From: an uncultured delta proteobacterium
Lineage (GTDB): Bacteria; Desulfobacterota; Desulfomonilia; UBA1062
DNA length: 64,000 nt
Direction: 5' to 3'
NCBI GenBank assembly: GCA_963785235.1
Contig: CAWAUM010000001.1
Coordinates: 640,001 to 704,000 of the forward strand
A program made the translations under genes and the position numbers. The notes under the pieces were generated by a model that saw only the letters and a list, made by a program, of their open reading frames with translations, was not told where the DNA came from and searched no databases. Of this stretch, positions 1 to 64,000 are shown in pieces (positions within the stretch are counted from its first letter, which is position 1; every line of letters starts with the position of its first letter).

Positions 1-64
1 GTCCGGCCACGCTCAGAATGGCTATGACGAGAATGAGCAGTTTCCACCGTAGTCTCTTCTTCAT
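1..64 (-). CDS. 5' end of an exported or membrane protein running off the window
   Basis: ATG at 64 reads MKKRLRWKLLILVIAILSVAG: basic N-region plus hydrophobic H-region. Confidence 0.5.
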   Translation of the reverse strand, partial: MKKRLRWKLLILVIAILSVAG

Positions 65-333
65 CCTGATAGATCTCACCCCGGATTGCTTCGGCAAGAC
101 AGCCTCTCTTATTTCTGATCACCGCATCCTGCTAACTAGTAATAAATATAATGCAGAATTTTGAAGAATCAACTTGGGCACAGAGCCGGCAGTTTCAAAA
201 AGGCAGCGTTATTTAATCAAAGGTACGCTGTATTGATATAATTTGTGGTGGTTATTATATAGTATGCAGCACTATAGAAAATTATAGTGAGATCATCATT
301 GGGAGATCAATAAAATTCTTCATATGGTACGTC

Positions 334-543
334 TTGACTGGGATATGGGTGGTGCTCCTGATCCAGAGTTTCATAGCCTCCATGATAGCTGTGAAGGTTA
401 TTCTGTACAGAAAGATCAGGGTTTCGTTGAAGGAAGGAAAGGTAGCAAGAGATCGCTGTTTCGCAAGACGAAATCCAAAGCAAGATGAAAGACGCTGGAG
501 GAAAAGGTCGAGGATTTCCATCCCGAAGCATCTCGACTTGTAA
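334..543 (+). CDS. small hypothetical membrane protein (true start possibly further upstream)
   Basis: Hydrophobic segment followed by a basic tail; frame is open upstream of the TTG; ends 24 nt before the next gene. Confidence 0.3.
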   Translation: MTGIWVVLLIQSFIASMIAVKVILYRKIRVSLKEGKVARDRCFARRNPKQDERRWRKRSRISIPKHLDL

Positions 544-567
544 AGTCTGAAAAAGGAGGAATCAACC

Positions 568-1068
568 ATGTACGAAGGATTTATGAACCTCATTGAAAAA
601 CATGCTGAGAAAATCACCAAGGAAGTTGTTAAAGACGTCCAGACCCGGGAAGAAACCAGGCATTACTGGGAGATCTCAGAGGACGTAACAGAAGATCGCA
701 TTTCCCAGGTGGTTCGCAACGTGTATTTAAGGCTCGGAAACTGGCTGAGCAAGGACAAGCCAAAAAATACCCTGTTTGCTTACTATTCCGATCTTGGCGC
801 AAACCGGTGCAAGGAAGGCTTTCCTCTGGACGAGGTCGTCATGGTCTTTCAACTCATCAAGAGGGCTATCTGGCATGAGCTCAGGGATCAGATTGCGGTG
901 GACAGCGGCTTTACACTGAACCAGTTCATGGAGATCAATTACTACGTGAATTTGTTCTTTGACCGGATCATCCATGCCCTTGTTACCGGCTACCAAGAGG
1001 AATTGGGAAAGACTGTTACGAACGCTGGAAAAGAAAAGCTGCTCCTGACAAAGATCTTCAAGAAATAA
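568..1068 (+). CDS. stand-alone RsbRD/HisK N-terminal-like (non-heme globin-like) domain protein
   Basis: RBS AGGAGG; pattern 'LGANRCKEGFPLDEVV...FFDRIIHALVTGY' typical of this helical sensor domain. Confidence 0.65.
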   Translation: MYEGFMNLIEKHAEKITKEVVKDVQTREETRHYWEISEDVTEDRISQVVRNVYLRLGNWLSKDKPKNTLFAYYSDLGANRCKEGFPLDEVVMVFQLIKRAIWHELRDQIAVDSGFTLNQFMEINYYVNLFFDRIIHALVTGYQEELGKTVTNAGKEKLLLTKIFKK

Positions 1069-1176
1069 AAGATTCCAGGCCCACAGAGTGTATGCATGAG
1101 GGCCCCAGAGAAAATATCGTGACCAATGATTACTGATAAGAAGCCCTTATGGGCGTCAAGACGAAAGGAGAAAAAC

Positions 1177-1566
1177 ATGAGGATCCTGATGTACTACGAC
1201 GGGACAGAATATGCCAGGGATGCCCTGCCTGTGGTGAAGATGCATGCAAAGGCCTTTCTGGCCGCTGTAGATATAGTGTGCTCGCTTCACAAGGGTGGAG
1301 AGCCGCAGCTTGATGAGATTGATAGATTGGAAACCGATCTTGCATATCTCAAGGTTGTCCTGGAAAAGGAGAAGATTACTACCGAGACGCACCTCCTGAT
1401 CAAAGGCAATGATGCAGGTGAAGATGTAATCCGTTTCGCCAAGGAGCGCCAGGTGGATGAGATCATCATGGGGACTGAAAAGAAATCCAGGGTTGAGAAA
1501 TTCATACTGGGCTCAGTAGCTCAGCATGTGATCATCAATGCCCATTGTCCGGTGGTTATCGTCTGA
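1177..1566 (+). CDS. universal stress protein (UspA family)
   Basis: MRILMYYDGTE...DEIIMG...FILGSVAQHVIINAHCPVVIV; RBS AAGGAG before ATG 1177. Confidence 0.9.
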   Translation: MRILMYYDGTEYARDALPVVKMHAKAFLAAVDIVCSLHKGGEPQLDEIDRLETDLAYLKVVLEKEKITTETHLLIKGNDAGEDVIRFAKERQVDEIIMGTEKKSRVEKFILGSVAQHVIINAHCPVVIV

Positions 1567-1758
1567 TTGAGTGGTTGTTCTATTGAAGCTGTATGCATTG
1601 CGGGAGCATCAGTGGGACGAGTTGCTCATGATGCACAAAGAGCAGATTAGACTGCTGAACTTGCTGATAGAAGATCGCAAAGGGGTAAAGCAGGAGAGGA
1701 AATAGGCCCTTCAGAATACACCACGCAAAAGACAGGGCACCTTTATCTTCCTGGATTC

Positions 1759-3024
1759 TTACCCCTCTTTTGCCTGGGGTTTCCTGGTCAGGAATCCTGA
1801 CAAAAATAACGCCAGCAATGTGTATGTAAGGAACAGGTAATAGCCCGGCTGGAGGGAAGTGCCATTCGTTGTTAAGATCTCCATTCCCTTGCAGAATGAT
1901 TTTAATTGATCGAACTGGCTGGCAATAATTCCATTAAATCCTATATATGCCATGAATATGGCAACAACCATGACATCGGCCATGGACCATTTCCCGGATT
2001 TTAAAACAAAAAACTTAATCACCGGGTTCTCCCTTGCCTGGTGATAATTGTAATAATACCCCATTGTCGAGGTTATTTTTAACAGGGGAAATAGAACACT
2101 GAAGGTAATCATCAAGACCCCGACAAACTTCATCTGAATATCCTTGTGAGTAATCATGATCCAGAATACATCCAGAATGCTTTTGCTTTGGAAATACAAG
2201 ACCTGGCTCTCAAAATGGATGGCATGCCCCATCAACACAAAACTCATCAGTGATACTTTTGCTTCAAGATCTATCATGGGCGTTATAACGCCGGGCACCA
2301 GCAGTATGATAAGAGACAGAACAAGGAGTATATACCGGGCCGGGGCCAAGGGGTGCTTGCTGAAACCGGACAAGGCAAACAGGATAACCGACAGAGTGAT
2401 CAGCAAGATAGCCTCATAAAAAATCAGGTTCTCCTTATCCGAGATTGCCTTATTGAGGTTGATCCTCGCACTTTCGATATCCTTAGAATGAGTCCAGAGA
2501 AGGATGCGGTTTATTTGAGATCTATCCTGCGTATCGAAGGTTTGGCTGGAATATAGTTCCAGCTGTTTGTTCAGCATGGTCTTTATCTGGTCGCTTGTTT
2601 TCGATTTCGTCATCTCATGTATGATGGCATCCGCATATTCAGGGATGCCTTTTTTGATATCTTCCAGGCTGACAAAAGTATTTATAAAGGATTGCTTGAC
2701 CCAACCCTTCACGGAGCCTGCATTCCCTGCCCTGATTTTTTTGTCGACGAGATCAATAAGTCTATTCAGTTGAACTTCGACATGTTTTCGTAGTTCCTGT
2801 TCATTCGTCCTTGACAAATAAAGCTTATTGATCTCCTCGGTAAGAATAACGGTAATTTGCCGTTTCCATTCGTCAACACTGAAAAGACCGTATTTGACGT
2901 GGTTGAGTTCGGCATAATAGTTTTTGTTCTTCTGGTTGGTAATTGAATTTGAAATAATTTGTTGGCATACAATAACCGATGAGATGATGATTAGTAAGGG
3001 TAAGAACAGTTTGAGCAGTTTCAT
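1759..3024 (-). CDS. paraquat-inducible protein A (PqiA) family membrane protein with long N-terminal soluble domain
   Basis: C-terminal 'FSVLFPLLK' and 'GKWSMADVMVVAIF' PqiA motifs. Confidence 0.8.
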   Translation of the reverse strand: MKLLKLFLPLLIIISSVIVCQQIISNSITNQKNKNYYAELNHVKYGLFSVDEWKRQITVILTEEINKLYLSRTNEQELRKHVEVQLNRLIDLVDKKIRAGNAGSVKGWVKQSFINTFVSLEDIKKGIPEYADAIIHEMTKSKTSDQIKTMLNKQLELYSSQTFDTQDRSQINRILLWTHSKDIESARINLNKAISDKENLIFYEAILLITLSVILFALSGFSKHPLAPARYILLVLSLIILLVPGVITPMIDLEAKVSLMSFVLMGHAIHFESQVLYFQSKSILDVFWIMITHKDIQMKFVGVLMITFSVLFPLLKITSTMGYYYNYHQARENPVIKFFVLKSGKWSMADVMVVAIFMAYIGFNGIIASQFDQLKSFCKGMEILTTNGTSLQPGYYLFLTYTLLALFLSGFLTRKPQAKEG

Positions 3025-3336
3025 TGTAGTGACCTACTTTGATTAACAGGTATATTTGCCTTGACCTGTTATCACTTTAAATAACTATCCTCCTGAAGGA
3101 TTATCTCAAAACCATTACCTCAGAAAGAAAAAGACAGGTTCCAGCCTACCAAGAGAATAATGTGTTTCTATAGCAATAACTAGTGCTGAAAAACCAATTT
3201 TGTAAAAGCATGTACAATTTTAACCAACTTCTCGGTTTGTCAGATATATAACATATTGTTATCACAAGGCCAAAAATACTGGCGCGGTTATTGTATATTC
3301 CAAATGATGGTAATGTCTATGAATATGGGGGAAATT

Positions 3337-3540
3337 ATGAATACTGAAGAACTACGAGCCACACATGGTAATGTGGAGAATGCAAGATTAAGAATCTCCG
3401 ATTTGTTCGCCCAGTGCCTTAATGAAATAGAGAAGACGGCATCTGCAGCAGGTCTTACAATGAGGGATGTCGGCGTCGATGTGGAAAAGTATGTTGTATC
3501 TGGAAATTCATGTATTTTTGAAATGAAGTTGCAGATGTAA
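3337..3540 (+). CDS. small hypothetical protein, paralogue A
   Basis: GGGGG RBS; 67 aa; ungapped similarity to the next ORF. Confidence 0.75.
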   Translation: MNTEELRATHGNVENARLRISDLFAQCLNEIEKTASAAGLTMRDVGVDVEKYVVSGNSCIFEMKLQM

Positions 3541-3583
3541 CATAAGATTTCATAATCGATTCATAGGTAAAAGGGAGGAAATC

Positions 3584-3781
3584 ATGGAACGCATTGTGGA
3601 ACAACAAGCTAATATCGAGCGCACGCGGAAGATGATTTTCGTTCTGCTTACCCAGTGTATCACGGACATCCAAAAGGCAGTCGCCGCATCGGACCTCAAG
3701 ATGCAAGATGTAGGAGTTGGGGTTGAGAAGTACCAGACATCTGGGGATTCATACATCATCGATTTGAAGCTGTGCGTTTAA
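3584..3781 (+). CDS. small hypothetical protein, paralogue B
   Basis: GGAGG RBS; 65 aa; shares QC..I.K and M.DVGV.VEKY..SG.S.I...KL with the previous ORF. Confidence 0.8.
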   Translation: MERIVEQQANIERTRKMIFVLLTQCITDIQKAVAASDLKMQDVGVGVEKYQTSGDSYIIDLKLCV

Positions 3782-3813
3782 AAGATTTTTTTGAGAAACA
3801 GCCATTCCTGCAG

Positions 3814-4161
3814 CTATTCTTTTCCCTTGCGTCGTTGATCCGGCGGCTTTTTGCGTGCATCAATCATATGAAGAAAGGTGAGGATGGGGTGTCGGTAGAG
3901 CATACGGGGGCCGGAATATCTCATCACTGATTGAATCTTTACCTTCATGTTTACGTTGTAGCAGTGCGCCGGGCAAAGGCCGCAGGCAGGTTTATTTTCC
4001 TGAAACGGGCATTTCTGAAGGCGTAGAAGGGAATACTCCAACAGGGAGGTACACTCAGGGCATAGACCGTTTATGTTTCCGTGATGTCCATGGCAGTGCA
4101 GGGCTATCATGGCTTTGATGGTGCGGCGTTCCCGTTCTCTTCTCCGGATTGAGTAAGACAT
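3814..4161 (-). CDS. YgbA / nitrous oxide-stimulated promoter family Cys-rich protein
   Basis: RERRTIKAMIALHC...LCPEC..LLEY...RL.KCPF.E.KPAC..C..HCY...MRYSGPRML..HP. Confidence 0.9.
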   Translation of the reverse strand: MSYSIRRRERERRTIKAMIALHCHGHHGNINGLCPECTSLLEYSLLRLQKCPFQENKPACGLCPAHCYNVNMKVKIQSVMRYSGPRMLYRHPILTFLHMIDARKKPPDQRRKGKE

Positions 4162-4259
4162 AGATGTAATCCCTTTAGGAGTATACGCAATTATAGTGGG
4201 AATGTGAATCTGAAGCTGTTTAGATTGACTGCCCATGGGGCTTGGGTCTGTCCTTTGCC

Positions 4260-5861
4260 TCACACCTCAGGGTGAATGGATGGTTGTGAAGGTTCTTTGT
4301 GCAGCGGAGTGATGGGGATGACAGAGGTAGCGAAGATTTCTGCCTTGTCTGTAAACTCATCCACAACACGATCATACCCGCCCTCCAGGCTGTATGCGAA
4401 ATCATTGTATGCCATTAAGGTGAGGATGGTGGATATCCTCACCCGTTTGCTGAACACCTTGGGCAATATCTTCAAGATGAATCTCGACCGGTCGGTATTG
4501 CGGGATAGGAGCATGCTGCAGAGCCTCAGTGCGAAGATAAGGCGGTAGGCGAACTTAATCGGGTCGAGCTCGTTGGAGTTTTTCCAGAAGTCCATATCCC
4601 AGTAATAGTTCAGCTTTTTCCAGATGGAGTCAAAAGAATACACAGTCTGCACAATCCTTCGGTATCCATCTGAGAGTTCGCTCATAGATAGACTGGGATG
4701 CTTGAAGACAACATGCTTGGCGTCGTACTTGCTCCAGTCCTTGTGGATGATCCTCCCCTCCTTTTCCAGGCGTTTGTACAGCTCTGTCCCGGGAAAGGGC
4801 GTGAGGACATTGATGAGCGGCATGAGGAGATTGGTTTCGTCTATGAAGTCTATCAGCTCATCGAAGATCGCCTCGGAATCAAAGTCATACCCCACGATGA
4901 AGGCGCTGTGGACCATTATACCGTATGACTGGATCTTCTTTATTGCCTCTTTATAATTATATCTCTGGTTGATCTCCTTGTGCATGGCCGCAAGGTTATC
5001 TTTGGAGATGGATTCGAATCCAATGAGAATGGCCCCGCACCCGCTGTCCCTCATGAGGCCAAGGAGCTCATCCTCCTGGGAGATGTTGATGGAAGCCTGG
5101 CACGACCAGTTGAGATTGTGCTCTTTGATGGCCTTGAACAGCTCTCGGGCGAATTGTTTGTTGGCAATGATATTGTCATCGGCAAAGAAGATGGCGTTCT
5201 TTTTTTTATATTTTGATCCCGTGCTGTTGATATCCTCTATCTCGGTGATGACCTGTGCTATGGTTCTGTTCCTGATCTTCTGTCCGTCATAGGCATACAC
5301 CGAGCAGAATTCACAGTGGAAAGGGCAGCCTTTTGTGGTCTGTATGATATTCTGAAGGTAGTTGTCTTTTGAAAGGGAGGTTCTCACCGTTACAGGTGAT
5401 TTTGTCAGATCGGTAAAGGAACCTGCCTTGTAAATCTTTTTCAGCGTTCCCGCTTCGGCATCCTTCAGGAGTGTAGACCAGACATTCTCGGCTTCGCCTA
5501 CGACCACGCTGTCGCAATACTGCTTAGCCTCTTCCGGACACATGGACGGGTGTATGCCGCCCAGGACGGTCTTGACCCCTCTACCCCGGTAGTTACGTGC
5601 GATTGCATAGGCCCTGTTGGCATACATGGTCCTGACGCTGATCCCCACAAGGTCCGCTTCCCAGGTATAATCGATCTCCTCGATATTTTCATCGAACACC
5701 CTGATCTCATGTTGGGGCGGGGTCAATGATGCCAGGGTGGGGATTGCCAGTAAATAGGAGATGTATTTTTTGGAAAGAAGAAAATTCGAATAGAACTTAT
5801 AGTCATAGAAGCTCCTTGATCCATCGGAGCTGTTCTTGGGTATGATTAGGGCAATCTTCAT
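4260..5861 (-). CDS. B12-binding domain radical SAM protein
   Basis: N-terminal cobalamin-binding domain (VLGGIHPS, VVVGEAE); CPFHCEFC CxxxCxxC motif; FADDN; TPFPGT. Confidence 0.92.
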   Translation of the reverse strand: MKIALIIPKNSSDGSRSFYDYKFYSNFLLSKKYISYLLAIPTLASLTPPQHEIRVFDENIEEIDYTWEADLVGISVRTMYANRAYAIARNYRGRGVKTVLGGIHPSMCPEEAKQYCDSVVVGEAENVWSTLLKDAEAGTLKKIYKAGSFTDLTKSPVTVRTSLSKDNYLQNIIQTTKGCPFHCEFCSVYAYDGQKIRNRTIAQVITEIEDINSTGSKYKKKNAIFFADDNIIANKQFARELFKAIKEHNLNWSCQASINISQEDELLGLMRDSGCGAILIGFESISKDNLAAMHKEINQRYNYKEAIKKIQSYGIMVHSAFIVGYDFDSEAIFDELIDFIDETNLLMPLINVLTPFPGTELYKRLEKEGRIIHKDWSKYDAKHVVFKHPSLSMSELSDGYRRIVQTVYSFDSIWKKLNYYWDMDFWKNSNELDPIKFAYRLIFALRLCSMLLSRNTDRSRFILKILPKVFSKRVRISTILTLMAYNDFAYSLEGGYDRVVDEFTDKAEIFATSVIPITPLHKEPSQPSIHPEV

Positions 5862-6199
5862 TATGGCCGTTTTCCTCTCATGGGTTCTAAGGTGAACAAT
5901 AAGGTAGGACTTTTTCTCGGTGGCAAGTGTCAATTCTCCTTACGGGCATAAAATTAAAATTTCAATCCAAGACTCCGGAACCACCGACGATTGTTATATG
6001 ATAACAATTGCAGGCAATAACTGATCTTCGGTGTGACCGTAAGCCTCTTCCATAACAAATGCAATCAGCATATGCCTGTAAAAAGCTGTTTTACCGATAT
6101 TTTACATGAACATGGGTGGAAGGCTTTTTAAACCCTGAAAGAGAATATGACCTTCCCTGAGAATAATTTCAGGAGCGTTTATTCATTTTACCACTGTCA

Positions 6200-6823
6200 T
6201 TACTGATGTGACGCGTCTGGTATAATGGAGGCCAGAGAATCGCTAATCTCCTGGCTGAAAGAATCGATGATACGGTTATAGGCATTTACAAGGGCATTGT
6301 AATCATGTGATCGCACGGGTTCTCTGTATTTCGAAACCTTGTTGATAAGAACCTTTTTAGCCTGTTCGTCCGTAATGGACCATTGGACATGGAACAAGGC
6401 CTGACCACCAAGTGTTCCATCAAGGCGAATCACCTCGGCGGACAGTCTGTATGTGATCTGTTTCGATAGTGTCTTCGGCAGTATCACGATGTCAATGCAT
6501 GGTACTGAGCTCAGGTTTAGTGCGATCACGCGGGTGAGCGTATCTTTTAACGGTTCAGCCCAGATATTGAGCTCTGAAAGTTTGTACTCATTATCATTAA
6601 CCTTTGTCATTATTTGCGGCCGGTCAAGATAGTGGGGTAGATTGATCGGGTTGAGGGCCACGGTAAAGATTTTATCATTTTGACAGGGCTTACGTAATTC
6701 CTTCTGAGAAAGATCAAGGGCATTCAGGACAAAAAACCTTGTAGGTTGTGAAGTTACGCACCCTGTCAGCAGAAAGGGGGTAATGCATAAAAGGATAGAG
6801 ACAAGCAGACGTCGCATAGTCAT
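6200..6823 (-). CDS. PqiC-family ABC transport auxiliary lipoprotein
   Basis: Lipobox LLTGC; 'LPHYLDRPQI' and 'WAEPL'. Confidence 0.9.
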   Translation of the reverse strand: MTMRRLLVSILLCITPFLLTGCVTSQPTRFFVLNALDLSQKELRKPCQNDKIFTVALNPINLPHYLDRPQIMTKVNDNEYKLSELNIWAEPLKDTLTRVIALNLSSVPCIDIVILPKTLSKQITYRLSAEVIRLDGTLGGQALFHVQWSITDEQAKKVLINKVSKYREPVRSHDYNALVNAYNRIIDSFSQEISDSLASIIPDASHQ

Positions 6824-6827
6824 GAGT

Positions 6828-7805
6828 TCATTCTCCCTGATATTCTCTTTTGCCATGCAGCAGGGCTTCGGGATGACGATTGAGATAGTCGGACAGGTTT
6901 TGGAGTGAATCGGAGGCCTCAGAGATTTTTTCCAGTGTCTGGGAGAGTTGATACATTGCCGGTGAATCACCCGAGCTTACGTGCTCCAGGGCCTTGAATG
7001 TCTTTTCGGCCTGCGCCATGGCTGAACGGGCTGCATCGGCTGTCTGTTCAATGCCGGTCTGGAGGGATGATGAGCGTTTGTCAAAGTTCTGCACCATCGT
7101 TCTTGAGTCTGCCAGTGTCCCTTTAATATCCGACGCAATAGGCTCGACATGGCTGTTGATGTTTTCTATGAGCCTTCGCATGTCTTCAAGGGCAAGATTC
7201 ATGTTATGGATGCCCTTTATCAGTTCAGGGGATGTCGCAGCCTTTTCCATTCCCTCGATGGCCGATGTCAGTTTATTTACCAGGGCACCCAGAGGCAGCT
7301 TTTCAATTGTCTTGGTAAACTCCTCAATGCTTGATGGGATGGTGGGTATTTCAGGGTACTTGAATCCCGACCTGGTCAGTTTCACAGGCTTATCTGGATG
7401 AAAATCGAGACCCACCACAAGCTGGCCGGTAAGGAGGTTCTGATACTGGAGCTGTGCCTTGAGCCCCTGTTTGATCAGTCCGTTCAGAAAGGCCTTTGCA
7501 TCTATCTTGCCATGGGAATTCGTGATGCTGTGGGGGTTCAGCTCAGCGAGGACGGCAATCTGAACCGATTTTGTTTCAGGGTTAAAACGCAGGCTGATGT
7601 CGCTGACCGCCCCGACCTTGACGCCCTTGAACATGACCGGGGCGCCGATATTGAGCCCTTTGACCGATCCATCGTAAAACATGACATAGGTGGGCTGGTT
7701 GGAAAAATATCTGCCTGCGCCGAAGGTCATCAGCCCAATGATAGCCAGGATGATGGCGCCCAGGACAAAAGCCCCTACCAATGTTTTACTCGGTTTTATG
7801 TTCAT
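6828..7805 (-). CDS. MCE/MlaD (PqiB-like) protein
   Basis: N-terminal TM; 'GSVKGLNIGAPVMFKGVKVGAV' MCE domain; coiled-coil tail ending 'HPEALLHG'. Confidence 0.92.
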   Translation of the reverse strand: MNIKPSKTLVGAFVLGAIILAIIGLMTFGAGRYFSNQPTYVMFYDGSVKGLNIGAPVMFKGVKVGAVSDISLRFNPETKSVQIAVLAELNPHSITNSHGKIDAKAFLNGLIKQGLKAQLQYQNLLTGQLVVGLDFHPDKPVKLTRSGFKYPEIPTIPSSIEEFTKTIEKLPLGALVNKLTSAIEGMEKAATSPELIKGIHNMNLALEDMRRLIENINSHVEPIASDIKGTLADSRTMVQNFDKRSSSLQTGIEQTADAARSAMAQAEKTFKALEHVSSGDSPAMYQLSQTLEKISEASDSLQNLSDYLNRHPEALLHGKREYQGE

Positions 7806-7835
7806 CTCCTTTTCATCCTTTTTTGTCCTTCAGGA

Positions 7836-8642
7836 TCATCGCCTCGTGGTGTCATTCATATCAAGTCCTTTTGCCCCCCTGGTGAGGAAGGCGATCACTT
7901 TCGGATCGCTCGATTCCTCAAGGAGTTTCTTCGGGTTTCCGAAGGCTAATATTGTTTTGGCCTCCTGGTCAAGGAAGATCGAGGTACTCCCTATGGCGAA
8001 GATGCTCGCCAGGTCATGGGTGATGACAACAACTGTGGTCTTAAGGCTGTCGGACAGCTCAAGGATCAGGTCATCAAGGAGGCGCGCATTGACAGGGTCA
8101 AGCCCGGCCGATGGCTCATCGAAGAACAGTATATCCGGATCCAGTGCCATGGCACGGGCCAGTGCAGCCCTTTTCTGCATGCCGCCGCTGAGCTCTGATG
8201 GATACAGGTTTTCAAAGCCGCGCAGGCCCACAAGAGAAAGTTTGAGAGATACGATTTCGCTGACCTGTTTCGCACTGAGATCCGTATACTCTTCAAGGGG
8301 CAGTGCTACGTTTTCTGCCAGGGTCATGGAACTCCACAGGGCATTTTTCTGATACAGAATCCCCACCTGCTTCAGTATCCTGCTGCGGACATGGTGATCT
8401 GATTCCCAGAAATTAACCGTATTGTAAAAGACCTGGCCCTTTACCGGCTGTTTCAATCCGATCAGAAATTTCAGCAGGGTGCTCTTCCCGCAGCCGTTCC
8501 CCCCCATGATGATGAAGATGTCTCCGCGTTCAATGGAAAAACCAACACCGTCCAGGACGGTATAATTATCATACGCCAGGGTAAGGTCGCGTACCGTGAT
8601 GTGTGCCTTGTTCAAATCAGGACCTTCAGTTGCATGTTCCAT
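7836..8642 (-). CDS. mlaF: MlaF-like ABC transporter ATP-binding protein
   Basis: Walker A GGNGCGKS; signature ELSGGMQKRAALARA; FFDEPSAGLDP. Confidence 0.9.
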   Translation of the reverse strand: MEHATEGPDLNKAHITVRDLTLAYDNYTVLDGVGFSIERGDIFIIMGGNGCGKSTLLKFLIGLKQPVKGQVFYNTVNFWESDHHVRSRILKQVGILYQKNALWSSMTLAENVALPLEEYTDLSAKQVSEIVSLKLSLVGLRGFENLYPSELSGGMQKRAALARAMALDPDILFFDEPSAGLDPVNARLLDDLILELSDSLKTTVVVITHDLASIFAIGSTSIFLDQEAKTILAFGNPKKLLEESSDPKVIAFLTRGAKGLDMNDTTRR

Positions 8643-8644
8643 GA

Positions 8645-9799
8645 TCAGACCTTGAGAATGCTTGTTATGACCGCAATGATCCCGTCAGTGATAACGATCA
8701 GCACAATGCCGACAACCACTGCCCTTGTTGCCGCATAACCTACTGCAGATGCGCTCCTGTCCACGTGCATCCCGTGGAAGCATCCCGACATGGCAATTAT
8801 GACGGCAAAGATAGCACTCTTGATTATCCCGATGTAAAGATGGTTGAGCTTCAACGCCAGGCGTGTCTGCTCATAGTATTGGTTGAGAGGAATATCGTAC
8901 ATGCCCACACCTACGAATGCTCCTCCCAAAATCCCCACGATGTCCGCATAGATGCACAGGAGCGGCATCATCAAGACCAGTGCGATCACGCGGGGCATCA
9001 CCAGAAACTCCATAGGTGAAATGCCCAGGGTCTTCAGGGCATCGATCTCCTCGTTTGTCTCCATGGTGCCGAGCTGGGTGGCAAAGGCGGCGCCTGTGCG
9101 ACCCATCATGATGATGGCTGTCATCATGGCCCCCATCTCGCGTGCCATGCCGATCCCTACGAGATTGGCAATATAGATCTGGGCGCCGAATATCTTTAAC
9201 TGGACTACGCCCACAAACCCCAGGATGAGGCCTACCAGCACACTGATAAGGGATACAATGGGCAAGGCCTGCGCCCCGCATTCATAAATGAGAAGCCCAA
9301 GATCCGAACGGCGGTAACGGGCCTTTCCCCGGAGAAACCTTGTCAGCGCAATAAATGCCTCGCCCAGGAACTCAAGTACGCTTAAAGAATAGCGGACAAG
9401 TTTAAAGGTATGCTCCCCGAGATTGGCAAGAAAAGATGCGTCTGCATTTTTTTCCGGCAGGCCTTCTGCCCCCAAACTCCCTGATGCGAGCCTTAGCAGG
9501 CGTACCACACCTTGCGGCAACCCGAGTGTGTCCATTGTGATCTGTGTGGAAGAACACCGGTCTGAAAGATTGACCAGGAAGGTGAGAAGGCTGCTGTCCC
9601 AGGCATCAAGACTGGAGTAATCGAAGATGATGGTTCGTGTGCCGGGCCTCATGGCGGCCTGGTACATGACCTCATCGGCTGCAGGGTGATCCTGCCCGGT
9701 TTTCCAGGTGCCCTTCAGATGGACAAGAAGGGTTCCTTCTTCGTTCCGGCTGAAATCAAGCGTTCCCGGGGAGGTTGCCATTATTTTGCTTTCATTCAT
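8645..9799 (-). CDS. mlaE: MlaE-family permease with N-terminal STAS domain
   Basis: 'REMGAMMTAIIMMGRTGAAFATQLGTM...EEIDAL'; N-terminal 'WDSS' STAS-like region. Confidence 0.9.
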   Translation of the reverse strand: MNESKIMATSPGTLDFSRNEEGTLLVHLKGTWKTGQDHPAADEVMYQAAMRPGTRTIIFDYSSLDAWDSSLLTFLVNLSDRCSSTQITMDTLGLPQGVVRLLRLASGSLGAEGLPEKNADASFLANLGEHTFKLVRYSLSVLEFLGEAFIALTRFLRGKARYRRSDLGLLIYECGAQALPIVSLISVLVGLILGFVGVVQLKIFGAQIYIANLVGIGMAREMGAMMTAIIMMGRTGAAFATQLGTMETNEEIDALKTLGISPMEFLVMPRVIALVLMMPLLCIYADIVGILGGAFVGVGMYDIPLNQYYEQTRLALKLNHLYIGIIKSAIFAVIIAMSGCFHGMHVDRSASAVGYAATRAVVVGIVLIVITDGIIAVITSILKV

Positions 9800-9844
9800 T
9801 GGTATTGCTTCTATAATAAACCGAATCCAACCACAATTCCACGT

Positions 9845-12694
9845 TTACATCTGAGCCTTGAAGATGAAATTTGCAAAGCCCTCTTTCTCATGGGTCTTGT
9901 ATCCGTACTGGATGCCGAGTTCTATGGGCAGGACGGCCAGCAGAATGCACCTGTTCGTCAGGGTTGCACCTATGGATGTCTGTGCCCTGCGGTTCCACGA
10001 ATTCCAGTCCAAGCCCCCATCCCACCCTGCACCATAATCCACAAAGACAGACCCTTTGACGAGGTTGCTGTGGTATGCATAGAGCCCCAGGCCGCCATCG
10101 GCATACAGGATCGGGAAATGATACTCCGCACTCATCAGCAGGTTCTTGCGTCTGTCAAGACCGCCTTTGGGGTCGTCATCATCATACCCCCTGGGGATGC
10201 TCAAGTCCTTTGAATAGGTGAGAAGACCATTCTGTGCCTGATGGGTTAGGGTCAGCGCCAGACCCTGGTGCTGGAAATATGATGGTACATACTGTGTTGC
10301 TGAGGCAATGCCGTTGTAGCCGGGCAGCTCACCGCCAAGGTCTGACAGGCCCTTTTCATAGGAAAGGAAAACATCCTCCCCCCAGGATGATACCATGTCC
10401 CTGGGTGACGCATTCGGTATCCTGGACAGTTTCAACTCACCGAAGACCCCGATTGATTGGTTATTGTCATGGGCAATATCCACATCATCATCCAGGCTGC
10501 TGAAATACCTCAGCCGGGGTCCTATGCGTAGCGTTGACGAAATCATGCCGGGCACTATTTGATGGATCATGGTTATTCCGGCTGAAAGTTCGCCTCCCCT
10601 TTCCCGGTACCAGTAGTCTTCTCCCTCTCCCACGATATTGCCCTCAACTGAAGTGTCATAGAGCCGCGCCATTATGGTGGGCCAGAACGATTTGTTGGTG
10701 AGGTTGATATCGTAGCCGGCCCGGTTGGATTTAAATCCGTACAGGAGATTTGCGGTATAGCTGGTTATCCCCACCGGGTCTGCACCCATAAGAAGCACGC
10801 CGGCCTGGGCCCCCTTCTCATCGGAGCTGATATAGGGGATATGGACAAAGGGCTTGTACGCCTGCAAGGGGATGCCTGTAGTGCCCGTAAAGGCAACGTC
10901 CGGCTGCAGCCGCTTCAGGTCGGGCTGTTCTATTACCTGTGCCTCTTTGGTTTCGTGAGGTTTGCCCGATATCGGATTGAAGGGCAGGGTGCAAACCTGC
11001 TTTACCCCCCTGATGGTATTGGAGTATGACAGGTCCTTTCCATCCGGAGATAGGTGCGGGTCTCCTGCCAGGTAGGGGACCGATGTCAGCTGAAAGAGCC
11101 TTTTGTCGGCAAGGTCCCAGGCATAGATGTTCCAGATGCCGCTGCGGTCTGAAGAGAAAATGATCCACTTCCCATCTGGAGAAAATTCCGGTTCGTTGTC
11201 TTCACAGACGTCTGCGGCGAACAGCAGTTTCATGGTCCCTGTTGCGGGGTTGATCAGGACAATGTCCGAGTTCCGGCCGCTCTTCACCACCGCTGCGATT
11301 CGAGAGCCGTCCGGTGACCAGCAAGGTGCATCAAAGTACATGCCCGGTTTCGAGATCAGCTCTCTGATATTCGTCCCATCCGCATTGAGGAGCACCAGGT
11401 CGATCCACATGCCGTTCCTGCGGGTGGCGACAATCGTCTTCTTGTCCGGTGAGAGACAAGCTGAATAGATATGTGCATCCTTTGTCAACCGCTCATGTTT
11501 CTGGGTCTTCGGGTCAAAGATCACAAGGTCGGTGGTGTCAATCTGCCCTTCGCCAAGGGGGTGATAGAACACCTCGGGCATAAGAAGGCGTCCGTCAGGC
11601 AGCCTCCTGGCCGAGAGGTTCGCCAGATTGCCGGTTTCGGTCTGGGATACGGTCTTCTCTGTGCCAGGGTCAACCTCCACCAGGGCGGTCTTCTTATCGT
11701 AGCCTTTCCTGAGTCCGATTATGGTCCCGTTTTCCGTCCAGAAGTGTGATTCAAGGCTGTCCAGGGTCCGGTCATCCCCAAGGACGACCTTGCCCTGCGG
11801 CAGGCCTACGGAAAGGGCCTTGTCTCTCGTTGTGCGCGTGTAGGCCAGATAATCGCTTAAAAAATCCTGGTAGAACTGCTGGGGGTATTTCCCGGTCACA
11901 AGTTCCATGGCTTCAGCAGTGCCACCCAGGGGGTGCTCGGCCTGGTGCCGGCTCAGGCGTGCGAATGCATCCTGCCCGTATGTTCGGTTCAGGTAATCGA
12001 CCATATGATATCCGGCCAGGTATATCCTGCCGCCGGGCGGGGCATAGGGAGACGATACCGCCGCCGAATTGAGGTCCCACAGGCCGTGGCCTTCGGTGAA
12101 GGACATCATCTCGCCCTTGAAAAGGGGAGAGCGCCCGCGGCCGCCATCGGTGAACATGGTCTCGGTGTTGGTGGTGATACCTTCAAGGACCCATCCGGGT
12201 GACAGGGCATTGGATATGGCAAGGCCTTCACCAAGGACCTTGGTCAGTCCGCCGTACCACCCGAGCCGTGTGGTTATGTGGACATAGTGGGTATATTCAT
12301 GGGTAAACACGAGGTCCATGAGGTCGGAACCGGGTCCGAACCCCCGAACAGTATAGAGTGGTGTTTCATACAGGGATATCTTGCTGGGGAATACCTCCAT
12401 GAATCCGTTAAAGAGGTCCGTGCCCGGGTCAAGGACTATGGGGCAGGGGCGTGGCTCAACGCCGAGATAAGCCGTGACGTCTTTATGAACCTCCTCGCAC
12501 AGCGAGAGCACGCGCTGGGCCAGCAATTCATGGCCTTTTGGATAATAAATGATGAAGTTATCCGTTTGAACCGTGCACCACTGTAACGCCGGGTCATACC
12601 GCGCAGAGGCATTCAGCGGTATTGTGAGGATCATAACCGTACAGGCAAGGAAGATGAGTAACTCCTTATGCAGGAATCCAAGATGGTGTTTCAT
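9845..12694 (-). CDS. exported protein: zinc-peptidase-like domain, TolB/PD40 beta-propeller and putative C-terminal outer-membrane barrel
   Basis: Signal peptide; HEYTH plus W..EG; repeats LSPDKK, WSPDG, FSPDG, LSPDG; 'AEYHFP' and 'FVDYG' as in Omp85/BamA-like barrels. Confidence 0.7.
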   Translation of the reverse strand: MKHHLGFLHKELLIFLACTVMILTIPLNASARYDPALQWCTVQTDNFIIYYPKGHELLAQRVLSLCEEVHKDVTAYLGVEPRPCPIVLDPGTDLFNGFMEVFPSKISLYETPLYTVRGFGPGSDLMDLVFTHEYTHYVHITTRLGWYGGLTKVLGEGLAISNALSPGWVLEGITTNTETMFTDGGRGRSPLFKGEMMSFTEGHGLWDLNSAAVSSPYAPPGGRIYLAGYHMVDYLNRTYGQDAFARLSRHQAEHPLGGTAEAMELVTGKYPQQFYQDFLSDYLAYTRTTRDKALSVGLPQGKVVLGDDRTLDSLESHFWTENGTIIGLRKGYDKKTALVEVDPGTEKTVSQTETGNLANLSARRLPDGRLLMPEVFYHPLGEGQIDTTDLVIFDPKTQKHERLTKDAHIYSACLSPDKKTIVATRRNGMWIDLVLLNADGTNIRELISKPGMYFDAPCWSPDGSRIAAVVKSGRNSDIVLINPATGTMKLLFAADVCEDNEPEFSPDGKWIIFSSDRSGIWNIYAWDLADKRLFQLTSVPYLAGDPHLSPDGKDLSYSNTIRGVKQVCTLPFNPISGKPHETKEAQVIEQPDLKRLQPDVAFTGTTGIPLQAYKPFVHIPYISSDEKGAQAGVLLMGADPVGITSYTANLLYGFKSNRAGYDINLTNKSFWPTIMARLYDTSVEGNIVGEGEDYWYRERGGELSAGITMIHQIVPGMISSTLRIGPRLRYFSSLDDDVDIAHDNNQSIGVFGELKLSRIPNASPRDMVSSWGEDVFLSYEKGLSDLGGELPGYNGIASATQYVPSYFQHQGLALTLTHQAQNGLLTYSKDLSIPRGYDDDDPKGGLDRRKNLLMSAEYHFPILYADGGLGLYAYHSNLVKGSVFVDYGAGWDGGLDWNSWNRRAQTSIGATLTNRCILLAVLPIELGIQYGYKTHEKEGFANFIFKAQM

Positions 12695-14079
12695 GGTTTG
12701 TCCTTGCTCTCATATTTTTGTGCGATTCTCCTCTTGGCATCATACACCTCCATGCCGGTTATGCAGATGCTCAACCAGAAGAGACCGCCTGCATAGCCTG
12801 CGAGTACGTCGCTCAAATAGTGTACCTGGAGGTATATCCGGCTGAAGCCGATCATGAACACAATGAAGCCGGCCATTGCCATGGAAAAGGCCTTAACCCT
12901 CCATGAGCCTATTGTGCGCACCAGCAGATAGACGATCATACCGTAGAATATCATGGATGTCATGGCGTGTCCGCTTGGGAAGCTCCATCCATATACGGTA
13001 ATAAGGGTTGTCTCGCTGATGGGCCTTGGCCGGTGTATTATGGCCTTCAAAATATTGTTCAGAATGCTTCCCCCGACAATGGCGGCTGTGAATCCCGTTG
13101 CCTTTTCAAAACGCTTTATCAGCAGCAGGTAGGTGATAACGGCAATGGTGCAAGGCGCGATAAATTTCATTCCGCCCAGCAGTGTGACCGCCTCCATCAC
13201 ATTGTTTGCCAAGGGCGATCTGAAATAGAGAACCCTTCCGAGAACCCATTGATCAACATCCACAAAGGGATCACCGGTGAGGATGTCTTCAGTGATGCCG
13301 CCGAATATCCAGATGAAGACAATGCTTATGCTCAGGCCTATGGTGAGGTGCAGCCCAAGGTATGAGCCCGGTGAGAGCCTCCTGGCAATGAAGGCTACAA
13401 ACTCAGGGTGCTGCTGCTCAAACCTTGTAACAAGAGGCGAAGTGGGTATTTCCCTGAACCACTGGTAAATATCCTCCCGGTTTTCAGAGAGCTTTTCATA
13501 GAGATAGACAAACAGGGCTATAACCAGGATCATGAACAGAGCGAACACCCCGGCCCTGCCTGCCCATTTTTCCACGAACTGCCAGCTCTGCCCGAAGAAA
13601 TATCCAAGGGAGATGAAGCAGACGGTCCAGATGATCGCGCCTGCAACGTTGAATAATGCAAATCTTCCATAGGGCATGGCCGACATGCCGGCTGTGAAAG
13701 GTGTCAAGGCACGGAGAAGGTGGACAAACCTGGCCCAGAATACGGTCTTTCCACCGTGCCGGGCAAAATATCCTTCCACCTTTTGCAGGTGTTCACGCCT
13801 GAACAGGAACAGCCTCTCATGCCTGGAGAAATAATCTCTCCCAAAAGCCTTGCCCAGTGCATAGCCGGTGCTGTCGCCCAGGATCGCCCCAAGGGCTATC
13901 ACTATCATGCAGTATCCGAGTTCGAGATAACCGTGTGAAGCCAGGAACCCTGCCAGCACAACCACGGTTTCACCCGGTACGAGAACACCTAGGAATGCAG
14001 AGCTTTCGAGAAAAGGGGCCAGGAAGATGAGTGCATAGCCCCAGTTGCCAAGGGTGCTTATGCTGTTAAGGATTGTCAC
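12691..14079 (-). CDS. bifunctional DedA / PAP2 phosphatase membrane protein
   Basis: DedA 'ESSAFLGVLVPGE' and 'GDSTGY'; PAP2 'K...RPRP', 'SFPSGH', 'SRIYLQVHYLSDV'. Confidence 0.93.
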   Translation of the reverse strand: MTILNSISTLGNWGYALIFLAPFLESSAFLGVLVPGETVVVLAGFLASHGYLELGYCMIVIALGAILGDSTGYALGKAFGRDYFSRHERLFLFRREHLQKVEGYFARHGGKTVFWARFVHLLRALTPFTAGMSAMPYGRFALFNVAGAIIWTVCFISLGYFFGQSWQFVEKWAGRAGVFALFMILVIALFVYLYEKLSENREDIYQWFREIPTSPLVTRFEQQHPEFVAFIARRLSPGSYLGLHLTIGLSISIVFIWIFGGITEDILTGDPFVDVDQWVLGRVLYFRSPLANNVMEAVTLLGGMKFIAPCTIAVITYLLLIKRFEKATGFTAAIVGGSILNNILKAIIHRPRPISETTLITVYGWSFPSGHAMTSMIFYGMIVYLLVRTIGSWRVKAFSMAMAGFIVFMIGFSRIYLQVHYLSDVLAGYAGGLFWLSICITGMEVYDAKRRIAQKYESKDKP

Positions 14080-14270
14080 ACAATATCTCTTTCACCCGGC
14101 CCACTGCACCGCTGACCAGGCGAACTTTGATCCCGTGAGGATGGGTGGGGGATTTCGTGAGGATATCCTTCACGATACCTTCTGTCAGGGTTCCTGAATG
14201 CCTGATCGGGTTTCTGTACAATACGTACGCGAGACCCCGGTTTGATATCAGATCGAGTTTTTCCATTCAT
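14066..14270 (-). CDS. YwbE (DUF2196) family protein, frameshifted in this assembly
   Basis: MNGKTRSDIKPG..VQKPDQ joined across a 1-nt shift to 'GTLTEGIVKDILTKSPTHPHGIKVRL..G.VGRV'. Confidence 0.85.
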
Positions 14271-14285
14271 ATATTGTTGATCCTT

Positions 14286-14700
14286 TTACGATTCCTCGAA
14301 CAGGATATCCTGGGCGCCATGCCAGAGCACGAGGCGGCCCATGTCCTGCAGAAACTCGCAGCCCTGTATGACCGTCAAAAAATGGTTGCCTGCCAGCTGG
14401 CCCATCTTGCTGGCAAAGCGGGTGGGGCCGTAGGGGAACAGGATCTCGGTTTCGCTGTAGCCCCCTGGATAGAACAGGATCTCGCCTGGTGAGGGGTAGC
14501 TGGTGGCGTTCTCTATACCCGTATCCAGCCTGAAATCGCCCAGCGGTATCCAGCAGGCCTCGCCGCTCCAGCGCGCGTGGATGAGCTTCTGTGCGTAGGG
14601 CAGGAGTGTCCTGAACTGAGCGCATGTCCTGGGGGCAAGCCCTTCTTCCATACGTGCGATGAACTCGAACGAGTGCAACGGTTATCCTGAGCTTAGTCAT
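14286..14700 (-). CDS. DUF3830 (cyclophilin-like fold) protein, frameshift near N-terminus
   Basis: 'APRTC..F...LPY', 'IHARWSGE', 'ENATSYPSPGEILFYPGG.SETEIL', 'GQLAGNHF'; RBS GGAG before ATG 14700. Confidence 0.85.
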
Positions 14701-14832
14701 GCCTTCTCCTGGGTCCATATATCCTGCAAACCCGAGACGATCTCATAAATGGATACTACAGGGCAACAGGATTCATGGCAAGTGCAAGAGGTATATTCAT
14801 TTACAGTGAACTAATTGCATAACTCGCTGGTT

Positions 14833-14896
14833 GTCATTCCCGCGAAAGCTTCGAATCCAGGTATTTACCCAGGTCCCTGCTTTCGCGGGGGGTGAC
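14833..14896. repeat. degenerate GTCATTCCCGCGAAAGC-type REP-like palindrome; may terminate the upstream minus-strand gene
   Basis: GTCATTCCCGCGAAAGC ... GCTTTCGCGGGGGGTGAC with a perfect 11-bp core CCCGCGAAAGC/GCTTTCGCGGG. Confidence 0.6.
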
Positions 14897-14907
14897 TCTC
14901 GGCGGTG

Positions 14908-15300
14908 TCAGGCCGTTCTTCTGATCCAGAACACCAGCGCCGGAAGTACCATGACAGCCATCAGCACCAACGGCCAGAGGTTACCGGCAAAGATATTGTA
15001 TGCCTGAAGCAACTGCTCCCAGGATAGATGCGAGATATAACGTCCCATGACGAACTCGAACAGCACCGTGAGCACCAGCCATATTAGCCCCACCAAGGTG
15101 GCTTGGCCAAGCGAATGCAGGGGCCACCTGGAACTCAGAAGCCAGACATAAACCCCGAAGATGAGGATGAGAGTCACACTCGAAAGCTGGTGAGCGTGCA
15201 TCTCAGACATTGCCTTACCATAGGTGAACTGACGCAGAGTTCCGTTCAAGATAGCCATAAGGACCATTGGCAGCCATGCCAGCGAGTACCGTAATATCAT
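14908..15300 (-). CDS. small conserved 4-TM membrane protein
   Basis: 'AILNGTLR', 'AHQLS', 'W..LTVLFEF..G', 'YNI..G.LW'; GAGGGAAGG RBS. Confidence 0.8.
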   Translation of the reverse strand: MILRYSLAWLPMVLMAILNGTLRQFTYGKAMSEMHAHQLSSVTLILIFGVYVWLLSSRWPLHSLGQATLVGLIWLVLTVLFEFVMGRYISHLSWEQLLQAYNIFAGNLWPLVLMAVMVLPALVFWIRRTA

Positions 15301-15379
15301 TCCTTCCCTCTTCGGTCCAATGTGCATCAGCGGCCAGGAGGAAGTACAACGTCTCAGTGCAGCGCTTTGTTCGCGCTTT

Positions 15380-15834
15380 TTACCTTTGGGCCACTGCAAC
15401 CTTTACCACGACTTTATGGAGTTGTCCTGACGATATCAGCGGCATATGCGCATCTTCCGGGAAGAAGATCGCAAAGCTCCGCTTTCAGTTGAGAGCCAGG
15501 CATCAGGTTCGTCCATGAAGAACTGCACATCAGCTTTCTGATCATATTCCCCGGATGGCTGTTTACACAATGACTTGGGCTTCCATCCCATATCATCCGT
15601 TCCTTCCAAAACCAATTGGATATCAATGTATTTCTCATGCGTTTCGAGTTGAGCATCCTCTTTCTTGCGGCCAGGAGACCTGGAAATCATCGCATAGACG
15701 CGCTCCCCGTCTATCTCGTATTTATCCGCCGGCATATCCTTCAGCTCGGGGCGCAAGAGAAACTCGATTGCCTTTGCAAATCCCTTGTTCAGGGCCAGAT
15801 AGCAGTGTGCATTCCCAAGTATATCCAAGATCAT
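15380..15834 (-). CDS. YhcH/YjgK/YiaL family protein, frameshift near 15480
   Basis: 'ETHEKYIDIQ', 'YDQKADVQF'; shifted frame gives 'FAIFFPEDAHMP...HKVVVKV'. Confidence 0.88.
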
Positions 15835-16117
15835 GTCTATACCTTCCTGGAATCATATTGTTACGAAAGTATAATTGAAAGCAAATGTATAAAAAATGGC
15901 CCATGGTCAGCAGGACTTCAGATGAGGTTTATACAATAGAGCATATCCTTAATAAAATTGCCATTAGTATTGATAACTTATAATGGGCTTGACAGCCAAA
16001 GACTCCATCGGGTACGTCTTTGCCCGAAGCCTTCGTGCATTAAAAGGCCCTCGACTTGCCGTGAATGGTGTTCATTGAGCCGATAGTGCGGTAGAGATAA
16101 TTTAAAGGGGTACAGCT

Positions 16118-17044
16118 ATGAAAATCATTGTCTCCGGATCACTGGCATACGACAGGATAATGGACTTTCCCGGACACTTCTCAGACCATATCCTTCCCGA
16201 TAAGATACATGTCTTGAACATCTGTTTCCAGGTGAACAGCATGAAGGAGAAATTCGGAGGTACTGCGGGCAACATCGCTTATGCACTGACCCTGATGGGC
16301 GAGAAACCTGTCATCTCTGCAGCTATCGGCCGTGATTACCAGCGGTATTTCGAAGGGCTGGCAAAAAATGGGATCTCTACCGAGTCCATCCGCATCATCG
16401 AGGACGATTTCACGGCAAGCGCCTACATAACCACCGACCGGGCAGACAACCAGATAACCGGGTTCCACCCGGGCGCCATGAAATATACCTCTGAGCTGGA
16501 TTTTGACAAGCTCGACCCCAAGGACACCATCCTCATCATCTCGCCGGGCAACCTGGATGACATGGTGAACTATCCGCGCGCCTGCAAGGCAAAGGGGATC
16601 GGCTATATCTTCGACCCGGGGCAGGCACTGCCCATGCTGGAGGCACAAGACCTGATCCAGGCAATAGACGGGTGCCGGATACTGATCACCAATGATTATG
16701 AACTGGAACTGATCATGAGCAAGACCGCCCTGGACAAAAAGGCCTTACTGAGCCACGCAGGCGCCGTCATCACCACCCTGGGAGAAAAGGGATCGCAGCT
16801 CTGCACACAAGAAGGCGAGGTGCACATTCCCGCAACCAAGGCAAGGCAGGTGGTTGACCCCACAGGCGCGGGAGACTCGTTCCGGGGAGGCCTTATCAGC
16901 GGCCTGGTACAGGGTAAGGATATGGAGCAGTGCGCCAGGATGGGCAGCGTTTGCGCGTCTTTTTCCGTTGAGTGCTACGGCACCCAGGAATATCGGTTCA
17001 GCACCGATGAATTCAACGAAAGGCTGCGCACCTGTTCGGGATGA
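16118..17044 (+). CDS. PfkB-family carbohydrate/nucleoside (adenosine-type) kinase
   Basis: 'GSLAYDRIM', 'FGGTAGNIAY', 'DPTGAGDSFRGG'. Confidence 0.92.
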   Translation: MKIIVSGSLAYDRIMDFPGHFSDHILPDKIHVLNICFQVNSMKEKFGGTAGNIAYALTLMGEKPVISAAIGRDYQRYFEGLAKNGISTESIRIIEDDFTASAYITTDRADNQITGFHPGAMKYTSELDFDKLDPKDTILIISPGNLDDMVNYPRACKAKGIGYIFDPGQALPMLEAQDLIQAIDGCRILITNDYELELIMSKTALDKKALLSHAGAVITTLGEKGSQLCTQEGEVHIPATKARQVVDPTGAGDSFRGGLISGLVQGKDMEQCARMGSVCASFSVECYGTQEYRFSTDEFNERLRTCSG

Positions 17045-17099
17045 GGGTCTGACATAGAGTTATTTAGCGGATGCTTCATTGTTCGCCACAGGCGTATAT

Positions 17100-18930
17100 A
17101 TGAATGAAAATTCCCTGACAAGTCTGAAAACCATCTTCGGGTACGAGTCTTTCAGGCCCCATCAGCGCGAGGTCATCGAGGGGCTCATCGAAGGTCAGGA
17201 TGCCTTTGTCCTTATGCCCACCGGCGGCGGCAAATCGCTGTGCTACCAGATACCGGCCCTGCACCGTGCAGGCGTGGGCATCGTGGTTTCGCCCCTGATC
17301 TCTCTCATGAAGGATCAGGTCGATGCCTTGAGGGCCTGCGGCGTAAAGGCGGCCTTTTACAATTCCTCCCTGGAAAGCGCCGAGGCCAGGAGCGTGCTGG
17401 CCATGCTGCACGGCCAGGAACTGGACCTCTTGTATGTCGCCCCGGAGCGGTTGATGAGCGATGAGTTTGTCGAGCGGCTCCGCGATATCCCCATCGCCCT
17501 GTTCGCCATTGACGAGGCGCACTGCATCTCCCAGTGGGGGCATGACTTCAGGCCCGAATACCGGAAGCTGGGCAGGCTCCGCAGCCTGTTCCCCCAGATC
17601 CCCATGATAGCCCTGACCGCAACGGCCGAGACGCATACCCTTAAGGACATCCTGGAACGCCTGGGCCTGCAGCAGGCCCGGTGCTTTATCTCAGGGTTCG
17701 ACCGGCCCAATATCCGTTATACCGTGGTTGAAAAACAAAGACCTTTTGCCCAGTTGAGCGCATATCTGCAGGCCAACCCCGAAGGGGCGGGCATAGTATA
17801 TTGTCTGAGCCGTAAACGGGTGGACAGGGTGGCGGACCAGCTCGTCCAGGCGGGTTTTATCGCAGCTCCCTACCATGCGGGTCTTACTGCAGGGCAACGA
17901 AAGAAGACCCAGGACGACTTTCTTCACGACGATATCCGCATCATCGTGGCCACGGTAGCTTTCGGCATGGGCATAGACAAGTCTAATATCCGCTTCGTGG
18001 TGCACTACGATATCCCAAAAAACATCGAGGGCTACTACCAGGAGACAGGCCGTGCCGGACGCGATGGCCTTGCCGCCGAGGCACTGCTGCTGTTCAGCTA
18101 TGGAGATATAGCCATTGCGCGCGAGCCTGATCGAGAATACGAGTGATCCCGATCAGAAACGCATCGAGGTGCACAAACTCGGCACCATGGTAGGTTTTGC
18201 CGAGGCCTTGAGCTGCAGGCGCCGCATCCTTCTGGGCTATTTCGGCGAGCGCCTGGAGCACGATTGCGGCAATTGCGATATATGCCTGCACCCGAGAGAG
18301 CTTGTTGATGTCACGGAAGATGCACGCAAGGCCTTGTCCTGCGTCTTTCGTGTGGGGCAGCGCTTCGGCATGGCACACGTAATCGATGTGCTGCGCGGTT
18401 CCAAGAAAGAGAGGCTCATGGAACTCGGTCACGACAAGCTTTCCACCTACGGGATCGGCGCGGACAAGGGCCAGGAATACTGGAGCAGCCTGCTGCGCCA
18501 CCTGGTTCACCACGGGTTCCTTTTGCAGGACGTGGGTGATTATTCGGTGCTCAAGCTCACCGCTTCAGCCTGGCCTCTGTTGCACGGCGAAAAGAACCTC
18601 ACCATGGCGGAGCCTCGTGTTCGTGTAAAGGCGGAGCCGGCGCCCAAGCGCTCCCGCCGGAAGGCCGGGGACATGGAGTATGATCACGGCCTGTTTGAGA
18701 TACTGCGTGTCCTGCGGAAAAAACTGGCTGATGAAGAAAAAGTGCCGCCTTTTGTCATCTTCAGCGATGCCTCCCTTATCCAGATGGCTGCCGGTCATCC
18801 CGCCACGAGTGAAGAGCTGCACCTCATCCACGGGGTGGGCGACTACAAGCTCGAACGCTATGGCCCCCATTTCCTCGAAGCGATACGCAGGTTTTCAGCC
18901 GGCAGCGGGGCAACAGGGAATGATGCATAA
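17100..18930 (+). CDS. recQ: ATP-dependent DNA helicase RecQ, frameshift near 18120
   Basis: MPTGGGKSLCYQ, DEAHCISQWGHDFRP, QETGRAGRDG; second frame has the Zn/RQC motif CRR..L.YFGE..CGNCD.C and HRDC. Confidence 0.95.
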
Positions 18931-18967
18931 TAAAGCCGGATATTGAGGTTAAGATGGAAAAAATTGA

Positions 18968-19053
18968 TCCGTTAAAAACCTCCATCTTGCAGCCTTGAAG
19001 GACCGATAAAATTAGCATCCCACAAAGGCTGCAAGATGGAGGTTTTTAACGGA
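18968..19053. repeat. long palindromic (MITE/REP-like) element, copy 1
   Basis: Perfect 29-bp inverted repeat TCCGTTAAAAACCTCCATCTTGCAGCCTT (18968-18996 / 19025-19053) with 28-nt spacer, between convergent genes. Confidence 0.9.
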
Positions 19054-19098
19054 CCTGGTTTTTACTCACCTTAAACGCATATCCCGGGCAGTGAAGTG

Positions 19099-19731
19099 TT
19101 ATTGCACCGGCTTTGCTGTAAGCTTGGGCACAAGTGCCTTTGACCAGGCCTTGATGGCGTTCCAGTCGCGGAAGTCACCCTCAGGCACCTTGACGAAATA
19201 TTTCACAGCGATGCGTGCAAAAAGGCCCAGCTTGGAATAGTCCATCTTGCCGGCAAAAAGCCCCACATCAACAGGCTTTACCTGCTCCCGCAGAGGGTCA
19301 AGATAGGCATCCACGGTCTTGCGGTTCGCGGGCGTGTCGTCCTTCATGGTCATGCAGACCACAAAATAGGCCATGGGAATGCCCCTGAGCTCGGATTGGT
19401 GGTTTTTCACAAAGGCAAACACCTCGGGCTTCACCTTCCCAATCCGGATGGCGCTGCCTAGTACTACGCCGTGGTATCCGGCCAGGCTCTTCACTGATTC
19501 TACAGGCTTCACATCCACCTTGGCACCGTTCTCGGCCAGTGTCTTGCCGATGATATCCGCCACCTCTGCCGTGGAGCCGGCCCATGTGTCATAGACTACC
19601 AGAATGCTGTTCGACATGCCTGTCTCCCCATAGCTTATATCGACGAGTTTGATGTCCTTGGAACTGCAGCATGCAAGAAGGCTGAATCCCAGCATGCACA
19701 ACCACACCATCCATGATTTATTATGTGACAT
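19099..19731 (-). CDS. flavodoxin (HemG/Flavodoxin_5-like) protein with lipoprotein-type leader
   Basis: 'VVYDTWAGSTAEVA', 'VVLGSAI', 'FAGKMD', 'GDFRDW..I..W'; N-terminal LLACC. Confidence 0.85.
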   Translation of the reverse strand: MSHNKSWMVWLCMLGFSLLACCSSKDIKLVDISYGETGMSNSILVVYDTWAGSTAEVADIIGKTLAENGAKVDVKPVESVKSLAGYHGVVLGSAIRIGKVKPEVFAFVKNHQSELRGIPMAYFVVCMTMKDDTPANRKTVDAYLDPLREQVKPVDVGLFAGKMDYSKLGLFARIAVKYFVKVPEGDFRDWNAIKAWSKALVPKLTAKPVQ

Positions 19732-19756
19732 GTTTGCATACCTCCTATGAATAAAA

Positions 19757-21280
19757 TTACTCCTGCTGCTCATTATGGCTGTTGGTGAGTGTCAGGAATA
19801 TCCCGGCGAGCATGGCATAGCCAAGTGCAAGGGTATAATGCACATGTGATGCTACTTTCCAGGGCAGATATACCTCACCCGTGGGCAGGACGGAATGGAT
19901 AATGCCGAACATGCTGAAAACTGCGCAGAGGAGGGCATACAGAGCGGCCATCCTGGGCCTGCGGTCAATGACAAAGGCCATCATGCCCCCCCAGAGCAGT
20001 GCTGTCATGATAAACCCGTTGCTGAGAACGGTCAGTGTCTGGAGCAGCACGCTCAGCCGCACCGGCAGCTTGTCCGGGGTGATACCGGCAGCACCCAGGA
20101 ACTGGCCGAGGATGATCATGATGAGGCTGGCGATAACGGGCAGAAAGCTGAAGCTTACCGCCTCTGAATGCTCGGGAGGGGATTCCCTGTATGCCTGCCG
20201 CACGATCTCGAAACCGATGAACATGAAGATCGGCGCCAGGACCGCACGCGGGATCAGGCTCACGATCAGTGAGAGCAGACCCACCAGCGAGCCCAGGCCC
20301 ACCAGCAGCCCGGTGAGCAGCGTATACCTCCAGGTGGCGCCCATCTTTTTGTAGGCCGGGTGGCCGATGTACGGCGTAGTCTGCGCCACACCGCCGAAGA
20401 AGGCGGCAATCAGCGAGGTCAGCGCCTCTGTCAAGAGGATGTCCCTGGTTTTGTAGTCGTCGCCTGCCAGCCGTGCGCTCTCGGTGTTGTTGATCCCGCC
20501 TATGATGGTCAGCAGGCCGAAGGGAATGGCTATGGGCAGGTACTGGATAGCCTTTGGCAGGTCATTCAGGAAGCCTGTGGAGAAGACCGGGATGCACAGC
20601 TTCATCTCAAAGGAAGGCTTGACGAATTCCGGGAGGTACCCGCTGTAACCCAAGATAAAATGCAGCGCAGTGCCCAGCAGCACGGCAGCCAGCACGCCCG
20701 GGATTCTGCCCGGGAGCTCGAGCCGGCCCAGGAGCACCGCGAAGATAAGCCCGAGGGCCACCATGCCCACCACGACCTCGTTGAAGATCTCTATCAGGGG
20801 CAGAAAGCCCAGCAGCATGAGGCCCACCCCGGCGATGGATCCCAGGAGACCGGCCGTGGGAATGATGCGCTGCACGAAGCCGCCCAGGAAGGAGGTGATG
20901 AGTTTGACAATGCCGATCATGAACAGGGTCGCCATGCCGATGTGCCAGGTGAGTTCGGCGTCGCGCGTGGCGATATAGGCCGGGCCCAGAACGGCATAGG
21001 CAAGGCCTATGGACGACGGGGTATCAAGGCCGAGCGGCATGGCGGTGACGTCGGAGCGCCCTGTCTTCTTCATGAGGCGCAGCGCCAGCCAGGTATAGAT
21101 GAGGTCGCCGAAGAGGACGCCGATGGCCGTACCGGGGATCATGCGTTTCAGAATGATCTCGGCTGGGTAGTTGAAGGTGAAGATCAGTATCGAGCTCAGA
21201 AAGACGAGCACCCCGAGATTGTCGAGAAAAAGGGCCAGAAAGGCCGTCGTTTCGCCCCCGAGGCTGTGTCTGTCACGCAT
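19757..21280 (-). CDS. NCS2/AzgA-like permease
   Basis: Many TM segments; 'TAMPLGLDTPS', 'NNTESA..AGD.Y', 'TTPYIGHPAYK.MGA'. Confidence 0.8.
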   Translation of the reverse strand: MRDRHSLGGETTAFLALFLDNLGVLVFLSSILIFTFNYPAEIILKRMIPGTAIGVLFGDLIYTWLALRLMKKTGRSDVTAMPLGLDTPSSIGLAYAVLGPAYIATRDAELTWHIGMATLFMIGIVKLITSFLGGFVQRIIPTAGLLGSIAGVGLMLLGFLPLIEIFNEVVVGMVALGLIFAVLLGRLELPGRIPGVLAAVLLGTALHFILGYSGYLPEFVKPSFEMKLCIPVFSTGFLNDLPKAIQYLPIAIPFGLLTIIGGINNTESARLAGDDYKTRDILLTEALTSLIAAFFGGVAQTTPYIGHPAYKKMGATWRYTLLTGLLVGLGSLVGLLSLIVSLIPRAVLAPIFMFIGFEIVRQAYRESPPEHSEAVSFSFLPVIASLIMIILGQFLGAAGITPDKLPVRLSVLLQTLTVLSNGFIMTALLWGGMMAFVIDRRPRMAALYALLCAVFSMFGIIHSVLPTGEVYLPWKVASHVHYTLALGYAMLAGIFLTLTNSHNEQQE

Positions 21281-21563
21281 AGTCCCTCCGCTAAGAAAAA
21301 GATTACATCAAGATTGACCGGAATGCCAGATTGATTGAAGGGGGCTGAATTCATGAGAAGATATCTCTGTCATCTCGAACAGAATTAGAGATCTGATTTT
21401 CGGGATCATCCGAACCAAGCGTTGTAAGTGTCTGTTCAAGACCTCACCTTTTGCGGGATTCGGGTATGGCAGCAAGGTTGAGTATTTTGCTTTTCAAAGA
21501 GCACTGCATTTGTTTTAATATATTCCAAATTGCCGTGATGCATGGAATAGTTATAGGACGCAT

Positions 21564-22760
21564 ATGAAAAACACGATTAGTTTAGCCAAGAGATCCGACG
21601 AAACGAAACAGGCCCCGGACAAAAAAATGAAGCTCTGGGGTCTTCCTGAAAAATTATCCTCGGGACTCACCGAGATCATCCTGCTCTTTCTCGCTTCACG
21701 AGTGGTTCTGACGATCGTAGGTGTTCTGTCAATCACCATCATTGGACGCAGGACGGGCGGCAGGCTGGAATGGGAACATCCTGTGTATAGCTGGCTTGAT
21801 ATATGGGGACAGTGGGACACGGGATGGTATCTTGATATTGCACAAAACTGGTATGCGGCACAGGCGCACTATCAGAATTACTGCAATTACGCCTTTTTCC
21901 CATTCTACCCGACCCTCATCAAACTCCTCGGCGCTGTCATAGGCAACCATTTTTACGCAGGCCTGATCATCTCGAATGTGTCGCTTCTGGGGGCTGCTAT
22001 CCTTCTTTACAAGCTCGTGGAGATTGATCATGACCAGGAGGTTGCACTTCGTTCAGTTAAATACCTGTTTATCTGGCCGACCTCCTTTATCTTGTCCGGT
22101 GTGTTATCCGAGGCCCTTTATCTGATTCTCGTAATCGGCTGCTTTTACTATGCACGTAAAGGTGCATGGCTTAAAGTCGGCATGGCCGGATTTTTCCTTT
22201 CACTGACAAGGGTCCCCGGCGTTTGCGTTGCCATGCCTTTGTTCTATGATTACATGAAAGAAAAGAACTTCAAGTTGAAAAGCATCAGGTTTGATATCCT
22301 TGCACTGGCCCTTCTGCCCTTGGGGTTACTGGTATTCAGCGTATATAACTATTATTTAACCGGAGATTACCTGGCCTTTGCCCATATTCAGCAGACAGGC
22401 TGGGGGCATCATTTCAAAAATCCTTTCAAGAGCTTGATAAATGGAATGTTCGGGAGTGAAGTAAGCCCCCGCATCGTTGTAGCTGCATGGTTTACCGGTT
22501 TCACCATGGCCTCTCTTGCCATTTTTTACCGGAGAATACCCACTTCCTACTTACTCTTCTGTTTCATATCTCTTTTTCTCCCCCTCACAAAAGGGTTGGG
22601 TTCCATGCCCCGTTACACGGTTGTCCTGTTTCCGGTTTTTATCCTGTTTGCGCTGCTGGGAAAGGATAAGAAGATGGATAACGCTTTAACGATCATCTTC
22701 GCCGTTCTGCAGGGATGCTTCATGATCTTCTGGAGCGTCGGGGATACTCTTATGATGTGA
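21564..22760 (+). CDS. GT-C fold (PIG-V/Mannosyl_trans2-like) membrane glycosyltransferase
   Basis: 'WDTGWYLDIA..WY', 'AFFPFYP', 'SEALY', 'AFAHIQ..GW', 'SMPRY'. Confidence 0.85.
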   Translation: MKNTISLAKRSDETKQAPDKKMKLWGLPEKLSSGLTEIILLFLASRVVLTIVGVLSITIIGRRTGGRLEWEHPVYSWLDIWGQWDTGWYLDIAQNWYAAQAHYQNYCNYAFFPFYPTLIKLLGAVIGNHFYAGLIISNVSLLGAAILLYKLVEIDHDQEVALRSVKYLFIWPTSFILSGVLSEALYLILVIGCFYYARKGAWLKVGMAGFFLSLTRVPGVCVAMPLFYDYMKEKNFKLKSIRFDILALALLPLGLLVFSVYNYYLTGDYLAFAHIQQTGWGHHFKNPFKSLINGMFGSEVSPRIVVAAWFTGFTMASLAIFYRRIPTSYLLFCFISLFLPLTKGLGSMPRYTVVLFPVFILFALLGKDKKMDNALTIIFAVLQGCFMIFWSVGDTLMM

Positions 22761-22852
22761 TGCCCTGTATCGATTGGTACAGGACCCTCTTTTAAGGCAA
22801 TCGCTATTTATCCTGCCCTTGGCAAGGTCAATATTTTTCGAGTTCAGGATTC

Positions 22853-24217
22853 TCAAGCTCGCAGGTTTGACGTTGACAACTTCCCCGCAACACGCCCGGC
22901 AATGTCCTGGCCTTCTCTAAAAAGGTTGTGTATCCAGAGATATTTAAACAATCCTATTCTCCCGGATATTTCCAGATTTTGAAAACGGGAGAGATATTCA
23001 AATATCGACAATACTTTTTCCTTATAATCCTTTTCCAGCACAGGGTATGCATTGACTATCCTTTCATCTGTGCACCCGATAATATCTTTGTCCCTGATAA
23101 GCCCGGTCTCAATGATCTGTTCCCGGACCTTCTTCATGAAATCAGTGTGATCTGCATTCCACTGCCACTCATGCTCGAAACATGGGACTTCCAATACGAA
23201 GGATGTCATTCCCTGTGGTGACATGGACCTGCTCCTGTTTTTAGGCTCATAACCTCTTGTAAAAATGAATCTGTCCGCAGGGAAATATATGGTTGCAGCG
23301 TTATTTATTTCGTTACCGCGAAGGAGAAACACGGCAAGCCTGATGTTCCTGAACTTCAACGACTTTGCCGTATCCAGGATATCCTGTGGAGGGGCAGGCC
23401 TCATCATGGTGATGAAATCAGCGATCGCCAGGGTTGATACGACCTGATTGATTCTGATGGGATCATGCCCGTTTATCATAATCCCTTCTATCCGGTTACC
23501 ATCATGTACGATGCCTGTTACCCTGCTGTTTAACCGGATATTCTCGAAACCTATGAATTGGGCTATCGCATCACTTAATTGTCCGATACCACGATCCGGA
23601 TAATAGAACTCGCCTTCATAATGCGCAGATTCTGCATATCTTCTCGAGATGAAATTCTTTAAAAGGGTGATGAGGGTCATATTCTTCAGCCGTTCACCCG
23701 AGACTTCCGGAGACAACATATTACAAGGCACTCCCCACAGTTTGCGGGAATAATTGAGAAGAAACCGTTCAGCTATGGACCTGCCGTAAGAAGAAACAGC
23801 AAAGCCTTCGAAATCGTCACTGCATCCTTTTTGGCAGCGGCTTTTTAAAAAATCCATGCCGGATCTTATGGTGAAACATTTATCCATTCTGGTAAAGACA
23901 TCCTGAAACTCCAGTGGGAAGGATAAAAACCGGCCGTTATCGAAGATTTTACTCGGGGCATTTATACGCTTCAGGCAGTCCCCTAAAAGATTTTTTACCT
24001 GCTCTGTGATCTCCTCATCCTTGTCATGTATCCTATGGGCGCCGGTATCAAACATGAACTCATCTATTTGTATTGTTCTGCAATTACCGCCCGGTTTATC
24101 AAGGGCATCAAAGACTGTTGATGGAACATCATTGAGTTTTAGGTAATAGGCTGCAGAAAGACCGGATATGCCGCCGCCTAGAATCAGAACATTCTTCTCA
24201 TATGGTGCTGTTTTCAC
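22853..24217 (-). CDS. FAD-dependent oxidoreductase (Glf/HemY-like family)
   Basis: GGGISGL dinucleotide motif, 'GGNCRT', 'FDTGAHR', 'AYPV', 'GRIGLFKY'. Confidence 0.85.
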   Translation of the reverse strand: MKTAPYEKNVLILGGGISGLSAAYYLKLNDVPSTVFDALDKPGGNCRTIQIDEFMFDTGAHRIHDKDEEITEQVKNLLGDCLKRINAPSKIFDNGRFLSFPLEFQDVFTRMDKCFTIRSGMDFLKSRCQKGCSDDFEGFAVSSYGRSIAERFLLNYSRKLWGVPCNMLSPEVSGERLKNMTLITLLKNFISRRYAESAHYEGEFYYPDRGIGQLSDAIAQFIGFENIRLNSRVTGIVHDGNRIEGIMINGHDPIRINQVVSTLAIADFITMMRPAPPQDILDTAKSLKFRNIRLAVFLLRGNEINNAATIYFPADRFIFTRGYEPKNRSRSMSPQGMTSFVLEVPCFEHEWQWNADHTDFMKKVREQIIETGLIRDKDIIGCTDERIVNAYPVLEKDYKEKVLSIFEYLSRFQNLEISGRIGLFKYLWIHNLFREGQDIAGRVAGKLSTSNLRA

Positions 24218-24324
24218 AATAGGTGTCCAATCCAGTTGTTGATAAGCATCTCAAAGAGATGATTATTGTCAGCAATTAACACCAACCTGATATAGAATAA
24301 CAAGGTTATAATTTGAGAATGCCT

Positions 24325-24778
24325 TCAGTTAAACAGGGTAAATTTCCTGACGAAAAAATTCCAGCAAAATACCAATATTGCAGCAATGATTTTAGATGCA
24401 AGATAATGTAAATGAGTCTTTTCCGTAAAGAACCACATGAATAATAAGCTCAATCCAAGCCCTGTCACTCCGATCATTCCGAAGATAAAAAACTCAATCC
24501 ATCGCGATTGAATCGTGCGTCTGTTGAAAACCCATACGATGCTGAAGGCATATTTGACACTGACTCCTATTGAATAACGCTATAGCTGCAGATACCAAAT
24601 AATAAACATGAAGGAATTCCGTAAGCGTGTACAGAGATCCAAAATCCGCTGCAAAGGCAATTCCTCCAACAAGGGTATAGCGAACTAACTGAATTAATGT
24701 ATTGTTCGATTTAAAGATAAAAAAATCATTGATCGTTTTCCTGATGAACAATCCAGAGGCAGTTGAAGATGGAGCCAT
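24325..24778 (-). CDS. GtrA-family flippase-like protein, frameshift near 24570
   Basis: '[17 protein letters not shown]'; shifted frame 'YAFSIVWVF...EFFIF..IG..GL...SKIIA...WNF..RK'. Confidence 0.85.
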
Positions 24779-24877
24779 GATTAACAAATCTCCCGATATA
24801 ACAAACAGATATTAATAAATCTCGTTATACTTATTTGAGTGATATTCGAATGTCAATTCTTAATCAGGCTGACCATG

Positions 24878-26816
24878 CTACAGCAAGGTTATTATATGGG
24901 CTATACCGCCTGCGACCACGAGGGCCACGGTGGTGTTCAGGGCGATGGAATACAGGGCGACCTTCCAACCACCCTCTTTCCAGAGGGTGGAAATGGTGGC
25001 CACGCAGGGGATGTAGAGCACGGTGAAGACCACGAGTACAAGTATCTGTCCGTGCGTCAGGATGGTCGAGACATCAGCAGTATCCAGCGCCTGGTTCAGC
25101 ATGAGGAGCGTGAGCTCCTTGCGGAAGATGCCGAGGAACAAGGTGATGCCGGTCTGGTCAGGGAGGCTCAGGATGCCCGAGGTGACGGGCGCCAGCAGGG
25201 CGTTCACCGGTTTGTCCAGCCCCACATGCGAGATAAAGGCAAGGGCCAGGCTCGAGACCACGATAACAGGCCAGGCAAAGGTGAGGAACTCCCTGAGCCT
25301 CCACCACACCTTTGAGGCCACCAGGCCGGGGTAGGGGCGCCGCAAAGGGGGCACGTCCATGATGATGCCGGGCGACATGTCCTTCTGCAGGCGCGACAGG
25401 GCAAACGATACCGCCAATGCCACCATGATGTTTCCGGCATAGATGGCAGTGGTGTAGACAGGGCCCAGATATTTGCCGGCAAGGGCCAGGATGATGACTG
25501 TCCTGGCCGAACAGGCGATGAACGGGATGATAAGCATGGTCAGCACCCGGTCGCGCTCGTATTCCAGGCCTCGGGCGGCCATGATGGCCGGCACGTTGCA
25601 CCCGTAGCCCAGGATGATGGGAACGGCCGATTTCCCGTGCAGGCCGAACCGGTGGAGGATGCCGTCCACCATGAAGGCGATCCTCGGCAGCAGGCCTGAA
25701 TCCTCGAGAATGGCGAGCAGGATGAGCAGGGGGACGAGGTAGGGCAGCACGATCCCCACACCGGAGACAAGTCCGTCATACAGCCCTGAGACGGCAACGG
25801 CGGCCAGCCCCCCGGTCATGCCCGTAAGCTTCAGCCTCAAGGCATCAAGCGGCGCTTCGATGAGGCCTGAAATGAAGTCCCCCATCTTGAACGATGCGAA
25901 GAACATGAAGAACAGCAGCCCGACGATTGCAACAAACCCGCCGATGGGGTTGATGATGAAGCGGTCGATGGTTTCCCTGATGTCGTGGCCGTGCTTGTGC
26001 CTCACCACGGCGACCTGTTCGAAGAGATCGAACACGTATGCGTGGCGGTGCGACGCGAACACGCCGGACTCGGGCCAGTTGTGCATCTCGGCCAGCTGCC
26101 GGCGCTTTTCAATGACATAGTGCAGGAATGGCTCGTCGGACTTTCCCACCGTGCGTTCGAATTCCTCATCCATCTCAAGGAGCCTGATGATCACGAACCG
26201 ATCATCCATGTCCAGGCTGTCCCTCAGGTGTTCCGGATAGCGTAGCGTGATATCGGCAATGCATTCTTCAACGTCACGGTCGTAAACGGGCTTTACCGGC
26301 TTGAACTCCTCCAGGGCCGCACTGAAGGCTGCCTCGAAGAGTTCGCGCACCCCGCTGCCTTCTACGGCTACGAGCGGGCAGGCCTTGCAGCCGGTCAGCG
26401 CGTTGAGTTTGGCAAGGTCGATCTCGATTCCCTTTGCCTGGGCCTCATCGAACATGTTCAGGCCGATCACCATGGGGATGTTCATCTCCAGGAGCTGCAT
26501 GGTGAGCTCCAGAGAGCGTTCCAGAAGCGATGCATCAAGCACGTTGATGATGACGTCTGCATTCCCTGAGAGCAGATAATCCCTAGCCTGTTTCTCGGCC
26601 ATGTCATGGGAGGAGATGGAGTAGGTGCCGGGCAGGTCGATGAGCCTTATTGTCCTGCCTTCGAAGTAATACCTTTGTCTCGGTGAATGTGACCGTGGTG
26701 CCTGCAAAGTTCCCGGTATTGACCTTGAAACCGGCTACTGCATTGAAAAGCGTGGATTTGCCGCAGTTGGGCTGGCCGGCTAGCGCAATGACAAGCTCGT
26801 CACGAGGGCTCTTCAG
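24878..26816 (-). CDS. feoB: ferrous iron transporter FeoB, frameshift near 26670; start approximate
   Basis: G1 'GQPNCGKSTLFN', 'GNFAGTTV', 'DLPGTYS', NMFD; 'LGYGCNVPA', 'CSAR', 'YIPCVAT'. Confidence 0.93.
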
Positions 26817-27102
26817 GGCTTACCTCCACTGTCCCGGCCATGCCGCGGCCGATCATGGTCCGTGCGCCTGAGGCCGTGTCTTCAACGAGCAGTGGTCCGT
26901 GAAAGGGCGCTGCCTTAATCAGGCGGATTATCTTCCCCTCGTGTATGCCGAACCCTGCCATGCGGGCACGTGCGGTTTTGCCGCCGTTGATCCCGGTGAC
27001 GACTGCTGTCTCGCCTTGCTTCAGATCCAATAACGTAAGTGGGTTCTTCTGCTGGGAGAATGGTTGATGTCTGTCGCATTGTGGTGTGAACCTTTCAATC
27101 AT
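26800..27102 (-). CDS. feoA: FeoA family protein
   Basis: 'LLDLKQGE..V', 'RMAGFGI..G', 'APFHGP', 'IGRGMA'; directly upstream of feoB. Confidence 0.9.
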   Translation of the reverse strand: MIERFTPQCDRHQPFSQQKNPLTLLDLKQGETAVVTGINGGKTARARMAGFGIHEGKIIRLIKAAPFHGPLLVEDTASGARTMIGRGMAGTVEVSPEEPS

Positions 27103-27171
27103 AGTATATGAGTCTTATTCGGCACTGACCGCACGGATGATTAACCGGGACAAGGGGATGTTTGCACCGCT

Positions 27172-27683
27172 TCATGCTTCACCTCCGTGATTCTGTTTGC
27201 TCCGGCAATCAGGGCACAATCCGATGAGCTCCAGGTGGTGGCTCTCCAGGATGAACCCGTGTTCCTTTGCCACCGCCTCCTGGAGGATCTCGATGGCCGG
27301 GTAGGAGAATTCCACCTTCATCCCGCAGTGCGAACAGACAAGATGGTCGTGGTGCTCGTGGTCCCAGATGTGCTCGTACCACACCCCGCCGGTGGTTGCG
27401 TCTTCCTGGATGGAGGCCCTTCGTATGATGCCCGCCTGGACGAGCAGCGCCAGGTTGCGGTACACGGTGGTCAGAGACAGGGTGTAACCCTGTGCATTGA
27501 GAAGGTCGAGCACGTGGTAGGGGTGGAAATGCCCGTCAATATTGCAAACAGTTCGCAATAAAGAGAGTCGTTCTTTTGTGAGTCTGCCGCCGCGTTGATG
27601 TTAGTATAGAGCTGAATTTAACAACACAATTACCATTAGGGGTGCAGGTTTTACATTCAGGCTTTGAGGTATTCTTGTTGCAT
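27172..27683 (-). CDS. Fur-family transcriptional regulator; N-terminus broken by frameshifts, start approximate
   Basis: 'GGRLTKER', 'TVYRNL..L..AG', 'HHDHLVCSHCG', 'GLCPDC'. Confidence 0.88.
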
Positions 27684-27731
27684 ATTAATACCAATAGAGG
27701 CTTATCAGGAGTCTGTCAAGCCCCCATTGGT

Positions 27732-28373
27732 TCATTGCTCATTTGAATCCTCGATCTTTACGATCTCCTTAAACAGGGGAAGGATGTCTTTCTCACTAAG
27801 TGTCCTGACCAGGTATGTTTCAAGAAAGCGCCAGATTTTTCTCCCCTGACCGACTACCCTGGACAGATTGACTGGAAGTGCAGATTTTCCTGATGAGCCT
27901 TGCCTTTCAATCATCTCCTGAGCATCCAGTATGGCTGAAGGCAGCTTTTTCCTATCGCCCACCGGGTCCAGGACGGACAAGCCGAGTAACATGGAATTGT
28001 CTTTTCCGCAAAAAATTGAACGGTAATCGTTTTTATAGAGCACAACGGGTTTCCCTGTGGCGAACGCAATGCCTGCCTCCGCCACGGCCCCTTCATCGGG
28101 TACCCTGCCGTTCATGTTGAAGACAAAGTATTCGCAGCGCTCCACGATCTGATAGACATCAAGTGCGAATATCGCACGGTTGATCCTGTCTTGCATCCCG
28201 AGGATATTGTTGTTTAACGGGGTGTTCACAAAGCCCAGGACGTACCGCTCAAGGCCGTCTCTGTGGGGAAGAAAAGTGCCGTAGCCGGCATCTTCAAGAA
28301 CCTTTGCTATGGCATTCATCCCGGCGATCTCTTCAGGGCAGAATAAGGGGCCTGAGCAATATACATTTTTCAT
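27732..28373 (-). CDS. nucleoside 2-deoxyribosyltransferase-like protein
   Basis: 'VYCSGPLF', 'TFLPHRDG', 'IFALD', 'PDEGAVAEAGIAFA.GKPV', 'NSML'. Confidence 0.85.
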   Translation of the reverse strand: MKNVYCSGPLFCPEEIAGMNAIAKVLEDAGYGTFLPHRDGLERYVLGFVNTPLNNNILGMQDRINRAIFALDVYQIVERCEYFVFNMNGRVPDEGAVAEAGIAFATGKPVVLYKNDYRSIFCGKDNSMLLGLSVLDPVGDRKKLPSAILDAQEMIERQGSSGKSALPVNLSRVVGQGRKIWRFLETYLVRTLSEKDILPLFKEIVKIEDSNEQ

Positions 28374-28406
28374 GATTTTCAGTATAATCTCATAAGCCCG
28401 GCCGGC

Positions 28407-29375
28407 TCAATCCCCAATGGTTTTTAAAAAGTGGAGAAACCCATATAAGGCTGATCCCCACAGGCCATTATTCTCATTTGTATTTAAATAAATCGGTAGT
28501 CGATCAAGATAAGGGCTCTTCAGGGTGGATGTAACAAATTCATTCCGGAATGTATCGTTATTCACCAGGAATGGATAGTTGCCTGCAAGGCCGCCTGTTA
28601 TAAAGAGCAGGCCTGCAGGTGATAGCTTGGACAAACAATAGTTGCGGCAAGATCTTGCATAGAACCTTGCAAACCACCTGGTAGTATCACTGTCGGGGGT
28701 GATCTTTCTTGCAACCTGGTCAGGGGTAAGGTCTTCACCGGTTAAGAAATTATGCAACAGGGCAAGGCCGGGGCCTGAAACAACGGTGTCTCCTGTGGGG
28801 TAGGGGATTGCATGTTTGTCCATGATAAATGCCCTGAAATCAAGTTCCTCTTTGTCAATAAAGGGATAAGGTATCTGGCCTGCTTCAGCCGCAATAGGAA
28901 TGTAGCCGCCAGTGCCGTCCGTTTTCAGATAACAATGCCCCAAGCCTGTTCCGGCACCCACAACAGCGATGTCGCATGGCATGCATGATGTCCCGTCTTT
29001 GATCTTTATCTGGTCATCAAGCGGCTTTGTTAAACAGCCATAGCCTTGTGCCATGAAGTCGTTGATAAAATATATCGGAAGGTTGAAGCAATTTTTAAGC
29101 TGCGCAATATCAATTGCCCACAATACATTCACCATTTCCACCCTGGTGTCATCGAGCACCGGTCCCGGTACGGCAATGACCAGGGCGTCACAATCGTGAA
29201 TAGTGAGTTCGGGGCAGTCTGTAACCTGCTGAGAGATTAACTCGTCAAAAGAACTGGCATCACCGGTGCGTAACCAGATACTGTTTATTAATGTCATTGA
29301 ATACCGGGAATGAGCCTCGAATATGGCAAACCTGCTATTGGTACCGCCGATATCTATGACAAATATCTTTTTCAT
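28407..29375 (-). CDS. glk: glucokinase
   Basis: 'DIGGTNSRF', 'AVPGPV', 'INDF.AQ', 'GAGTGLG', 'VSGPGL', 'GG.A'. Confidence 0.85.
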   Translation of the reverse strand: MKKIFVIDIGGTNSRFAIFEAHSRYSMTLINSIWLRTGDASSFDELISQQVTDCPELTIHDCDALVIAVPGPVLDDTRVEMVNVLWAIDIAQLKNCFNLPIYFINDFMAQGYGCLTKPLDDQIKIKDGTSCMPCDIAVVGAGTGLGHCYLKTDGTGGYIPIAAEAGQIPYPFIDKEELDFRAFIMDKHAIPYPTGDTVVSGPGLALLHNFLTGEDLTPDQVARKITPDSDTTRWFARFYARSCRNYCLSKLSPAGLLFITGGLAGNYPFLVNNDTFRNEFVTSTLKSPYLDRLPIYLNTNENNGLWGSALYGFLHFLKTIGD

Positions 29376-29441
29376 TTTTTCTCCGAATGTTTTTCTTACC
29401 TGAGTCGTTTATTTTATATCACAGGGACTTGAACAATTCTA

Positions 29442-31133
29442 TTAGGCTTTCAGGGCATCGGCAAGCTTTCTTGATAGCTCGCTCAGCTGGTAGGGCTTCT
29501 GGATGAAGGAAACCGCCCCTTTTTCCATGAGCTGCTTTGCACGGCCGGTGAGACTGTAGCCGCTGGCCAGGATAACCTTTGCATCAGGGTTGATAGCGCA
29601 AAGTTCATCAAAGGTCATATCGCCGCTCATCTCGGGCATGATCATGTCGAGCATGATGAGGTCGATGTCCTTCCAACTGGATCTATATTGATCAATGGCC
29701 TCTTTGCCGCCGCGGGCGGTCAGGACCCGGTAACCGAGATTCTCGAGCAACTCCGCAGTCACCTCGAGGATGAATGCCTCGTCATCTACGACGAGCACAG
29801 CGCCACTGCCTTTGCGTATCTCTTCCGAAGCGTCCTTCTCATAAACAGGCATCTTGTCGGAAGACGGCAGATAGATAGTGAAGGTAGTTCCATGATTCAT
29901 CTCAGAGTATACGGTGATAATGCCCCGGTGTGCCTTGATAATGCCATAGACCGTAGCCAGGCCTAATCCGGTGCCGCGGCCCATCTCTCTGGTGGTGAAG
30001 AACGGCTCGAATACTCTCTCTTTTGTCTTCTCATCCATGCCGGCCCCGGTATCCGTCACCGAGGTCTTGATATATCTTCCGGCCGGCAGATCGTATGATC
30101 TGGTATAAGATTCGCTCAGGATGACGTTTTCTGTGGAGAGATACAAGCTGCCGCCGCCCTTCATGGCCTGCCATGCATTCACAAAAAGGTTCAGCAGCAC
30201 CTGCTCTATCTGGCCCCTGTCCACCTCGGCGGCCCAGAGGTCGGGTGAAAGCTTTAAGTATACGGCGATCTCCTTCTTTGTCCTGCCGAAGGTGTGCGAT
30301 GTCTGTTCGATGATCTCGTTTAAGTTTGCAGGTTTCACCTCATACCTGCCTCCCCGGGCGAAACCCAGGAGCTGGTCTGAGAGGTCGGCCCCGCTTTTTA
30401 TCTGCATTTCGATCCGCTTGAGCTTGTCGTAATGAGGATGCGAAGGATCAAGCCCCATGAGCATGATCTGGGTGTATCCCTGAATACCCATGAGGAGGTT
30501 GTTGAAGTCATGCGCAATGCCACCTGCCAGGGTCCCTATGGCCTCCATTTTCTGAGCCTGAAGGAGCTGATTCTCAAGGCGCTTCCTGTCGGTCACATCC
30601 AGATCCATACAGAATACCTCAACCACCTCATGGCCCTCAATGATGGGGAACATTGTGGAGAACACCCAGCGCGTTTCATTGTTTCGGTTGTGTACCTCCC
30701 ACTCTCTGGGCTCTGTGGGCTTGCACGTGGTCCATATCCGTTCAAGGGTATTCTTAAAGTCGGTCCTCGATTCCCGTGACAGGACTATATCCTGAAATAG
30801 ATTGCCTTTTGCCTCGTTGGCTGCATATCCGTAGATGGCTTTACATGCATTATTCCAGTGGAGGATAGTGCCTTGCCTGTCAAATCCCTGAATTGCCACG
30901 AAAGGGGTGTTTTCGATGATGGACTCGAACCGGCCGAGTGCATTCTTAAGCTCATCGTTCACCTGCATGAGCTCATGTGAACTCAGATCAAAGGCCCTCT
31001 CCAGCATGAGCCTGTCCTCGTCATTTTCGTGATAGGCCTTATCCACGGCCCTGATGAATTCCTGAAACCCCTCGGGGAGAGGCTCCATATCTTTAAGATA
31101 GCGTTTTATCTGTCGTCTGATAAGGCTGTGCAC
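29442..31133 (-). CDS. PAS hybrid sensor histidine kinase/response regulator
   Basis: PAS; H-box 'AGGIAHDFNNLL'; 'FEPFFTT..GRGTGLGL'; receiver 'VVDDE..DMIMP..KP'. Confidence 0.95.
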   Translation of the reverse strand: MHSLIRRQIKRYLKDMEPLPEGFQEFIRAVDKAYHENDEDRLMLERAFDLSSHELMQVNDELKNALGRFESIIENTPFVAIQGFDRQGTILHWNNACKAIYGYAANEAKGNLFQDIVLSRESRTDFKNTLERIWTTCKPTEPREWEVHNRNNETRWVFSTMFPIIEGHEVVEVFCMDLDVTDRKRLENQLLQAQKMEAIGTLAGGIAHDFNNLLMGIQGYTQIMLMGLDPSHPHYDKLKRIEMQIKSGADLSDQLLGFARGGRYEVKPANLNEIIEQTSHTFGRTKKEIAVYLKLSPDLWAAEVDRGQIEQVLLNLFVNAWQAMKGGGSLYLSTENVILSESYTRSYDLPAGRYIKTSVTDTGAGMDEKTKERVFEPFFTTREMGRGTGLGLATVYGIIKAHRGIITVYSEMNHGTTFTIYLPSSDKMPVYEKDASEEIRKGSGAVLVVDDEAFILEVTAELLENLGYRVLTARGGKEAIDQYRSSWKDIDLIMLDMIMPEMSGDMTFDELCAINPDAKVILASGYSLTGRAKQLMEKGAVSFIQKPYQLSELSRKLADALKA

Positions 31134-31137
31134 AAGT

Positions 31138-32262
31138 TCATTCCTCGCTCAAGGCAGTGATGGTCATGGTCTGGTTGTGCAGTTCGCACGTGCCGCCCTT
31201 GGCAAAGGGTGATATCTCGCCGTAAGAATAGAATCCTGTATAGGTGGCGCCTTCTCCCAGGATGTCGCGCACCCCTTCCACTTCTTCTTCAATGCGCTGT
31301 TTGAGGATAAGCTTTCTCCCCACGCAGCTGATGAGGATTGCGAGCTCCGGGCTGCAGGGTCCAATGGTCTCGGCCGATGACCTGGCTGCGCCTACAGCGC
31401 CGTCGATGAGGCGCTCAAAGTTGGCCTTCATCAGCCGGGCATAGGCATTCGCGGGCATGTTGCCTGCAAAGGTCATGCTCTGTTCTTCCTCGTCCACCGA
31501 CAGAAGCGTTCTTACTACCGGCCTTGATGCATCATTCATCCTGAGGCTCAAGGGGAAGAGGAGTCCCGTGGCAGGAAGGCCCTTGGCGTGCTCTCCGAGG
31601 TACTGTTTGTACAGGGCCAGGGCGGATTTTCCGTCAAGCTCATAGAGGATGTTTCCCCTGGAACGGGTAATAAGTCGTTCCGGCCCGAAGGTATCCCAGC
31701 CGCCGAGAGAGCCGTATCCGACCTGCAGCGTGCTGCCATAGAAACCGATGGCCCCGACGGCATCCCTTGTTGGTTCGTTGTTGAGCAGGACATATGTCTC
31801 CTGGAACCTGTCACCGTCTCCGGAAAGGCCCCCGGTCAGGGTTGTACCGAAGGGCAGATGTTCCGTGAGCCCCCTCACGAGTTCAGAGCCGTTTATGTTG
31901 AGACCTTCGGACAGGACAAAGACATGTTTAAGGTTGTCCCCGGCAAGGGATATGGCCAGATCAGAGCCTGCCTTGTAGCTGTCTTCTATATCGTTTATCT
32001 TAACCATGGCGCCAGCAACCTTGGTTGCTGAAAAAGAAACGGCAGTGACAATCAGAGTATCATCAAGGACCCGTGTTCCATAGATCTCACCGGCAGTAGA
32101 GCACCCGAAGATACACGCATTGGGGTATGCTGCCCGGATCATATCAATGAGGCCTTTTTCCTTGATCCTTTTTGTTGCACCGAAGAGTAGGACGAGAGCT
32201 GCCTGTGACCCAAGATTTCCCTGTAAAAGACCTTTTGTTAAAATATATTGTTCTGTCTTCAT
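31138..32262 (-). CDS. FIST-domain (NosP-like) sensor protein
   Basis: 'GCSTAGEI', 'GGLSGDG', 'SCVGRK', 'GFYSYGEI', 'LHNQTMT'. Confidence 0.93.
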   Translation of the reverse strand: MKTEQYILTKGLLQGNLGSQAALVLLFGATKRIKEKGLIDMIRAAYPNACIFGCSTAGEIYGTRVLDDTLIVTAVSFSATKVAGAMVKINDIEDSYKAGSDLAISLAGDNLKHVFVLSEGLNINGSELVRGLTEHLPFGTTLTGGLSGDGDRFQETYVLLNNEPTRDAVGAIGFYGSTLQVGYGSLGGWDTFGPERLITRSRGNILYELDGKSALALYKQYLGEHAKGLPATGLLFPLSLRMNDASRPVVRTLLSVDEEEQSMTFAGNMPANAYARLMKANFERLIDGAVGAARSSAETIGPCSPELAILISCVGRKLILKQRIEEEVEGVRDILGEGATYTGFYSYGEISPFAKGGTCELHNQTMTITALSEE

Positions 32263-32383
32263 ACAACCCTTTTCCAAGAGGACTTTTTCATCTACATGAT
32301 CGGGTTTTTCCCTGTCAATCATGAGTTTCATGACTATGTCATCCTTCTTGTTTAAATACGCTTGGTAAGGAGAAAAAATATCC

Positions 32384-32418
32384 TTGACTAGAACAATATT
32401 CTAAAATATGATTCTAAT
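32384..32418 (+). promoter_or_regulatory. sigma70 promoter with overlapping TetR-type palindromic operator; probably gives a leaderless transcript
   Basis: TTGACT(32384)-17 nt-TATGAT(32407), ending 6 nt before the ATG; palindrome TAGAA-CAATA-TTCTA at 32389-32403. Confidence 0.65.
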
Positions 32419-33049
32419 ATGAAAGCCCGCAAAGGCACACACACAGGGACGGACTCACGACGCAGCACAATAATTCGGGCCGCCCTGGCTTGTTTTTCCG
32501 AGATAGGGTTTTCCGAGACGAGCATGGCCGATATCCGTGAGCATTCAAAGGCAAGTACCGGGAGTATCTACCACCACTTCAAGAGTAAGGAGCAGCTTGC
32601 TTCAAGGGTTTATCTCGAAGGAATACGTGATTACCAGGCCTGTCTGATGGCAGCATTAAAAGACAAGCAGGGGGCCAAGGAAGGCATCTGCGCCCTGGTA
32701 GAGCACCACCTGAAATGGGTAAGGGACAATGGTGAATGGTCGCGATACCTGTTTCAGAAGCGCCACTTTGCATTCATGTCCGACACCGAAGAGGAGATCG
32801 CTTCCCTCAACAGGGAGCTCATGCGACACACCGGTGGGTGGTTCAGCGAACACATCAAAACAGGGACTCTCCGAGACCTGCCGAGTGATATTTATATGTC
32901 CATCATCTTGGGGCCATGCATGGAATTCACCAGGCAGTATCTTTCCGGCCATACCAGAACCACAATGGAGTCAGGCCATGGATCACCTTTGTGAGGCTGC
33001 CTGGCAGGCACTGAAAGCCCTCACGGGAGGCGTTAATGAAAACCCTTGA
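32419..33049 (+). CDS. TetR/AcrR-family regulator, frameshift near the C-terminus
   Basis: HTH 'STGSIYHHFKSKEQL'; shifted frame ends 'LCEAAWQAL'. Confidence 0.9.
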
Positions 33050-33557
33050 GCAGATTGGTACAAGTGCCATCAAGGAACACATACTCAAGAACTGGATGAC
33101 CCACGATGCCATGTGGTTTCTTCACTGTCTTCAGGCCTGTGGCATAGAAGAGACAAACCGGCTCAACAAGGCTGCCATCAGGTCACTTGCTGCCATCGAG
33201 CTCAGACGGGCCCGGGAGCTCTTCGGCCTTGATAAGGATACCATCGAGACCTTCGAAGGTCTCAAGGAAGTCATCCATGCGGCCTTTTGCGTGAGCAAGG
33301 GCGATTTCATGAGGTTCACCTACAGCTTCCCGGAAAAGAACGTTCTGCACTGGGAGTGGGCCGGAAGGGACTGCTTTGCCTATCAGGGCATGCAGCGCTT
33401 GGGTGTCATCGACCGCTATGAGTGCGGGGTACTCTTTCGAGTGCTCTGCTGGATCGAGAGCGCCGGCGTAAAGTATACCTTGGCTGCTGATGTGAATGGC
33501 TGCCTGATGCACACTACCGGGGAATGTTCCGGTGAAATCAAGTTCTCTTTAGCGTAA
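33036..33557 (+). CDS. DUF6125-like protein
   Basis: 'KNWMTHDAMWF', conserved Cys residues; GGAGG RBS. Confidence 0.7.
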   Translation: MKTLEQIGTSAIKEHILKNWMTHDAMWFLHCLQACGIEETNRLNKAAIRSLAAIELRRARELFGLDKDTIETFEGLKEVIHAAFCVSKGDFMRFTYSFPEKNVLHWEWAGRDCFAYQGMQRLGVIDRYECGVLFRVLCWIESAGVKYTLAADVNGCLMHTTGECSGEIKFSLA

Positions 33558-33570
33558 AGGAGGAATAACC

Positions 33571-34653
33571 ATGGATGCATATGAAAAGCTTCGTGAGATA
33601 CTCGATGCCAGCCCTACCGGTGCGCCGGCCTCAAATGCCTTTGACGAGATCCTGAAGATCCTCTTCACGCCCGAAGAGGCTGACCTTGCCGTGCACATGA
33701 CCCTGTTCCCCAGGCCTGTAGAGGCAATAGCACTCGAAGCAGGCATTCCGTTGAAAGAGGCCATGGAAAGGCTGGAGGCCATGGCCGACAAGGCCATCAT
33801 CTTTGCGCGGGAAAAGGGCGGCACGAAGCTCTATGGTCTTCTGCCCACCATCCCGGGTCTATTTGAGTTCCCCCTCATGAGAGGGGCCACGACTCCGGCA
33901 CTGGCGCACCTGGGAAGGCTCTGGGATGAATACCACAGGGAAGCCCTGGGGGCATCCTTTTCAGGAAACCCGACCCCCCTTACCCGGGTTATCCCGGTAC
34001 ATCAATCCATAGATGCAGCCACGCAGGTCCACACCTATGAAGAGGTTGCCAGATTCATTGATGCAGTGGATTATATCGCCCTGGCCCAGTGTGCATGCAG
34101 GGTAAGCGTGGGTGCCTGCGATAAGCCTACCGAGATGTGCCTGGTCTTCGACAGCCCAGGTCGCTTTCTGGTGGAACGCGCCTTTGCGCGGAAAATTAGC
34201 CGGGAAGAGGCCATTGCCGTGCTTGACCGCGCACGGGAAGAAGGCCTGGTCCATACCAGCACCAACAGCGCCGACAAGCCGGCCCTGATCTGCAACTGCT
34301 GCACGTGCTGCTGTACGATCCTCACCTGTAAGACCCAGCTCGGTCTGCCCCATGCCTTTGCATCAAGCGGCTTTGTGGCGCAGATCAACGCAGATGACTG
34401 TACCGGGTGCGGCATCTGTGCGGATGATCGCTGCCCCATGGGGGCCATAGTAATTTCGGATAACACAGCCGTGCTGACCCATGAAAAATGCATCGGCTGC
34501 GGGCTGTGCGTCTCTGTCTGCCCTGGCGAAGCCATAACATTGACCAGAAGGGAAGACCCGCCCGAGGTGCCGGCCACGACCAGGGACCTTGGCGTGAAGG
34601 TGCTGGGCGAAAAGGGCAGACTGGAGGGCTTCCTTAAGCAGATGAAGCCTTAA
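33571..34653 (+). CDS. 4Fe-4S dicluster protein with N-terminal helical/HTH region
   Basis: 'LFTPEEA', 'CACR', 'GLVH', 'ICNCCTCCC', CTGCGIC...CP, CIGCGLCVSVCP. Confidence 0.9.
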   Translation: MDAYEKLREILDASPTGAPASNAFDEILKILFTPEEADLAVHMTLFPRPVEAIALEAGIPLKEAMERLEAMADKAIIFAREKGGTKLYGLLPTIPGLFEFPLMRGATTPALAHLGRLWDEYHREALGASFSGNPTPLTRVIPVHQSIDAATQVHTYEEVARFIDAVDYIALAQCACRVSVGACDKPTEMCLVFDSPGRFLVERAFARKISREEAIAVLDRAREEGLVHTSTNSADKPALICNCCTCCCTILTCKTQLGLPHAFASSGFVAQINADDCTGCGICADDRCPMGAIVISDNTAVLTHEKCIGCGLCVSVCPGEAITLTRREDPPEVPATTRDLGVKVLGEKGRLEGFLKQMKP

Positions 34654-35380
34654 GGCGTCTTATAAGGCAGCTTGTAAGGGATGAGCATGGGCACCCTTTT
34701 CTGGTATTCTTGGTACTCCATCGCCGAACTCACTGACAAGGTCGCGCTCTTCCAGGACCGTGCCTGCAATGATCCAGATTGTCCACATGAGGTTGAAGAG
34801 CAGCCTGTCGGCAGTGAGTACGGGGCAGGACCAGAACATGATCAGTGAAAAGAAATAGAGGGGATGCCTCACCCATTGGTAGGCGCCCTGGACCTTCAGC
34901 GGCATCTGCACGGATATCCTTTTCCCTCATGTGTCGTCTTATGGCCTTGACCCCCAATGGATCGAATGACCCCAGCGACCTGGTCCCCCAGGAGAACCCT
35001 GCTATGCACAGGAAAAACAGCATGCGAAGGAGCCAGTAGGATGCACCCTCTGCTGTAAAAAGAGGTGCCGGGGTCTTCTGCCAGAAGAGCATCACTATGA
35101 GCAGGGCCATGCCTGATGTAAGGGCATAAAAGGCGCTATAGAATATATCAGGGATGATCCCTGCAAGCCGCTTCCGGACGGGCTGTCTGACCATGATGCT
35201 GTGCTGGAGAAAGAAGAGCAAAGACAGGCCTGCATCCAGAAGCAAGGACTGCCCAGTGTTCAATCCAAGGTCGAGTATGGTGAACGATCCCAGGAAGAGG
35301 AACAGGGAAAACAGCATCAGTGAACCGAGACCGAAAGACATGGTTGCATAGATCAAAATATTGGCTTTAATCCTGCTCAT
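34650..35380 (-). CDS. MddA/ICMT/PEMT-type membrane methyltransferase, frameshifts near 34915 and 34718
   Basis: 'FFLQHSIM.R', 'GAYQWVRHPLY', 'LTADRLLF', 'GT.LEERDLV..FG..Y..YQ..VPMLIP'. Confidence 0.85.
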
Positions 35381-35405
35381 AGTGACCTCGATGGCCATCG
35401 CTGCA

Positions 35406-35663
35406 TCAGGCCTTTGTATTTTCACTGCCTTGTGTGCCACAGCAGCCTTTCGTGAATTTAGAGAAGTCCGTTTGGCCGCAGCATGACTTGATTCCCTCGG
35501 GCATGCCTTTGCACATGTCCTTGAATTGAGACATCATGGATGCCATGTTTTTGCAGCATGCCTCCATCTGTTCCTTCATCTTCGACTTGTCTCCTTCGGG
35601 CATGCCCTTGCAGCACATGTCCATCATGAGGCCGAACATCTTTTCCTTGTTTCCTTTCATCAT
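35406..35663 (-). CDS. small Cys/Met-rich metallothionein-like protein
   Basis: GGAGG RBS; 85 aa with four CC pairs, one further Cys, many Met and repeated CKGMPEG. Confidence 0.7.
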   Translation of the reverse strand: MMKGNKEKMFGLMMDMCCKGMPEGDKSKMKEQMEACCKNMASMMSQFKDMCKGMPEGIKSCCGQTDFSKFTKGCCGTQGSENTKA

Positions 35664-35775
35664 AATACACCTCCGTGCTTGATTTGTAATTCGTATGGTC
35701 CTTCTGAATCCTATGGTGCCACTGTTTGTACAGGGAAAATGTCTGTTTCATTATTTTGGGCAAGCATTTTCATGG

Positions 35776-36048
35776 TTACTCCTTTCTCTGGTTCAAAGAG
35801 CGATTCGTCCGGAAATTTCTTCCCCTTGCCAGGGTGAGGGCAATAATGGCAAAGCCTGCAACCAGCAATGCAACCGGCCAGAACAGTTCCGGGTCGAACC
35901 AGCCGGCCCTTGTGGCCAGCCAGAGTGTCCCGGCCAGGATAAGCATGATCCCGAACCCCATCCCGCAATAGCGGGGGGCATGTCCCATTATGGGTCCGCA
36001 GCAGCCGTACACCGTACTTCCTTCTCTGGGTCTCTCGGCATGCACCAT
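35776..36048 (-). CDS. small two-TM membrane protein with N-terminal GCCG motif
   Basis: AAGGAG RBS before ATG 36048; 'YGCCG..RYCG', 'GIMLILAGTLWL...GW....FWPV.LLV.G'. Confidence 0.75.
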   Translation of the reverse strand: MVHAERPREGSTVYGCCGPIMGHAPRYCGMGFGIMLILAGTLWLATRAGWFDPELFWPVALLVAGFAIIALTLARGRNFRTNRSLNQRKE

Positions 36049-36095
36049 AATTCTACTCCTTTCTGCCCGGGTGTCGGGCAATGAATATTAGTTAA

Positions 36096-36144
36096 TTCGA
36101 TATATATCGAAATATCTAATAAGCCCCCTGCACGTGATTGTCAA
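36096..36144 (-). promoter_or_regulatory. sigma70 promoter plus ArsR-type operator of the downstream operon
   Basis: TTGACA(36144-36139)-17 nt-TATTAG; perfect palindrome TTCGATATATATCGAA at 36096-36111. Confidence 0.8.
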
Positions 36145-36214
36145 TACCTTTTGTGAAAAAAATTCAGTGCAGGGCTAATTCAGAGTAAAATCTGTTAAGT
36201 GGTCTGGTCGCCGT

Positions 36215-36548
36215 TCAGGGTTTGTCCTTGCCGGTGAGGTATCGGACCATCGAACTGATGGTCTCTTCATTCGCTGTTCAGAGGATCGATTGGCCTTGCC
36301 TCTCGCAGCGGACCAGGTGGGCCCGTCTGAGTTCCTTGATATGGTGAGAAATGGTGGACGGGGCAATACAGACAGCGTTCGCAACCGCACATACGGCAAG
36401 CCGGTTGTCGCCGTCAAGTTGCGCCTTCCCGCAGCCTGCAGCGGATCTGCTCGAAGATGGACAGGCGGTTCTTGTTTGACAGTGCCTTGAAGGCCTCCGC
36501 AAGGGCTTCCATGTCAAGGGGCGTTTCCTCGTTCTTTGTTGTGGGCAT
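36215..36548 (-). CDS. ArsR/SmtB-family regulator, candidate selenoprotein (in-frame UGA 36280-36278); one 1-nt frameshift near 36438
   Basis: 'AEAFKALSNKNRLSIF', 'IAPSTISHHIKELRRAHLV..ERQGQSIL[UGA]TANEETISSMVRYL'; AAGGAG RBS. Confidence 0.85.
36245..36277 (-). promoter_or_regulatory. candidate bacterial SECIS element
   Basis: After the UGA: 14 nt, then GACCAUC-AGUUC-GAUGGUC; loop 21 nt from the UGA with GU at loop positions 2-3. Confidence 0.6.
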
Positions 36549-36584
36549 GACATCTCCTTAAGCTGAGCAGGTTCGAACAAGCAT

Positions 36585-36637
36585 TTCGATTATTATCGAT
36601 ATGTCGAAGATCTAAACTCTTTCTTTCGTTGTGTCAA
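36585..36637 (-). promoter_or_regulatory. sigma70 promoter plus autoregulatory ArsR-type operator
   Basis: TTGACA(36637-36632)-17 nt-TAGATC; overlapping TCGA-spaced palindromes TTCGATTATTATCGAT and ATCGATATGTCGAA at 36585-36608. Confidence 0.75.
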
Positions 36638-36800
36638 GATACACATGTATTGTAACTACCCAATCTGTTGGATTAATTATTTTTCTCCATGAAATGATAC
36701 TGCAAATCGTTCTTGCCAGACCCTTTGCCTTATGTAATGAAGAGATAGCACCGATAACAATCTACACAGAGATCGGCATCAAGGAGAACACTGGCTAACA

Positions 36801-37590
36801 ATGGATCCACAATACACCTTTTCGTATCCTCAGCTTCAACACGCATGTGTGCATCAAGGCATCGAAATCATCTGAGCGCCTCAAGAACCTCTGGAAGCAC
36901 GTGCTGCCTTCGAGGTGCAAGATGGATAACCTCGAAGAGATATCAGAACTTGTCCGGCCGTTCGATATGGTGGGCATCCAGGAATCGGATGCCGGGAGCA
37001 TCAGGTCGGGCTTCATGAGCCAGATTACATCCCTTGCATGCCTGGGCGGTTTCGATTACTGGGCCGAACAGGTTAATCGCGACATGGTCTTTGCCAGGCA
37101 CAGCATCGGCTTCCTATCCCGGCGCCGCATCGTATCCGTCACCAGGCATCAGCTCCCGGGCAAGATCCCCGGCAGGGGATTGATGATTGCCAACCTGGAC
37201 TTTGAAGGCCAGCCCGTGGCCTTTGCCGTGTCACACCTGTCGCTGGGCCCGAGGGACAGGATCAAACAGGCAAGCTATATAGCCGACATCATTAGGGAGC
37301 TTAACTGCAAGACCATCCTCATGGGGGACTTCAACTGCACCTCAGACAGCCAGGAACTGAAGGTAATAGCCAAGAAGGCGGGTCTGCGGTCTGCCAGAAG
37401 GAATATAGCCACATATCCGAGCTGGAAACCCCGCCGGGATATCGACCATGTCCTGGTATCCGAAGGCATCGTGGTCAAAAAGGCCCAGACAATCAAGTTC
37501 GCCATGTCCGACCACCTCCCCCTGGCCATCGAGGTCCTCATAATGGGCTCCGGTGGGCTGCATGGATCTGTATTGCCTGAGGCGGCCTGA
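36801..37590 (+). CDS. endonuclease/exonuclease/phosphatase family protein, frameshift in a T-run near the start
   Basis: 'RILSFN', 'VGIQE.D', 'HLSL', 'MGDFN', 'TYPSWKP..IDHV', 'SDHLP'. Confidence 0.9.
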
Positions 37591-37724
37591 TCAAACCTGG
37601 ATTTTGCAATTGAATGTACACATAAATACTCTATGTGCTTCAGGTGACCTTAAGCATAAAACTCAAAAGTTATCATGTTTTTACTCCTCTTCAACGCTAT
37701 ATCAGGATAAAATGCAGCTTAGTA

Positions 37725-39815
37725 TCACCTATTTGCCTTCCTGATGAAGCCCCTGTAGCGCGCATATTCCACCATGCGGCTGAAGGCGTAGATGGCTCGC
37801 TCCGGTGTTGGGTAGCCCGGCACGCCGAGTTTGATGAAACCTTCGCGCACATGCCTGATATCTCTTTCCGTACCGCCGTAGTAACTCATGAAGATGGGTT
37901 TGCTGCCGTGTTCTGCTATGATGGACCCGAAGGCCTCTTCAATGTCGAAGATGCTCTCGGGCATGAGGACGAAGATGACGAGCAGGGCATCGATGTCGGA
38001 CTGATCAAGGAGACAGCGCGCGATGTGGCCCATAGTCTTCTGGGAACCGTGCTGCTCGACCGCAGACCAGATGTCTATGGGGTTGCGTATGGGTGCCCAG
38101 GCAGGGACGACCTCACGGAGCCGCTTTATGGTGGAGCGTTTCAATGCGGGGAGCGACACCCCGTACTCGTCGCTGGCATCCGTACTGACTACGCACCCCA
38201 TGCCGCTTATGGAGAGGACCCCGAGGCGGTTGCTCCGCGGCAGGGGCAGCGACTCGAAGGCGGCCAGGCAATCGAAGAAGGCCTCGGAATCGTGGACACG
38301 TATCATACCGGTGCGGCGGCAGACCGCATCAAATACTGCGTCCGACCCTGCAAGCGATCCTGTGTGTGAGGCGATTGCCTGCGCACCTGCCTCGGTGCGG
38401 CCCGATTTCACAACCACCACGGGCTTGCTTGTGCTTGCCCTCTGGGCCGCCTTTGTAAAGCGCTCTCCGTCAATGATCCCTTCCAGGTACATGCCGATGG
38501 TGGTGGTTTCATCATCATCAGCCAGATACTCCAGCAGGTCCGATTCGTTCACATCCCCCTTGTTGCCGATACACGCCACCTTGGACACGCCGAACGGCCT
38601 GAAGTCGGCGATCCAGCGGCCCCATCCCGAGGAGAAGACGCCGGACTGTCCGATGAGGGAAACGCCACCCGGACCTATGGGCTCCAGCCCCACAATGGAG
38701 GTGGCGAGACCCGAACCTGTGTGGATGGTGCCGATGCTGTTGGGGCCCATGAGCCTGAGTCCCTGTTTGCGAACCGTTTCAACAAGTTCTTTTTGCTCCC
38801 TGGCGCCAACTGCGCCTATGTCCGAGTAACCACCGGTACTGAGGATCACGGCCTTGACTCCCTTGGCAGAACAGTCCTCAAGGGCTTCAGAAACTGCAGC
38901 CTTGGGGATGACTATCATGGCGAGGTCCACTGGGTCTGGGATGTCGCAGAGGTTCCTGTATGTCTTCATCCCGAGGATATCATGGCCTGAAGGATTTATT
39001 GGATAGAGTGTCCCTTTGAACCCGGCCTTCATGAGGTTTCTCAGGATAATATTGCCGCCTTTGCCATGGCTCCTGGATGCCCCGATGAGCGCGAGGGACT
39101 TTGGATTGAAGAAGGGGTCGCAAGTCTGGGGGTCAGGGTTTTTGCCCGATCCGGTTTTGGGGCTGTCTGCAAGCCTCACGAGCGCATCCACTGCCAGCGC
39201 ACCTTTAGTGCCCACAACAATGGGATTGATATCGATCTCGAGGATATCGCTGCGTATGACCATCAATCTCGATAAGGCCGTGACGGCTTCGGCTACAGCC
39301 TTGAGATCAGAAGGATCTTGGCCGCGGAAGCCCTTCAGGAGTGCAGCCCCGCGCAGGCGGTCGAGCATGGCAAGGGCCCTCGGGATGGACAGAGGGGCAA
39401 GTTCGAGGGCCGTATCACGGAAGACCTCGGTGAATACCCCGCCGATGCCTGCCAGAATAACTGGGCCGAAGACCGGGTCGCGCCGCGCCCCGAGGATGAG
39501 CTCGATACCCGGGGATGCCATCTTCTGGATGAGCAGGCGATGAGGTGTTCCCTTGAATCGGGATTGTATATCACGGACAGAACGTTTAAGGGTTCCGGCA
39601 TCTTTGATATCGAGGATTACCCCACCCTGGTCGGTCTTATGGAGGATCTCCTCCGAGCATACCTTCAGGGCAACGGGATAGCAGAGTTTGGCGGCATGTT
39701 TTATTGCCTCTTCTTCATAGTCTGCCACGGCCTCTTCAATGACCGGGATGCCCCATTTTTTGAGTAGGAGCTTACCCTCGTATTCGTTTAGTGTCCGAAT
39801 TACTTCCTGATGCAT
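37725..39815 (-). CDS. ADP-forming acyl-CoA (acetate-CoA) ligase, beta-alpha fusion
   Basis: N-terminal ATP-grasp 'HKTDQGGV', 'DPVFGP', 'DINP'; CoA-binding 'IGAS', 'GPNSIG', 'SHTGSLAG'. Confidence 0.92.
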   Translation of the reverse strand: MHQEVIRTLNEYEGKLLLKKWGIPVIEEAVADYEEEAIKHAAKLCYPVALKVCSEEILHKTDQGGVILDIKDAGTLKRSVRDIQSRFKGTPHRLLIQKMASPGIELILGARRDPVFGPVILAGIGGVFTEVFRDTALELAPLSIPRALAMLDRLRGAALLKGFRGQDPSDLKAVAEAVTALSRLMVIRSDILEIDINPIVVGTKGALAVDALVRLADSPKTGSGKNPDPQTCDPFFNPKSLALIGASRSHGKGGNIILRNLMKAGFKGTLYPINPSGHDILGMKTYRNLCDIPDPVDLAMIVIPKAAVSEALEDCSAKGVKAVILSTGGYSDIGAVGAREQKELVETVRKQGLRLMGPNSIGTIHTGSGLATSIVGLEPIGPGGVSLIGQSGVFSSGWGRWIADFRPFGVSKVACIGNKGDVNESDLLEYLADDDETTTIGMYLEGIIDGERFTKAAQRASTSKPVVVVKSGRTEAGAQAIASHTGSLAGSDAVFDAVCRRTGMIRVHDSEAFFDCLAAFESLPLPRSNRLGVLSISGMGCVVSTDASDEYGVSLPALKRSTIKRLREVVPAWAPIRNPIDIWSAVEQHGSQKTMGHIARCLLDQSDIDALLVIFVLMPESIFDIEEAFGSIIAEHGSKPIFMSYYGGTERDIRHVREGFIKLGVPGYPTPERAIYAFSRMVEYARYRGFIRKANR

Positions 39816-40118
39816 AGTGTCCTCCTGTTGCTGTGTCCTTCTGTATATTATTATAAAAATGAATGAGAACTTACTTTCTTGTGCTTGTTTTATTCTGTTG
39901 ATTACCAGTACTCATTGGGCATGCAACTGAGTCGTCTTTAATTTAGAGAGATCAACTATCACAATTCCTTTTTGGTATATTATCTATCTTCTCAGTTTTT
40001 TCCATAATCTCACTCTAGTCCAGCTTAATATTCAATTTGAGATTTTCTTATTCATAACTTATTAAAACTCATACTAATATCCCCAGCAATAGCAGTATGA
40101 CATTTAATAATACAGTGT

Positions 40119-41123
40119 TCATAATTCCTTCGAATGGATGAGGTGTATAAGAACCCTTGTAAGAAGATCTTTCTCCTCGGGCCTGCTCTCAGCAATAAGC
40201 AGGGTCATGGCCACAAGCGCATTGTCCGCGATCCGTTTGGCCCCGTCAGGTCGATAGAGGGCAGCGTTTTTCTGCATGAACCACAGGAACAGGGCAGCAG
40301 CAATACGCTTGTTGCCGTCAATAAAGGGGTGGTCTTTCACCAGGAAATACAGAAGGTGCGCAGCCTTTTCTTCCAGCCCGGGATAAAGATCCTGGCCCTC
40401 GAATGTTTGGAGAACTGCATGGAGTGCCCCGGACAGACTGCTGTCACGTTCAAGCCCGAAGAGCGATCCCGCACCGTAATGTTCCCTTAGTCGTTCAACG
40501 GTCTGCCTGGCTTCTTCTACGCTTATGCCTGCTACTGGCCCCGGAGTGCATCGGGGCGATCCAACAGATTGGTGATCATAGTCGTCCAGAAGGTCAAGTG
40601 CGAAGCTGTAATCCGCAACGACACGCAAAAGCGCTGCGGCTTCATCACCTGAGAGCACGCGGCGTTCTGCAACGTCAGCAATGAGGCGGATAGCCTTGTT
40701 GAGCTCTTTTAAGCGGCGCTCATTTACTGTATACCCACGCAGGAGATGCTCTCGCAGCACGCCCGTGGCCCAGATACGGAACTGGGTGCCACGTTTGGAA
40801 TTAACCCGGTAGCCTACTGAGATGATGGCATCAAGGTTATATAAGGCAATGGGCTTGTCGGAACTTGCAATGTGCATTTTTTGCACATTGCTTTTTTCGT
40901 CCAATTCTCCAGTACTGAAGATGTTACGAAGGTGTTTTGTAACGACACTGCGCTCAGTATCAAACAGGATGGACATCTGCTTCTGTGTGAGCCATACGGT
41001 TTCCCCTTTGAGCGTTACATCAAGTGCGATTGAGCCGTCCTGTGCTGTATACAGAACCACCTGATCAGAGATATTTGTCATGGGCTTCTTCAAGGAAGTT
41101 TTGATAGGCATCAATATCTCCAC
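40119..41123 (-). CDS. RhuM-family / Fic-Doc fusion protein
   Basis: 'WLTQKQM..LF', 'YNLDAIISVGYRVNS.RGTQFRIWAT'; Fic motif HPFIDGNKRIA. Confidence 0.92.
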   Translation of the reverse strand: MEILMPIKTSLKKPMTNISDQVVLYTAQDGSIALDVTLKGETVWLTQKQMSILFDTERSVVTKHLRNIFSTGELDEKSNVQKMHIASSDKPIALYNLDAIISVGYRVNSKRGTQFRIWATGVLREHLLRGYTVNERRLKELNKAIRLIADVAERRVLSGDEAAALLRVVADYSFALDLLDDYDHQSVGSPRCTPGPVAGISVEEARQTVERLREHYGAGSLFGLERDSSLSGALHAVLQTFEGQDLYPGLEEKAAHLLYFLVKDHPFIDGNKRIAAALFLWFMQKNAALYRPDGAKRIADNALVAMTLLIAESRPEEKDLLTRVLIHLIHSKEL

Positions 41124-41367
41124 GATCCTGTGTTTGCGCTCAATAATAAATTCAAGCAGCTGATGAGTGTATGTCTCCTCTAAAACTTACAGTAAAGAAT
41201 TGAATATTTGATTCTTATCATCCTGTGATTATAGAAATAATATCATATTCTGGGTAATTACAAAACTATTCATATGGAGCCATTCCAGAGAATCGATATC
41301 CCGATAGTATTGGTTTTCCTGAGCACTTGAGGTTGACTTCATAAGGTGCAGGAAAAGAAAAATGAAA

Positions 41368-41397
41368 GGTAGGGGTGAGTTACCGCTCACCCCTACC
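41368..41397 (-). terminator. intrinsic terminator of asd
   Basis: 12-bp stem GGTAGGGGTGAG/CTCACCCCTACC followed on the minus strand by TTTCATTTTTCTTTT. Confidence 0.8.
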
Positions 41398-41436
41398 TAC
41401 TCTATGATCATGAATGGGTCGGGCCTGAAGCCGTCC

Positions 41437-42552
41437 CTACCCGATGAACTCCAGGGCTATCTTCAGCATCCTGCGTATGGGTTCGGCCGCACCCCACAGG
41501 AGCTGGTCGCCCACGGTGAAGCAGGTGAGGTATTTCTCGCCCAGGTTCATCTTGCGGATGCGGCCCACCGGGACCGTGAGCGTGCCGGTTACGGCAGCCG
41601 GCGTCAGGTGTGTGAGCGTTTCATCTTTGGTGTTGGGGACAACTTTGACCCAGTTATTTGCCCCTGCGATGATCTTCGTTATCTCCTTGATACTGACGTC
41701 CTTCTTGAGTTTGATGGTGAGCCCCTGGGAGTGGCATCGCATGGAGCTTACTCGCACGCAGAGGCCGTCCACCGGGATAGTCTTCTTGGTGCCCAGGATC
41801 TTGTTGGTCTCCACAATGCCCTTCCATTCCTCCCGGCTCTGGCCGTTTTCCATGGCCGAGTCGATCCATGGCAGCAGGTTGGCGGCCAGGGGATAACCGA
41901 ACACTTTCTTGGGGAAGGATTTATCGTGCAAGGAACTGAGAACGAGCTTGTCGAGTTCCAAGGCAGCAGTTGCAGGTTTGTCGAGCAGCTTCTTGGATGC
42001 CTTGCCTACATAAGCCATCTGCTCCACGAGCTCGCGCATGTTGTTCGCTCCTGCGCCTGATGCAGCCTGATAGGTCATGGAGGTGACCCATTCCACCAGG
42101 TTCGCCTTGAACAGGCCGCCGATGCCCATGAGCATGAGGCTCACCGTGCAGTTGCCGCCGATGTAGTCCTTTATGCCCTTTTTCAGACCCTTGTCGATGA
42201 CGTCCCTGTTCACCGGGTCCAGGATAATGATGCTGTCGTTGTTCATCCTCATGGCCGATGATGCATCGATCCAGTAGCCCTTCCATCCGGACTTGCGGAG
42301 CTTGGGATAGACCTCCTTGGTGTGGTCGCTTCCCTGGCATGTGACGATGATGTCGGCGGTCTTCAAGTCCTTGATGTCATAGGCATCCTTCAGCGGTGGT
42401 ATCTTCAGTCCGATCTTCGGGCCCTTCTGCCCCACCTGGGAAGTAGTGTAGAAGACAGGCTCGAAACCGTGGAAGTCGTCTTCCGCCATCATCCTGTCCA
42501 TGAGAACTGACCCGACCATCCCTCGCCAACCGATGAAAGCTACTCGCGCCAT
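41437..42552 (-). CDS. asd: aspartate-semialdehyde dehydrogenase
   Basis: 'IGWRGMVGSVL', 'GGNCTVSLM', 'YQAASGAGA', 'GDQLLWGAAEP'. Confidence 0.97.
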   Translation of the reverse strand: MARVAFIGWRGMVGSVLMDRMMAEDDFHGFEPVFYTTSQVGQKGPKIGLKIPPLKDAYDIKDLKTADIIVTCQGSDHTKEVYPKLRKSGWKGYWIDASSAMRMNNDSIIILDPVNRDVIDKGLKKGIKDYIGGNCTVSLMLMGIGGLFKANLVEWVTSMTYQAASGAGANNMRELVEQMAYVGKASKKLLDKPATAALELDKLVLSSLHDKSFPKKVFGYPLAANLLPWIDSAMENGQSREEWKGIVETNKILGTKKTIPVDGLCVRVSSMRCHSQGLTIKLKKDVSIKEITKIIAGANNWVKVVPNTKDETLTHLTPAAVTGTLTVPVGRIRKMNLGEKYLTCFTVGDQLLWGAAEPIRRMLKIALEFIG

Positions 42553-42626
42553 GTGAATATCCTTTCGCTTTTTGATGCCCTGCCTGGCAGGTCTTTTACA
42601 CACTTAATGGGAAATGCACTTCGGTG

Positions 42627-43949
42627 TCAATCGGGAGAAAAGTTTTCAGGTTTAGAGTTGATCTTATCAAGAACGATAACAAGCGCCAGCCCTAAGACCG
42701 CTAGCCCTGACTCCATGTACAAGGCGTACGTAAATCCGCCGGTAAGCTCTTTTACACGTGCGAAGACAAAGGGCCCTGCAAAGCCCGCAAATCCGCAGGC
42801 GGTAAATATTACACCATAGATCTTGCCGATATTCAAAGGGCCGAATTCATCGGCAGCCAGCGCGGGCATCGTTGCCATGGTACCACCGTAGCAGGCAAGG
42901 AGGTAGAAGCACAGGACAGCGAATATGAAAGTGGTGTTCACATGGGCAAGCAGGGCAAAACCGAGAGCAAAGGAGATGAATATGAGGGCAAAGACCGACT
43001 TTCTCCCGATGAAATCAGATAGCCCAGGCCCAGATGAGCCTGCCAAGGCCGTTGAATATGCCTGCAATGGCCACAATAGTACCGGAAACCAGTAACAATA
43101 GATTTCATCTTCTCATCGGATATTGCACCTCCATAAGCCCTGATCATGACATCCTGTGCTATGGGCGAGAGTTGGGATATCAGGCCGAGCCCGGCAGTGA
43201 TGCTGACAAAGAGCATCATCCACAGGACCCAGAACCGGGGCGTACGCACGGCCTCGGCAAAAGAAGATGAGGCTGGAAGGATCGTGGCACAGGCGGATGA
43301 AGCTGGAGTCCTTATCCGGGGACCACCCATCCGGTGGGTTTACAAGGGTCAGCGCGGCGGTCAGGACCACAGCTAGGCTCAGCAAACCCCACATATAAAA
43401 GGTATTGGCGACCCCATACTTCATTATGAGCACAGGGCCGATATTGCCCAGGGCGAAAGCCCCCAGGCCGTAGCCCATCACGGCAAGACCGGTAAGCTGG
43501 CCACGCTTGTCCGGGAACCACCTGATAAGCGTGGCGATGGGGGTCACATATCCGAATCCTCCCCCTAGCCCGGTTATGATCCCGTAGGCGATTATGAGCA
43601 GGGTGATACTCCTTATACTGTTCGCTACCCCTGCCAGAAGAATCCCCGTGCCGAACAAGATGCCGCCCAGAGAGCCGATGATCCGTGGTGCTATGCGGTC
43701 CACCAGTGTGCCGCCAAAGGCAACGGCCGCTGCGAACATGGCACTGTTTACCATGAAGGCGTACTGGGTCTGGGTCTCACTCCATCCATTAGCAGCCATC
43801 ATGGGTTTTTTAAATATGGACCAGGCATATACTGTTCCAAGACAGAACTGCATTACGATGGCTGAAGCTGCAACAGATCTCCGCCTTGAGGCAGGATCTT
43901 TCATGATGGATTTTCCATAAGAGAGGTAAAGACCATATTCATTATTCAT
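42627..43949 (-). CDS. OFA-family (oxalate/formate antiporter-like) MFS transporter, two frameshifts
   Basis: 'LGTVYAWSIF', 'WFPDKRG..TGLAVMG.G', 'SDFIGRK', 'CYGG....PA...D.FG....GKIYG'. Confidence 0.9.
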
Positions 43950-44170
43950 TATTTTACCTTAAAGACCCTTTCCTGGCCTGTAAAGTTCTATATGTGCGTA
44001 TCCCAGTCCAGATCAGTCTGAACTTGACTTAAAAGATCCACGTAAAAAAAAGTAGCGGCAATTTCATAGGAAAGGATTGACTTTGCATGAGAATGCAATT
44101 ATCAAATAGATGTTAAGCAAATTAGTACCTGTATGAGGATATCGGAACTGAAGAACGAGGAGGAGGACCT

Positions 44171-45213
44171 ATGAAAAATCGAAGTATGTTTCGTACAATT
44201 GCAGTTATGGTGTTTCTTATAGTATGTTTTTGTGCATCCGGGGCTTTTGCTGAAAACCGGGAAGGGGCTATCAATATAACCCCGTTTATCGGCGGATTTA
44301 ATACTGATCCAGATTTGCTGTATAAGAATGGACCAGCGTTTGGAATCGGTCTCGGATATAACTTTTCTGAGAAGCTCGGGGCTGAATTCACCTTCCACTA
44401 TGTCAACTCGGAGACCGACGGAGATGTCGTTATAAACGGAAGTTCAATTGACTGGGGCAAGGGTGATGCAAAGGTGTTCATATACAAGCTTGACCTTATC
44501 TACCATCTGACTGGCATTCTCCCTGGCGACCTGATTGTCCCCTACCTCGCAGCCGGTCCCGGCATGATCACGTGGGATCCCGACCGTCGTGATCTTGATA
44601 AAGACGATGACTTCCTGCTCAACTACGGTGGAGGATTAAAGATATTCCTTACCAGGAATCTTGCCCTCAGGGCTGACTTACGGAACGTTATCAATTTCAA
44701 TCAAGGTGATGACAGAGGCAGCAACTTCCTCTACACAGCCGGTCTGACCTATGAGATCGGCGGCAAGGAAAAGGAAGAGGTAAGGGAAGAGGCCCCTGCC
44801 CCGAGCCAGAGCCAGCCCCGGCTCCTGCACCTGTAGTAACACCGCCTCCGCCACCTGCCCCTGCAGTAAAAGAACAGGGCTCCATCATCTTCAGGAACAT
44901 CCAGTTTGATTTAAACAAGTCGAATATCAAACCCGAATCCTACCCGGTTCTCGACGAGGTTGTGGATTACCTGAAGGCCAATCCCAATGTGAAGATGGAG
45001 GTTCAGGGCCATACTTGCAACTTGGGGACAGCAGCGTACAACCTGAAGCTTTCCGACAGGCGGGCCGCTTCCGTGAAGACCTACCTTGTCGGCAAAGGAG
45101 TAGCGGCTGACAGGCTCGAGACAAAGGGTTACGGCCTTACCATGCCTGTGGCACCGAATGACAAGGAAGAGAACAGGGCAAGAAACAGAAGGGTCGAGTT
45201 CAAGCCTATCTAA
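44171..45213 (+). CDS. OmpA-family outer membrane protein, frameshift in the Pro-rich linker near 44810
   Basis: Signal peptide plus beta-barrel; C-terminal 'GHTCNLG..YN.KLS.RRA.SV', 'RARNRRVE'. Confidence 0.93.
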
Positions 45214-45241
45214 TAGCGGTTGTCTTACAATCTTGCATAGC

Positions 45242-45278
45242 AAGGGAAGTACGGGCTCAAGCCCGTCCTTCCCTTTTT
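45242..45278 (+). terminator. intrinsic terminator after the OmpA gene
   Basis: AAGGGAAGTACGGGC-TCAA-GCCCGTCCTTCCCTT followed by a T-run. Confidence 0.8.
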
Positions 45279-45502
45279 ACGTTCCGATGACATGACCGGT
45301 GATAGTGGACTTCAGTCATGGAGTCAAAGAAGTATGTTGCCTCCTCTCAGTACCCAGCAATGAGTGACATGTATCCTTTATAGAATATGCTTCATTGACT
45401 CTTTGAGAGTGCATCCTATTATTATGCTAAGATAAATCATAGTCGATGCTGCAAAGAAGGCTTTTTCGACTTTAAAAATATGAGAGCTTTAGGGGAGGGA
45501 AC

Positions 45503-46024
45503 ATGGATGAAAAACAGCGCATTGCAGCGCTAGAGGTAGCACTTCAAAATGAGATAAACGAAAGAGAATTCTATCTCAAGAACGCCGGGCGAACAAGTAA
45601 CGCAATAGGAAAAGCCATGTTTCAAAGGATTGCAGATGATGAACTGGAGCATTACGAGAGGTTAAAAGAGCTTCATGAAAAATGGCTGAAGAAAGATAAA
45701 TGGCCGGAATCACTACCGCTGACAATAAGGATTTCTGATATCCAATCCGTCATGAAGAAACTGGTCAGGAAAGTGGAAGAGTCTCCTGTGGCTGACATTG
45801 ATGACTTGGAGGCAATAGGAATTGCAACTGCATTTGAGGCTAAGGGTTCCGAGGCTTACATGAAACTGAGTAGAAGTGTTATTGATGAAAAAGAAAAGGC
45901 CTTTTTCGAGCTGCTTGCATCCATCGAAAGGGAGCACTACCTCTCCCTGAAGGACGCCGAGGAATACATGAGAGACCCTTCTTCGTGGTTTACCAAAAGG
46001 GAGCATCATGGGCTTGACGGGTGA
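45503..46024 (+). CDS. ferritin/rubrerythrin-like diiron protein
   Basis: Paired E...FY / DE.EH and E...Y / ERE.H motifs; GGGGAGG RBS. Confidence 0.9.
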   Translation: MDEKQRIAALEVALQNEINEREFYLKNAGRTSNAIGKAMFQRIADDELEHYERLKELHEKWLKKDKWPESLPLTIRISDIQSVMKKLVRKVEESPVADIDDLEAIGIATAFEAKGSEAYMKLSRSVIDEKEKAFFELLASIEREHYLSLKDAEEYMRDPSSWFTKREHHGLDG

Positions 46025-46390
46025 TAGGGCTTCCGAGAGTATCCAGTAATATCAACAGAAATCCTTCCAAGAAGGGAGCATGAAATATAGTCCCATTTAA
46101 ACTGTTAATAAAGATAGTTGCTATCCTCATATCATGGAAAGGCCTAAAAAATCCTAATCATTCTGTTGACATGGAAGAGGTGCAGTGATATGTCCTCGTC
46201 CAAGTGATGGATTCGTTTTAAAAGGGCCTTTCTCCAAGACATATGCCTTAATCTGTGGCCCCGAAATGGTAAAACACCACGAAACGTAAAGCATGGTTGC
46301 AGTGTCCTGACGTTTGCAATCAGGAATGCTTCATGCCGAAACAGCAGCTTTTCGAGGTGTATAACTTAATTTTAGGGGAGGATAACTCAG

Positions 46391-47467
46391 ATGAGAATTA
46401 TTGCAATCATCAATCAAAAGGGGGGGTGCGGCAAGACTACAACTGCCATAAACCTCGGTGCATGCCTTGCGCACCTCAGGAAAAGGGTGCTGGTTGTAGA
46501 TCTTGACCCACAGGCGCATGCCACACTTGCCTTCGGCATCAATCCCGGAGAACATGCGAAAAGCATTTATGATCTGCTTACAGAGACCGGAACAGGGATA
46601 GGACAGGCAAATGATGTCATCATGAACCTGTCCGCCAACCTTGACCTGATCCCTTCGGACATCATGGTCAGCGCTGCCGAGCCCATCCTGCTCCAGAGGG
46701 ATAAGCGGGAATATTATCTATCAAATATCCTCAATCCCCTCTCAGAAAAGTATGATTTTATCATAATCGATTGCCCGCCGAACATAGGTATTCTTACTTT
46801 CAATGCATTGCATGCTTGTACCGAGGCAGTTATCCCCATGGAGAGCGGCCTGTTTGCCCTGCATGGCCTGGCAAAACTCCTTGAGACCATCCACCTCATA
46901 AATCTGAAAAAACCTGCCGGGATTACTGCCTATGCCCTTTCCACCATGTATGACCGCAGGACAAGAATAGCCTATGAGTCCCTTGAAGAGCTTCACAAAC
47001 ATATGAATGGGCATGTGTTTAAGACCGTCATCAACCTCAATGTAAAGCTCAAGGAGGCCGCAGGGTATGGCCAGTCCATCATCATGTATGACCCAAACTC
47101 GTCCGGTTCCAAGGATTATCTGAGCCTTGCAAAAGAGATCATGGCTATCAAGAAGCTCAAGAAGGTCAAGACCGATGAAGAGGCCAAATTCCTCAAGCCG
47201 GTTATAACAAAGGACGGTGTAGTGTTCACCTATTATTCACCCAAGGCCTCACAGGTATATGTAGTGGCGGATTTCAATGACTGGGAGGTGGGCAAACTCC
47301 CCATGGTCAACATTGAAGGCACGGGTATGTGGCAGAGGATTGTACCGCTTGGCAAGGGGAGGTACGAATATAAATTCTACGTTGATGGCCAGTGGGTGAG
47401 CGACCCCAATAACCCGGATAAGTCTGTAAACGAGTTCGGCGAAAATTCAAAGATCGAGATTAACTGA
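46391..47467 (+). CDS. ParA/Soj-family ATPase fused to a C-terminal glycogen-binding (CBM48/AMPK-beta-like) domain
   Basis: Deviant Walker A KGGCGKTT, DLDPQ, IIDCPP; C-terminal 'V.VVADFNDW...W.....L..GRYEYKFYVDGQW..DP.NP'. Confidence 0.92.
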   Translation: MRIIAIINQKGGCGKTTTAINLGACLAHLRKRVLVVDLDPQAHATLAFGINPGEHAKSIYDLLTETGTGIGQANDVIMNLSANLDLIPSDIMVSAAEPILLQRDKREYYLSNILNPLSEKYDFIIIDCPPNIGILTFNALHACTEAVIPMESGLFALHGLAKLLETIHLINLKKPAGITAYALSTMYDRRTRIAYESLEELHKHMNGHVFKTVINLNVKLKEAAGYGQSIIMYDPNSSGSKDYLSLAKEIMAIKKLKKVKTDEEAKFLKPVITKDGVVFTYYSPKASQVYVVADFNDWEVGKLPMVNIEGTGMWQRIVPLGKGRYEYKFYVDGQWVSDPNNPDKSVNEFGENSKIEIN

Positions 47468-47469
47468 CC

Positions 47470-48312
47470 ATGAAGGAGCGGCCCAAGCTTGGGAGGGGAT
47501 TGCAGGACGTATCGAAATTTTTCCTGACCGGGACCCCGCAGCAAGAACCGGATCAAACCCAGGCCTTGTCTGTTCATGTTGGTAATAAATCCATATGTGT
47601 CTGCTGCCCTTCATCGCCTCTGGTCCAGGCATCCTTTGTGGCAAACATAGCCCTGGAGATGGCAAGGCACCGCTTAGCAGTCATCATTAGAGATTTCTCC
47701 GTCATTGAAGAGGCCCATCTTTCAACCCTCATGCGTAGCGTTATTTCAGAGGATGAAAGGATAAAGGACAAGGCCTTTGTGAAGCTTTATGGACTGCCTC
47801 ACATCGTAATACAGAACAGCGGTAACCAGGGGCTCACAAAAGAAAGGGAAACCTCCGGGTCTGATGCATCTCCTGTGGGGGATATAGACTCAGCAGGCGT
47901 CATGCTGGTAAACCCGCTGCCTCGCTGGATTTCATCCGTGAAGAAAAGCCGTGTGATGAGTATGTTGTCATCACCAGGATGGATGAGAGTGTCCCTTCTT
48001 CAATGCTATGCATATATCAAGGTCATTCATGAGCGCTCTTTTTCAAGCAGGATTCATGTTGTCTTCGACGATGCGGATGCAGGGTTGAACAATGAAGTTT
48101 TTTTCAAAAAACTATCCCGGTTTATCCATGACCACCTGGATTTCGCAATAGATTTTTTCGGCAGCGTGCCAAGAGATGAGCACTTTGAGCGCTCCATCAC
48201 CGATCAAAAGCCATTGGTGCTCTTGGGTGCGGCCTCTGTTACAAAAGATGCCCTTACCAGGATCTGCTCCTGCTTACTTGAAGATTACAAAAGGCAGGAG
48301 GGAAATATATAA
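47470..48312 (+). CDS. degenerate MinD/FlhG-like protein with an N-terminal ParB-type LGRGL peptide
   Basis: MKERPKLGRGL; 'VANIALEMAR'; C-terminal 'FFGSVPRDEHFERSI..QKPLV'; no Walker A lysine; possible compensating frameshift pair near 47915-47990. Confidence 0.65.
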   Translation: MKERPKLGRGLQDVSKFFLTGTPQQEPDQTQALSVHVGNKSICVCCPSSPLVQASFVANIALEMARHRLAVIIRDFSVIEEAHLSTLMRSVISEDERIKDKAFVKLYGLPHIVIQNSGNQGLTKERETSGSDASPVGDIDSAGVMLVNPLPRWISSVKKSRVMSMLSSPGWMRVSLLQCYAYIKVIHERSFSSRIHVVFDDADAGLNNEVFFKKLSRFIHDHLDFAIDFFGSVPRDEHFERSITDQKPLVLLGAASVTKDALTRICSCLLEDYKRQEGNI

Positions 48313-48315
48313 ATC

Positions 48316-48882
48316 ATGATGCGGTTTCTCAAACCTGTAAACATCACTGACTCGGTCCATATTATCAGGATATGTGCGCAGTGGCTTAGCCAGGGGCTTG
48401 GTTTAAGGATCGTGGAGTATCGTATTGGAAACTCCTTTACCGGGAGCATTGATGTCCTGGCCGTTGACAAGGACAAGATCTATCTTGTTACCATCAACAC
48501 AGGCAAGCTCAGCGATGCATTGCTCGGGGCCCTGACCGGTTACCGGTGGTATCTGGAGAACCGGGAGTTTCTCGCCAGGGTCTACCAGCCAGGTGAGGTC
48601 GACTTCACCTTGCCCACGATGCTCATGATCCTCTCCCCATCATTTCCTCCTGAGATTAATTCTATCCTCCAATATAGCCTGAAGGCTGATGTGAGGCTGT
48701 TTCAGTATGTCATCCTCGGTTCGGAAAGTGACCCGGACATCTATGTGGAAGAGATATGCACATCCCAGGCGCTGCAGGAGCTGACACAGGATTTTGCAGG
48801 CCTTACGAAGGAACTCGGGATAGAGAAAGCAGGGCTGACCGACAAGGAGATAAGCGAATTTCTCATGGCCATGCGGGCATGA
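48316..48882 (+). CDS. hypothetical protein with a PD-(D/E)xK/NucS-like core
   Basis: 'GSIDVLAVD...IYLV', 'W', 'LMILSPSF'; GGAGGG RBS; 3 nt after the previous stop. Confidence 0.6.
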   Translation: MMRFLKPVNITDSVHIIRICAQWLSQGLGLRIVEYRIGNSFTGSIDVLAVDKDKIYLVTINTGKLSDALLGALTGYRWYLENREFLARVYQPGEVDFTLPTMLMILSPSFPPEINSILQYSLKADVRLFQYVILGSESDPDIYVEEICTSQALQELTQDFAGLTKELGIEKAGLTDKEISEFLMAMRA

Positions 48883-48896
48883 GGAGGCAATCGGAT

Positions 48897-49892
48897 TCAG
48901 TGCGCCGTAGGTTCATCTAGGGTAGGTACCTGCACCGCAGGTTGCTGTACTATGGGCTCCTGTACCGCGGTTGTAGGTTTCTGTACCACTGGTTGCTGTA
49001 CTGCAGGTTGTTGAACAGCAGGAACCTGCACCGTGGGTTGCTGTGCGATGGGCTCCTGTACTGCGGTTGTAGGTTTCTGCAAAGATGGGCTGTCTTTGCT
49101 GGGCAGACTGGAATATGTGACGATTTCAGTAGATTTTATCCACTTTGTCCGTATCTCACTATCAATGCCCTTTTCTTTCACTGCCTGGAGGCCCTGGTTG
49201 ATCAGATTGAGGACCTCTGTATTGCCCTTCCTGACCGCGATCCCATAATACTCTTTGGGTATCTGAACCCCATCGGGCAATATGCAGGTAGTGAGAGAGA
49301 ACTTATCCTTATAACTGTTGTTGCATGTGGCATAATCCAAAGCCATGGGTGAATCGCAAAGTATGCCATCGATAAAGCCTTTTGACAGATCCTTGAATGC
49401 CTTGTCGGTTTCTTCAACCGTATAGAAGGCAATGTTGACCTTCTGGTACAACCTGATCGCCTCTGCCCCGGTTGTTAATTTGAAGGCAGCAATACTCTTT
49501 TCCCGTAATGGTTCTTCTCTCTTGGCCTTGGGGACGACAAAAAGCTGTTCTGTAGTATAATAGGGCTCGGAGAAATCGTACTTGTCTTTTCTGGCCTCCG
49601 TTATACTCACCGAGGCCATCACGGCATCATATTTGCCTTTTTCGAGACCAGTGAATATAGTTTTCCACGGCACCTCTACAAATTTTACCCGAAAACCTGC
49701 AGCCTCTCCCATGGCCTTAATGAGGTCGATCTCATAGCCGATTATCTTCCCCTTCTTGTCTTTCATCTCCATGGGCGGCCAGTTGGGATTTATTGCCACA
49801 ACAAGCGTTTTACCTGCGAGTGCCGGTGTGCTCAGGAACACACATAACAAAATGCCTGACAGCAAATAATGGATCCAGCGTTTCAATACCAT
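48897..49892 (-). CDS. polar amino-acid ABC substrate-binding protein with Pro/Gln/Val repeat tail
   Basis: 'WPPME', 'GYEIDL', 'ITEARK..YDFSEPY', 'YYGIAVRKGN'. Confidence 0.92.
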   Translation of the reverse strand: MVLKRWIHYLLSGILLCVFLSTPALAGKTLVVAINPNWPPMEMKDKKGKIIGYEIDLIKAMGEAAGFRVKFVEVPWKTIFTGLEKGKYDAVMASVSITEARKDKYDFSEPYYTTEQLFVVPKAKREEPLREKSIAAFKLTTGAEAIRLYQKVNIAFYTVEETDKAFKDLSKGFIDGILCDSPMALDYATCNNSYKDKFSLTTCILPDGVQIPKEYYGIAVRKGNTEVLNLINQGLQAVKEKGIDSEIRTKWIKSTEIVTYSSLPSKDSPSLQKPTTAVQEPIAQQPTVQVPAVQQPAVQQPVVQKPTTAVQEPIVQQPAVQVPTLDEPTAH

Positions 49893-50078
49893 TCAGTATC
49901 CTCCAAGTAGTGAAATTAGATAATATCCAGAGAAGAACTGCAAGGCAATTTTATTTTTAAAAAAGTATGCTTCACACAGAAGAACCAAAGGCATACAATA
50001 GATCAAGAGCAAATAAGTCGAATTATCATGGGAGGGCGTCCTATGAGCAGATGGATGATGGAGCTGTTCTTGGCATGG

Positions 50079-51017
50079 ATGGAAAAGAACAGCCATATAC
50101 CCATTAACAGACGGCAGTTCATGAAGTATCAGGTAAAAGGGGCGCTCCTTCTCACAACCGTTTCCTCAGGCCTTATCATACCACGGATGCTCCACGGCGC
50201 ATCAGTCCCTGATATCGGGATCGCACAAGGTGACCCTGCAGCAGCAACGCGTGCAGCGGTAAACCTCTTAGGCGGCATGAAGGCCTTTGTCAAGTCAGGC
50301 CAAAAGGTGGTGATAAAGCCCAACATGAGCTTTGACGGTCCTGTATCAGATGCCGTCAATACCCATCCGGAAGTCATCCGTGAGCTCGCCCTCATGTGCA
50401 AAGAGGCCGGTGCCTCCAGGATCAGGGTGCTCGACCATACGCTCCGTCCGTCCGAGCAGTGCATCCAGGGAGCCAGAGATGCATGCCGTGTCTTTGGCAA
50501 TGACATCGTCCATGCCCTTGACAAGGAAGAATTCTACCAGGAGGTTGCGATCAGCAAAGGGGTTTCGTTGAGTCAGACAGATGTCATGAAAGATGTCCTG
50601 GAATCAGATGTCCTCATAGCCGCTCCAGTGGCCAAATCCCATGGCAGTACGGGTGTGAGCCTGTCCATGAAGGGCATGATGGGGCTTGTACTCAACAGAT
50701 CAATAATGCACTGGCGTTACAACCTCCATTCATCCATCGCGGACCTGTGTACCATCCTCAAGCCCAAGCTCGTGGTCATAGACGCCACCAGGGTGCTGAC
50801 CACCAATGGCCCCGGGGGGCCGGGCAAGGTGATTACGCCTAAAACAGTCATTGCCTCCCGCGACATGGTGGCTGCAGACGCAACGGCTGTAGCCATGTTT
50901 GAGTGGTACGGTAAAAAAATGGAACCCCGCCAGGTAAAACATATCAAACTCGCACATGAACGGGGCCTTGGCCGCATGGACATCCAGAACCTCAATACCA
51001 AGAAAGTCATTGCCTAG
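50079..51017 (+). CDS. Tat-exported DUF362 Fe-S protein
   Basis: 'NRRQFMK' Tat motif; 'VVIKPN', 'THPEV', 'KSH', 'SMKG.MG', 'D.VAADA'. Confidence 0.9.
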   Translation: MEKNSHIPINRRQFMKYQVKGALLLTTVSSGLIIPRMLHGASVPDIGIAQGDPAAATRAAVNLLGGMKAFVKSGQKVVIKPNMSFDGPVSDAVNTHPEVIRELALMCKEAGASRIRVLDHTLRPSEQCIQGARDACRVFGNDIVHALDKEEFYQEVAISKGVSLSQTDVMKDVLESDVLIAAPVAKSHGSTGVSLSMKGMMGLVLNRSIMHWRYNLHSSIADLCTILKPKLVVIDATRVLTTNGPGGPGKVITPKTVIASRDMVAADATAVAMFEWYGKKMEPRQVKHIKLAHERGLGRMDIQNLNTKKVIA

Positions 51018-52652
51018 ATGACGTTAAGGAGAGTTATTCAGGCTGCAAGCTTTGTATTTTTCCTGGTTCTTCTGTGGTATGCGGCCTTTCCCCTGGTATT
51101 GCCGGTGCCGGTGGATCTCTTTCTCAGGATGGACCCGCTCATTTTATTTACCTTCATCATTACTACCTGGGGGTTTATAGCCCTGCTACTGCCTGGTGTT
51201 GCAGTCGTAGTACTTACCCTTGTTTTCGGAAGGTTCTTCTGCTCCATGGTATGCCCGCTCGGAACCTCTATTGATATATCGGACAGATTAATCAGGGGTA
51301 CAAAGACAATTGAGAGGGAAAGCACATCACATAAGGAGAGATGGAAGCTCATTAAATACCTTGTCTTCCTGTTTATCCTGGGTGCCGCCCTTCTCAGGGT
51401 ATCACTGGCTGCTTATGGCGCCCCCATACCCATCATTACGCGGTTTTACGCCCTGCTGGTCTATCCCGTATTCACCCTCATTGCAGATGCAGGTTTCACG
51501 ATTATCAGGCCTATTGCTGACAAGGCTGGTATCGCATCGCTCGCTTATGCCGACCTTTTAAACCCGGTGTTTGCCATGCAGTGGTTTATCATTGTCCTGC
51601 CGGGGGTGATAGTTGCATCAGCCTTCTGGGCGCCACGCTTCTGGTGCCGCTACCTGTGCCCGTCAGGGGCGATATTCGCGCTCTTTTCCATGCGGCCCCT
51701 TCTCATCAGGCGACGCGTAAGCAGGCAATGCACATCCTGCGGGCTGTGCAGGAAAGGGTGTCCCATGGATGCAATTGCCGAGGACCCACATGCCACAGAT
51801 TTTGCCGAGTGCATTGTCTGCAGGAGATGTTCTGATATCTGCCCCGAAGATGCTGTGCGTTTTACTTCCAATAAAGGGGATATGGCTCAGCGTGTTATAC
51901 GGTTTTCCGCGAACAGAAGGGCGCTCATCGGCTCAGCCCTGTCAGGTCTTCTGGCAGCATTGATTGTCCGAGCCGGGCTCAAGGGCATGGCATGCGAAGG
52001 CGGCCCGGGCCGGATCATGGATTCAATGCTGATCAGGCCGCCCGGCGCTGTCCCTGAGTGTTTTTTTCTGGATAAATGTGTCGGGTGCGGCGAGTGCATG
52101 AAGGCATGCCCAACAAACACGCTGCAGCCTTCAGGTATGGCAGCAGGGCTTGCCGGGTTCTTCAGCCCGGTCGTTATTCCCCGCAGAGGCCCGTGCGATC
52201 CCACCTGTAACGCCTGCGGGCATGTGTGTCCGACAGAGGCCATCCGGCCGCTGTCCATGGAAGAAAAGAGATATGCCAAGATCGGCACGGCATCCATTAT
52301 GCGTCAGAGGTGCATTGCCTGGGAATATGGCAGGCCATGCCTGATCTGCGACGAGGTCTGCCCTTACGGCGCCATCAGCCTGCAACAGGTAAGCGGCTTA
52401 GAGGTAGGAGTACCCTATGTGGAAGAGAGCAGGTGCAATGGATGCGGATTCTGTGAATACTACTGTCCTGTGCAGGCAAAGGCCGCCATTGTGGTGGAGC
52501 CCATGGATGCCATACGACTGGATAAGGGATCGTACCGCGACAAGGGCAAGCAAATCGGGCTTGCTATCGAACCCAAGCAGCAGGGTAAGCCTGAATCGCC
52601 TGAGAAGCCCAAGGAGCCTGAAGATGTACTGCCACCCGGGTTCACTGAGTGA
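51018..52652 (+). CDS. membrane polyferredoxin (NapH/MauN plus NapG/MauM-like fusion)
   Basis: 'GRFFCSMVCPLG', 'RFWCRYLCP.G', 'RPPGA', multiple CxxCxxCxxxCP motifs. Confidence 0.92.
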   Translation: MTLRRVIQAASFVFFLVLLWYAAFPLVLPVPVDLFLRMDPLILFTFIITTWGFIALLLPGVAVVVLTLVFGRFFCSMVCPLGTSIDISDRLIRGTKTIERESTSHKERWKLIKYLVFLFILGAALLRVSLAAYGAPIPIITRFYALLVYPVFTLIADAGFTIIRPIADKAGIASLAYADLLNPVFAMQWFIIVLPGVIVASAFWAPRFWCRYLCPSGAIFALFSMRPLLIRRRVSRQCTSCGLCRKGCPMDAIAEDPHATDFAECIVCRRCSDICPEDAVRFTSNKGDMAQRVIRFSANRRALIGSALSGLLAALIVRAGLKGMACEGGPGRIMDSMLIRPPGAVPECFFLDKCVGCGECMKACPTNTLQPSGMAAGLAGFFSPVVIPRRGPCDPTCNACGHVCPTEAIRPLSMEEKRYAKIGTASIMRQRCIAWEYGRPCLICDEVCPYGAISLQQVSGLEVGVPYVEESRCNGCGFCEYYCPVQAKAAIVVEPMDAIRLDKGSYRDKGKQIGLAIEPKQQGKPESPEKPKEPEDVLPPGFTE

Positions 52653-52771
52653 GGATAGGGCACGAAGGATTTGAACGGATCAGGTTTTACGCTTCTTAAA
52701 CGTAAAAATCAGGGTCATACGAGTTATATGATAGTTCCCAAGATGAGCCCAATGCCGTATAATAGCGAATA

Positions 52772-54184
52772 ATGGAAGCGACAAGAGAATCTATCCATTT
52801 TCGCATACTGTACAGCATTACTTTTGTCTTTGTCATCGTACTCACGCAACTGAGTGCATGCCAGCCGAAGATCATATATAAGTATAATTACTACAGTGTA
52901 CCTGCACTCGCCCCTGGGACGAGTCCTGAGATGAATACCGCCGGGTTCTGGATCGGCCGTCATCCTGATCCTGATGATGTTATCATGGCAGAGCAGGATA
53001 TTACCGACTTTAATGCATATATCGTAAAGAAGACAAAGGCTGTTCGTGATGTACTCCAACTCTCGCTGTCTCGTGACGGTAGGGCACTGGGCGGGTCGTT
53101 ACGGAACATGCTTGCCCAGAATCAGGGCTATATGGACAGCAGCGGGGTTGTCATGACCAAGGACTTCATCAGTCACATGGAGGTCCTCATGGGTATTGAT
53201 CAGATCCCGCCATCCATCACTGCACGTTTTGCATATGTGGTCCGGCCTACCGACCAGAGGCTGCTGCCTACGGCAAAGCCGTTTTACAAGAGCGCCACTG
53301 ACACTGCAATCGACAGGCTCCAGAATAATGCCCTTGATGCTGCAACACCTGTTCTTGTACTTACGGAGAGCACCGACCGTGCATGGGTTTATGTCATATC
53401 ACCCAACTCCGAAGGATGGGTACCCTCGGCTAATGTTGCCTTGTGCCCCAAAGAGGAGATGGAGCGATATGAGGCGAGCTCGGACTTTGTCGTGAGTACT
53501 GATGCCAAGACCGACATCTATAAAGACCCCTGGCTCAGACAACACCTTGCCTACATTCACATGGGTATCAGGCTCCCTCTTGTCCGGCAATGGGATAACG
53601 GTATCATCCAGGTCCTTGTCCCGGTCCGCACCCAAGAAGGGGGGTGTACGTTTGAAGCCGCTTATGTCGCAGCTTCACAGGTCCACCGGGGCTTTCTTTC
53701 CTACACCCCGCGCAACGCCATAAGCCAGGCCTTCAAGCTGCTTAATGCCCCTTACGGGTGGGGCGGCATGTACGGTGAGCAGGATTGCTCCCGTTTTATC
53801 CAGGAGGTCTTCGCCACTATGGGCATAACGCTGCCCAGGAATTCCTCCCAGCAGGGCAAGGTGGGTAAGCTCATGGCGAATTTCACCAAGGCAAACCCTC
53901 AAAACGACCGCCTGGGTATACTCGAAGGCTCCGTGGTGGCAGGCATTACAACACTCCAGTTCCCAGGACATATCATGCTTTTTATCGGCTCATTCGATGG
54001 GATGCCGTATGCCATACATGACCTCTACGCATACACCGAGCCTGCCCAGCCTGACGAAAGGCTTGTCCCTATCAATCGTGTGGTGGTGAGCAGCCTGGCC
54101 ATCGGGGATGGTACGAAAAAAGGCTCGCTCCTCATGCGCCTTGGAGCGGTGAGAGAGGTATCTGCTGAGCCCCCGCCGAACTGA
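52772..54184 (+). CDS. SH3/NlpC-P60 peptidoglycan endopeptidase lipoprotein
   Basis: Lipobox LSAC; 'PYGWGG...DCS', 'LPRNS..Q', 'GHIML'. Confidence 0.9.
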   Translation: MEATRESIHFRILYSITFVFVIVLTQLSACQPKIIYKYNYYSVPALAPGTSPEMNTAGFWIGRHPDPDDVIMAEQDITDFNAYIVKKTKAVRDVLQLSLSRDGRALGGSLRNMLAQNQGYMDSSGVVMTKDFISHMEVLMGIDQIPPSITARFAYVVRPTDQRLLPTAKPFYKSATDTAIDRLQNNALDAATPVLVLTESTDRAWVYVISPNSEGWVPSANVALCPKEEMERYEASSDFVVSTDAKTDIYKDPWLRQHLAYIHMGIRLPLVRQWDNGIIQVLVPVRTQEGGCTFEAAYVAASQVHRGFLSYTPRNAISQAFKLLNAPYGWGGMYGEQDCSRFIQEVFATMGITLPRNSSQQGKVGKLMANFTKANPQNDRLGILEGSVVAGITTLQFPGHIMLFIGSFDGMPYAIHDLYAYTEPAQPDERLVPINRVVVSSLAIGDGTKKGSLLMRLGAVREVSAEPPPN

Positions 54185-54274
54185 TTGATTTTTGCCGGTC
54201 TTTATATCCCCACTGGTTTTATTGCTGCCCGGACTTATACTAATAAGCAACACATGCATTGATGGAGAGGGCTT

Positions 54275-54856
54275 GTGAACAACCTTATCGTATATGTACA
54301 TCCGAACCCGGCGAGCTTTAACCATGCCATTATGGAGACATATGCCGCGGAATTGAGGGCGTACGGCCATGAGGTGCGCATACGTGACCTGTATGCTTTA
54401 GGTTTCAATCCGGTAATAACGCTGGCGGACTATGACATGGTCGACCGGGGAGAGCCCCCTGAAGACATCAGGCAGGAGCAGGATCACATCCAATGGGCCG
54501 ATATTGTGTCCTTTATCTCCCCTATCTTCTGGGCAGGCATGCCTGCGATGCTCAAGGGATACGTGGACAAGGTATTTTCACTGGGCTTTGCCTATTCCTT
54601 CCAGGGGGACAGGCCCAAGGGACTGCTTCGGGGCAAGAAGGCCGTCATCCTCAATTCCACAGGCGGCAGCCTCATGTATCACAGGAAGTCAGGCATGCTC
54701 GACAGCATCAGAACGACAATCGACGGCGGGATATTCAGGTTTTGCGGCATTGAGGTGCTGGAACACCGGTTTTTCATGGGGGTTCCCATTGCCACCCCTG
54801 CCGAGAGGGAAAGGATGCTGGCCGAGGTGAGGGATATCGTCCGGTCCCTGCGTTAA
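54275..54856 (+). CDS. NAD(P)H-dependent oxidoreductase (Flavodoxin_2)
   Basis: 'HP..SFN', 'RDLY...FNPV', 'P.FW..MPAMLKGYVDKVF'. Confidence 0.92.
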   Translation: MNNLIVYVHPNPASFNHAIMETYAAELRAYGHEVRIRDLYALGFNPVITLADYDMVDRGEPPEDIRQEQDHIQWADIVSFISPIFWAGMPAMLKGYVDKVFSLGFAYSFQGDRPKGLLRGKKAVILNSTGGSLMYHRKSGMLDSIRTTIDGGIFRFCGIEVLEHRFFMGVPIATPAERERMLAEVRDIVRSLR

Positions 54857-54975
54857 GGAGCTCATGGAACGGGCTGCTGTGGGCATTGACTGTTTAGCAA
54901 TACAGGCTTATTATTCTTATAGAATCTGGATCCATTCATTTGCCTGAACAACGAAGTTTTGGGAGGCGGCCCTCA

Positions 54976-57900
54976 ATGAGCGGGAAAAAGGGGGAATCAA
55001 CGCAGGATATCAAGAAAGGCACCCAAGGGCTTCAGGATGAAATCAAGGCAATGCATTCAGAGATTAAGTCGTTGAAAAAGGATCTTGCCGGCCACGAGAA
55101 ACTGAGCACGAATCTGAAGGAAACCCGGGAACTCTTTGATACCCTCACCTCGAACATGCTCGACGGCCTGATTGTAATTGACTGGGACGGCAATATCCTG
55201 TTTGCCAATAAGGCTGTGTATCGGATCGTAGGTCTCAAGCCCAAGAGATCATCAAGAGGCTTAAACATAGTCCAATTCCTTCACCCTGATGACCTTCAGA
55301 AGGCACTCGAAATCCAAATGCTTGTCAAGGCCGGAAAGGCAGGTTCTCTCAATCAATACAGGATCATAACGCATAAGCAAGACCAGAAGTGGATTGAAGC
55401 CATCGGACAACGTGTATCTTTTGGCGGCCAGGATGCAAGCCTGGTAACATTCCGTGACATCACCGAGCGAAAAAAATGGAAGAACTGCTCCAACTGTCTG
55501 AGAAAAAATTCTCTGAGGCCTTCCTCTCAAGCCCTGACTCCATGGTGATATCCGACCCTGCTACAGGAAGGATTATCGATGCCAACAAGGCCATAGAAAA
55601 ATGGTCAGGGTATAAACGCAACGAGCTTATCGGGAAGACTACCCTGGATATCAAGCTATGGGCAAACCAGAGTGACCGGGAGCAATTCATAAAGAGTCTT
55701 TCTGCCAGAGACTCAATCGGGAGCTCTCAGGTGAAACTTGCCAGGAAAGACGGCCAGGAAAGGGATGTTTTCCTCTCGGCACGTCTTATTGAGATCGGGG
55801 ACAAGACGTACATTCTCTCCCTGGCCCGCGACATCACCGAACAGAAGAAGGTGGAAAAGGACCTTAAAGAGAGCGAAGAGCGTTTCCGGGCCCTCCACGA
55901 AGCGTCATTCGGCGGCATAGGCATTCATGACAAGGGTATTATTCTGGACTGCAACCATGGCCTTGTCCATATCACCGGCTACTCAATGGATGAGCTTATC
56001 GGTATGAACGGGCTTGATCTCATCGCACCCAAATGGCGCGAGCTTGTAATGCAAAATATCGTTTCAGGGTATGAAAAAACCTACGATGTGGAAGGTGTGC
56101 GAAAAGACGGTACGACCTATCCATTGGAGATCATTGGCAAGAGCATTCCCTATCATGGCCGGACTGTAAGGGTGACCGAATTCAGGGACTTCACCGGGCG
56201 CGTACAGGAGCAAGAGGCCTTGCGTGAGAGCGAGGACCGCTACCGGAAGATCGTTGCGGCAATTACGGATTATATCTACACCGTCCATGTTGAAGGAGGC
56301 CGTGCGGTCTCTACGGAGCACAGCCCTGCATGCGAGGCCGTGACAGGATACAGGGTGGATGAATTCAATGCTGATCCGTTTCTCTGGTTAACTATGGTTG
56401 TGGAGGATGACCGGGAGCAGGTGCGGGAATATTTCAACCAGGTCCTTATGGATAGGCATGTCGGGCCTATCGAGCACCGCATTTATCACAAGGATGGCTC
56501 AGTGCGCTGGGTTTCCAATATGCCTGTGGTCCACCGGGACGAAGCAGGGGCCATTATTTCATACGATGGGGTGTTGAGTGATATCACCCAGCGGAAAAAG
56601 GCAGAAGAGGCCATCAGGCAGCGGCAGGCCAAGCTGGACAGTATCTTCCGGGCTGCACCCACAGGCATCGGGGTTGTGGCTGACCGGATCCTCTTGGAGG
56701 TCAATGACCGCATCTGTGAGATGACAGGCTATTCACGCGAAGAACTGGTGGGAAAACCGGCCCGCATCTTCTATCCGACCCAGGAAGACTCGGATTATGT
56801 GGGTTCTGAGAAATATCGACAGATAAGGGACAAGGGCACCGGCACTGTAGAGACACACTGGAAAAAAAAGGACGGCACCATCATCGACATCCTGTTGAGT
56901 TCTACCCCCATCATGCCGGGGGACCTCCTGGCAGGGGTAACGTTCACTGCCCTGGACATCACTGAGCGAAAACGTGCAGAAGAGGCCCTGCGCGAATCAC
57001 AGCAGATGCTGCGCCTGGTGCTGGACACTATTCCGGTGCGGGTTTTCTGGAAAGACAAAGATTCGAACTACCTGGGCTGTAACCGTCAATTTGCCGGTGA
57101 TGCCGGACTGGCATCCACTGAAGAGGTCATAGGCAAGAACGATTTTGATTTAAGCTGGTCGGAACAGGCTGATCTCTATCGCGGGTATGACCATGAGGTT
57201 ATCAGCACCGGGGAACCGAAACTCAATTATGTCCAGCCTGAAACACGCTCGGACGGTTCTCTGGTTTGGCAGCGGACGAGTAAAGTCCCTCTCCTTGATG
57301 CAAGGGGAGAAACCAAAGGTGTACTGGGTATCTATGAAGATATCACCCAGAGTAAACGCATTGATGAGGCCCTGAAAGAAAGCGAGGAACGCTACCGCCT
57401 CATGGCCGAGCTGACAGGTAAGCTCGTGTATGACTTAGATGTCCCAACAGGTCACATCACCTGGCATGGGGCCATATCGCAGATTACCGGCTATAGCCCT
57501 GAGGAGTTTGGGGCAGTGGATATAAAGGCGTTCAACGAGATGATCCATCCTGAGGACCGCACTGAGGTGATTGTAATTCTTGAGGCGGCCCTGAAGGAGT
57601 GTGGCCCATATAATGCCGAGTACTGTCTGCGGAGAAAGGACGGCTCGAATATTTTTGTGGAGGACCGCGGCGTTTTCCTCCCTGATGACAAAGGCAGGGC
57701 AATCCGCATGCTGGGCAGCCTGGGCGACATCTCTGTGCGCAAGCAGGCTGAAGAGGCGATACGCGAGGCAGAGAAGCGATACCGCACCCTTTTCGAGAGT
57801 GCCAATGATGCAATCTTTATTATGAGTGAGGACAGGTTCATCGAGTGCAACCAGATGACGCTGAACATGTTCGGGTGTGACAGCAAGGATGACATCTTCG

Positions 57901-60072
57901 GTTGCAGGCCGTGGGAATTCAGCCCCATTGAGCAGCCTGATGGAAGGGCTTCCACGGAAAAAGCACTGGAATTCATCAACGCCGCCTTTGATGGAACGCC
58001 CCAGCATTTTTACTGGAAACATGCCCGAAAGGACGGGACACCTTTTGACGCCGAGGTCACTTTGAACCGGATTGAACTGGGGGACCAGCCGTACCTCCAG
58101 GCCCTGGTAAGGGATATCACCGAGCGAATGAAGGCCGAGGAGGCGTTACGCCAAAAAACAGAGGAACTGGACCGCTTCTTCAACATCACCTTGGATCTGC
58201 TCTGCATAGCGGATACCGAAGGCAATTTCCGGCATTTGAATAAGGCCTGGGAAAAGACGCTGGACTATACACTTGATGAGCTTAAGACCAGGCGTTTCTT
58301 TGATTTCATCCATCCTGACGATATCCAGAGCACCAAAGATGTAGTGGCGACACTGGCCTCCCAGAAAGAGGTGGTCAATTTCGTCAATCGCTACCGGCAC
58401 AAGGATGGTACCTATCGGTTTCTCGAATGGCGATCTGCGCCCTCAGGCAACTTGATCTATGCTGCAGCCCGTGACATTACCGAACGCAAGGAAGCGGAAG
58501 AGGCACTGAGAGAGAGCGAGGAGCGTTTCCGCTCATTGATCCAGAGCTCCACGGACATCATCGTTATCCTGGATGAGAATGGATTAATCACCTATGAGTC
58601 CCCGTCCATGGAACAGGTCCTGAAATATCCGGCCGGGGAAATGATCGGCAAGAGCCCCCTTGATTATATACATCCTGAGGATGTCGGGACAGTGGTAACC
58701 GCATTGGCCGAGGTCTTTGAGGAACTCAACCCTGGTATTCCTACGGAATTCCGCTTTCAAAGGGCAGACGGCACCTGGGTGCACCTGGAGGCTATCGGGA
58801 ATAACCTTATAAATTATCCCGGCATCAACGGTGTCGTCATTACTGCCCGTGATATAACCGAGCGCAAGAAGGCAGAAGAACAGAAGCTCGATATGGAGCG
58901 CCGCATGCTCCATGCCCAGAAACTTGAAAGCTTAGGGGTCATGGCAGGCGGCATTGCACACGACTTCAACAATCTCCTCATGGCGATTCTCGGCAACTTG
59001 GATCTTGCCCGGCTTGACCTCTCGCCGGTTTCACGTTCCAGGCCCTTCATCGATCAGGCCCTGAAGGCCGGCCGGAGGGCTGCAGACCTCACGAACCAGA
59101 TGCTTGCGTATTCAGGTAAGGGCAGGTTCGATCTGAAGCCGTTCGACCTGAGCGAGCTTGTACAGGAGATGGCGCACCTGCTTAAGGCTTCCATCTCCAA
59201 GACCGTTACCCTTAACCTCCAGATGGAGGGTAACCTCCCGTCCATTGTGGCCGATCCGAGCCAGATCCAGCAGATCATCATGAACCTTATCGTGAATGCA
59301 TCAGAGGCCGTTGGCGACCATCCCGGAGTCGTAACCATTACTACAGGCGCCTTGGAATGCGACCAGGATTACCTGCAGGACAGCCGTCTCAAGGAGAAGC
59401 CGAATCCCGGCACCTATGTATTCTTCGAGGTCAGGGATACGGGGTGCGGTATGGACGAAGAAACCAAAGATCGCCTCTTTGATCCGTTCTTCACTACCAA
59501 ATTTACGGGCCGCGGCCTGGGCATGGCCGCAGTCCTGGGTATTGTGAGCGGGCACAAGGGCGCCATTATGGTGGAGTCCGAACCCGGCGAAGGAGCAACC
59601 ATCAGGGTAATGTTTCCGGCATTGCAGGGCAAGGGAACCCTTAAAGGGGTAAGAACCAGTGTATCCATAAAGGAGCCTGAGAAGGCGGCAGAAGCACTTG
59701 CCTCAGGCATGGTCCTCATAGCAGACGATGAGGATATGGTGCTGGACCTCTGCCGGTCCATGGTTGAGCGGCTGGGGTACAAGGTGATCACGGCCAAAGA
59801 TGGAGAAGAAGCAGTCAAGATCTTCCATGAGCAGGCTGATGGAGATCGTCTGCGTTATCTTGGACCTCACCATGCCTAAATTGGATGGTCTGGCGGCCTA
59901 TGATGAGCTCCGGCGCATCAAGCCGGATGTAAAGGTGATCATCAGCAGCGGCTATGACGAACAGGAGACTATCGATCGCTTTGCCGGCAAGGGCCTTGCA
60001 GGAATCATCAAGAAGCCTTACGAGTTTTCAAGTCTCGGTGCTGAGTTGACCAGGGTGCTGAAGGATCTTTAG
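54976..60072 (+). CDS. large multi-PAS hybrid histidine kinase, frameshifts near 55475 and 59840
   Basis: About ten PAS/PAC units ending 'DITERK'; 'AGGIAHDFNNLL'; 'FDPFFTTK..GRGLG'; receiver 'ADDE..DLTMP..KP'. Confidence 0.93.
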
Positions 60073-60151
60073 AAAACAAGGCATAATACCTTTCGCATGA
60101 CTCTTCCTTACAATCAATGGATTTTGTACTTGAGATGCGTAAAATACTTGA

Positions 60152-60235
60152 TCCGTTAAAAACCTGCATCTTGCAGCATTTGCTCTATGCTTATTCTGTG
60201 AACCTGAAAGCTGCAAGATGCAGGTTTTGAACGGA
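60152..60235. repeat. long palindromic (MITE/REP-like) element, copy 2
   Basis: 26-bp inverted repeat TCCGTTAAAAACCTGCATCTTGCAGC (60152-60177 / 60210-60235, one mismatch), 32-nt spacer. Confidence 0.9.
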
Positions 60236-60426
60236 CCTAATTTTAAAACAATCTCATGCTCACTAGGAGTGTTATCCTTGATACACACTGAAAGGCATGC
60301 GGGACAAAGTACATATAGGTGCATACAGGGGCATTGACTCCATGCCATGGGTGCTTATTATTCCTACTAAGGAATCAAGCTTCCCTTGCCCGGCAAAGGC
60401 AACACGCCTCATCAGGAGGGAGACTA

Positions 60427-60906
60427 ATGGATTTTGAGCTTAGAGAGGTCAAGGTTGTTGACCCCCAGCAAATATCATTGCAGTTAAAAGCACTTTTTGC
60501 GAGTCAGGGTCTTGCCGTTGTTTCCACGCATGAGCATGGCCAGCCCTACTGCAACCTCGTGGCGTTCGCATCATCAGAAGACCTGAATCACCTGGTCTTC
60601 GCCACGACCCGCGCCACCAGGAAATTCGCTAACATAGACGAGGACCCCAGGATTTCGCTGCTTATTGATAACCGGAGCAACCGGGTCTCGGATTTTCACG
60701 AGGCTATGGCGGTAAGTGCCATCGGCGTTGCGGAAGAGATCCTGGGTTCTGAAAAAGACAACCTGCTCAAGGTCTATCTCACAAAGCATCCCCATCTGGA
60801 AGACTTTGTCATGTCGCCCACCTGTGCACTCATGCAGGTGGAGGTGAAAAGGTATTATGTTGTGAGCAGATTCCAGCATGTCCTGGTGCTCCATATGAAG
60901 GAATGA
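60427..60906 (+). CDS. pyridoxamine 5'-phosphate oxidase-like (split-barrel flavoprotein) protein
   Basis: 'LAVVST...QPY.NLVAF', 'FAT.R.TRK..N....P..SLLIDNR'. Confidence 0.88.
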   Translation: MDFELREVKVVDPQQISLQLKALFASQGLAVVSTHEHGQPYCNLVAFASSEDLNHLVFATTRATRKFANIDEDPRISLLIDNRSNRVSDFHEAMAVSAIGVAEEILGSEKDNLLKVYLTKHPHLEDFVMSPTCALMQVEVKRYYVVSRFQHVLVLHMKE

Positions 60907-63072
60907 GCCTGATCATCCCCTTAAGCAGCCTGGCGGATGTAGATCCTGCTCAGGTCGGCAGCAAGGCCTTCAGCCTGGGTGTCATCTTTCGTAACGGCAT
61001 GAGGGTGCCTGATGCCCTGTGCATTACCCATGATGCCTATGAAACCTATGTGCATTCCACGGGTCTCATGGAGCGCATATCCCTGGAACTGGGACGCAAG
61101 GATTTCCGTGATATGCGATGGGAAGAATTATGGGATGCGTCCTTGCGTATAAGGGGCATGTTCTTGAATACCGCAATGCCCGCTGCGCTGGTGAAAAAGG
61201 TGCGGGGGCCCATTGAAGATTTTTTCGGTGACAGGCCTGTTGCCGTCAGGTCTTCTGCGCCTGGAGAGGACCCCTCAACTGCATCATTTGCAGGGCTCCA
61301 TGATTCATACGTCAATGTTAAGGGCATCTACTCCATCCTTGATCATATCCGTCTCGTTTGGGCTTCTTTATGGTCTGACTCAGCCCTGCTCTACCGGAAA
61401 GAGCTTGATCTTGATGTTCATCATAGCACCATGGCGGTCATAATTCAGGAATTCATTGCAGGCCAAAAATCCGGGGTGATCTTCAGTCAGGCCCCTGCAG
61501 ATGAAGGCCATGCAATCATCGAGGCTATCTACGGCCTCAACCAGGGGTTTGTGGATGGCATAGTGGAGCCTGACAGGTGGATCATTGACCGCACCTCAGG
61601 CAGGATCATCTGCCATGAGGGCGCCTTGCGGGATAAATTAGTGAGTCCTTCGGCATCCGGGGTTTCCCTTGATGACCTGGCCCCGGAGTTCAGACAGATC
61701 CCTCCCCTCAATGAAGGAGAGATCCAGAAGATATACCATCTGGCAATGATCATGGAAGAACTTTTCGGATCGCCCCAGGATATGGAGTGGACCTTTGACG
61801 GTATGGATCTCTATACCCTCCAGTCCAGACCTATTGCAGCCTCTTTGAGCAAGACCAAAAGGGACACTAGGAACTGGTACCGAAGCATCAGCAGGAGCTT
61901 TGAGAACCTCAAGCAGCTTAAATCCAGGATAGAAGAGGAACTCATCCCCGAGATGATTGAGGCAGTAAAATCTCTTTCGAACGTTGATCACAGTAGCCTG
62001 AGCGACCATGAACTCTCCGGTGTAATCCTCGAAATGACAGCAACTTACCAGGCCTGGGAGAGGACATATTGGAAGTATTTCATTCCCGTTGCCCATGGCA
62101 TCCGCCTTTTCGGCAGGGTCTATAACGATACCGTCAGGCCCCATGACCCATACGAGTTCATGGATCTCATGAGGTCTTCGAACATGCTCAGCATTCAGAG
62201 GAATTCAGGGCTTGAGCACCTTGCCTCACTGGTAAGGCAATCCCCTGCGTTGGCTTCTGCCTTGAGATATGGCAAGGATACTTCTGCTTTTCCCCAATTT
62301 GAAAATGAGATGAAGCGCTTTATCATTACATTCGGCGATCTCTCGTGGTACTATTCTCAATACCGAGGGGAGGGAGAGGTTCTGCGGGGGCTGGTTTTAA
62401 AGCTTGCCTCCAAGCCTGTTACCGCTGAGCAGCCACGTTCCCCTTCCATGGAAGACCTTGAGGAGTATTATCTCAGCTTTTTCCCTGATGAGCGCAAAAC
62501 CTTTGCCCGGGACCTGCTCTCTCTGGCGCGTGCGAGCTATCGCCTGAGGGATGATGACAACATCTACCTCGGAAGGATAAAGGGGCGCCTTATGTCAGTA
62601 CTCGATGACGGAAGGAGACGGCTGAGAGGACGGCTGCCTGATGTGAGGGATGCAGATATTCCAAAGGCCTTGCAAGACCCGCTGTATAAACCTTCTCAAA
62701 AAGGGGAATTGAGAGATGAAACACCCAGTGCAAGTTTTACGCTGCACGTGCGGCAGCTTGTGGGGCAGCCTTCGGGCAGCGGAATTGCCATCGGTACGGC
62801 AAGGGTCATCCTGCAAGAGAGTGACCTGGCCCTGTTCAATGCTGGCGAGGTTATCGTGTGCGATGCACTGGAACCCAACATGACCTTCATCATGCCTCTG
62901 GCCTCGGGCATTGTGGAGTGCAGGGGGGGTATGCTCATCAATGGGGCCATCATCGCCAGAGAGTACGGCTCTGCCATGCGTCACCGGTGTCCCTGATGCG
63001 GTGAGCCTCATAAAAACAGGTAATACGGTAACTGTTGATGGGTATTTGGGAATTGTGATCATCAGGGACTAG
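60903..63072 (+). CDS. PEP-synthase/PPDK-like (rifampin-phosphotransferase architecture) protein, frameshift near 62970
   Basis: 'VG.KA..L', 'AVRSSA..ED...SFAG', 'QDMEW..LQSRP'; C-terminal swivel domain 'GGML.NGAIIAREYG...VDG..G.V'. Confidence 0.88.
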
Positions 63073-63147
63073 TACAGAGAATAAACTGGATCCCTTGAAC
63101 GTAAAAATAATTTGAAAACAACAATTTCACCCGGTTTTGAGTTTATA

Positions 63148-63176
63148 TTGTATCACAAGGACACTAGGTGTATAAT
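63148..63176 (+). promoter_or_regulatory. sigma70 promoter of the RNA-binding protein gene
   Basis: TTGTAT-17 nt-TATAAT. Confidence 0.7.
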
Positions 63177-63282
63177 GCTTGGAAGGTGACTTCTTCGGAG
63201 GCCTAAACGCGTCTTAGGTCAGGAACGATCAGTAGACTCCCGGTGAAGTTCAAAAGATCCACAAAAAACAGTTGGAGGTTGC

Positions 63283-63630
63283 ATGAATATCTTTGTAGGA
63301 AATTTATCGAGAGAAGTTACCAATGAGGATCTGCTGCAGGCATTTCAGGCATTTGGTGAGGTAACAACAGCCAATGTCATCCGTGATAAATTCAGCGGTG
63401 ATTCACGAGGGTTCGGCTTTGTTGAAATGCCGGCCAAGGCCGCTGCACAGACTGCCATTGCCGAGATGAACGGCAAGGAATTGAAAGGACGCGCAATCAA
63501 TGTCAATGAAGCCCGCCCGCGTGCTGATAACCGCGGTGGCGGTGGAGGCGGTGGCGGCGACAGAGGCAGAAGGCCTGGCGGAGGCGGAGGCGGTGGCGGC
63601 GGTGGTGGCGGAGGCAGACGCCGATTCTAA
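63283..63630 (+). CDS. RRM (RNP-1) RNA-binding protein with Gly/Arg-rich tail
   Basis: RNP2 'IFVGNL', RNP1 'RGFGFVEM', 'VNEARPR'; GGAGG RBS. Confidence 0.96.
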   Translation: MNIFVGNLSREVTNEDLLQAFQAFGEVTTANVIRDKFSGDSRGFGFVEMPAKAAAQTAIAEMNGKELKGRAINVNEARPRADNRGGGGGGGGDRGRRPGGGGGGGGGGGGGRRRF

Positions 63631-63725
63631 TCACGCCGGACTTTAACGAGAAAGTTTAAAGAGCGGCTTAGGTCGCAGCTGCTTAGTTGGGATGAACGTG
63701 AGCGAACCCCGACAAATAGATGGAG

Positions 63726-63750
63726 AGGCGGGCCTTGTGCCCGCCTTTTT
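63726..63750 (+). terminator. intrinsic terminator
   Basis: AGGCGGGC-CTTGT-GCCCGCCT followed by TTTT. Confidence 0.8.
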
Positions 63751-63865
63751 GCAGGCAGAGCTTTTGCCTTGGAGTAGCCCTCCTGAACAGCAAAAGTGGC
63801 CCAGGCCGTGATAAGACCATATATGGGAAAGTAGGGGCGGCACAAATGGTCGCCCCATATTCTTA

Positions 63866-64000
63866 TTAGCTCAACAGCACCTTATACCCTGCTATCATGA
63901 GGACCAGAGACAGGATCTTCTGCACGCCCAGGATAGGGAGTTGCCTGCTGCCGAGATAAGACCCCACAAGGCCTCCGGCCACGGCGGTAAGGGCAAAATT
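63866..64000 (-). CDS. 3' end of a probable TauE/SafE-family membrane protein
   Basis: Reads ...AVAGGLVGSYLGSRQLP....KILSLVLMIAGYKVLLS*. Confidence 0.6.
   Translation of the reverse strand, partial: NFALTAVAGGLVGSYLGSRQLPILGVQKILSLVLMIAGYKVLLS

Follow-up and report, generated by a model that had tools for sequence, protein, structure and literature searches.

The question raised by this locus is why a gene for an ArsR-type regulator carries a TGA codon inside its reading frame, and what such a codon would mean for the protein. The gene is found on the minus strand of the window, that is, the whole stretch of 64,000 nucleotides that was analysed. Judged from the comparison of homologous sequences, the TGA is almost certainly a conserved selenocysteine (Sec) codon. 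The explanation as a whole is that the locus belongs to a widespread and mis-annotated ArsR/SmtB winged-helix subfamily, in which the conserved cysteine at the end of wing strand beta2 is replaced by Sec through a UGA decoded by SelB, and this explanation is considered highly probable. The parts of the gene are as follows.

36215..36548, minus strand: arsR(Sec) gene, with ATG at 36548-36546, predicted Sec codon TGA at 36280-36278 and true stop TGA at 36217-36215
36278..36280, minus strand: in-frame TGA, predicted to be read as selenocysteine, in wing strand beta2 (column comparison; AF2 strand 87-92)
36218..36277, minus strand: 20 post-UGA codons (TANEETISSMVRYLTGKDKP), helix alpha5 of the ArsR fold (protein-level conservation; AF2 helix 94-105)
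36245..36263, minus strand: SECIS-like hairpin, with 5' arm 36263-36257, loop AGUUC 36256-36252 and 3' arm 36251-36245
36439..36441, minus strand: insertion of one nucleotide that breaks the frame relative to all homologues (alignment with 8 homologues; contigs of relatives)

The minus-strand frame reads ...STISHHIKELRRAHLVRCERQGQSIL-TGA-TANEETISSMVRYLTGKDKP-TGA, and the in-frame TGA given by the initial annotation was confirmed from the window sequence. The core reading of that annotation, a Sec codon in an ArsR regulator, was supported in four checks. The fragment in the window matched the Pfam HTH_5 (ArsR) model with an E value of 2.4e-05 and 24.6 bits against a cut-off of 22. The intact relatives are 107-116 aa long, mostly 110-111 aa, and four full-length relatives scored 56.8-64.9 bits with the ArsR/SmtB model of NCBIfam (NF033788, cut-off 55).

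Sec and Cys forms in the family

The column occupied by the TGA was compared in 178 rows from 175 of 182 homologous loci, the window and the locus L025 of its own genome being excluded; seven loci gave no row (L038, L041, L110, L134, L174, L175 and L177). The column held TGA in 65 rows, TGC in 67 and TGT in 27, and the rest carried Ile (11), Val (3), Ala (3), Leu (1) or Tyr (1). Neither TAA nor TAG was present among the 178 rows. All 65 stops at the column were thus TGA, which makes the TGA a trait of the family and not a lesion. These 65 genes truly end with TAA in 31 cases, TGA in 19 and TAG in 13, 2 being unclear. Cys was found at the column in 94 rows, including L125, which is 85-100% identical to Sec forms. 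This is in accordance with the motif R.GQ...C, given for related ArsR proteins in the initial annotation, and with the pairing of UGA and Cys that it had proposed. Inspection of L134, one of the loci without a row, showed that it too has a stop at this position and the conserved tail after it.

A tree was calculated from 174 rows, the rows with short flanks being excluded. Its 62 Sec rows needed 4 label changes, compared to a mean of 50.8 for shuffled labels, and the topology revealed one Sec clade with a few nested Cys forms within a Cys-bearing superfamily. The 65 Sec loci contained 58 distinct DNAs. The same UGA and hairpin had been proposed as something to look for in related genomes. They were recovered from related genomes and metagenomes in 56 distinct sequences, where the synonymous sites are frozen and the loop G never varies, the metagenome sequences being related to one another and non-independent.

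The protein databases give a different picture of the same family. The number of matching clusters was 123, and of the 120 listed 118 had lengths of 73-94 aa, covering 64-73% of the query. Among 20 fetched cluster proteins, 18 stopped exactly at ...GQ[ST]IL; the other two continue past this point, with C in P0038 and W in P0037, and then QP.EETIRMMVKYLTG. In the output of all gene callers and at NCBI these proteins are 89-aa truncations, with 86-94 aa as the range of annotated lengths. More than 100 public protein clusters, NCBI entries among them, are given as 89-90-aa truncations which lack the dimerisation helix.

Decoding of the UGA

The sequence following the UGA was analysed in the 58 distinct Sec DNAs. 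Leu at position +14 was present in 58 of 58 and was written with 6 codons, Tyr at +13 was TAC in 25 and TAT in 31, and Gly at +16 used 4 codons. The tail spans 17-22 codons where the locus is full-length, and 20 in the window; its codons vary synonymously while the protein is conserved, and a second stop closes it. Conservation of amino acids together with synonymous variation of codons indicates that this frame is translated. Conserved UGA column, aligned Cys homologues and downstream coding potential, the marks by which a bacterial selenoprotein is recognised, were all found in this family.

A bacterial SECIS element is a stem-loop shortly after the UGA with a G in its apical loop, and bSECISearch applies a rule on its distance. 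The 7-bp stem GACCAUC/GAUGGUC, which the initial annotation had placed 14 nt past the UGA with a loop from 21 nt, is present as described in the window sequence. Taken alone, it was no better than chance (61 nt at -13.6 kcal/mol, z = -0.36, equalled by 63 of 200 shuffles), and an Rfam scan of 36100-36400 with E up to 10 gave no match. The significance of the hairpin comes only through the comparison of homologues. Among the 58 distinct Sec DNAs, Thr at +6 was ACC in 58 of 58, Ile at +7 was ATC in 53 of 53 with Val there GTC in 5 of 5, and Arg at +8 was AGG in 48 of 48, with Ser or Gly at that place reading AGT or GGT/GGG. Elsewhere in the gene, Thr, Ile and Arg use 3-6 codons each. Across 56 sequences 93.9% of the cells were paired, the loop G (column 26) was invariant (56 of 56), and the covariation score was matched by none of 500 shuffles. 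Pair 22-32 was AU in 51 and GU in 5, pair 23-31 was UA in 46 and UG in 10, and the basal pair was GC in 18, AU in 13, CG in 3 and GU in 1, being unpaired in 21. The six core stem pairs showed one-sided (wobble) changes only, with compensatory double changes at the basal pair alone. Some of the stem's conservation is at the protein level, since conserved residues (T-I ... M-M-V) are encoded there.

The loop G is missing in the close Cys forms L024 and L151 (loop AAAAU) and L057 (loop AAGAU), and the closing pair is lost in L166; in the most recent Cys form (L125/L172) the hairpin is still there. In the genome of the window, the SECIS of fdhA has a stem of 6-7 bp and a loop GGUCU from 18 nt past the UGA, and the loop starts after 20 nt in selD and after 21 nt in arsR. 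The homologue L060 has the loop GGUCU as well. A stem of 6-7 bp, an invariant loop G, frozen synonymous sites and the geometry of the genome's own fdhA and selD, as looked for in a SECIS element, were all present.

The selenocysteine machinery, which the initial annotation had named as a point to confirm, was found in the genome: selA, selB, tRNA-Sec (77 bits) and selD, the last with one in-frame TGA. The fdhA copies also contain an in-frame TGA. The selB score was over the cut-off in all 8 tested genomes with the TGA form. A link between loss of selB and the Cys form was considered in two close Cys-form genomes; it holds in G180, of the same genus as G082, where only selB remnants are left, and fails in G401, which retains selB, so that the link rests on one case.

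It was weighed whether the TGA could be a true stop, giving an 89-aa product without helix alpha5, the downstream conservation then belonging to an element at the RNA level, for instance a terminator or an attenuator hairpin. The gene callers and NCBI end all these proteins there, and a hairpin might in principle work at the RNA level. Against this, the stops at the column are invariably TGA, yet the true stops of the same genes are mixed, and the hairpin has no U-tract behind it. The roughly 20 codons downstream are codon-periodic and conserved as protein with synonymous variation up to the second stop, and the uninterrupted Cys forms share the same tail. It is established from the SmtB and CzrA structures that an ArsR fold without alpha5 would have no dimer interface. 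A true stop is hence very improbable. Decoding of the UGA as a standard amino acid (Trp, Cys or Gly), by near-cognate reading or a reassigned code, is judged to be just as improbable. The W at the site in P0037, known from the protein only, could favour it, being either TGG or a TGA read with table 4. TGA is a stop in these organisms as 19 of the 65 genes close with it, the hairpin under RNA-level selection lies at the position of the fdhA and selD elements of the same genome, and selB accompanies the TGA form in every genome tested.

Insertion of selenium at the UGA is the predicted outcome. SelB and tRNA-Sec would decode the codon, aided by the hairpin of 6-7 bp with a 5-nt loop of the type R-G-K-N-N, located 14-15 nt downstream. 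After Sec, a further 17-22 codons would be translated to give the dimerisation helix alpha5.

Wing site and operon

The AF2 model of the relative L062 had a mean pLDDT of 78.7 and the order H-H-(E-E)-H-H-E-E-H. The strands 79-84, with C81, and 87-92, with U90, are joined in the model by a turn of 2 residues. The initial annotation had put the TGA in the beta-wing and had taken the 20 following codons as the last ArsR helix; the model agrees on both, with strand 87-92 for the one and helix 94-105 for the other, whose tail is conserved as protein. Foldseek related the model to CzrA, ArsR and SmtB with a probability of 1.00 and TM-scores of 0.55-0.68 (query-normalised) and up to 0.82 (target-normalised). 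The best PDB matches were CzrA (1r1u/6cda), ArsR (6j05), SrnR, NolR, CadC and SmtB. Winged helix and C-terminal dimerisation helix are both present in this model, which is of L062 and not of the broken window copy. The Sec column aligns to the Tyr of CzrA GQSMIYSL. Sec is in wing beta2 opposite an invariant Cys in beta1, and this beta1 Cys is found specifically in the Sec clade and the Cys forms nearest to it.

The genes and repeats around arsR(Sec) were also compared.

36584..36608, minus strand: operator-like repeats TTCGACATATCGATAATAATCGAAAT upstream of arsR, conserved in Desulfomonilia-type loci and other lineages
36637-36632, minus strand: TTGACA box upstream of arsR (window sequence)
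36144-36139: TTGACA ahead of the 16-nt palindrome (window sequence)
36096..36111: perfect 16-nt palindrome TTCGATATATATCGAA between arsR and the next gene, present once in the 3.9-Mb genome
35776..36081, minus strand: small membrane protein with N-terminal CC motif and LiaI/LiaF-like transmembrane region (Pfam PF18917, 27.1 bits)
35406..35663, minus strand: Cys/Met-rich 85-aa protein with several CC motifs (window ORF)
34660..35440, minus strand: membrane methyltransferase of NnrU/PEMT/ICMT type, MddA-related, in two frames (35440-34730 and 34911-34660)

Of 66 Sec loci, 49 have a homologue of the CC-motif membrane protein directly after the regulator gene, 24 + 13 contain small proteins resembling the Cys/Met-rich one, and 31 contain a homologue of the methyltransferase. 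The palindrome-type repeat was also found in other Sec loci. On the sequence data, arsR(Sec) is the head of a conserved operon with palindromic, operator-like repeats. No Pfam or NCBIfam family was over the cut-off for the Cys/Met-rich 85-aa protein. The MddA equivalog (NF045656) was tried for the neighbouring methyltransferase in two relatives and gave 58.5 and 122.4 (L052) bits against a cut-off of 270, which makes the enzyme a relative of MddA and not a member. A literature search on a link between MddA and selenium gave nothing useful.

These observations suggest a mechanism. ArsR-family proteins are dimers, and the full-length repressor would as a dimer most likely bind the AT-rich inverted repeats TTTCGA-N6-8-TCGAAA. 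The inverted repeats appear to overlap the promoters of arsR and of the downstream genes, and the repressed genes would be those of the CC-motif membrane protein, the Cys/Met-rich small protein and the MddA-like membrane methyltransferase. In the numbering of L062, Sec90 is predicted to face the invariant Cys81 across the beta-hairpin and to lie close to Cys53, also invariant, where alpha3 begins, a proximity taken from strand register rather than from measured distances. Together Cys53, Cys81 and Sec90 could form a soft and highly nucleophilic S/Se site. A thiophilic metal(loid), a reactive sulfur or selenium species or an oxidant may react with this site and distort the wing, upon which the DNA would be released and the operon derepressed. 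We infer from this arrangement that Sec is the sensing residue and that such species are putative effectors.

A more far-reaching reading is offered tentatively and is considered rather doubtful at present. Here the protein would be the first Sec transcription factor, of a Desulfobacterota-type and Spirochaetota clade, with a Cys-Sec pair in the wing acting as an ultra-sensitive and reversible sensor of reactive chalcogens (sulfide, persulfide, selenide) or soft metal(loid)s. Under its control would be a small detoxification operon, the last gene of which encodes an MddA-like methyltransferase volatilising thiols or selenols. As the repressor would be completed only with selenium, expression of the operon would also be coupled to the selenium status of the cell.

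The copy in the window and the role of selenium

The copy in the window does not run through in one frame. The ATG frame (36548...) ends at 36414, the HTH frame is open only from upstream of about 36440, and an extra base at about 36439-36441 turns FEQIR(S/A)GCGKAQLD into FEQIRCRLREGAT and a stop. The initial annotation had pointed to an indel at 36438 as a matter for raw reads. The relatives are without it: the base is absent from all 8 aligned homologues, and four contigs of relatives, from 3 runs, are each one letter short at 36439, 36440 or 36441. Contigs matching the locus in 4 runs were of relatives only, with 85-99% likeness, and no difference at 36278-36280 was among the rows listed for them. 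The source strain was not found in the sequencing runs, the best share of sampled words being 0.16, and among the runs listed no RNA run matched it. It had also been claimed that most other lesions of the window are indels, which would make a random stop less likely. The first part is consistent with the window, where frame changes split RecQ, an MFS gene and the methyltransferase; these point to a noisy assembly and do not bear on the TGA itself. The extra base is probably an assembly error.

Were the insertion real, the window copy would yield no regulator: the family would encode Sec, a true insertion of one nucleotide would have killed this copy, and the operon would be constitutively derepressed or decaying. 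The insertion is present in the assembly, the methyltransferase downstream is likewise frame-split, and no run contained the source strain to check the base. Set against these are the homologues without it, including L063 at 92% identity, together with the contigs of relatives. Housekeeping genes are also split (RecQ in the window, and a copy of fdhA that gave matches in 5 pieces), which fits an indel-prone assembly of 13 contigs, and past the break there is no further decay, with TGA, hairpin, alpha5 and stop all intact. A real pseudogene is accordingly unlikely. Less likely again is that the UGA acts as a gate for selenium instead of a sensor, tying synthesis of the full-length repressor to selenium supply. 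Without selenium, an 89-aa product lacking alpha5 could neither dimerise nor repress, and the operon would switch with selenium status. This had been the second suggestion of the initial annotation; the UGA directly precedes the dimerisation helix, and among the relatives of the regulated methyltransferase are chalcogen (methanethiol) methyltransferases. The column, though, is Cys in 94 rows of a far wider family and another residue in 19, which indicates that function depends on the residue itself, as it does in other Sec/Cys pairs, and the partner Cys in beta1 is confined to the Sec clade and the nearest Cys forms. Gate and sensor are not mutually exclusive, and Sec as the sensing residue is the preferred reading here.

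Comparison with known regulators and selenoproteins

The protein shares with the ArsR/SmtB metalloregulators (CzrA, SmtB, CadC and As(III)-responsive ArsR), to which its best structural matches belong, the order alpha1-alpha2-alpha3-alphaR-beta1-beta2-alpha5, the autoregulatory layout and a predicted inverted-repeat operator. The Cys at the start of alpha3 is presumably common with the 'CVG/CVC' motif of SmtB and CadC. It differs from them in having chalcogen ligands in the wing (the beta1 Cys and the Sec/Cys at the end of beta2) besides alpha3, one of which is Sec; to our knowledge no ArsR/SmtB site with conserved chalcogen ligands in the wing has been described. Compared to CzrA, there is an insert of about 10 residues between alpha2 and alpha3.

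The thiol-based ArsR sensors BigR, SqrR and HlyU have the same fold, HlyU and SqrR being among the fold matches, and would act alike if a Cys/Sec bridge (selenylsulfide or polysulfide) lowers DNA affinity. The cysteines of BigR and SqrR are in alpha2 and alpha5, outside the wing, and we know of none of the three with Sec. Membership of the BigR/SqrR family (NF040642) was rejected at 17.7-20.4 bits against a cut-off of 155. TsoR (NF045707), the fourth-best NCBIfam match and known here from its model name alone, is likewise an ArsR/SmtB regulator linked to a selenoprotein operon; the name is silent on Sec within the regulator itself, and membership was rejected at 36.3-37.7 bits against a cut-off of 115. 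SdpR, CmtR and Rv2640c were rejected on score as well.

With the known bacterial selenoprotein families the protein has in common the in-frame UGA, Cys orthologues, a hairpin with loop G and selABCD. Table 1 of a 2026 inventory comprises 119 selenoprotein families or subfamilies (PMC13188914), and the 119 entries of that table contain no ArsR, HTH or DNA-binding regulator, which agrees with the initial annotation, where such regulators stood outside the well-known families. The sole 'regulatory' entry there is the FmdB zinc-ribbon family; the rest are enzymes, redox proteins, transporters and metal binders (PMC13188914). The portions of the selenoprotein literature covered, including parts of PMC9312934, PMC13326102 and PMC11672702, contained no ArsR/SmtB selenoprotein. 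The bias towards Desulfobacterota-type anaerobes is shared with the families of the inventory, as is its metal(loid) theme, represented there by MerT-like, HgcA/B, ArsM and metal-binding selenoproteins (PMC13188914).

The natural Sec/Cys pairs, some of them more than 85% identical, are suitable material for asking what a sensor gains from Sec over Cys. One Cys form among these pairs is from a genome with selB remnants only. If the explanation is true, a DNA-binding Sec repressor would extend the use of selenium into gene regulation, and the well-studied ArsR/SmtB family would gain a new kind of sensing site, located in the wing.

Reading frames of the regulator gene

The in-frame TGA of arsR(Sec), an ArsR-family regulator gene, very probably encodes selenocysteine, and comparison of homologues points to a conserved codon in a new selenoprotein family, an ArsR/SmtB repressor variant carrying the residue in its wing. 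On re-reading the minus strand of the window, the frame, the TGA and the hairpin were found as the initial annotation had described them. The features concerned are as follows.

36548 to 36414, minus strand: open reading frame from the ATG start to a stop, reading MPTTKNEETPLDMEALAEAFKALSNKNRLSIFEQIRCRLREGAT
upstream of about 36440 to 36280-36278, minus strand: second open frame, reading ...GCGKAQLDGDNRLAVCAVANAVCIAPSTISHHIKELRRAHLVRCERQGQSIL up to the TGA
after the TGA to 36217-36215, minus strand: post-TGA stretch, reading TANEETISSMVRYLTGKDKP and closing at a TGA
36263-36245, minus strand: hairpin GACCAUC-AGUUC-GAUGGUC, 14 nt after the UGA
17079-18930, plus strand: RecQ helicase in two overlapping frames, frame change near 18115-18146
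42627-43949, minus strand: MFS transporter, apparently two or three ORFs

The HTH part of the gene matched the Pfam profile HTH_5 (ArsR) slightly above the cut-off. The initial annotation had placed an indel at 36438 and held that, if real, it would mark a decaying pseudogene. The window copy does carry an extra base at about 36439-36441, which was absent from all eight aligned homologues, one of them 92% identical, and was also missing in the relatives' contigs covering that place (4/4). Frame changes likewise split the RecQ, MFS and methyltransferase genes of the same window. The DEAD and Helicase_C domains of RecQ lie in 17079-18146 and RecQ_Zn_bind, RQC and HRDC in 18115-18930, while positions 8-203 of the MFS_1 profile matched 43113-43949 and positions 55-180 matched 42627-43076. 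In the window's own genome (G000), an fdhA copy on contig C3 (58786-61701) was matched in five pieces whose open frames differ, reflecting either an indel-rich assembly or a decayed copy. The split genes together with this copy, in an assembly of 13 contigs, point to indel errors, and a real pseudogene is an improbable explanation of the arsR copy.

Codon at the TGA column

The protein search with read-through translation gave 123 clusters. Among the matches listed (120 of 123), 118/120 were 73-94 aa long, with coverage limited to roughly two thirds of the query, and the exact C-terminal end ...CER.GQ[ST]IL was seen in 18 of the 20 clusters examined. Where NCBI has named them, the name is ArsR/SmtB transcription factor. 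The sequence continues past the site in two clusters, P0038 with Cys and P0037 with Trp, followed by QP(V/M)EETIRMMVKYLTGDHK, which by sequence is clearly the tail of the window. The Trp of P0037 may stem from a TGG codon or from a TGA translated under the TGA=Trp table.

DNA was drawn from 401 genomes belonging to the phylum, from a set with a single genome for each species and from metagenome contigs, and the codon column was scored wherever the HTH motif could be placed (178 rows; 175/182 loci).

Codon or residue at the column, in rows
TGA: 65
TGC: 67
TGT: 27
Ile: 11
Val: 3
Ala: 3
Leu: 1
Tyr: 1
TAA or TAG: 0 of 178

The Cys that the initial annotation gives for related ArsR proteins at this site is thereby borne out. 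The genuine stops of the 65 TGA genes are mixed (TAA 31, TGA 19, TAG 13, 2 unclear), whereas the column has TGA every time, a uniformity not expected of a nonsense lesion or an ordinary terminator. Judged from the alignment, the stop at this column is a property of the family.

The stretch after the UGA was compared in 58 distinct Sec-form DNAs. Leu +14 is invariant and is written with six different codons, Tyr +13 is TAC in 25 and TAT in 31, and Gly +16 uses four codons. As the amino acid is kept while synonymous change is free in the UGA frame, the codon pattern indicates that the tail is translated. The AlphaFold model of the intact relative L062 (110 aa, mean pLDDT 78.7) showed the tail as a helix at 94-105, which in the model is alpha5, closing the ArsR fold.

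Hairpin downstream of the UGA

Taken singly, the hairpin of the window has no folding advantage over shuffled sequence (z = -0.36), and the Rfam scan gave no family matching it; its meaning was to be settled through homologues. The codons lying in it were compared with those used elsewhere in the gene.

Codon usage in the hairpin and elsewhere in the gene
Thr +6: ACC 58/58 in the hairpin; all four codons elsewhere
Ile +7: ATC 53/53 in the hairpin (Val GTC 5/5); ATT, ATA and ATC all common elsewhere
Arg +8: AGG 48/48 in the hairpin; 5-6 codons elsewhere

Among the sequences listed, those with Ser or Gly at +8 have AGT or GGT/GGG, so that the second loop base is always G whatever the amino acid. 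The same UGA and hairpin recur in related genomes and metagenomes. Across 56 distinct sequences, pairing within the core of six is kept in 93.9% of cells, with two of these pairs varying by wobble only (AU to GU in 5, UA to UG in 10), and the basal pair covaries (GC 18, AU 13, CG 3, GU 1; open in 21); the observed covariation score was reached by 0/500 shuffles. This pattern of conservation shows selection on the hairpin at the RNA level.

Among the close Cys forms, the loop G is lost in L024 and L151 (AAAAU) and in L057 (AAGAU), and the closing pair is lost in L166. In the youngest Cys form (L125/L172), which has TGC and reaches 85% identity to Sec forms, the hairpin is retained. As far as these sequences tell, the close Cys forms act as expected after the constraint is lifted. 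The geometry was set beside known elements of the same genome: the arsR loop starts 21 nt after the UGA on a 7-bp stem, the selD loop starts at 20 nt, and the fdhA SECIS has a 6-7 bp stem with the loop GGUCU starting at 18 nt. The homologue L060 has the fdhA loop, GGUCU.

Selenium machinery

The Sec machinery on which the proposal depended was found in the own genome: selA, selB, tRNA-Sec (77 bits), selD with an in-frame TGA, and several formate-dehydrogenase-like fdhA genes, each with an in-frame TGA. selB scored above the curated cut-off in all eight TGA-form genomes tested (G000, G394, G082, G239, G402-G405). Two close Cys-form genomes, G180 and G401, were also tested. G180 (98% complete), whose ArsR has TGT, retains only two selB remnants (C11:54184-54572), covering profile positions 2-49 and, with a TAG, 534-580; selB is intact in its congener G082, which shares the genus code and carries the TGA form. 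The G180 case is suggestive of a tie between selB loss and the Cys form, but the tie is not a strict one, as G401 has selB.

Family placement and structural model

The full-length proteins pass only the NCBIfam ArsR/SmtB model; TsoR, BigR, SdpR, CmtR and Rv2640c all fell far below their cut-offs. The closest solved relatives are CzrA, As(III)-responsive ArsR, SrnR, NolR, CadC, SmtB and HlyU, and the Sec column aligns to the Tyr of CzrA GQSMIYSL, where wing strand beta2 ends. The L062 model has strands at 79-84 and 87-92 linked by a turn of two residues, which would put Sec90 directly opposite Cys81. Cys81 and a cysteine at the first turn of alpha3 do not vary within the Sec clade; from the topology, the short strand before the latter should pair with beta2 in the winged-helix sheet.

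In a tree of 174 rows, four label changes suffice for the 62 Sec rows, and the tree depicts one Sec clade with a few nested Cys reversions in a much larger family keeping Cys at the column. The Sec forms are labelled Syntrophaceae/Smithella, Desulfomonilia, Spirochaetota and 'Bacteriovoracaceae' MAGs. A wider ArsR branch with five cysteines (SCCxPGTxC ... CVG ... C, the last at the wing column) was also observed in Dehalococcoidia, Chloroflexota and Desulfobacterales MAGs, as was a Bacillota (Firmicutes) branch with ...GKFLIC(K/R)VNE in Desulfosporosinus, Sporomusa, Pelosinus, Clostridium and Paenibacillus; the loci of both are among L026-L033, L065-L077, L176 and L188-L204. We know of no characterised member of these wider-branch ArsRs.

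NCBIfam release 20 has no dedicated model for Sec-ArsR. Full-text searching of the accessible literature gave no paper on an ArsR/SmtB selenoprotein. Table 1 of a 2026 review (PMC13188914) covers 119 prokaryotic selenoprotein families with no ArsR, HTH or DNA-binding regulator, and the word 'ArsR' does not occur in the text of a 2022 review or of the BSepDB paper.

Operon and proposed mechanism

The gene context was surveyed in 66 Sec loci (65 and the window). In 49/66, the gene that follows on the same strand is for a membrane protein, about 92 aa long, which carries an N-terminal CC motif and whose transmembrane region is LiaI/LiaF-like. A Cys/Met-rich protein with a length of about 85 aa, for which no family match was found, occurs in 24 + 13 loci (37/66), and a membrane methyltransferase of the NnrU/PEMT/ICMT type in 31/66. 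All three genes are present in the window (34660-36081, minus strand). Among NCBIfam models, the methyltransferase comes nearest to MddA, methanethiol S-methyltransferase, but it scores 122 bits where the cut-off is 270 and is a relative, not a member. Further single-base insertions or deletions between the relatives' contigs and the window were seen at 36059, 36064, 36148, 36155, 36194 and 36212, partly intergenic and partly at the start of the CC-motif gene.

AT-rich inverted repeats of the form ATATTTCGA-ATATAT-TCGAAATAT lie behind TTGACA boxes upstream of arsR and of the downstream genes, and the window has a perfect palindrome of 16 nt (36096-36111) with no second copy in the genome. Similar repeats are found in Desulfomonilia-, Smithella- and Spirochaetota-type loci.

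A mechanism in three stages is proposed, with support decreasing from the first to the third. SelB-dependent decoding of the UGA would give the full-length repressor of about 110 aa, the best-supported stage, for which the comparison of homologues argues. By analogy with the family, the repressor dimer would then sit on the inverted repeats and repress the operon. Lastly, as position and conservation suggest, the Cys81-Sec90 pair, perhaps together with the alpha3 Cys, may bind a soft metal(loid), or may instead be bridged or oxidised by reactive sulfur or selenium species; the wing would be deformed and the DNA released, the step having the least support. The specific sensing mechanism has an even chance of being correct. 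A response to thiophilic or chalcogen stress is in keeping with the thiol-rich products and the MddA-like methyltransferase. In a second reading, compatible with the first, the UGA would also tie the repressor to selenium supply. In its layout, the locus corresponds to the arrangement usual for an autoregulated ArsR/SmtB operon.
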